Source: Candidatus Acidiferrum sp.
Lineage (GTDB): Archaea; Thermoproteota; Bathyarchaeia; 40CM-2-53-6
DNA: 24,343 bases
Assembly (NCBI GenBank): GCA_035638535.1
Contig: DASQZS010000167.1
Span: 1 to 24,343, forward strand
Direction of reading: 5' to 3'
Part shown: one piece after another, positions 1 through 24,343 of the stretch
Layout of the letters: every line of letters begins with the position of its first letter
Numbering within the stretch: position 1 is the stretch's first letter
Notes under the pieces: generated by a model
The model's database searches: none
Seen by the model: only the letters and a program-made list of their open reading frames with translations
What the model was told of the DNA's origin: nothing
Program-made: the position numbers and the translations under genes

Positions 1-11
1 CCTCAAGCATC

Positions 12-794
12 ATGAGCATAGCAGAGAAGAAGGGGGACGGGCCACCCTCTCTTGAGTTAATGTTGCGGAGGACGATAGGAGATAGCTACAGGCGCCTAGT
101 TTGGAAGATTCTGCTTTGGCGATTCGCACTTGCTACTCGAAATATAGTTGCGTTGGAAGATGCGTTAGAGCTTGCTTACTCAAAACCATTTAACGCGCTA
201 ATTACTCCAAATCAGATTCGTAGCGAAATTCAAGGGTTATGTGAGGTTGTTCGCCGGAGGAGGCCGAGAACAGTGCTTGAAATCGGAACAGAGCATGGGG
301 GAAGCTTCTTCCTGTTCAGCCGGGTATCGGCTCCTGATGCGTTGCTCGTCAGTGTAGACGCAGCAAACGAGGATTTGAAACCTTGGCGGACACTCTGCGC
401 AGATTTGAGAACGAAGGGGCAGAATGTTTGCGTTATTGACGGAGATTCTCATGCCTCCTCGACAGTGGAAAGGGTGAATCGCGTTCTTGGAAATCGAAAA
501 GTTGACTTTCTATTCATTGACGGAGACCACAGCTACGAAGGGGTTAAGCAAGATTTTGAAAATTATTTAGACTTCCTAAATGATCCAGGCTTGGTAGCTT
601 TCCACGACATTAACCAAGATTACTGGACGAGATTCGGAAAACGAACGGGTAGTAATTCGGGAGAGGTTTACCGGTTTTGGGCCAAAGTGAAAATGGGATA
701 TTCGAATACTGAGTGCATCGAAAATCCCGACGAGGATGGATTCGGAATTGGCATCCTATTCATTGGATCGAGTGCGGAAGACGTAAAATATTGA
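12..794 (+). CDS. Class I SAM-dependent methyltransferase (Methyltransf_24-like)
   Basis: Motif I VLEIGTEHGGS followed by SVD, GDSH and DFLFIDGDHSYEGVKQDF...HD, typical of this family. Start codon uncertain near the window edge. Confidence 0.88.
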   Translation: MSIAEKKGDGPPSLELMLRRTIGDSYRRLVWKILLWRFALATRNIVALEDALELAYSKPFNALITPNQIRSEIQGLCEVVRRRRPRTVLEIGTEHGGSFFLFSRVSAPDALLVSVDAANEDLKPWRTLCADLRTKGQNVCVIDGDSHASSTVERVNRVLGNRKVDFLFIDGDHSYEGVKQDFENYLDFLNDPGLVAFHDINQDYWTRFGKRTGSNSGEVYRFWAKVKMGYSNTECIENPDEDGFGIGILFIGSSAEDVKY

Positions 795-821
795 ACGGCG
801 AGAAAGCTCAGGATATTACTC

Positions 822-846
822 ACATGATTCATGTAACATTATGTTA
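822..846. promoter_or_regulatory. Two abutting 13-bp palindromes upstream of the glutaredoxin-like gene (possible TF site)
   Basis: ACATGA-T-TCATGT (822-834) and TAACAT-T-ATGTTA (834-846), sharing one base. Confidence 0.35.
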
Positions 847-902
847 AGTAAGCTAATTGGAATCTTCGTCATAGTCGTTAACGTAATCCAAAGCGTAAGC
901 GT

Positions 903-1163
903 GTGGCATGTTTGAGTTCGACTAAAATAAAATTATTCTCACACAATGAATGTGTTCACTGCGTTGCCGCGAGAAGATTCCTTTCCGCGCATCAAATCTT
1001 TTTTGAGGAGGTTGATGTCGAATACACTCCAGGTGCGTTACAGGAGCTTACAAAACTAACGGGCTCTCCGAGACACGTGCCTGTTCTGGCGGTAAATGAA
1101 GAAGTCTTTATTGATTTTGATAGTAAGATCGGTGAACGAATCGTTAAACAGGTGAGATCTTAG
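903..1163 (+). CDS. Glutaredoxin/NrdH-like redoxin
   Basis: 86 aa with CVHC (CxxC) after a beta strand, and RHVPVL carrying the cis-Pro motif of the thioredoxin fold. GTG start; TTG at 912 is an alternative. Confidence 0.85.
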   Translation: MACLSSTKIKLFSHNECVHCVAARRFLSAHQIFFEEVDVEYTPGALQELTKLTGSPRHVPVLAVNEEVFIDFDSKIGERIVKQVRS

Positions 1164-1232
1164 CGGCATCCTCTGCTGATTATCTTCGACTCGTTACAAG
1201 AAGTCTAACGCAATAGTTCTCTTCGGATAACG

Positions 1233-2126
1233 TTAGGGGAAAAGCACTTTTTCGACCAGTTTGATAATTTTCTTGGCGCATTTACCGTCATTGTCCGCAG
1301 TCGGATCGTAGAGCGTAACATCCATTCCCACAAGTGGTAATGTGGAGAGAACGTTACAAACTGATAATGCTTCGTCGAGACGGAGTCCCCCAGGACAATG
1401 AACGTTGGCTTTCATGCCTGCCAACGCAGGCATTTCTTGAGGGTTCATAACATCACAATCGAAATGTAGGTAGACCGGTCTCGGAAGGAACTGGGATGAG
1501 CGCGTCAGTTCGAGTTCGAAATCTTCCGCCCCCTGGTCTTTTAGAAAGATGTTTCTTACACCAGCCCTGATTAGGTCGTCGATTTCTGGTTGATCTATAT
1601 TTGCCGGACGAGGCCCTGCGAGTAGAACATTCTGGGGCTTAACGATAGGAAAATTGTCGCCCAGATGCGTTAATTCGTCAGGTCCGAAGCCCGAAGCGAT
1701 AGCAAGACTCATGCCTGAGAAATAGCCGGATTTCGTGGTCTCAGGGGTATGAAAATCAGGATGACCATCTAGGTAAATTGCACTAATGTCATGATCTATT
1801 GACGTAATGCCAGCGAGCGCGCCTGGAAAGAGGCTGCAATCTCCGCCGATCACTAGAGGAAAATATCCATCCTTGACAACCTGAGAAACCAGACGCTTTA
1901 TTGATCGACAACCATCAGCAACTAGCTTAAGGTTTCGAGATTTTCCTGTCAACTCATCTTGCGCAACCGTCTCGAGCGAGAGGTCTCCACAATCTCTAAC
2001 TTCTGCGTGGGTTTTCAGAATCTCGACGAGGCCAGCGTGACGAAGCGCCCTAGGCGCATTCTCAACGCCAGAATCACGCACTCCATCGCAGAGAGGAGCA
2101 CCAATAACGCCAATTCTAGGTCTCAT
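1233..2126 (-). CDS. Arginase/ureohydrolase-family protein (non-canonical active site)
   Basis: IGAPL..G...GVENAP, GGDCS (cf. GGDHS), DGHPD (DxHxD), SGM and HFDCD (DxD) motifs. Confidence 0.9.
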   Translation of the reverse strand: MRPRIGVIGAPLCDGVRDSGVENAPRALRHAGLVEILKTHAEVRDCGDLSLETVAQDELTGKSRNLKLVADGCRSIKRLVSQVVKDGYFPLVIGGDCSLFPGALAGITSIDHDISAIYLDGHPDFHTPETTKSGYFSGMSLAIASGFGPDELTHLGDNFPIVKPQNVLLAGPRPANIDQPEIDDLIRAGVRNIFLKDQGAEDFELELTRSSQFLPRPVYLHFDCDVMNPQEMPALAGMKANVHCPGGLRLDEALSVCNVLSTLPLVGMDVTLYDPTADNDGKCAKKIIKLVEKVLFP

Positions 2127-2178
2127 GCTAACGAACCAGTTCCCAATCTACTGACTTGACTGAAGAGTTTGTCGGATG

Positions 2179-3966
2179 CTAGTGGAGTTTGGCGCCGCAC
2201 TTTCCGCAGAACTCGCTCGTAGTTGGGTTTTGGGTTCCACAGTTTCGGCAGTAAATCATTCCAGGTGTTGCGCCCGTAGTAACCTGTGCCGGTTGAGTTG
2301 GTTTTCGGCGAGACATCAACGCGGCAGCGACAGCTACGACGACGATCAACAGTATGCCTCCGAGAATGAGGAGTTGGTTTTGTTGTATCATGCTCATCAG
2401 GTCATTTGAGGTTGGAGTTGAAGAGGTTGAGGTTTGCGTTACCATGGCTGCGTTGACTGTTAGGACTAGGTTTGCGACATGGCTTAATCCCCCTCCACTC
2501 CCGGTCACTGTCAACGTATACGAGCCGGTTGACACATCGACTGGCAATGTGACCGTGAGCGTCGAAGCAAAGCTCGGAGCCGCCGAGGGATTGCTGAAGA
2601 CTCCATTCGCACCGGAAGGTAATCCTGAAACAGATAATGAGACCTGCGAATTAAAACCGTTAAGGGCAGCAACATTCACAGAATACGATACCGTCCCTCC
2701 CTGAAGCACACTCTGAGAGGCTGGACTCACGTTAATTGAAAAGTCGGATGCAGCCGAAACGGTGAGAGTGAAGGAGACCTGATGGGTTGCACCGCCACCA
2801 ACTCCCATTATTGTTAGCGTTGATGTTCCAGCTGAGACTGAAGATGTGGCTGTAACGCTTAGTGTTGAAGTGAAGGGAGGAGTTCCTGATGTTGGGTTAA
2901 ATGATGCGGACACACCAGCCGGTAACCCTGACATGCTGAGGGCGACACTTTGCGGTGGTCCCGTTAGTGTGTTCACAGTTACGGTGTAGCTTGTACTCCC
3001 TGCAGGAGTGATGCTCTGCTGGGTTGGTGAAATGGATAATGAAAAATCGAATTGCGCTTGGGGCGGTGGCACTGGTGGTCCGACATTGAACGTTATGCTG
3101 TTTTGATTGTTACTTGGGTTCGGATCGTTATTCGTCGAGACCGACCAGGTTAATGTGTGTGTTCCAGGCGTTGCTGTCCATGGGGTCTGTGCGCTCACGG
3201 TGGCCGGGGCGCCAGTTGGTCCAGGGTATGAGACGCTTCCTCCGCCGCATGATGTCCCGTCGATTGTGCATTCCACATCAACGCTCTGCGGATACGAACC
3301 CGTTGAAGAGAGCGCAGTCAATACCGCGCTGAAAGTTACAGGGTTACCCGCTTGAGGATTAGGGGGAATTGCTGAAACGGAACTGATCGCCCAATCTGTT
3401 GACACACCGCCGCCTGACGATTCGGAGATCTCGAGGCCAACACTGTTCCTGCGGACAGTATCTAAAGGCGGAGAGGTGCCGTTTGTTTGGAAGACTCCGG
3501 AACATGTACCGGAGCCCGTGTTATAGTAAGCAGTCCCGGGACCAGAGTCTTGTACTTGCGTGAACGCTATTGTGCTTCCTGACGGTACTGAGGCGCCTCC
3601 GAAATTGAACACGACATCCTGTTCGCTTGCTGTGGATGGAAGGTTGACGGTAACGGTCTGGGTGCTCCCTATGATGGGCCCGTTGTAGGCATTAAGGTTC
3701 GCAGTCATGGAGACCGTATAGGTTCCAGCCGGATTCGCATTATATTGCACGTGGACGGAATAGAGATTAGTACCAGGATACGATGTAACATAAAACCCGC
3801 GGCTCAGATCGTCTCCGCCAGGAGAACCGAACGGGCAACTAACTACAACCGTAGCAGCTGCAACACTCTTCGTTAAGAAGAACAATGATATTACTAGCAC
3901 TGCAAGCATGAGTGGTTTAATCGGACGCATAATCCATACTCCTAATACAGCACTCTTAGTCTCCAT
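2179..3966 (-). CDS. Membrane-anchored surface protein: signal peptide, beta-rich N-domain, CARDB-like domain, two Ig-like repeats, TM helix, cytoplasmic zinc ribbon
   Basis: Hydrophobic N-terminus ending VAAA; DWAISSV...SNNQNSITFNV CARDB-like segment; two ~100-aa repeats (DFSLSISP...SGLPAG / DFSINVSP...SGLPSG); TM LLILGGILLIVVVAVAAAL + RRK; CRNC...FCGKCG. Confidence 0.85.
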   Translation of the reverse strand: METKSAVLGVWIMRPIKPLMLAVLVISLFFLTKSVAAATVVVSCPFGSPGGDDLSRGFYVTSYPGTNLYSVHVQYNANPAGTYTVSMTANLNAYNGPIIGSTQTVTVNLPSTASEQDVVFNFGGASVPSGSTIAFTQVQDSGPGTAYYNTGSGTCSGVFQTNGTSPPLDTVRRNSVGLEISESSGGGVSTDWAISSVSAIPPNPQAGNPVTFSAVLTALSSTGSYPQSVDVECTIDGTSCGGGSVSYPGPTGAPATVSAQTPWTATPGTHTLTWSVSTNNDPNPSNNQNSITFNVGPPVPPPQAQFDFSLSISPTQQSITPAGSTSYTVTVNTLTGPPQSVALSMSGLPAGVSASFNPTSGTPPFTSTLSVTATSSVSAGTSTLTIMGVGGGATHQVSFTLTVSAASDFSINVSPASQSVLQGGTVSYSVNVAALNGFNSQVSLSVSGLPSGANGVFSNPSAAPSFASTLTVTLPVDVSTGSYTLTVTGSGGGLSHVANLVLTVNAAMVTQTSTSSTPTSNDLMSMIQQNQLLILGGILLIVVVAVAAALMSRRKPTQPAQVTTGATPGMIYCRNCGTQNPTTSEFCGKCGAKLH

Positions 3967-4142
3967 GGTATTTCAGACTTCGCCCACATCCACAACGAGT
4001 CGTTTACTCGAACATTTGCCAAGATGGTTGAGTAATTGCCGATAAAGCTATATCATAAATTTCTACGGATTTGAGCATATTTCTACTGGTGAAATTATGC
4101 TTAGCTTTTGTGATAGAATCTAGTGGTGCACATACGATCCGA

Positions 4143-4763
4143 TCAGAGTACGGTTGTGACGAGGATAGTAGTGCCAAGGATAGTGAATACCAGAAGGGAG
4201 AAGAGTCTGAGATTCTTCGGTGACAAGTGATTGCGCAGTCGATTTCCAATAGTAGTCTCGAGCGCAGTTGCAGCGATCAGTGCAATTAGAGCGCTTGCGA
4301 AAACGAGAAACATGTTGTTAAAGCGAGCGACGAACACGATTATCAGAACCTCAGTTGCATCACCAGCAAGATCAAGTAGAGCAAGCATCGACACTGCTGC
4401 TAAGAACGCCGACCACATACTCTTCGTTGACGTTCGAGCAAGCAACTTCTCCTCTTCTTTTGCAAGTTCTTTCTCATTGACTTTTATGAACCCCCAAAGC
4501 CCATAACAAATCATTATTATCCCGCCCACAATTTTGATCCAGTATACCGGGAAAACGTTTACCAGGAAATATCCTGACGCGACGATGATCGCGGTTGTGA
4601 TGGTAAACGTGACTGCTCCAGCTGCAAAAACAAACCACGACCTATGCCTTGTTGCCAGGGTAAGTATCAGAAAGGCGTCTTTGTCTGTTAGCTCCGCAAC
4701 GAAGACAGCTGACGCTACGGTAGCCATAATGGTTGTTTCATTGAAAACTGGCAATACGATCAT
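4143..4763 (-). CDS. TMEM165/GDT1 (UPF0016)-family putative Ca2+/Mn2+ transporter
   Basis: Six hydrophobic segments in two halves; VAELTDKD and LAGDATE correspond to the two ExGD[KR][ST] motifs. SD GTGAGGA directly upstream. Confidence 0.8.
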   Translation of the reverse strand: MIVLPVFNETTIMATVASAVFVAELTDKDAFLILTLATRHRSWFVFAAGAVTFTITTAIIVASGYFLVNVFPVYWIKIVGGIIMICYGLWGFIKVNEKELAKEEEKLLARTSTKSMWSAFLAAVSMLALLDLAGDATEVLIIVFVARFNNMFLVFASALIALIAATALETTIGNRLRNHLSPKNLRLFSLLVFTILGTTILVTTVL

Positions 4764-4770
4764 TCCTCAC
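4764..4770 (-). promoter_or_regulatory. Shine-Dalgarno-like site (GTGAGGA) for the GDT1-family gene
   Basis: Plus-strand tcctcac adjacent to the ATG at 4763. Confidence 0.5.
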
Positions 4771-4794
4771 TCAAATTCATGATTTACCGCTTGT

Positions 4795-7134
4795 GTGTGC
4801 TCACACTTTCACCTTGGACTCGTACCTTTTCGCTTCTCTCTCCATGTTGTAAATGATTGCGACTGGGTATGTGCTGTGTTGCTATTGAGGCATCTAGGGT
4901 GGATTATCGATCTCTATCCAAAAGCAGGCTCAATGATAATTTGGCTAAAGAAAACAGATGGTAGCTGCGTCAAGCTCACCGATCAATGGAATCCGCAATT
5001 TTACATAGCCGGTGAACCTAGCAATCTTTCCAATCTGACCTCCCAACCTTTCATGTACCGTTGGAAGTTCGTGAAGAAATTTGAAAAAGCGGGCGATCAA
5101 TTCCGATGTAAAGTTCTTGAGGTCACTGCTGCCAGTGAACGGGAAACCCTAGGATCAGCAAGAAGAATTCAGCGGTATGGAAATTTTTCCAAATTTCGAC
5201 TATACAATGTTGACATCCCATCCACGCAGATGTATCTCTACCAGAAAGACCTGTTTCCCTTCGGACTGGTTGAAGCAGAAGAAACGGGAAATGACGTACG
5301 ATGGACACTGAGAGATTCCCGGGAATCAACTGACTACGAGCTGCCACCGTTACGAAGAATTGAATTCAAAGTCACAACCAACATCTCCGGTAGAATTCGA
5401 AGCTTTGAAGATGGATTACATTCGGTAACCATTCGTGATGGAAACGAAATTCTCAGAATAGATTCTGGTGATGAAACAGAAAAACTCCTTAAACTTGTCA
5501 AGGTTTTTCGTGAAATTAATCCGGACATCATTCTTACCGAAGACGGAGATTCATTCATCTTTCCATATCTCGCCAGACGCGCAGACCTCAACGGAATCCT
5601 AGATGGTCTGATTCTTGGACGTGAGGAAGTCCCATTGAGAATCTACGAATTGCAGGGACACAGCTACTTTTCGTATGGAAAGATACTTTTCAGGCAGACC
5701 GCTGCAAGGCTGTTTGGAAGACTGCATATCGACGGGTCAAACGCATTCATTGGCACAGACTGTGGCCTAGAAGGGTTGTTCGAAGTTGCGAGAACCTGCA
5801 TAATTCCAGTTCAGAGAGCTTCTCGAACTACAATCGGCACGAGCATGACTTCACTACAATTATACCACGCAGTGAAGCAAGACGTGCTGATTCCCTGGAA
5901 CAAGAATGATGCTGAGGACTGGAAAAACGGGAAAGAACTCCTTATCGCTGATCGAGGAGGATTAATCTACGAGCCACAGTTCGGAATCCACGATTCGGTC
6001 GGAGAATTAGATTTCTCTTCGCTCTACCCGACGGTTATGATGAAGAAGAACCTTAGCGGAGAGACGGTTAACTGTGAATGTTGCCCGAACTCAACCAGCA
6101 GAGTCCCCGAGCTAAATTGGAATATCTGCGAAAGATGGGAAGGAATCGTTCCGCTTTCATTGCGTATACTGCTACGGAAGCGTATACTCTACAAGAAACT
6201 TAAGAAAGAAACTATCGACCCGCATATCAGGCTTCGCTATGATCAACGTCAAGCCGCGTTGAAATGGATTCTTGTCTGCTCATTCGGGTATCTGGGGTTC
6301 AAGAACGCGCGATTTGGCAAGATAGACGCACACATCGCCACATGCGCGTATTCAAGAGAGATACTTAGGAAGGCAGTGGCATTTGCCGAGACTAAAGGTT
6401 TCAAACTTGTTCATGGCATTGTTGATTCGATGTGGCTGAAGAAAGCTAACGCTACGAACAGAGAATACGAAGATCTCGCTTGCGAAATAGCAAAGGAACT
6501 TGATTTTCCGATAAGTTTCGAAGGCCAGTACAAGTGGATTGTATTTCTTAACTCACAAATGGATCGACATGTGCCGGTGTTGAATCGATATTATGGAGTC
6601 TCCGAAGACGACAAACTGAAGCTGAGAGGGATTGAACTGAGAAGACATGACACACCACGTATAGTGAACGAGTGTCAGAACCAGATGCTCGAAGTGCTCT
6701 CGAAAGCTAGGAATTCTACGGAGTTTAGGAAATTGATCCCGGAAGTGTTCGATGTCTTGAAACTCTACGCAACCAAGCTCAGGCAGCGAGATGCTACTAT
6801 CGAAGACCTGGTAATCTCAAAGAATCTCAGTAAAAATCCGGAGAATTACGAAAAAATAATTCCACAAGCAGTAGCAGCGAGGCATCTAGTCAGAGAAGGT
6901 CAAGAGGTCCAAGCCGGACAGTCAGTATGCTACGTGTTAACTCGAAGGAAGTCGAGGACGCTAAATAACCGAGCCCTTCCACTAGAACTTGCCAACAAGG
7001 GCGAGTATGACACTGAGCAATACGTCGACCTACTACGCTCATCGGCAACGAACCTGCTACTACCACTGGGATACGACCTTAAACAGATAAAACAGCTAGA
7101 CCAGTCTCAAAGCTCGGCCATTCAATATACATAA
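4795..7134 (+). CDS. polB2: Archaeal family-B DNA polymerase, PolB2 (Dpo2) group
   Basis: DFSSLYP (region II), RQAALKWILVCSFGYLG (region III), HGIVDS replacing YGDTDS (region I), CECC insert, degenerate exonuclease motifs and KLRGIELRRHD. True start probably GTG 4876 or TTG 4885, just before GWIIDLYP. Confidence 0.92.
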   Translation: MCSHFHLGLVPFRFSLHVVNDCDWVCAVLLLRHLGWIIDLYPKAGSMIIWLKKTDGSCVKLTDQWNPQFYIAGEPSNLSNLTSQPFMYRWKFVKKFEKAGDQFRCKVLEVTAASERETLGSARRIQRYGNFSKFRLYNVDIPSTQMYLYQKDLFPFGLVEAEETGNDVRWTLRDSRESTDYELPPLRRIEFKVTTNISGRIRSFEDGLHSVTIRDGNEILRIDSGDETEKLLKLVKVFREINPDIILTEDGDSFIFPYLARRADLNGILDGLILGREEVPLRIYELQGHSYFSYGKILFRQTAARLFGRLHIDGSNAFIGTDCGLEGLFEVARTCIIPVQRASRTTIGTSMTSLQLYHAVKQDVLIPWNKNDAEDWKNGKELLIADRGGLIYEPQFGIHDSVGELDFSSLYPTVMMKKNLSGETVNCECCPNSTSRVPELNWNICERWEGIVPLSLRILLRKRILYKKLKKETIDPHIRLRYDQRQAALKWILVCSFGYLGFKNARFGKIDAHIATCAYSREILRKAVAFAETKGFKLVHGIVDSMWLKKANATNREYEDLACEIAKELDFPISFEGQYKWIVFLNSQMDRHVPVLNRYYGVSEDDKLKLRGIELRRHDTPRIVNECQNQMLEVLSKARNSTEFRKLIPEVFDVLKLYATKLRQRDATIEDLVISKNLSKNPENYEKIIPQAVAARHLVREGQEVQAGQSVCYVLTRRKSRTLNNRALPLELANKGEYDTEQYVDLLRSSATNLLLPLGYDLKQIKQLDQSQSSAIQYT

Positions 7135-7153
7135 GGCGAAGGATACTACTATT

Positions 7154-7321
7154 ATGAGTACTGAGTTGCAGATGAAGCAGTTTCTAACTGAAATGTTTGT
7201 GGCATTACGAAGTAGTGTAATGTGTCTCTGTTTGCTTCCTCTGCTTGCTTTCTACGGGTTAGCAGTAGATCTCCAAATTCAAATCAATGAATTATTGAAT
7301 CACCCTGTAAGCAACACGTAG
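7154..7321 (+). CDS. Possible 55-aa hydrophobic micro-ORF (not in ORF track)
   Basis: ATG 7154 to TAG 7321: MSTELQMKQFLTEMFVALRSSVMCLCLLPLLAFYGLAVDLQIQINELLNHPVSNT. One hydrophobic stretch; no recognised homology. Confidence 0.2.
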   Translation: MSTELQMKQFLTEMFVALRSSVMCLCLLPLLAFYGLAVDLQIQINELLNHPVSNT

Positions 7322-7422
7322 TAGCTGCTATGAGGAGACGCACCCCAAAAATCCGTCTTCTCAAATCTCGTTGTCGTGACCACAACCAAGATTGAATCTA
7401 CAACGAGAACTAACTGTCTGGA

Positions 7423-8910
7423 GTGGATGATTCATCCAGAACTGCTTTTTACCGCATATGCTCAGCTGGAAACTTGAACTGCGTTACTAAATCGGAGCAT
7501 TTCAGGTTGGAAAGAAGAACATTCCTCAAACTCGCCGTCTTAACGTCAGGGTTGACTGCTGCTGGTTACCTTGCTGGCGATTTGCTGCAGGTTACGGATG
7601 CTTCGGTCCAATCATTAACGGGTTCGCTCGATGCCGATCCGAGTGTTCCCATGAATCCAGATTGGCAGATTCCGCATTTGCTCAGGCGTGCGGGGTTTGG
7701 CGGATCACCTGATGAGATTTCATCATACCAGAATCTTGGATTAAGCGGTGCGATAGATCGGTTAGTCAACTATCAGAGTATAGATGAGAGCGCTCTTCCC
7801 GCCGAACCAAACATAACGATGGAGCGTACGAAGAAACCTTCTCCATTGGATATTCAAAAGTTAGTGTGGTGGTGGGTTGATCGCATGGTCAACACGTCAA
7901 GGCCGTTGGAGGAGAAATTGACATTATTTTGGCACAATCACTTCGCGACTGCAATATACAAAGTTCGAAGTCCGTACCTCATGTTCAAACAGAACCAGCT
8001 TCTCCGTACATATGCAACGGGTAACTTCAGCGATTTGCTGATGGGAATAACCAAAGATCCGGCTATGTTGATCTGGCTCGACGGTGCGAAAAATCGTGCT
8101 GCTGCGCCCAATGAGAACTATGGACGCGAAGTGATGGAGGTATTCACTATCGGTGTCGGAAACTATACCGAGGACGATGTTAAGTCTGCTGCCAGAGCGT
8201 TCACAGGATATCAGATCAACAAGTCAGGTGAATCTTTCTTCAACCCAAAGGTTCACGACGATGGACAGAAGACCTTCCTTGGCCAAACAGGAAACTTCGG
8301 TCCGGAAGACATAGTTAACATACTCGCTAACCATCCGGCAACCGCCAAAAGAATTACGAGCGAACTATTCTCCTACTTATCATACAGCAATCCTAGCAGC
8401 GAGACCGTGAACAATTTGGCAAACGTCTTCACGGGCTCCAACGGGAATATCGGCGCGGTCGTTGAGGTGATACTGAAATCGGATGAATTCATGTCGAACC
8501 GTGCCCACCTGAGCCTTGTAAAGAGCCCAGTGGACTATGTCGTGACAGCGATGCGATCGCTTGGTGCAACCGTGAAGCCCAGAGCGGTGATTGGGGCATT
8601 GAAGAACATGGGACAACTCCCGTTTAATCCACCGAGCGTTTTCGGTTGGCCTGAAGGCATCGGGTGGATTAATACTTCAACTATTCTTGATCGATACAAT
8701 TTTCCGCTCGCCATAGACCCTTCTTCAGTTCAGGAGGTTCAAGACGGAGCCTCAGCCAGCGACGTTGCTCAAGTCCTATTTCCAGAAAAACTTCCATCAG
8801 AAGTTTTACAAGTCATTCAGAATTCGTCGAACTCATTGGACACTCCTACTGCTCAGTTACGAAACACGATTCGTCTCACAATGTCAACTCCGTACTATAA
8901 TCTGAATTGA
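7423..8910 (+). CDS. DUF1800 family protein with twin-arginine signal peptide
   Basis: HLLRRAGFG, RPLEEKLTLFWHNHFAT, ENYGREVMEVFTIG and YTEDDV signatures; RRTFLK + hydrophobic h-region. Likely start TTG 7507. Confidence 0.92.
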   Translation: MDDSSRTAFYRICSAGNLNCVTKSEHFRLERRTFLKLAVLTSGLTAAGYLAGDLLQVTDASVQSLTGSLDADPSVPMNPDWQIPHLLRRAGFGGSPDEISSYQNLGLSGAIDRLVNYQSIDESALPAEPNITMERTKKPSPLDIQKLVWWWVDRMVNTSRPLEEKLTLFWHNHFATAIYKVRSPYLMFKQNQLLRTYATGNFSDLLMGITKDPAMLIWLDGAKNRAAAPNENYGREVMEVFTIGVGNYTEDDVKSAARAFTGYQINKSGESFFNPKVHDDGQKTFLGQTGNFGPEDIVNILANHPATAKRITSELFSYLSYSNPSSETVNNLANVFTGSNGNIGAVVEVILKSDEFMSNRAHLSLVKSPVDYVVTAMRSLGATVKPRAVIGALKNMGQLPFNPPSVFGWPEGIGWINTSTILDRYNFPLAIDPSSVQEVQDGASASDVAQVLFPEKLPSEVLQVIQNSSNSLDTPTAQLRNTIRLTMSTPYYNLN

Positions 8911-8923
8911 AAGTGACTATGAT

Positions 8924-10180
8924 ATGCCTTTGAATATAGCTCGGCGCGCTTTTCTGCAACAAGTTGCAAAGTCTGTAGGAAAAGTTCCATCACTGAACCC
9001 GCTTAGTTTCGGTCCGAAAATAGTAGACTTAACCACTCTAATGACTCCGGAGCAGACCGAAGACCTGAAAAATCGAACCCTTGTTGTCATTCAGTTAAGC
9101 GGCGGAAATGATGGCATAAACACGGTTATCCCTTACTCGCAACAAACCTACTACGATTCTCGACCCTCCCTTGCGCTTCCAAAAGATCAAGTTCTCCCAT
9201 TGGATAGCAATGTGGCACTGCACCCTAACATGACTGAACTACAGAACTTATACAACAACAATCACGTCGCAATAGTGCAAGGCGTCGGTTATCCAAATCC
9301 GAATCGTTCACATTACGAATCCATGTCTATCTGGCAGACTGCATCGATCGAATCAGGAAGCCCCGGTTGGATTGGAAGATATCTGGATAACGCTAAGAAG
9401 AATGATAGCAGCATTAATGCTGTTGAAATCGACTCACTCTTATCGCCTGCAGTTGTTGGTCAACAGCAAAGCGCGCTAGCAATTGACAGCCTAGATTCCT
9501 TCAAAATCAGACCTCTGAACAGCCTGAGTTCGCAGGCACAAACCGAGAACGTGATTAATGCGTTAGATTCAATTCAATGCACATCGTGTCAAGAATACAA
9601 TAATTTAGTAAACGCAATGATGGAAGCAGGCTTGGATTCGCTGACTGCTTCAGACATAGTACAGCAAGCCGCATCTAACTATCAATCATCCGTAGCTTAT
9701 CCGAATAATGATTTCGCGAATAGGTTGAAATTGGCTGCACAAATAGTTTCGTCAAGTCTGAGCCCACAAATTGTGTACTTACAGATCGGTGGGTTCGATA
9801 CACATGCAAGTCAGAAGGATACACAAGCAACTCTGCTCAAAACTGTCAGCGAAGGGATCTCAGCCTTCTACAAGGACATGGATTCGAAAGATAGAGCAAA
9901 CGATACGATGATCATGACTTTCTCAGAATTTGGAAGAAGAGTAAAAGAAAATGGAAGCCAAGGTACTGATCATGGCACAGCTGAACCTATGTTCCTTATT
10001 GGAGGAAGAGTAAGCGGAGGCTTATATGGATCCTATCCGAGCCTTACGGATCTTGATAGTGGCGACCTGAAATTTAACGTCGATTTCAGACAGGTGTACG
10101 CGACTGTCCTACAAGACTGGTTGGGTGCTGATCCTTCTCAAGTTCTGTACTCTCAATTCCAGAAGTTGAACATGATTTAA
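8924..10180 (+). CDS. DUF1501 family protein (alkaline phosphatase/sulfatase-like fold)
   Basis: LVVIQLSGGNDGINTVIP, RSHYES, GGFDTHASQ, FSEFGRR and GTDHGTA signatures; begins 13 nt after DUF1800, its usual operon partner. Confidence 0.93.
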   Translation: MPLNIARRAFLQQVAKSVGKVPSLNPLSFGPKIVDLTTLMTPEQTEDLKNRTLVVIQLSGGNDGINTVIPYSQQTYYDSRPSLALPKDQVLPLDSNVALHPNMTELQNLYNNNHVAIVQGVGYPNPNRSHYESMSIWQTASIESGSPGWIGRYLDNAKKNDSSINAVEIDSLLSPAVVGQQQSALAIDSLDSFKIRPLNSLSSQAQTENVINALDSIQCTSCQEYNNLVNAMMEAGLDSLTASDIVQQAASNYQSSVAYPNNDFANRLKLAAQIVSSSLSPQIVYLQIGGFDTHASQKDTQATLLKTVSEGISAFYKDMDSKDRANDTMIMTFSEFGRRVKENGSQGTDHGTAEPMFLIGGRVSGGLYGSYPSLTDLDSGDLKFNVDFRQVYATVLQDWLGADPSQVLYSQFQKLNMI

Positions 10181-10263
10181 TGATTCAACAATTAGTTGCT
10201 ATTCAAGGATGGTTATGCAACCTTTCACGTTAAGTATGAGGTATGGATGTCTGATTCGGGTCG

Positions 10264-11262
10264 ATGCTGTTGAAGGGCGTAAGAGTTACAGTCTTACTGT
10301 TGTCCTTAGCATTGATCGGCCTTACTATGCCGACTCTATCCCTATTCCCATCTGTTTTCCCAACGCGTTCGCCTGCAATGATAGGTAACGATCAAGCCAC
10401 TTCTAGCGTTTCGACCACTTCGAGCGGAGTGGTTTCAATTCAGGTGTTTTCTAATAGCGCCATCTATTCTTGCGGTGATATTGTCTTTATCACCGCCGAA
10501 ATATCCGGCCTGTCATCGCTCTTCGGAGTAACAGTACAGTTTCAAGTTTACGAGCCTGGGGGGATGTTAATGCTGAATGGGGTTTCTCAGACTAATTCGA
10601 ATGGACAGGCAACGTACCAGTTTACACTTCCAGTCACCTGTCTGACGGGTGCATACAATGTCTATGCGTTATTTTCCAACATGGGATCGACGGTAAGTTC
10701 GAACGTGGGGTTCACGGTTCAGAGTGCCACTATTACCACGGCAACTTCGAATGTCACTTCAACGAGCACGTCAACTTCACTGTCAACACTAACAAGTACC
10801 TCGACTATGTTATCAACTTCAACCAGCACATCAACCGCATTATCAACTTCAACCAGCACATCAACCTCACTATCAACATCAACAAGTACCTCGACTATGT
10901 TATCAACCTCAACCAGCACATCAACCACATTATCAACTTCAACAAGCACATCAACCACGTTGTTGACATCGACGAGTGTGCTGACTACATCGGTTGTGGC
11001 GACAGTTACGACGGCGATCGCATTCTCGACAACTTCAACCGTCGAGAGTAGTGTAGCCGTCTATGTGTTAGCCAACCCGCTTGCTGAACTTGCAGTTTTG
11101 ATTGGAGCGATCGCTTCGATTCTGAGTATAGCCTTCGTAATCAAAGTGCGAACGGGCGCAAAGTCTATAATGTGTCCAAATTGTGGACACATGAATCCTC
11201 CCCATGCTAGTAAATTCTGCGTGAACTGCGGAAAACCTCTTAGAAATGATCCTAAAGTATGA
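10264..11262 (+). CDS. Surface protein: signal peptide, Ig-like domain, Ser/Thr stalk, TM helix, cytoplasmic zinc ribbon
   Basis: Hydrophobic N-terminus; YSCGDIVFITAEI...GAYNVYA beta sandwich (MG2-like); STSTSTST repeats; TM LAVLIGAIASILSIAFVI; CPNC...FCVNCG. Confidence 0.85.
   Translation: MLLKGVRVTVLLLSLALIGLTMPTLSLFPSVFPTRSPAMIGNDQATSSVSTTSSGVVSIQVFSNSAIYSCGDIVFITAEISGLSSLFGVTVQFQVYEPGGMLMLNGVSQTNSNGQATYQFTLPVTCLTGAYNVYALFSNMGSTVSSNVGFTVQSATITTATSNVTSTSTSTSLSTLTSTSTMLSTSTSTSTALSTSTSTSTSLSTSTSTSTMLSTSTSTSTTLSTSTSTSTTLLTSTSVLTTSVVATVTTAIAFSTTSTVESSVAVYVLANPLAELAVLIGAIASILSIAFVIKVRTGAKSIMCPNCGHMNPPHASKFCVNCGKPLRNDPKV
10753..10962 (+). repeat. Intragenic tandem repeat, 7 x 30 bp (10-aa S/T unit), with 90-bp higher-order period
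   Basis: Units start at 10753, 10783, 10813, 10843, 10873, 10903 and 10933; consensus close to tcaacttcaaccagcacatcaaccxxxtta. Units 2 and 5 share aacaagtacctcgactatgtta. Confidence 0.95.
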
Positions 11263-11299
11263 GGAGAATCGCAGCGGGGATTATAGTCCAAACGAATGC

Positions 11300-11569
11300 C
11301 TAGAGTTGGTTCTCAAGAGCTGTAAAGGTACGACGTTCCTGATGTGTTGCTGTTCTGAACAGATCTTCCAACGATAATTCGTGGCTACACTTTGAACATG
11401 TTTTCAGCTTCGACAAGATTTGAAGCTTATCTGGAGAAATTCTTACGTTCTCCTCAACATGAAGAAGCGTCGTGTTGCATTTCGGACAGATAAAATTGAT
11501 ATCGGATGTTCTTGTCATAATCAGTTTGTCCCTCGCGAATTTTGAGTTCGTTACAAAAATCTGGGGCAT
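11300..11569 (-). CDS. Small C4 zinc-finger protein
   Basis: CPKC...CSKC pairs; starts 4 nt after the stop of the upstream membrane protein gene, suggesting co-transcription. Confidence 0.7.
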   Translation of the reverse strand: MPQIFVTNSKFARDKLIMTRTSDINFICPKCNTTLLHVEENVRISPDKLQILSKLKTCSKCSHELSLEDLFRTATHQERRTFTALENQL

Positions 11570-11573
11570 GGAT

Positions 11574-11888
11574 CTAGAGTTTGAGAAGCATTGCGGCGAG
11601 AGCGACGCCGGAAAGTAAGCTGAGGTAGATTGCTCCTCGAATCTTCTCTTCCTTTATGGAACTGAGAATTGTCACGTGTTGAGTCTTAACGATCCTTCGG
11701 GTTAGATGGGTAGCGATGAAGCCCACTCCGCCACCGATCACGAACACTATGATCGAGTATACTTCTGGTGGAAGGTTTTGGATGAATACGGGCATCACTT
11801 TGAGTGAGATTGTGGTTTCAACGCCAAGCGCAAGCATCGTTACGATGTGTGGTTTGGCGTGGTCCAGAAATTCGGTGAGTTCGATCAT
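11574..11888 (-). CDS. Small membrane protein of unknown function (about 3 TM)
   Basis: 104 aa with three hydrophobic segments and a basic loop; TATA-like element about 33 nt upstream. Confidence 0.7.
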   Translation of the reverse strand: MIELTEFLDHAKPHIVTMLALGVETTISLKVMPVFIQNLPPEVYSIIVFVIGGGVGFIATHLTRRIVKTQHVTILSSIKEEKIRGAIYLSLLSGVALAAMLLKL

Positions 11889-11898
11889 TTCATATCAC

Positions 11899-11918
11899 TG
11901 TCGATACGTGTATCGACA
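11899..11918. promoter_or_regulatory. Operator-like palindrome TGTCGATAC-GT-GTATCGACA
   Basis: Perfect 9-bp inverted repeat with 2-nt spacer, between the leftward TATA and the ATG at 11888. Confidence 0.8.
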
Positions 11919-11919
11919 C

Positions 11920-11927
11920 TATTATAC
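11920..11927 (-). promoter_or_regulatory. Putative TATA box of the leftward operon (minus strand TATAATA)
   Basis: Position about 33 nt upstream of ATG 11888 fits an archaeal short-leader promoter. Confidence 0.5.
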
Positions 11928-11953
11928 AGTCGCCTATTTATGAGTTCCGAATC

Positions 11954-11983
11954 TGTCGATACACTTTTAAACACCTATCGACA
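11954..11983. promoter_or_regulatory. Second operator TGTCGATA-N14-TATCGACA flanking a TATA box (TTTTAAA, 11965-11971)
   Basis: Same half-site as at 11899-11918; TATA lies about 30 nt upstream of ATG 12002, consistent with a leaderless transcript. Confidence 0.75.
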
Positions 11984-12001
11984 ATCGATATACGGTGCGC
12001 A

Positions 12002-12115
12002 ATGAATAGCGACGTCCAGATCTGGCTAAAATCAAGAATGACCGAGATCGAAGCTCGCCTAACAGAACTGAAACGTCGCTTGCGCCAGGAAGACACACAA
12101 AATGAGCAACAATGA
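12002..12115 (+). CDS. 37-aa coiled-coil microprotein paralogous to the N-terminus of the downstream wHTH regulator (not in ORF track)
   Basis: MNSDVQIWLKSRMTEIEARLTELKRRLRQEDTQNEQQ*; 11 identities in 26 aa to NEDLKKWLESRFQKIDTRLNELEKSI. Overlaps the regulator start by 14 nt; TATA at leaderless spacing. Confidence 0.75.
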   Translation: MNSDVQIWLKSRMTEIEARLTELKRRLRQEDTQNEQQ

Positions 12116-12458
12116 AGACTTGAAAAAATGGCTTGAATCAAGATTCCAAAAAATAGACACACGCCTAAATGAACTCGAAAAATCGATCTCTGAAAACAAG
12201 CAAACGAAAATCCGAATAGCCTGGTACAGAACCCTGATCGGTATGACAGACCTAGGTGGTAAAACTGGAACAGAACAACTGGCCGATCATCTCGGCATCA
12301 GTCGCAGCGTCATAAGCGAATACTTGAACAGAATGGAAGAGGAAGGCCTCGTCAAACGAGACTTCAACGAAGACCCCGAACGGAAATCACGATTCGTCTG
12401 GAACATCGACTGGAACGCACTACCACCAGAAATAGCATCTAGGCTGAAGAAAAAATAG
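12102..12458 (+). CDS. Winged helix-turn-helix transcriptional regulator with N-terminal coiled coil (MarR/ArsR/TrmB-like)
   Basis: TEQLADHLGISRSVISEYLNRMEEEGLVKR HTH followed by wing RFVWNI; heptad N-terminus. Confidence 0.88.
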   Translation: MSNNEDLKKWLESRFQKIDTRLNELEKSISENKQTKIRIAWYRTLIGMTDLGGKTGTEQLADHLGISRSVISEYLNRMEEEGLVKRDFNEDPERKSRFVWNIDWNALPPEIASRLKKK

Positions 12459-12521
12459 CTGGATTACGACAGTCGTCCTACAGTTTAAGAACACAAAGCT
12501 CACAATCACATCGACGATCTT

Positions 12522-13493
12522 TTGCCGCCTAAGAACACTCTTCTAACCTGCCCTCAATGCGGAAAGCTCGCGGCCCGGGGGCAAAAATTCTGCGGCAAAT
12601 GTAACCAGCCCATCACCTCATGTCAAGCCTGCACCGCAATCAACCTCGTATCATCAAATTTCTGTCACAACTGCGGAAGGTCCATTCGTACCACACCACT
12701 TGCTAAAGAAAGGCAAGAACCACCAAAACCTTCCCTCACCCCTCCACAAGAAATGGCGGTTACAGCTTCCCCCACGCGCATGCAACCTGGCAGACTTCCG
12801 AGCGAACAACCAAAAATTGAACGATTACAACTCTGTCTCTCATGCAAGAAACCCATCGGATCTTCAGAAAAATTCTGTCGGTTCTGTGGAACACCGCAGA
12901 AGATCATCACTGAGCCCGCTCAAACGATACTCGATCCTCATACATTGAAAATCAGCCTTCTAATGTTAAGTAGAGTCACCGAAGCGAAAGAACACTCAGA
13001 ATATTCAACCATCGATCAATTGACGACAACGATTGGAGAAGTTGCATTGGGCAAAAACAAACCTCATGACGCGCAGGAATTGACGTTCTCCGACCAACTC
13101 AGATTGCTGACTCTAGTCTTCGAGTATACACGTGATAAAGTGAACTACAAGGGCGAGGTTTTTGGTGAGTATGTGCGATGGCCCTGGGAGACCATCAAAA
13201 CTGGCGGAGATTGCGACTGCAAGGTAGTACTTCTTGCGACTATGCTTTCCAGCTTAGCCTTTAGGAGAATGCATTTCCTCGTCCTACCAGGCGGAACTTA
13301 TTTGGACTCTATCGGACAAGGAGAGAAAAGGATACAAGGCCACGCTCTGCTTGAAGTTGAACTTGTCGACGGATCGCGAATGGTGCCTGTACGATTGGAT
13401 CCATCATGCATGGATTGTGACGTCGACGATATCGCGGATAGCATCAAACCGTTTCTTCAAAACTTCTACAGAGTCCCAATCATTCTACCGTGA
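12522..13493 (+). CDS. Triple zinc-ribbon protein fused to a transglutaminase-like (Cys-His-Asp) domain
   Basis: Three CxxC-x-FCxxC ribbons, a Pro-rich linker, then WETIKTGGDCDCK (GDC nucleophile), GHALLEV and RLDPS. TTG start. Confidence 0.85.
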   Translation: MPPKNTLLTCPQCGKLAARGQKFCGKCNQPITSCQACTAINLVSSNFCHNCGRSIRTTPLAKERQEPPKPSLTPPQEMAVTASPTRMQPGRLPSEQPKIERLQLCLSCKKPIGSSEKFCRFCGTPQKIITEPAQTILDPHTLKISLLMLSRVTEAKEHSEYSTIDQLTTTIGEVALGKNKPHDAQELTFSDQLRLLTLVFEYTRDKVNYKGEVFGEYVRWPWETIKTGGDCDCKVVLLATMLSSLAFRRMHFLVLPGGTYLDSIGQGEKRIQGHALLEVELVDGSRMVPVRLDPSCMDCDVDDIADSIKPFLQNFYRVPIILP

Positions 13494-13587
13494 GAGGGTT
13501 GAGTTGTTTTCCGACATTCGAGTTTTGTTCTGGATGTTTCTGTCTAGTTTCAAGGCCTCTTCAGGGAGACTGCTGCGCTTTATTCGA

Positions 13588-14391
13588 TCATAATTGGGCA
13601 CTGCCAGTGAATCTTGTACCGCATTTGCTGCAGAATGCGTGGCCGACTTGGATTGGTGATCCGCAAACACCGCAATAACCTATCTGTGCTGCCTGTGGTG
13701 TTTGAATGGTAGTCCGCGTTTGTTGTTGGATCTGTCGTTGTTGTAGATCGTTGTATGCTCGTCTAGCGCTTACCATTGAAACTGCAACGATGATTAGAAT
13801 TAGGGCCAGTGCCAACGCTGAGATGCCGGCTATTGTTGCCGCGGTTTCATCTAGAACAGTCGTGACGCTTGTGATCGTTGTTGTGGTCGTTACAGCCGGT
13901 AAGGTTACGAAAGATGTGACATAAGACGTGGCCGTAGAGTAGACAGTTTGAGTTGTTGTCGCTGTTGTTTGATAATTGTTTCCGTTATTGTATCCGTTAT
14001 AGGTCGATCCGCAGTAGGAACCATAATTGTATCCGTAATTACCGTAACAACCATTTCCGTATCCGCATGAATAGTAATAGCAACGGCCGCCATATCCGCA
14101 TGATGAGTAATAGCAGCGACTGTATCCTCCGCAACCATAACCTCCATACCCATAGCACTGGTTCGGACCAGTACTATTGCCGTAATACACGCCCGGTTGA
14201 GAATAGTTCGCAGAATAAGACGAGGGGTATGCTGCTACGTTCGGCGACATACTTACCGTTACAACTACAAGGATGGCCAAGAAGGCAATCAGTAATACTT
14301 CGATCTTACGCTTCGAGGCAAGGTCATTTTCAGGCTCGAATCCATCAGGAGACGCATTTCCTCTCCCCGCTTGGTGGTTTGAAGAGATCAC
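13588..14391 (-). CDS. Membrane protein: Gly/Tyr/Cys-rich extracellular region, Thr stalk, TM helix, Gln-rich linker, zinc ribbon
   Basis: KRK + hydrophobic signal; CYGYGGYGCGGYSRCYYSSCGY...; TM IAGISALALALILIIVAV; QQRQIQQQ; CGVC...FCSKCG. GTG start uncertain. Confidence 0.8.
   Translation of the reverse strand: MISSNHQAGRGNASPDGFEPENDLASKRKIEVLLIAFLAILVVVTVSMSPNVAAYPSSYSANYSQPGVYYGNSTGPNQCYGYGGYGCGGYSRCYYSSCGYGGRCYYYSCGYGNGCYGNYGYNYGSYCGSTYNGYNNGNNYQTTATTTQTVYSTATSYVTSFVTLPAVTTTTTITSVTTVLDETAATIAGISALALALILIIVAVSMVSARRAYNDLQQRQIQQQTRTTIQTPQAAQIGYCGVCGSPIQVGHAFCSKCGTRFTGSAQL
14061..14126 (-). repeat. Imperfect 33-bp tandem duplication encoding RCYYxSCGY
   Basis: atccgcatgaatagtaatagcaacg (14061) versus atccgcatgatgagtaatagcagcg (14094). 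Confidence 0.8.
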
Positions 14392-14767
14392 ACGGATGTC
14401 CTCGAACCGAGCGGATAGAGGGCTTTTAGAAATTCGACAGATAAAATCACATCTGACAGTAGCAGAATTGAGTCTCTTGTTGTAGTGCGTTTCCGTGTTT
14501 TTTTCGTTGTTTGAGTTGCGCTCATTTTGCTCACGTTGAATACAACACAGGTTAGTGTGGATATTCCGCTTGCGCCACTTTGGAATATGCTTGGGTGAGG
14601 CAATGGGGTCAGAGAATGTTGTGATGAAAGGTGGAGATGGAACATGGTTCTGAAATCTACAGGTATACGTTAGTGTAGGTTACGAATCAGCGGGGTTGTG
14701 ATCTGAACGATAGTTTCTTTACAGTAGGTGTTAACAGACTTCAAAACCAGCCAAGTGGGCTTGCTAT

Positions 14768-15124
14768 TTGCCGAAAGAGAAACAGCGAGAACCATTAGAG
14801 ATAATGATGGACATGAGCGAGTTTCTATACAGCTTCGGCCCACAGAAGATTACCAAAATAGAGCGAGCATGCAACCTTCGAGACGACCTTTGTAAACAGT
14901 ACCTGAGCGAGCTGAGCGAACGTCAGTTCATTAAGAAAAACGCAAGTGACGAGTACGAGATTATGCAAAGAGGCATCGACTTCCTAAGGGACACTATTGA
15001 TTTGTATCGCAAGCACTTCCCAGAACGACGCAAGGTAATTGAAGAGGGCAGATTCTGGAGACCCATTCGCCGAATAACAGGCTCTAACGATGAGGGGCCG
15101 TCTCGTAACCAGAATACCACGTGA
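14768..15124 (+). CDS. Archaeal winged-helix DNA-binding protein (HTH_45-like)
   Basis: LEIMMDM...KITKIERACNL....KQYLSEL.ERQFIKK...YEIMQRGIDFL matches the pattern of this small archaeal regulator family. TTG start. Confidence 0.78.
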   Translation: MPKEKQREPLEIMMDMSEFLYSFGPQKITKIERACNLRDDLCKQYLSELSERQFIKKNASDEYEIMQRGIDFLRDTIDLYRKHFPERRKVIEEGRFWRPIRRITGSNDEGPSRNQNTT

Positions 15125-15528
15125 TAGAACCTAGTTACACAATTCGTTTTAACCCAATCCTTCTGGACGAGGTGATTATGAGCGAAGAAGGGTTGATCTC
15201 CAACGCGAGAGAACTGATCGCTGGAGTAAATGAAGAGAAAAAATGGATTATGACAATTGGATTAATGGGCATTATTTTTTCCGCGATATTTGCGATGACG
15301 TTGTTCGCATTTGACGTGCTTCGCCCCGCAGGATTGTTGGATATCGGAACTCTGAGACCCATCTTTGAGATCTCCAGATTACTCTTCGGAATCTGTTCCG
15401 TAATCTCCACCGTCGCAGGTGTGAAAGTACTCCTTTTCTTTAGAACTTGGCAGAGACGATATTCGAATCTTAAAACAGCAGAAAAAGAACTTGAAAAGAG
15501 ATACTTTGGCAACAGCGAGAACAAATAA
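15121..15528 (+). CDS. Two-TM membrane protein with coiled-coil ends
   Basis: Two hydrophobic helices; likely true start ATG 15178, with SD GAGGTGA at 15169-15175. Confidence 0.75.
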   Translation: MIEPSYTIRFNPILLDEVIMSEEGLISNARELIAGVNEEKKWIMTIGLMGIIFSAIFAMTLFAFDVLRPAGLLDIGTLRPIFEISRLLFGICSVISTVAGVKVLLFFRTWQRRYSNLKTAEKELEKRYFGNSENK

Positions 15529-15674
15529 CAAACTCCCACTATTTGCTTACCCATTGACTTGTTTCGTTCGCAAACTTCTTTACAGAAATTAGGCTCTTGG
15601 CTAAGTTCTGGCGAAGTGGCGAAAAATAGATGGTTGGCGACACCATGAGTGTCGCTGCTTTAGGTCGTTTTGAT

Positions 15675-16451
15675 TTACCAGTGGCGATGACGGTAGTACC
15701 AGTGGTAATAGTAGTTGCCGTTGGACCTGTACATGCTATAGTAATAGTAGCCCGGGTATGAGCAACTCCCGCCAATGTACGAGTATCCAAGTGGACAGTA
15801 AGCGTAGTAATTGTTGTAATTATTGTAGTTGCTAGAGTAGCTCGGTGGATAGCAACTGCCCACGTAAGAAGAACTCGGCGAACAGTAACCATTGTTATAG
15901 TTTGGTCCATTGTTATAGTACGACCCGTTGTTGTAGTTCGGCGGATAACAATTTCCTCCCACGTATGAATATCCGGGTTGGCAGGAGCTGTAACTGTTTT
16001 GGTAATTTTGGTTGTAGCCGCCGCCATCAATCGTGACCGTCTGCGAGGTGGTTGCTAACGGCGATGATCCATTGTTACCGAATGCGGTATTGTAGATTGA
16101 CACAGAGATTTGTATGGTATGTCCCTGAATCGTCGTTGGTAAAAAGAAGTTGAGTTGGCCGTTGAAGTTGCCACTCCCCGTAGAGCTGAGGCCGGTGTTG
16201 ATTGAACCTAGATCTGTATTCGTTGTTGTATCGTATGCATCACCTGCAGCAAAGAGTTGCCCGCTGTAGGAACACGTTGCGGAAACAGGTACTGTCATCT
16301 CAATATTCGGATTATAGTATGATGAAATCGCTGGGTAACTGACTTGTGCTACGCATGGGGATTGGGCAAACACTTGACCGTTACTCGTTGCAAATGTTGC
16401 CATCACAAGGAAGAAGGCGAAGACTATTAGTGCGAAATTCTGCGTTTTCAT
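15675..16451 (-). CDS. Secreted protein: Ig-like domain plus Tyr/Asn/Gly-rich tail with three Cys-hairpin modules
   Basis: Signal peptide MKTQNFALIVFAFFLVMA; beta-rich domain; C-x2-GYSY[VI]GGxC repeats; aromatic/basic C-terminus; SD GAGGTGA at 16462-16468 (minus). Confidence 0.82.
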   Translation of the reverse strand: MKTQNFALIVFAFFLVMATFATSNGQVFAQSPCVAQVSYPAISSYYNPNIEMTVPVSATCSYSGQLFAAGDAYDTTTNTDLGSINTGLSSTGSGNFNGQLNFFLPTTIQGHTIQISVSIYNTAFGNNGSSPLATTSQTVTIDGGGYNQNYQNSYSSCQPGYSYVGGNCYPPNYNNGSYYNNGPNYNNGYCSPSSSYVGSCYPPSYSSNYNNYNNYYAYCPLGYSYIGGSCSYPGYYYYSMYRSNGNYYYHWYYRHRHW

Positions 16452-16474
16452 AACTCGGTTATCACCTCGTCGGC

Positions 16475-16517
16475 ACTACACTCTGTAGTTACCTCATCTT
16501 AAACTACGTTGTGTAGT
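16475..16517. promoter_or_regulatory. Tandem operator-like palindromes ACTAC-N5-GTAGT x2
   Basis: ACTACactctGTAGT (16475-16489) and ACTACgttgtGTAGT (16503-16517), 28 bp apart, just downstream of a minus-strand TTATAT at 16521-16526. Confidence 0.7.
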
Positions 16518-16716
16518 TGGATATAACTAAAGCGGAATAGGTTGGGGGTAGGTAATTTTGCCTTCGAGATACAGATTTTGAACTGGCCACGCCCAAGACT
16601 ATGGCTCAATAATTGCTCTTATTGATTCGTAAAGCGTAACGCTGCCTGCTTCGTCTTTGCATCTCTTCTGCAGGTAATAATAGGAAAGGCTTATTCAATT
16701 CAAAGAATTCAGCGTA

Positions 16717-17499
16717 GTGAAGAATAACACAGAGCGGAGATTTGTGACTATGAGTCAAAGTTCATCGATGGATCTTCTAGAGCTGTACAATTCTTTGAAG
16801 GCAAAGCGATGGGTCGATTTGACTCATTCGTTCGCTCCGGGAATTCCTCATTGGTATGGATTTCCGGATGAAGAGCGCCAGACGCTCTTCTATTATGATG
16901 AGGGTGTTGGAAGTATTGGCTCGTCAATCTTTATCCAGAAATATTCACATGTTGGGCAATGGGGCACTCATGTTGATCCACCTGCCCACTTCGTGAAAGG
17001 CACTAGGACCCTAGATGAGATCGATGTCAAAGAAATGATTCTCCCTCTCGCGGTAATTGACGTTCACGAGGAAGCAGCTAAGAACGCTGATTATTCAGTC
17101 ACGATGGATGATGTCAAGGCTTGGGAGAGCCGACACGGATTGATCCCTGAGGGTTGTTTCGTCGCTTTGCGAACTGACTGGTCGAAGCGTTGGCCCGATG
17201 CTCGGGCAATGGAGAACAAGGATTCATCTGGTTTGGAACATTTCCCTGGTTGGAACATACCTGTGTTGAAGTATCTTTTCGAACAACGTAAAATTACAGC
17301 ATGCGGGCACGAGACAACAGATAACGCTCCGAACGACTTAGATGTCGAGCGCTATGTTCTCAGCACAGACCACTATCAGATCGAGTTACTGAAGGATCTG
17401 GATCAAGTGCCAGAGTCCGGCGCGTTGATCGTGGCAGCCTTTCCGAAACCAAAGAAAGGCAGTGGTTTTCCAGCACGAGTCTTTGCCATCCTACCATAA
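16717..17499 (+). CDS. Cyclase-family metal-dependent amidohydrolase (kynurenine formamidase/isatin hydrolase-like)
   Basis: WVDLTH, GQWGTHVDPPAHF (HxGTHxDxPxH variant), LRTDWS, GHET and QIELL motifs. Likely start ATG 16750. Confidence 0.92.
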   Translation: MKNNTERRFVTMSQSSSMDLLELYNSLKAKRWVDLTHSFAPGIPHWYGFPDEERQTLFYYDEGVGSIGSSIFIQKYSHVGQWGTHVDPPAHFVKGTRTLDEIDVKEMILPLAVIDVHEEAAKNADYSVTMDDVKAWESRHGLIPEGCFVALRTDWSKRWPDARAMENKDSSGLEHFPGWNIPVLKYLFEQRKITACGHETTDNAPNDLDVERYVLSTDHYQIELLKDLDQVPESGALIVAAFPKPKKGSGFPARVFAILP

Positions 17500-17555
17500 T
17501 GTACGTCTTCAGAAGTAATCGACTTGCTGAAGAGTGTTTGAGCGAAATTCTCCTC

Positions 17556-18215
17556 CTATTTTGTTAGGGTGTGCATTCGGTGATGCCAATCACGGAGTAA
17601 AGTGAATTGTGTAGGAATGTTGTTGCCTGAGACTTTCAGCGGATGTAGCGCTCCGTACAATGCGAAGTCGGCCAGACTTGGATGTGGTCCTAGCAGGAAA
17701 TCTTGTGTACAGAGCAGGTCTTGTGAGAGGTTGCAGATTTCTTTCACGCCAGCTAGCAGTTCATGTTTCCGAAGGTTGAATATTTCAATAGGACCACGTT
17801 TGGCTTCTTGGAGTTCGATGAAGATCCAACGTTCTTGTGGATTATGAAATATTTTTGGAAGATCTGGCAGAACGTAGTTCCATATCCTGTCTTCAACCAC
17901 GTTATGCGCCCAATGCTCGATAATTCTACTTCTGGCTCGCGTCTCTTTCGGGTCTTCTCCTGGATATATGGTCGGTTTGGGTTTCGTTTTCTCCGCCCAG
18001 TCAGCTATATGAGGCCAAGTGACACCTTTTCCATTTGGGAGCCAAAGATAGGGAACGTAATCTTGCCCGCTAGCTTCAATAACTTCATGATGATCGCCTT
18101 CAGGCACATTCACAAGCTCGAACGAGATTTGTTTATAGCGTAAAATCGCCCGAGCTTTCTCACAGTAATGGCTGGGTTTCTGATAGTAGAGCCGAGGCGT
18201 TTTCAACTGGATCAA
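17556..18215 (-). CDS. Glutathione S-transferase-fold protein (GST N-domain + helical C-domain)
   Basis: SHYCEKARAILRYKQI, VPYL cis-Pro and FLLGPHPSLADFALYG N-capping box. Confidence 0.88.
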   Translation of the reverse strand: MIQLKTPRLYYQKPSHYCEKARAILRYKQISFELVNVPEGDHHEVIEASGQDYVPYLWLPNGKGVTWPHIADWAEKTKPKPTIYPGEDPKETRARSRIIEHWAHNVVEDRIWNYVLPDLPKIFHNPQERWIFIELQEAKRGPIEIFNLRKHELLAGVKEICNLSQDLLCTQDFLLGPHPSLADFALYGALHPLKVSGNNIPTQFTLLRDWHHRMHTLTK

Positions 18216-18305
18216 ATGCTATGATTTCAATCGCTATCAAAAAAACAGATCGGATTGTTTGGGCTAGTGTTCTTAGATTAGGATAGGAAAAATGAGCATG
18301 ATTCG

Positions 18306-18755
18306 TTATGGTTGATTTTCTCGGAGCCGTGTTTCGATGTATTCAGCCACTTTCTCTTCGCTGTAATTCTTCTCTTCCCGTTGTTTTCTGAGTTGTTCTC
18401 TGATCGAGTTTATGAGTACGTCGATTTTTACGGGTTTGGTTATGTAATCGTTCGCGCCCTTCTTAACAGCTGCGATGGCATTTTGCACTTCTGGAAATCC
18501 TGTTACGATGATCTTTCGCATCTTGGGCGTGGTTTCCTCTAGTTCAGAGAGGAGCTGTGTGCCTTCCATGTCTGGTAGGTGGATGTCGATAATTGCTAGA
18601 TTGTATACATTTGTCTTGGATTTCTCTATGGCTTCTTTTCCGTTACTCGCGGTGTCTGTTACATAGGATTCATCATTAAGTGCAGTTGTGATGACTTTGC
18701 GTATTCCTTCATCATCGTCTATGACTAGTATCCGGGCTTTGACATTTTTACTCAA
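18306..18755 (-). CDS. Stand-alone response regulator receiver protein
   Basis: ILVIDDD, IIDIHLPDMEG (phospho-Asp), IVTG and DYITKP; overlaps the kinase stop by 8 nt. Confidence 0.95.
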   Translation of the reverse strand: MSKNVKARILVIDDDEGIRKVITTALNDESYVTDTASNGKEAIEKSKTNVYNLAIIDIHLPDMEGTQLLSELEETTPKMRKIIVTGFPEVQNAIAAVKKGANDYITKPVKIDVLINSIREQLRKQREEKNYSEEKVAEYIETRLRENQP

Positions 18756-21072
18756 TCTGACTCACCTCCGAAGCTGTCCTGATTGGAATCGTGACAGTGA
18801 AAGTTGAACCCTTGCCGAGCGTCGTTTCTACGGAAAGTGTACCGCCATGCGCTTCAATGAATCGCTTGCAGATTGGCAATCCTAAACCCATTCCTTTGGA
18901 TTTGGTTGTAAAGAGCGTATTCCAAAGCTTTACTAAATTATCTCGTGAGATTCCGATGCCTGTATCGGTCACTCGAATTGAAACTAGATCATTTTCCTTC
19001 GTGCTGGATATTGACAAGATTCCACCGTCGGGCATGGCGTCAACCGCATTCTGGATGAGATTCGTAATGACACGATTCATCTTAGATTCGTCTGCAAGAA
19101 TTTCAAAATCGTTCAGCATTACATCTTCTATTCTTATGTTGTCTGGGATCTTTGCGTTGGTGAGTGCTTGTTTGACGATCGATTTCGTTGTGGTAGGCAG
19201 CAGATGGATTTGTGCCTCTCGTGAGAAATCCAGTAGGTCATTTACAATTCGATTGGCGTACTGTATTCCGTTATCGATTACTCCAAGCATGTCAGTGACT
19301 GAAGGGTCGGATGCTGCTCCAAGATGTTTCCGTATGTTATATGCTGCTCCGGAGATTCCCTGCAAGGGGTTACGCAAATCGTGTCCAACCATCGTTGCGG
19401 TCTCCCCAATTGTAGCCAGACGTTGTGATCTGAGGAGGATCTCTCTCAATTTCTTTTCTGGTGTCAGGTCGACTATGCAGACTAATACCTTCGCGAGCGT
19501 TTCCTCGTATCCAGGAACTACGCGGCATAACACATTCACGTGTATTGTTTCACCGTTTAGAGTCTTGTTCTCAATTTTGCTACTAAATTGGGTTGTGCCT
19601 TCTGCTAATGAGATGAGTTCATCTCGGAATGTGCTAATTGATTGATTGGTTATGATGTGTTGCAATCCGTTAACAATTTCTTGGATGCCTTTCGCGTTGT
19701 ACAGTTTGAGAGTGGCTTCATTCACTCTGAGAATCTTTACCATGCCGGCGCATTTTATGACTTCATCAGGGTAATCGGTGAAATGTTTTTTGAAATCAGA
19801 AATTCCTTTGAGTTGCAATTCGTTAATGTATTCTTTGACAGAAGAGAAATCTTCTTCCCAGAGTGAGATTGGACAGGCTTCAAAGAGTTCATGAAATTTT
19901 TCCTCTGACATTCTGCGATCGGTTACATCTATCCAGTAACCGACTACGTCTCGGACTTGATTTTGCTCATCACGAATGATTCTCTCTTCTTCACGAATCC
20001 AACGATATTTTCCGTCTCTATGGAGGAATCTGTACTCAAACGCATGTTGTCCGTCCCTCCAGAGCGCAGGTACCTCATCTTGATATTTTTGGAAATCTTC
20101 AGGTGGCACGCGGCTTTTCCAAAACTTAGATCCCGATACGCCAAGGAGTTGTTCAGCTTCAAATCCTACTACCGATTTAACGGTCTTGCTGATGTAGGTT
20201 CCGATAAAGTCAGACTGATCAGGGAGAGGTTTGCCGACATAGATTACGGCGGGATTGGAAAAAACAGCGTACTCTAATTGTTCCTTAGTCGAACGATATT
20301 CGTCTTCCATTTGCTTCTTTTCTGAAATATCACTCATGTATCCGACAACATCATTCGCGTTACCGTCTTCGTCTCGGATTACTCGCTGTTCTTCACGTAT
20401 CCAACGATATTTCCCGTCTTTATGCAGAAATCTGTACTCATACGTCTGATGCCCGTCTCTCCAGAGGGTGCTCATGTTTGCTCTGTATTTTGGCAGGTCA
20501 TCGGGATGGACATGACTTTTCCAGAATTCCTCTCCAGACTCTCCAATGAAATCTGCAGGTGCGAATCCCAGAAGTGAAGCGACACTTTCGCTTACGAAAG
20601 TCGACATCAGAGCCGAGCGATCGGGATGAGGTTTCTCAATTAATACGACTGCTGGATTATAGGAGACAACAAATTCCAATCGTTCTCGCGCGGAACGAGA
20701 AGAATCATCCATCTTTTTCCTTTGCGTAACATCAGACAGCAGTCCATACGTGTACCGAATACCTCCTTCGTAAAGCGACACGGCCCGCTCCTGAATCCAA
20801 ATCCATTCTCCGTCCTTGCGCTGAATTCGATATTCAATGTCGTACTTTCTGTCCTCTGAGAATGATTCTTCTAATGCTTTCCTCATAATCGGGAGATCAC
20901 TACGAGCGATTACCTCTTCAGGAGTGAATCCTAGTAGTTTCGCTACATTCGGGCCTATGTACACCACTTGTTTTTCGCGCATTACCCACATCACGTCAGG
21001 TATGTTCGCGAGAGCACGGGATAACTCCTCGTCTTTAACTGATGTGAGGATCTTGTCTTCGATAGCGTGCAA
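18748..21072 (-). CDS. Cytoplasmic multi-PAS sensor histidine kinase
   Basis: About four PAS/PAC domains (EYRxxxKDG..WI.E); H-box GHDLRNPL, N-box NLIQNAVDAM, G1 DTGIG, F/G2 FTTKSKGMGLGL; no TM. TTG start. Confidence 0.96.
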   Translation of the reverse strand: MHAIEDKILTSVKDEELSRALANIPDVMWVMREKQVVYIGPNVAKLLGFTPEEVIARSDLPIMRKALEESFSEDRKYDIEYRIQRKDGEWIWIQERAVSLYEGGIRYTYGLLSDVTQRKKMDDSSRSARERLEFVVSYNPAVVLIEKPHPDRSALMSTFVSESVASLLGFAPADFIGESGEEFWKSHVHPDDLPKYRANMSTLWRDGHQTYEYRFLHKDGKYRWIREEQRVIRDEDGNANDVVGYMSDISEKKQMEDEYRSTKEQLEYAVFSNPAVIYVGKPLPDQSDFIGTYISKTVKSVVGFEAEQLLGVSGSKFWKSRVPPEDFQKYQDEVPALWRDGQHAFEYRFLHRDGKYRWIREEERIIRDEQNQVRDVVGYWIDVTDRRMSEEKFHELFEACPISLWEEDFSSVKEYINELQLKGISDFKKHFTDYPDEVIKCAGMVKILRVNEATLKLYNAKGIQEIVNGLQHIITNQSISTFRDELISLAEGTTQFSSKIENKTLNGETIHVNVLCRVVPGYEETLAKVLVCIVDLTPEKKLREILLRSQRLATIGETATMVGHDLRNPLQGISGAAYNIRKHLGAASDPSVTDMLGVIDNGIQYANRIVNDLLDFSREAQIHLLPTTTKSIVKQALTNAKIPDNIRIEDVMLNDFEILADESKMNRVITNLIQNAVDAMPDGGILSISSTKENDLVSIRVTDTGIGISRDNLVKLWNTLFTTKSKGMGLGLPICKRFIEAHGGTLSVETTLGKGSTFTVTIPIRTASEVSQIE

Positions 21073-21344
21073 GGTGAACTACCTGAAATGATATTTGGTT
21101 AATTTTTGAAAGATGTAATGTTCCAACAGTCGTCAAAGTCGAGTAACAGACTGGTCAGGCTAATTAGAAAGAATTTCTTAGCTTAGCAAAAACTTAGGCT
21201 TCGCAAGAATTTGTTAGGGCCAAATTCTGATACCGGTAAGGTTACAGAGATGCTATTCACGCCGTGTTATAGGGAGGCTCGGTGTATGATTCCCCATTTC
21301 CGACTGAAATCCAGAAACAGTTGTGTGAAATTTGAGTTCTGTCT

Positions 21345-21743
21345 TCAGTTCTTTGTCTTTGTCTTCTCCATTGCTTTCCCAGCATACCTGGCTATGAGGA
21401 AGACAACTACGGCAACGATTAGGAAGTCGATTATGACACTTACGAAGTCGCCTATCGCAAAATTCATTCCTTCTCCAATCGGTATTGTCAAAGTGGCATT
21501 TTTCCAATTGCCGCCAGGAATGAGAGCCCCTGGAACAGGCATTATAATGTCTTGGACGAGAGCTGAGACTACTTTCCCGATATACGTTCCCATAATGAAG
21601 CCAACGGCTAATCCTAATACTCCAGCCTTACCGATGAATTCCATGAATTCAGCCCGAATCCCTTTCGGCGGAGGGGGCGCAGGTTTCGGTGTGACAGCCT
21701 CTCGAATTTTTCTTAGCTCTTCCAAAATTTCTTGATCAGACAT
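21345..21743 (-). CDS. mscL: Large-conductance mechanosensitive channel
   Basis: EFMEFIGKAGVLGLAVGFIMG...VSALVQDIIMP (TM1) and GDFVSVIIDFLIVAVVVFLI (TM2). Confidence 0.93.
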   Translation of the reverse strand: MSDQEILEELRKIREAVTPKPAPPPPKGIRAEFMEFIGKAGVLGLAVGFIMGTYIGKVVSALVQDIIMPVPGALIPGGNWKNATLTIPIGEGMNFAIGDFVSVIIDFLIVAVVVFLIARYAGKAMEKTKTKN

Positions 21744-21816
21744 AGATAATCACAATTGAGTTTTACAATATGAAATCGCTCTAATTACTATACGCCTTAC
21801 AGATGTGTTGTGAAAG

Positions 21817-22935
21817 TCACCGGTTGATTTCATTAACTAGCTCGTCGATTCGTTTGAGTCCTGCGCTGAGATAGTCTGCCGGAGATCCGTAACCTATACG
21901 TAGATATCGATCCATTCCGAAATGTGCGCCCGGTACCACGAGTGTTTTCTTTTCTTGCAAGAGCCGATTCGCGAATTGTTTCGAATTAATTTTCAGGTTA
22001 TATTTCAAGTAAGCTATGGCTCCGGCTTTTGGAGGAATAAAGCGGAAATGTTCATCGTTTCGATTTATCCATTCTGCGACCATTGGCAGATTTTGTTTTA
22101 GTATAGATCTGGTTCTTGTGAGTATTCTGTTTCGAGTATCCGGTTCCATTACTTTTGTGGCTACGTAGTCGCTAACCACGTTTGGCGCGATGGATGTGTA
22201 ATCATGGTTTGACCATAGCTTTGTCGCCATCTGCTTCTTAGTGGTTACCCAGCCGATTCTCAATCCTGGGAGTCCGTAGGCTTTTGATAAGCCACTGATC
22301 GCCAGCGCCTTATCATGATAATTCCATATGGACGGTGTAGTTTTTCCGTTAATTTCCGAGCCTTGGTATACTTCATCTGAGAGAATCCATGCGTTAACTT
22401 TCCTAGCTATTCCACATATTTCTTCTAGATGTTTCTCGTTCAGAGTAGCTCCGGTAGGATTGTTCGGATTACAAATCGCAATCACTTTCGTCTTCTTGTT
22501 GACTATTCGACTTAGAGCGGAGAAGTCGGGGATCCATTCGTTTCGTGATTCTATAAGCCTGAAAGTTTTCACTTTGGCTCCAAGGTTATTGGCAAGTCCA
22601 CAAATCTGCATGTAGTTTGGAATCATGAAGGCAACTTCACCTCTGTCTTGGAGAAGGCGCCATAAAGCGACGAAATTTGCTTCGGAACTCCCGTTCGTTA
22701 CGAGTATGTTGTCCTGATCTGCGTCTTCGTATATTGCAGCGATTCTCTTTCTCAGCTCTATCGTTCCATTGGTTTGCCCATATCCCAAAGACTTATCGAG
22801 TATCTCAGGCGCGTGACCTTCCATCACTTCTCTTATCGTTAGAGGATGTACTCCGCTTTCTGAGAGGTTGTATTCCACGTTGTTCTCCCATGTGGACTGC
22901 CAGCGTTCCATTTGGAATTCGTGAAATTTCGTCAA
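21817..22935 (-). CDS. PLP-dependent aminotransferase class I/II
   Basis: CNPNNPTG, SDEVY, SGLSKAYGLPGLRIGW (PLP Lys) and YLRIGY. TTG start. Confidence 0.95.
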   Translation of the reverse strand: MTKFHEFQMERWQSTWENNVEYNLSESGVHPLTIREVMEGHAPEILDKSLGYGQTNGTIELRKRIAAIYEDADQDNILVTNGSSEANFVALWRLLQDRGEVAFMIPNYMQICGLANNLGAKVKTFRLIESRNEWIPDFSALSRIVNKKTKVIAICNPNNPTGATLNEKHLEEICGIARKVNAWILSDEVYQGSEINGKTTPSIWNYHDKALAISGLSKAYGLPGLRIGWVTTKKQMATKLWSNHDYTSIAPNVVSDYVATKVMEPDTRNRILTRTRSILKQNLPMVAEWINRNDEHFRFIPPKAGAIAYLKYNLKINSKQFANRLLQEKKTLVVPGAHFGMDRYLRIGYGSPADYLSAGLKRIDELVNEINR

Positions 22936-23030
22936 CTAGGACCGAGGACGAAGAGATCTTGTGACCAAAGAAGGTTTTCGTCATCAAATAAGGAGTGGCT
23001 AACGGCTGCGAGATTTGTTGTTGTAGTCTG

Positions 23031-23579
23031 CTATGTTCGTCTGAGTGCTCCTCCTATGAGTCCACCGACTAGACATACGACTGCGTTTCCAAGAGCAAGC
23101 AGTGTTATGATCCCACCTGTGGATCCTTTGAGAAGGACTGCCAGGCCCGCTTGCCCAAGAAGGCTAACGATCGTAGCTCCAGCGACTAAAAGTATTATTG
23201 ATAAGATCACCGCGCCTCCAATCCCGGCAATCAATCCTGCGGCAGCACCACGGCCAGCACCTCGCGTGATAAGCCCAGCAACGAAACCAGCCATTAGGGC
23301 TCCGAAAATCGGTATGTATCCGAGCAAAATCAATAACAGAAATCCAGCTACTATCCCAAGACCAATACTACCTTTCGGTCTCGGTTGCGAGTATGGCGAT
23401 TGTCGAGGCTGCGAAACATTCTGAACTGGAGTTTGCGCGGTTTGTGGCGCGACGGTTGTTAAGCGCGTTCCACAATCTGGGCAAAACTTGGTTTCCGAAT
23501 GCTTCCCGCAGTTGGGACAGAACGGCAAATGCGGCTCACATTTACCTGTGGATTCGGCTGGAAATAATGCTTTCGACAA
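23031..23579 (-). CDS. N-terminal zinc ribbon plus Gly-rich multi-TM domain (DUF5518-like)
   Basis: CPNC...FCPDCG, Pro/Gln linker, then about four Gly-rich helices. Likely start TTG 23528. Confidence 0.8.
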   Translation of the reverse strand: MSKALFPAESTGKCEPHLPFCPNCGKHSETKFCPDCGTRLTTVAPQTAQTPVQNVSQPRQSPYSQPRPKGSIGLGIVAGFLLLILLGYIPIFGALMAGFVAGLITRGAGRGAAAGLIAGIGGAVILSIILLVAGATIVSLLGQAGLAVLLKGSTGGIITLLALGNAVVCLVGGLIGGALRRT

Positions 23580-23671
23580 GCTATATCGTCGATGGCGCTA
23601 CAGATTGAAAGTTTCTAATCAGTTCTTCTCTCAATTCGTTCCGTCATACCGAATTATTTGATGTGAAGCGT

Positions 23672-23938
23672 TTACTGATTCGGCCCGAAAATTTCATCGT
23701 GTAATTTATCGACGTCTTCCTTCGTGTTGATCTGCAATATTTTTCGGAACCGTTCTTTGATTCGACCTATGACCCACTGATTCCTTTCATTGCCGAGCTG
23801 GAGGAAGAATCCAGTGTTATGATTCCATCTAGGCGAAATGTTGTGCTGTCTCATATGTAAGATCAGTTCTTCTCGCGTAGGATCTCGATCAAGTGGTAAC
23901 TCCAAGTATTTCAAAAAGGATTTGCCCATGTAATCCAC
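23672..23938 (-). CDS. Hypothetical 88-aa soluble protein
   Basis: Starts 18 nt after the kinase stop, same strand, globular-looking composition; no recognised motif. Confidence 0.5.
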   Translation of the reverse strand: MDYMGKSFLKYLELPLDRDPTREELILHMRQHNISPRWNHNTGFFLQLGNERNQWVIGRIKERFRKILQINTKEDVDKLHDEIFGPNQ

Positions 23939-23956
23939 TTTCGATGCGTTATCCTG

Positions 23957-24343
23957 TTATCTGTCCTGTGATTGTGCTGTGGTTAGAATTGTAATTGTGA
24001 AGATTGATCCTTTTCCGAGAGAACTCTCGACATTGATAGTTCCGCCATGAGCTTCTACTATTCGCTTGCAAATTGCCAATCCCAAACCGACCCCCTTAGG
24101 TTTAGTCGTGTAGAGAGGAGCCCAAATTTTCTCCATATCCTCCTTCGATATTCCCCTTCCCGTGTCTGCAAACACAATCTCCATTTTACCGTTCACTTGC
24201 TTGTTTGAGATTGTTAGTGTACCGCCTACAGACATCGCATCGAGAGCGTTTTCGATTATGTTGATGAACGTTCGTATGAGTTGATCTTTATCCACGAAAC
24301 ACGTTGGTGTAGTCGTGGTCATGTCTTCTACCCGAATTGTATT
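23957..24343 (-). CDS. Histidine kinase, C-terminal HATPase domain (5' part lies outside the window)
   Basis: Frame is open to the window edge (NTIRVEDM...); NIIENALDAM, DTGRG and YTTKPKGVGLGL; paralogous to 18748..21072. Confidence 0.93.
   Translation of the reverse strand, partial: NTIRVEDMTTTTPTCFVDKDQLIRTFINIIENALDAMSVGGTLTISNKQVNGKMEIVFADTGRGISKEDMEKIWAPLYTTKPKGVGLGLAICKRIVEAHGGTINVESSLGKGSIFTITILTTAQSQDR

Follow-up and report, generated by a model that had tools for sequence, protein, structure and literature searches.

Bathyarchaeia are abundant, uncultured archaea of soil and sediment. The window, i. e. the whole stretch of 24,343 nucleotides analysed here, comes from a 2.26-Mb Bathyarchaeia MAG (363 contigs, 47% GC, 89% complete) of an uncultured peat archaeon whose relatives are labelled Bathyarchaeota or Bathyarchaeia. 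The subject of this study is an intergenic region of 95 bp between divergent genes: On the leftward side lies the gene of the membrane-type protein TM104, which is probably co-transcribed with the gene of a small zinc-ribbon protein behind it. On the rightward side, a short open reading frame (sORF) precedes the gene of a small winged helix-turn-helix (wHTH) protein, the presumed regulator, and then comes the gene of a larger multi-zinc-ribbon protein that is possibly part of the regulator's transcript in this genome (Table 1). This last gene has the same direction as the regulator gene in the window and in its nearest relative (L002), and it is convergent in most other loci. Orthologous multi-zinc-ribbon proteins (L003 and L004) carry an insert of ~45 aa with a weak, sub-threshold MarR_2-like match, where the copy in the window has a Pro-rich linker instead. 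A second small wHTH protein (HTH_45, 118 aa), which is unrelated in sequence to the regulator, is encoded at 14768-15124, 2.3 kb downstream. Upstream of the locus, there are a family B DNA polymerase gene and a DUF1800-DUF1501 gene pair (4795-7134 and 7423-10180). The neighbours are chromosomal; besides the DNA polymerase, they include a member of the arginase family, an aminotransferase and a PAS histidine kinase. A reading of the locus as a mobile element or a replication origin was dropped, since these neighbours are ordinary and no integrase or orc1/cdc6 was present among the genes scanned.

Table 1. Features of the divergent locus and their positions in the window
Feature	Position	Strand	Remarks
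Left operator (candidate), 9+2+9 palindrome	11899..11918	.	spans the predicted leftward start; in 73/85 orthologous regions
AT-rich word TATTATACA	11920..11928	.	only the terminal [G/T]ACA conserved; likelier a degenerate half-site-like element than a TATA box
TATA-like block of the leftward promoter, TTATATG consensus	11935..11942	-	information content 0.8-1.4 at 11936-11942 (85 loci)
GTTTCGAWW block, candidate leftward BRE	11944..11953	.	minus strand CGAAAC; CGGAAC in the window
Right operator (candidate), upstream half-site TGTCGATAC	11954..11962	+	TGACGATAC in most relatives; overlaps the expected rightward BRE position
Rightward TATA box TTTTAAA	11965..11971	+	conserved CAC (11972-11974) next to it; starts 37 nt before the sORF ATG
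Right operator (candidate), downstream inverted half-site CTATCGACA	11975..11983	-	T[A/C]G[A/C]CA at the same position in relatives
Partial ATCGATA word	11984..11990	.	specific to the window's close relatives
37-aa sORF	12002..12115	+	leads the rightward transcript; paralogous to the N-terminal helix of the regulator
118-aa regulator, long N-terminal helix and wHTH	12102..12458	+	presumed binder of the sites (Pfam and AF2)
TM104, 104-aa membrane-type protein	11574..11888	-	leftward target gene; no Pfam family
89-aa zinc-ribbon protein	11300..11569	-	4 nt downstream of TM104
323-aa multi-zinc-ribbon protein	12522..13493	+	syntenic with the regulator

The regulator exceeds the Pfam cut-offs for HTH_5 (31.7 bits, cut-off 22), HTH_24 (30.0 bits, cut-off 21.9) and MarR_2 (29.9 bits, cut-off 27). 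Its AF2 model (pLDDT 88) predicts one long helix (residues 2-50), then a wHTH with a wing (helices 57-64 and 68-80, strands 84-88 and 98-102) and a short C-terminal helix. The closest solved folds identified by Foldseek are homodimeric proteins of the MarR, ArsR and AbfR2/Lrs14-like types, and they match the wHTH core only (TM ~0.5). A full-length match to MarR was not obtained: with 118 aa and a single long helix, the regulator reaches TM-scores of 0.4-0.54, with ~77 core residues at low rmsd, and it has neither the N-/C-terminal helix dimerisation domain nor the length of ~140-150 aa of the MarR family proper. By profile and by predicted fold, we assign it to the wHTH proteins of the MarR/ArsR superfamily. 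The regulator family is small and confined to Bathyarchaeia (~70 clusters, 58-98% identity), and its recognition helix, SRSVISEYLNRM, does not vary among 30 family members.

The stop codon of the sORF overlaps the start of the regulator gene. The substitutions in the sORF distribute as 221/157/323 over the three codon positions and the frame is uninterrupted in every locus compared, a pattern by which the sORF qualifies as a real coding sequence. Its product and the N-terminal helix of the regulator have an invariant W-L-xx-R-x6-R-xxx-L pattern in common. A complex prediction for the regulator and the 37-aa product gave a score of 0.02, which is uninformative either way. The sORF is absent, frameshifted or degenerate in L003, L004, L005, L007 and L013; in L003 and L007, a ~30-nt leader with a GGAGG-type SD precedes the regulator gene in its place.

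The original prediction described four half-sites on two divergent promoters, and the letters at 11899-11918, 11954-11983 and 11984-11990 are exactly those that it described. The first of these stretches is a perfect 9+2+9 palindrome of 20 bp, TGTCGATAC-GT-GTATCGACA, whose end is separated by 10 nt from the leftward ATG (start codon 11888). The second is an inverted 8-mer pair, TGTCGATA-N14-TATCGACA (11954-11961 and 11976-11983), that encloses the TTTTAAA at 11965-11971, and the third is the ATCGATA word. The exact 8-mer TGTCGATA is present in five copies in the window as compared to 0.92 expected (0 of 100 shuffles reach five), and four of these copies lie within 85 bp (11899-11983). The fifth (18584-18591), which is located within an ORF on the minus strand (18306-18755) and has no partner site, is probably due to chance. 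In the genome as a whole, the 8-mer shows no enrichment (93 copies in 2.26 Mb versus ~75 expected). The locus is the sole place in the MAG with two copies of the 8-mer at a distance of at most 60 bp, and no other site matches the palindrome at 18/18 or the N14 pair at 16/16 positions; thus, the observation holds true, and within its genome the element is restricted to this locus. The next-best matches to the palindrome reach 14-15/18 (at C138, C180, C315 and C91), and all of them are inside long open frames. Judged by the counts in the window and in the genome, the dyad symmetry of the candidate operator far exceeds chance. A genome-wide scan for paired half-sites had been suggested as a way to define a regulon; when we looked for such further sites across the window's own MAG, none was found, an absence that is unproven with a MAG that is 89% complete.

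To study the conservation of the sites, orthologous loci were gathered from related genomes, from contigs encoding diverged family members and from metagenomes. The upstream regions could be anchored for 94 out of 97 loci, the remaining three being truncated, and 85 of these regions are distinct. Conservation at orthologous loci had been set beforehand as the test of the original prediction, and the half-sites do keep fixed positions in the 85 regions while their flanks diverge. The conserved blocks are 11936-42 (consensus TTATATG), 11944-52 (GTTTCGAWW), 11954-64 (TG[T/A]CGATACAY), 11965-74 (TTTTAAACAC) and 11978-84 (T[A/C]G[A/C]CAC). The C at 11982 is invariant (85/85); at 11957-61 and within the TATA box, the anchoring pattern used accounts for part of the invariance. 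The positions between the blocks and past 11984 are essentially random (information content <0.3, 85 loci). With such divergence in the sample, conservation signifies selection, and this is how we read the conservation at these 85 loci. It collapses after 11984, and the ATCGATA word is restricted to the close relatives of the window.

The half-sites of the left palindrome have the consensus T-G-T-c-G-A-t/g-A-C, and in 58 out of the 73 regions that contain it, the palindrome keeps a fixed distance. A PWM was trained on the arms of the left palindrome alone and then scored over 82 loci at a strict threshold. It matches in forward orientation at 11954 in 81 of the 82 loci, with 0.08 matches expected per column, and at 11945 in 26 loci, where it reveals an extra direct half-site (TTTCGATAC) that is degenerate in the window. 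In reverse orientation, it matches at 11975 in 16 loci, and the median score at this position (5.0) corresponds to the 99.9th percentile of the background. By this measure, the four half-sites are conserved in position, three of them being strong and the downstream right one usually weak.

Promoter cores are conserved in any case, and it might be argued that the left palindrome is the sole operator, with the right-hand CGATAC-TTTTAAAC-...GACA being a strong core promoter that happens to resemble a half-site. Indeed, CGATAC is found at the expected place of a BRE, and it resembles the candidate leftward BRE, CGAAAC. However, the identity to the palindrome arm (9/9) includes the TG[T/A] positions, which are outside a BRE and have an information content of 1.8-1.9, and the matrix that was derived from the left arms recognizes 11954 in all loci but one. 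Moreover, the genome has just 21 copies of TGTCGATAC, and few of 633 well-defined genes are preceded by TTTTAAA, so that this is no general promoter form. We consider the core promoter explanation to be quite improbable.

The variation of the arms is also relevant to the idea that the palindrome acts as a nucleic-acid structure, i. e. as a cruciform or as a hairpin in the leftward leader, rather than as a protein site. The inverted repeat is perfect in the window, and L015 changes both arms symmetrically, as would suit such a structure. In contrast, position 4 of the arms would mispair in 43 of the 73 loci, where compensatory change is expected of a hairpin: the pairs at this position are C/C in 27 loci, C/A in 20, C/G in 8 and others in the rest, and the arms vary independently. 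In addition, an Rfam scan of 11700-12200 gave zero matches, and with the conserved TATA box only about half of the palindrome would be transcribed. A structural role is thus hardly conceivable, and the independent variation of the arms is consistent with a site for a dimeric protein that tolerates change at one position.

The original prediction had placed the palindrome just downstream of a leftward TATA box at 11920-11927. The order of the two elements holds true, but the box is likely a different one. The word at 11920-11927 is mutated in relatives that are 93-99% identical, it has an information content of ~1.0-1.2 only at 11926-11927, and in independent TM104 promoters it aligns with TGTCTAATG-type sequence. 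Being unconserved in close relatives and aligned with this other sequence in the independent promoters, it was rejected as the leftward TATA box. We regard the assignment of this putative box to 11935-11942 as settled, because the independent TM104 promoters place their TATA there. Genome-wide, TATA-like hexamers show a weak peak at -45 to -36, and the rightward TATA box falls within this interval; the peak does not separate the two candidate leftward boxes, whereas the comparative data did. A bacterial sigma-70 and terminator scan, irrelevant for this archaeon, was uninformative.

With the TATA box centred at 11938, the leftward start is predicted at ~11911-11913, and the palindrome would then extend from ~-7 to +13. 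The leftward leader carries an SD-like GTGAT (AGGTGA in relatives), and SD motifs have their genome-wide peak at -15 to -11. The rightward TATA box, centred at 11968, predicts a start at ~11994-95, ~8 nt before the ATG of the sORF, and G or A is mildly conserved around this position. The geometry of the sites relative to the core promoter elements fits these TATA-based predictions, the start sites being predicted only. In one peat metatranscriptome study, the leftward gene is covered by RNA contigs as far as 11890, and the contigs for the rightward genes begin at 12003 and 12008. The stretch 11891-12002 is uncovered by any RNA contig, but such a gap proves nothing, and contigs cannot show true 5' ends; with the same proviso, the leftward contig end at 11890 is closer to ~11895, the start expected in the original prediction, than to ~11912. 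A contig from an RNA library of a related strain (~95% identical) spans 12008-12587: it starts in the sORF, includes the regulator gene and extends 65 nt into the multi-zinc-ribbon gene. This contig hints at one transcript in this clade, DNA carry-over being possible.

Six loci with unrelated upstream sequence (L101, L104, L105, L108, L112 and L113) have lost the leftward gene. They have also lost the palindrome and TTATATG (6/6) as well as GTTTCGA (5/6), and all six retain the right module beside the regulator gene. Because it is kept where the leftward promoter is gone, the right module belongs to the regulator gene itself, and this points to autoregulation; the palindrome, TTATATG and GTTTCGA belong to the leftward promoter. 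Among 59 genomes of the family, 13 have the regulator gene, and the right module (with at most one mismatch) is present in 12 of these and in none of the remaining 46; the thirteenth regulator-bearing genome has a TATA variant in the module. The match adjoins the regulator gene in all 12 genomes, and there is one extra match with one mismatch elsewhere. In the genomes of the family, palindromes with 0-1 mismatch are confined to regulator/TM104 loci. Palindromes with two mismatches in genomes that do not encode the regulator (G001, G014, G020, G062 and G072) were dismissed as noise, their rate being about that of a reversed-pattern control. The sites are real, unique in their genome, conserved in position and co-inherited with the regulator and the target genes. 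The profile, the conservation and the predicted position of the sites on core promoter elements argue for the operator array of the adjacent wHTH protein that was originally proposed, but the ATCGATA word would not be a general part of it, as it is clade-specific, and the site at 11975 is strong only in the 16 of 82 loci mentioned above.

The other genes of the cluster have the same phylogenetic profile, and this profile alone does not single out the wHTH protein. The sites might instead be read by the multi-zinc-ribbon protein, by the 89-aa zinc-ribbon protein or by the second wHTH protein encoded downstream; the co-occurrence of the cluster genes and the MarR_2-like segment of the orthologous zinc-ribbon proteins would be compatible with this. 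We judge such a reader to be very improbable, since the multi-zinc-ribbon protein of the window is without the insert although the sites in the window are the most perfect ones. Moreover, the right module stays with the regulator gene even where all upstream sequence has been replaced, and the sites persist while the divergent target gene changes between clades.

In the most diverged clade (L030-L034, with regulators that are ~60% identical), an FtsX/ABC-transporter operon lies on the divergent side. There, the left site reads as GTGTCTA / GTCTAGACAC words, and the TGACGATAC beside the TATA box is kept. TM104 homologues that are 31-60% identical are encoded elsewhere in G016, G012, G015, G019, G002, G003 and G009 (L115-L121). 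These seven are not divergent from the regulator; they lie 1.4-3.8 kb away, upstream of the zinc-ribbon gene, and each of them has its own arrangement of TATA, ~16 nt, 20-bp palindrome, SD and ATG. Because these TM104 homologues carry a palindrome promoter of their own, the regulon would have at least three promoters in those genomes.

Repression of divergent promoters by a wHTH protein that occupies BRE/TATA and the start site follows a standard regulatory logic, and we propose that the regulator probably binds the sites on both back-to-back promoters, resulting in repression of the leftward gene and in autoregulation. The published rule is that repressors of archaea bind at BRE/TATA or over the start site and activators upstream of BRE/TATA (PMC4158304). 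According to our model, each of the two archaeal promoters in the intergenic region would have sites for the 118-aa regulator: (i) At the leftward promoter, a dimer would occupy the palindrome, between the TATA box and the SD and start codon of TM104. As the dimer would cover the predicted start, it would block the recruitment of RNA polymerase and thus cause repression; by analogy to known operators, the left palindrome is at a classic repressor position. (ii) At the rightward promoter, the regulator would bind the strong half-site that overlaps the BRE, and the weaker inverted half-site and/or the TATA box as a pseudo-arm may be bound as well. The resulting competition with TFB and TBP would probably lead to negative autoregulation of the sORF-regulator transcript. 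We favour a negative effect because of the overlap of the upstream half-site with the expected BRE and because the weak inverted element follows the TATA box and precedes the start. Which protein binds, where transcription starts, the sign of the regulation and the stoichiometry are what we infer in this model.

The regulator could, however, have a dual role and repress the leftward gene at the palindrome while activating its own promoter via 11945-11962 by aiding TFB or TBP. The strongest and most conserved right-hand element is on the upstream edge of BRE/TATA, and at or just upstream of the BRE it has a position that activators can use, too (PMC4158304). In addition, one third of the loci have a second direct half-site further upstream, and archaeal activator sites, e. 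g. those of Ptr2, TFB-RF1 and TrmBL1, are typically located upstream of BRE/TATA (PMC4158304). On the other hand, the half-site overlaps the expected BRE and is not clear of it, and the conserved inverted element between the TATA box and the start has a repressor-type position. We therefore regard activation of the regulator's own promoter as unlikely, even if it is a serious candidate, and prefer negative autoregulation.

The two right-hand half-sites are 22 bp apart from centre to centre as compared to 12 bp in the palindrome, and one rigid dimer cannot bind both arrangements alike. The original prediction had compared spacers of 2 and 14 nt and had suggested different binding modes as in a genetic switch. 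This comparison mixed arms of nine and eight nucleotides; like for like, the spacers are 4 versus 14 or 2 versus 12 nt, and the difference is exactly 10 bp. A bistable switch of the lambda type, in which graded occupancy of operators of unequal affinity would set two antagonistic outputs, is a hypothesis here: both promoters have strong and weak sites, only a single DNA-binding regulator is evident, and nothing shows mutual exclusion. From the same letters, a single binding geometry with the TATA box as a weak second arm is an equally good reading: TGTCGATAC-AC-TTTTAAACA is a 14/18 match to the palindrome in which the TATA box fills the place of the second arm at 5/9 positions, and the ACAC after the TATA box is conserved. 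It is tempting to speculate that both promoters have a common 30-bp operator (11899-11928 and 11954-11983, offset by 55 bp) composed of an arm, 2 nt, an inverted arm, 1 nt and another inverted arm. At the autoregulated promoter, the middle arm would be the TATA box, for whose bases the regulator would compete with TBP, and the co-transcribed microprotein, which copies the coiled-coil helix of the regulator, would titrate the latter, giving a self-resetting switch. We consider this rather unlikely, and both information content and PWM give weak support to the third element on the left side; if true, the archaea would have a type of switch that has not been described in them so far.

The model that we prefer, with one regulator on both promoters, has several known counterparts. 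MarR of E. coli and marO are a comparable case of an autoregulator with operators in a divergent intergenic region. In the MarR-family autoregulators, which provide the top Foldseek matches (nearest folds including ST1710 and BldR, both of Sulfolobus, and ZitR), a small homodimer-type wHTH gene is likewise combined with a ~20-bp palindrome that has arms of 9 bp, and the sites are likewise placed over the own promoter and a divergent target gene. In contrast to these proteins, the regulator described here has 118 aa with one continuous predicted helix (2-50) instead of an N/C-terminal helical dimer domain, and it has no evident ligand pocket. Moreover, the promoters are of the archaeal BRE/TATA type, and a microprotein that copies the N-terminal helix precedes the regulator. 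TrmB of P. furiosus is a wHTH protein that has a full palindrome at one and a half at another of its promoters, malE and mdxE, on BRE/TATA, and it represses by keeping the transcription machinery off, as we likewise propose here; its site, TACT-N3-AGTA, is unrelated, however, it has a sugar-binding domain, and there is no family link beyond the wHTH (PMC4158304). The operators of MDR1 (Archaeoglobus fulgidus), Phr (P. furiosus) and TrmBL1/Tgr (at TGM sites) lie downstream of BRE/TATA over the start and block the recruitment of RNA polymerase, and MDR1, Phr and TrmBL1 are cited in the TrmB review as examples of repressor sites (PMC4158304). The left palindrome would have the same geometry with respect to a start that is predicted here, whereas the protein families and the motifs are others. 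Finally, the Lrs14-like proteins of the Sulfolobales (AbfR2, PDB 6cmv) are small archaeal wHTH proteins of similar size, and there is a weak sequence match (E 1.6e-4) in addition to the match in fold. Lrs14 proteins are now seen largely as nucleoid-associated proteins of low specificity (PMC11841832), whereas the regulator family studied here appears to have a precise, locus-restricted motif.

Taken together, the comparative data argue for a genuine, strongly conserved and locus-restricted operator set of an uncharacterised wHTH protein of the Bathyarchaeia, and the kind of system is well known. To our knowledge, no pair of a transcription factor and its operator has been characterised in this group. 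The locus provides a precise candidate for such a pair, a 20-bp palindrome and a protein of 118 aa, together with natural variants from 85 loci. It would comprise two classes of targets, i. e. autoregulation and the gene of a small membrane protein, and the prediction of the start sites is clear. Moreover, the locus supplies the cis-element that bears on the microprotein idea for the adjacent sORF.

Follow-up and report, generated by a model that had tools for sequence, protein, structure and literature searches.

In Bacillus subtilis, SinI heterodimerizes with the repressor SinR via residues conserved between the two proteins (PMC3163267). In Agrobacterium tumefaciens, TrlR, a paralog of TraR without the DNA-binding domain, forms inactive mixed dimers with it (PMC3907764). 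Among eukaryotes, a comparable mode of action is seen in the microProteins of plants, such as LITTLE ZIPPER, which is directed against HD-ZIPIII, and miP1a/b, which are directed against CONSTANS (PMC4807768, PMC7584889). In the archaeal Lrs14-type proteins, it is the terminal helices that build the dimer interface, with the N-terminal helices taking part in it (PMC11841832). For very few of the small proteins of Archaea is a function known, and the archaeal examples in the literature that we searched, such as those of Methanosarcina, act on metabolic or transport proteins, with none of them copying the interaction element of a transcription factor (TF).

Here, we describe a locus in a metagenome-assembled genome of an uncultured peat archaeon of the Bathyarchaeia, where a 37-aa microprotein encoded immediately upstream of a wHTH (winged helix-turn-helix) regulator is a copy of the N-terminal helix of that regulator. 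A full-text literature search, with incomplete coverage, returned no case of an archaeal microprotein that copies the interaction helix of a TF. The one described here makes a good candidate for a microprotein that tunes its own TF, which would be the first in Archaea.

The locus and its regulator

The window, i.e. the whole stretch of 24,343 nucleotides that was analyzed, is a chromosomal contig of the 2.26-Mb assembly. Neighboring genes code for, among others, a DNA polymerase of family B, an arginase and a PAS histidine kinase. The features of the locus, with the evidence for each, are the following:

11574..11888 (-): divergent membrane-protein gene, 104 aa, likely target of the same operators (ORF, RNA contig)
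11899..11918 (no strand): perfect 20-bp palindrome TGTCGATAC-GT-GTATCGACA, candidate operator before the divergent gene (half-site counts)
11954..11983 (no strand): inverted half-sites TGTCGATA (11954-11961) and TATCGACA (11976-11983), flanking the TATA box (half-site counts)
11965..11971 (+): TTTTAAA, a TATA-like box in the promoter that serves microprotein and regulator (read from the sequence; conserved in all relatives)
12002..12115 (+): microprotein gene, 37 aa, first cistron, apparently leaderless (ORF, conservation, dN/dS, helix model, RNA contigs)
12086..12091 (+): Shine-Dalgarno (SD)-like AGGAAG, purine-rich, 10 nt 5' of the regulator ATG, within the microprotein ORF (read from the sequence)
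12102..12458 (+): wHTH regulator, 118 aa (Pfam, AlphaFold model, Foldseek)
12111..12194 (+): stretch of the regulator gene for residues 4-31, the helix of which the microprotein is a paralog (BLASTP, hhalign, predicted interface)

By its fold and Pfam domains, the regulator is a member of the MarR/ArsR-like winged HTH superfamily: HTH_5 (31.7 bits, cut-off 22), HTH_24 (30 bits, cut-off 21.9) and MarR_2 (29.9 bits, cut-off 27) all pass, and the best Foldseek matches are ArsR, MarR and the Lrs14-like AbfR2 of Sulfolobus (E about 2e-4, probability 1.00). Against the curated NCBIfam families it stays far below the cut-offs, with 24.8 bits for Lrs14 (cut-off 90) and 25.8 bits for Sta1 (cut-off 80). 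The AlphaFold model (pLDDT 87) begins with helix H0 at the N-terminus (residues 2-31), which a flexible, low-confidence linker connects to the winged HTH (39-102) and a C-terminal helix (109-117). In this model, a long C-terminal H4 is missing, the C-terminal helix having nine residues, and the long helix, of 30 residues, is the N-terminal one. In MarR and ArsR proteins, as in the Lrs14 proteins, the dimer interface is formed by terminal helices, and from these structures we infer that H0 would be the dimerization element of the regulator.

The most constant neighbor of the regulator is a double zinc-ribbon protein of 323 aa (window 12522-13493, +), which shows 50-95% identity across the relatives (loci L007-L014 and L027-L036). 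Its gene is convergent with that of the regulator in most of them and co-directional with it only in the window's own clade. A short zinc-ribbon module (Pfam Zn_Ribbon_1, DZR, DUF7577) is found at the ends or starts of several neighboring proteins (window 2179-3966, -; 10264-11262, +; 11300-11569, -; 12522-13493, +) and in some of them appears to follow a membrane segment; these neighbors may belong to a locally encoded family of surface and membrane proteins tagged with zinc ribbons. Farther upstream is a gene pair, DUF1800-DUF1501 (window 7423-10180, +; Pfam E 3e-116 and 2e-35).

The microprotein, its kinship to the regulator helix and its spread

The ORF at 12002-12115 encodes MNSDVQIWLKSRMTEIEARLTELKRRLRQEDTQNEQQ, a product of 37 aa, and shares 14 nt with the regulator ORF, whose ATG it overlaps, as read in the initial annotation of this DNA. 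The gapless alignment to the regulator N-terminus that had been put forward there is recovered by BLASTP between microprotein residues 2-29 and regulator residues 4-31 (11/28 identities, 20/28 positives, E 2e-6 for the pair). The heptad core is preserved in just the manner described (L9/M13/I16/L20/L23/L27 in the microprotein and L11/F15/I18/L22/L25/I29 in the regulator), and so is the likeness of the underlying DNA: the cores at 12023-12070 and 12129-12176 share 32 of 48 positions, with synonymous differences at a Leu, an Ile and a Leu codon, while the runner-up 48-mer match anywhere in the window has 24-26 identities. The kinship with the regulator's N-terminal helix is also apparent when the two families are compared as alignments, with hhalign equating microprotein 3-30 with regulator 5-32 (92%, E 5e-7). 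As a null set, each of the 4051 ORFs of at least 80 aa in the whole assembly was compared with its adjacent out-of-frame upstream small ORFs; the Smith-Waterman score for this pair is 65, and no other pair reaches 45 or more. The microprotein is modeled as a single amphipathic helix (residues 3-36, pLDDT 91), and searches with Pfam and NCBIfam detected no domain in it, DNA-binding or other, in agreement with the earlier statement that it has no HTH. On these sequence comparisons, the 12002-12115 ORF is an ancient paralog of H0, the coiled-coil helix at the regulator's N-terminus. The likeness between a microprotein and its cognate regulator does not exceed that of non-cognate pairs (9.3 vs 9.2 identities, p=0.32), giving no sign of coevolution or concerted evolution; this lack of a cognate excess points to one ancient duplication, after which the two copies evolved independently and without gene conversion.

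Selection on the peptide, which had been surmised from the synonymous changes alone, is evident across the relatives. The dN/dS of the micro-ORF is 0.23 (dN 0.30, dS 1.33; pairwise Nei-Gojobori over codons 2-28) as against 1.3-1.5 for the two other frames of the same DNA, and the entropy at third codon positions is about twice that at positions 1 and 2. The regulator has a dN/dS of about 0.05, and the dN of the microprotein is 3-8 times that of the regulator. The conservation of the microprotein follows one face of the helix, with an entropy of 0.53 bits at the a/d/g positions vs 1.70 at the others (p=0.0014) and with W8, L9, R12, M13, R19 and L23 invariant. The helix of the regulator shows the same conserved a/d/g stripe, and W, L, R, R and L are invariant in both paralogs, with the mean net charge being +3.3 for the microprotein helix and -1.75 for the regulator helix. 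These substitution patterns indicate that the micro-ORF is a real gene under purifying selection at the peptide level. The tail of the micro-ORF, T-T-R-E-V-K at codons 29-35 (L006, L021, L023, L026, L030 and others), is encoded by DNA that includes CGAGAGGTGAAA, in which the GAGGTGA SD site of the regulator is contained; the conservation of the tail probably reflects this site more than the peptide.

Orthologs of the regulator occur in 13 of the 59 genomes of the same family, representing two of its five genera, and none was found among 24 genomes from other families of the order; many further orthologs come from peat, sediment and soil metagenomes. We scored the state of the micro-ORF at 38 related loci. 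In about 30 of these it is open over 33-44 codons, with the start codon at the identical alignment column; this is mostly ATG, although seven loci, which belong to four lineages, use TTG or GTG instead. Its consensus is M-S-x-D-L-x-x-W-L-K-S-R-M-x-x-I-D-R-R-L-x-E-L-x-R-R-L. The micro-ORF also stands beside the most distant regulators (about 60% identity): its sequence at L048-L051 is MEPEAGERMLKWLRERAQRIEERLDKLREKIVGKVE, with 1 nt between its end and the regulator ATG, and the P0067 contig has a called 35-aa gene at its place. The stop codon always lies between 1 nt before and 35 nt after the regulator ATG, with the overlap length and the relative frame varying among lineages, which indicates that the micro-ORF is a separate gene and neither an extension of the regulator nor a frameshift site. 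A programmed frameshift joining the two ORFs was rejected on the same grounds, i.e. a relative frame and an overlap that differ by lineage (-1 to +35 nt).

A profile search among 1.84 billion representative proteins recovered about 15 microprotein clusters (at 50% identity), the remaining matches being only low-complexity coiled-coil repeats. Wherever the microprotein was found, it stood directly upstream of a member of this regulator family. More distant metagenome matches (L039-L047) were discarded as ordinary Crp or MarR proteins that match in the HTH alone and do not belong to this regulator family. The view that the ORF is missed by gene calling holds for some callers, which skip it; JGI, in contrast, catalogs the exact microprotein sequence of the window, along with close variants, as 'hypothetical protein'. 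Where callers do not skip the micro-ORF, they may call it with false upstream extensions, a point of some relevance to annotation. Public gene calls for the locus often begin too early: in P0042, P0064, P0084-P0086, P0088 and P0098, false N-terminal extensions run across the TATA box and operators (giving 'DTDDTFLNT' in translation) or cross the micro-ORF in a frame other than its own. Accordingly, the fused long forms P0064, P0042 and P0084-86 were dismissed as gene-calling artifacts that read through the promoter or in the wrong frame.

Mapped onto a tree built from the regulator genes, the microprotein comes out as ancestral, with at least four later losses or degradations. It is deleted in L011; in the L007/L008/L009 clade one copy is deleted, one is frameshifted and one is degenerate with a Gly-Pro in the helix; in L022 it is disrupted by an indel; and in L052 it has no start codon. 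The regulator, including its helix, the promoter and the SD site are unchanged at the loci that lost the micro-ORF. Such losses beside an unchanged regulator, taken together with the selection on the peptide, suggest that the microprotein is selected but accessory. Absence or frame disruption in relatives, which the initial annotation had named as the sign of a mere duplication scar, thus applies to a part of the family only; as the micro-ORF is kept in most of the loci scored, the gene for the most part withstands this check. Genome G078 has two copies of the module, one with a degenerate micro-ORF that has an insertion besides lacking a start codon (L052) and one with an intact GTG-start micro-ORF (L054).

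Transcription and regulatory DNA

Contigs assembled from four peat metatranscriptome runs cover the locus. They carry no strand information, and their ends depend on coverage:

11673-11890: X3 record 13, divergent gene with its ATG at 11888; contig end 2 nt past the ATG
12003-12163: X1 record 4, no differences from the window
12008-12587: X2 record 10, spans both genes and continues into the double zinc-ribbon gene
12042-12498: X4 record 18

Between 11891 and 12002, all four runs are without a contig. A silent stretch with expressed DNA on either side speaks against DNA carry-over, and it puts the 5' end of each of the two RNAs no more than a few bases from the respective start codon. The TTTTAAA box is 31 nt upstream of the microprotein ATG, matching the RNA 5' end, which upholds the earlier reading of the micro-ORF as first in the transcript at leaderless spacing. 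The RNA contigs thus fit a leaderless bicistronic mRNA with the microprotein as its first cistron. The divergent 104-aa gene (window 11574-11890, -) also looks leaderless, and the palindrome is flanked on one side by the RNA end at 11890 and on the other by the gene's TATA-like element, TATAATA (minus strand, about 11920-11927). All four runs differ from the window by small insertions (T; AATC or AATCA) at 12458-12462, just past the regulator stop, which are probably strain variation in an intergenic spacer.

The regulator has an SD-like site in the relatives, too, where it reads GGAGG or GAGGTGA at the same place, also when the micro-ORF is absent. No significant RNA structure was detected in the 5' region (z -0.67), and the regulator SD is unpaired. 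A TAAAAT within the W-L-K codons was considered as a conserved internal promoter of the regulator and rejected, as it is not conserved in the relatives, in which no conserved internal TATA box for the regulator was found. Four of the window's five TGTCGATA half-sites fall within 11899-11983, with 0.92 expected for the whole window, and their centers are 12 bp and 22 bp apart in the two candidate operators. Nowhere else in the whole assembly do these half-sites cluster, and from this distribution the module is probably local and autoregulated.

Candidate mechanism and parallels with known systems

The prediction of the complex was run as 2:2 with custom alignments, differing in this from the calibration set-up, and gave ipSAE values of 0.35, 0.12 and 0.41 (median 0.35) with 0.01 for the best control; this is graded as weak support, in a band in which most passes are false if the pairing was not already likely. 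Of the 80 solved complexes in the calibration, 58 cleared the pass mark, as did 2 of 110 mismatched pairs; passes with an ipSAE of 0.60 or less comprised 7 of the 80 solved complexes and both passing mismatches. The predicted interface involves residues 4, 7-8, 10-11, 14-15, 17-18, 21-22, 24-26 and 28-29 of the regulator and 1-30 of the microprotein, and the three runs agree on it at 85-88%. The models weakly suggest that the microprotein lies on H0 of the regulator, and they are compatible with H0-H0 contacts being displaced by it as well as being joined by it in a bundle. In a simple count of g-e' charges for parallel in-register pairing, the regulator homodimer (net 4.0) exceeds the heterodimer (1.6).

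Based on the above, we propose, at about even chances, that the microprotein is a single-helix paralog that associates with H0 and modulates the oligomerization and operator binding of the regulator, most likely as its antagonist. An old duplication of H0 from the adjacent wHTH regulator gave rise to the 37-residue single-helix protein. A single, probably autoregulated promoter drives both genes, with the microprotein as an apparently leaderless first cistron and with an SD-like site of its own for the regulator. Under this proposal, the conserved a/d/g face of the microprotein would pack on H0 and alter the oligomerization of the regulator at its candidate TGTCGATA operators. Most likely, H0 would thereby be withdrawn from regulator-regulator contacts and repression would weaken, making the microprotein an anti-repressor. 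The output would depend on the microprotein-to-regulator ratio, which could vary via leaderless as opposed to SD-led translation or via a different stability of the two proteins. The data themselves establish that the gene is real, that it is a paralog under selection at the peptide level and co-transcribed with the regulator, and that the half-sites cluster here; we infer the binding, the dimerizing role of H0 and the direction of the effect, with the antagonist reading in particular drawing on the analogy with SinI, TrlR and the plant microProteins. An interaction is favored by the shared a/d/g stripe, the opposite net charges of the two helices and the form of H0 as a free stalk on a low-confidence linker. 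Against the proposal count the co-transcription, which offers no obvious independent input, the TTG or GTG starts on a supposedly leaderless mRNA, the charge count favoring the homodimer, the lack of cognate likeness, and the repeated losses beside an unchanged regulator helix. With mimic and target on one autoregulated mRNA, which is the chief departure from SinI, TrlR and the plant microProteins, any switch must come from the protein ratio. In a more specific form, which we regard as tentative and somewhat doubtful, this paralog of the stalk helix of a wHTH repressor, made from the same autoregulated leaderless mRNA, would titrate the oligomerization helix, with the balance of translation or turnover setting a threshold of de-repression for a small local regulon; this would be the first archaeal case of microProtein-type control of a TF.

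The fixed-operon co-transcription that sits awkwardly with an antagonist would suit a subunit better. Two microprotein helices and two H0 helices might form a bundle that stabilizes the regulator dimer or bridges dimers on differently spaced operators, thereby tuning or strengthening repression, possibly in a ratio-dependent fashion comparable to the conditional cooperativity of toxin-antitoxin operators. The 2:2 prediction, in which both regulator copies contact the microprotein at nearly every a, d, e and g position plus 10, 17 and 24 over an area broader than a two-stranded interface, is in line with such co-assembly, as are the two different operator spacings. However, the microprotein has proved dispensable, with at least four losses while the regulator and the operators stayed, and its dN is several-fold that of the regulator, whereas one would expect relatives to retain an obligate subunit; we hence see co-assembly as unlikely, though worth serious consideration. 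A further alternative is that the likeness to H0 records origin only and that the microprotein associates with itself or with the neighboring membrane or zinc-ribbon proteins. The conserved presence of zinc-ribbon proteins nearby, the weak binding score and the lack of a coevolution signal with the cognate regulator would agree with this, but it leaves aside the common a/d/g stripe with the same invariant W, L, R, R and L in both paralogs and the restriction of the microprotein to the position directly upstream of this regulator family, and we judge it rather improbable.

The anti-repressor reading also has to be set against explanations in which the peptide itself does little. One of these treats the micro-ORF as a translated upstream ORF, whose ribosomes would set the translation of the regulator by coupling or occlusion, with the peptide being incidental. 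The placement of its stop codon, never more than 1 nt before or 35 nt after the regulator ATG, and the location of the regulator SD within its tail are what such a device would show. Nonetheless, the purifying selection on the peptide (dN/dS 0.23) with its helical-face pattern, the overlap and relative frame that vary among lineages, the absence of significant 5' RNA structure around an unpaired SD (z -0.67), and the retention of SD and regulator in relatives without the micro-ORF render this quite improbable. The same selection bears on the notion that the micro-ORF is a leftover, devoid of function, from a partial tandem duplication: a short ORF with DNA like that of the neighboring gene and with losses in several lineages might be so read, but this one is ancestral to the whole family, has a dN/dS of 0.23 and remains open with its start codon across lineages in which synonymous sites are saturated (dS about 1.3). 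By these evolutionary signatures the remnant reading is largely refuted, and we accord it only a slim chance.

The locus thus offers a cleanly defined and evolutionarily validated candidate, with its candidate operator DNA defined and its components small enough for production in vitro. If both binding and antagonism are true, it would extend the microProtein/SinI principle to the third domain of Life, in a design where antagonist and target are placed on one mRNA with different modes of initiation.

In terms of parallels with the described systems, the initial annotation had likened the pair to SinI-SinR. This stands as far as a small protein encoded directly upstream of a repressor shares the sequence of its (here presumed) oligomerization element and has no DNA-binding domain; binding through the shared element is weakly suggested by the models. 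The likeness does not extend to any relationship in sequence or fold: SinR is an Xre-type HTH protein with a C-terminal two-helix hook, whereas the regulator here is a winged HTH protein with a single long N-terminal helix, and neither protein matches a Sin-domain family. Moreover, sinI has its own Spo0A-controlled promoter, whereas here there is no separate promoter but one autoregulated transcript, with RNA from about 12003 spanning both genes. The co-transcription from one promoter, the at least four losses and a charge count that does not favor the heterodimer weaken the analogy, and while SinI-SinR is bacterial, the pair here is archaeal, with antagonism as a candidate role suggested by that very comparison.

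As in the case of TrlR-TraR, a truncated paralog of a TF has emerged by duplication, the DNA-binding domain is absent, and mixed dimers are proposed. However, TrlR keeps the whole ligand-binding and dimerization domain, has a separate inducer in mannopine and is directed against an activator, whereas the microprotein consists of one helix and is co-transcribed with its target. With the eukaryotic microProteins it shares the form of a small single-domain protein related in sequence to the interaction domain of a larger multidomain TF, that domain being here a leucine-zipper-like helix. Those proteins come from unlinked genes, whereas here we see the leaderless first cistron of a prokaryotic operon, for which a dominant-negative action is a candidate by analogy. 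Finally, Lrs14, Sta1 and AbfR2 (PDB 6cmv), the best archaeal matches to the regulator in sequence and fold, are likewise small archaeal winged-helix proteins with an extra N-terminal H0 and helix-mediated dimerization. They differ in that Lrs14 dimerizes mainly by an antiparallel coiled coil of its long C-terminal H4, with a minor part for H0 (PMC11841832), the long helix of the regulator here being the N-terminal one, and in that no microprotein partner has been described for the Lrs14 proteins. Thus, although it is a member of none of the Sin, TraR and Lrs14 families, the pair would, by analogy, work in the manner of SinI/SinR, TrlR/TraR or a microProtein and its TF.
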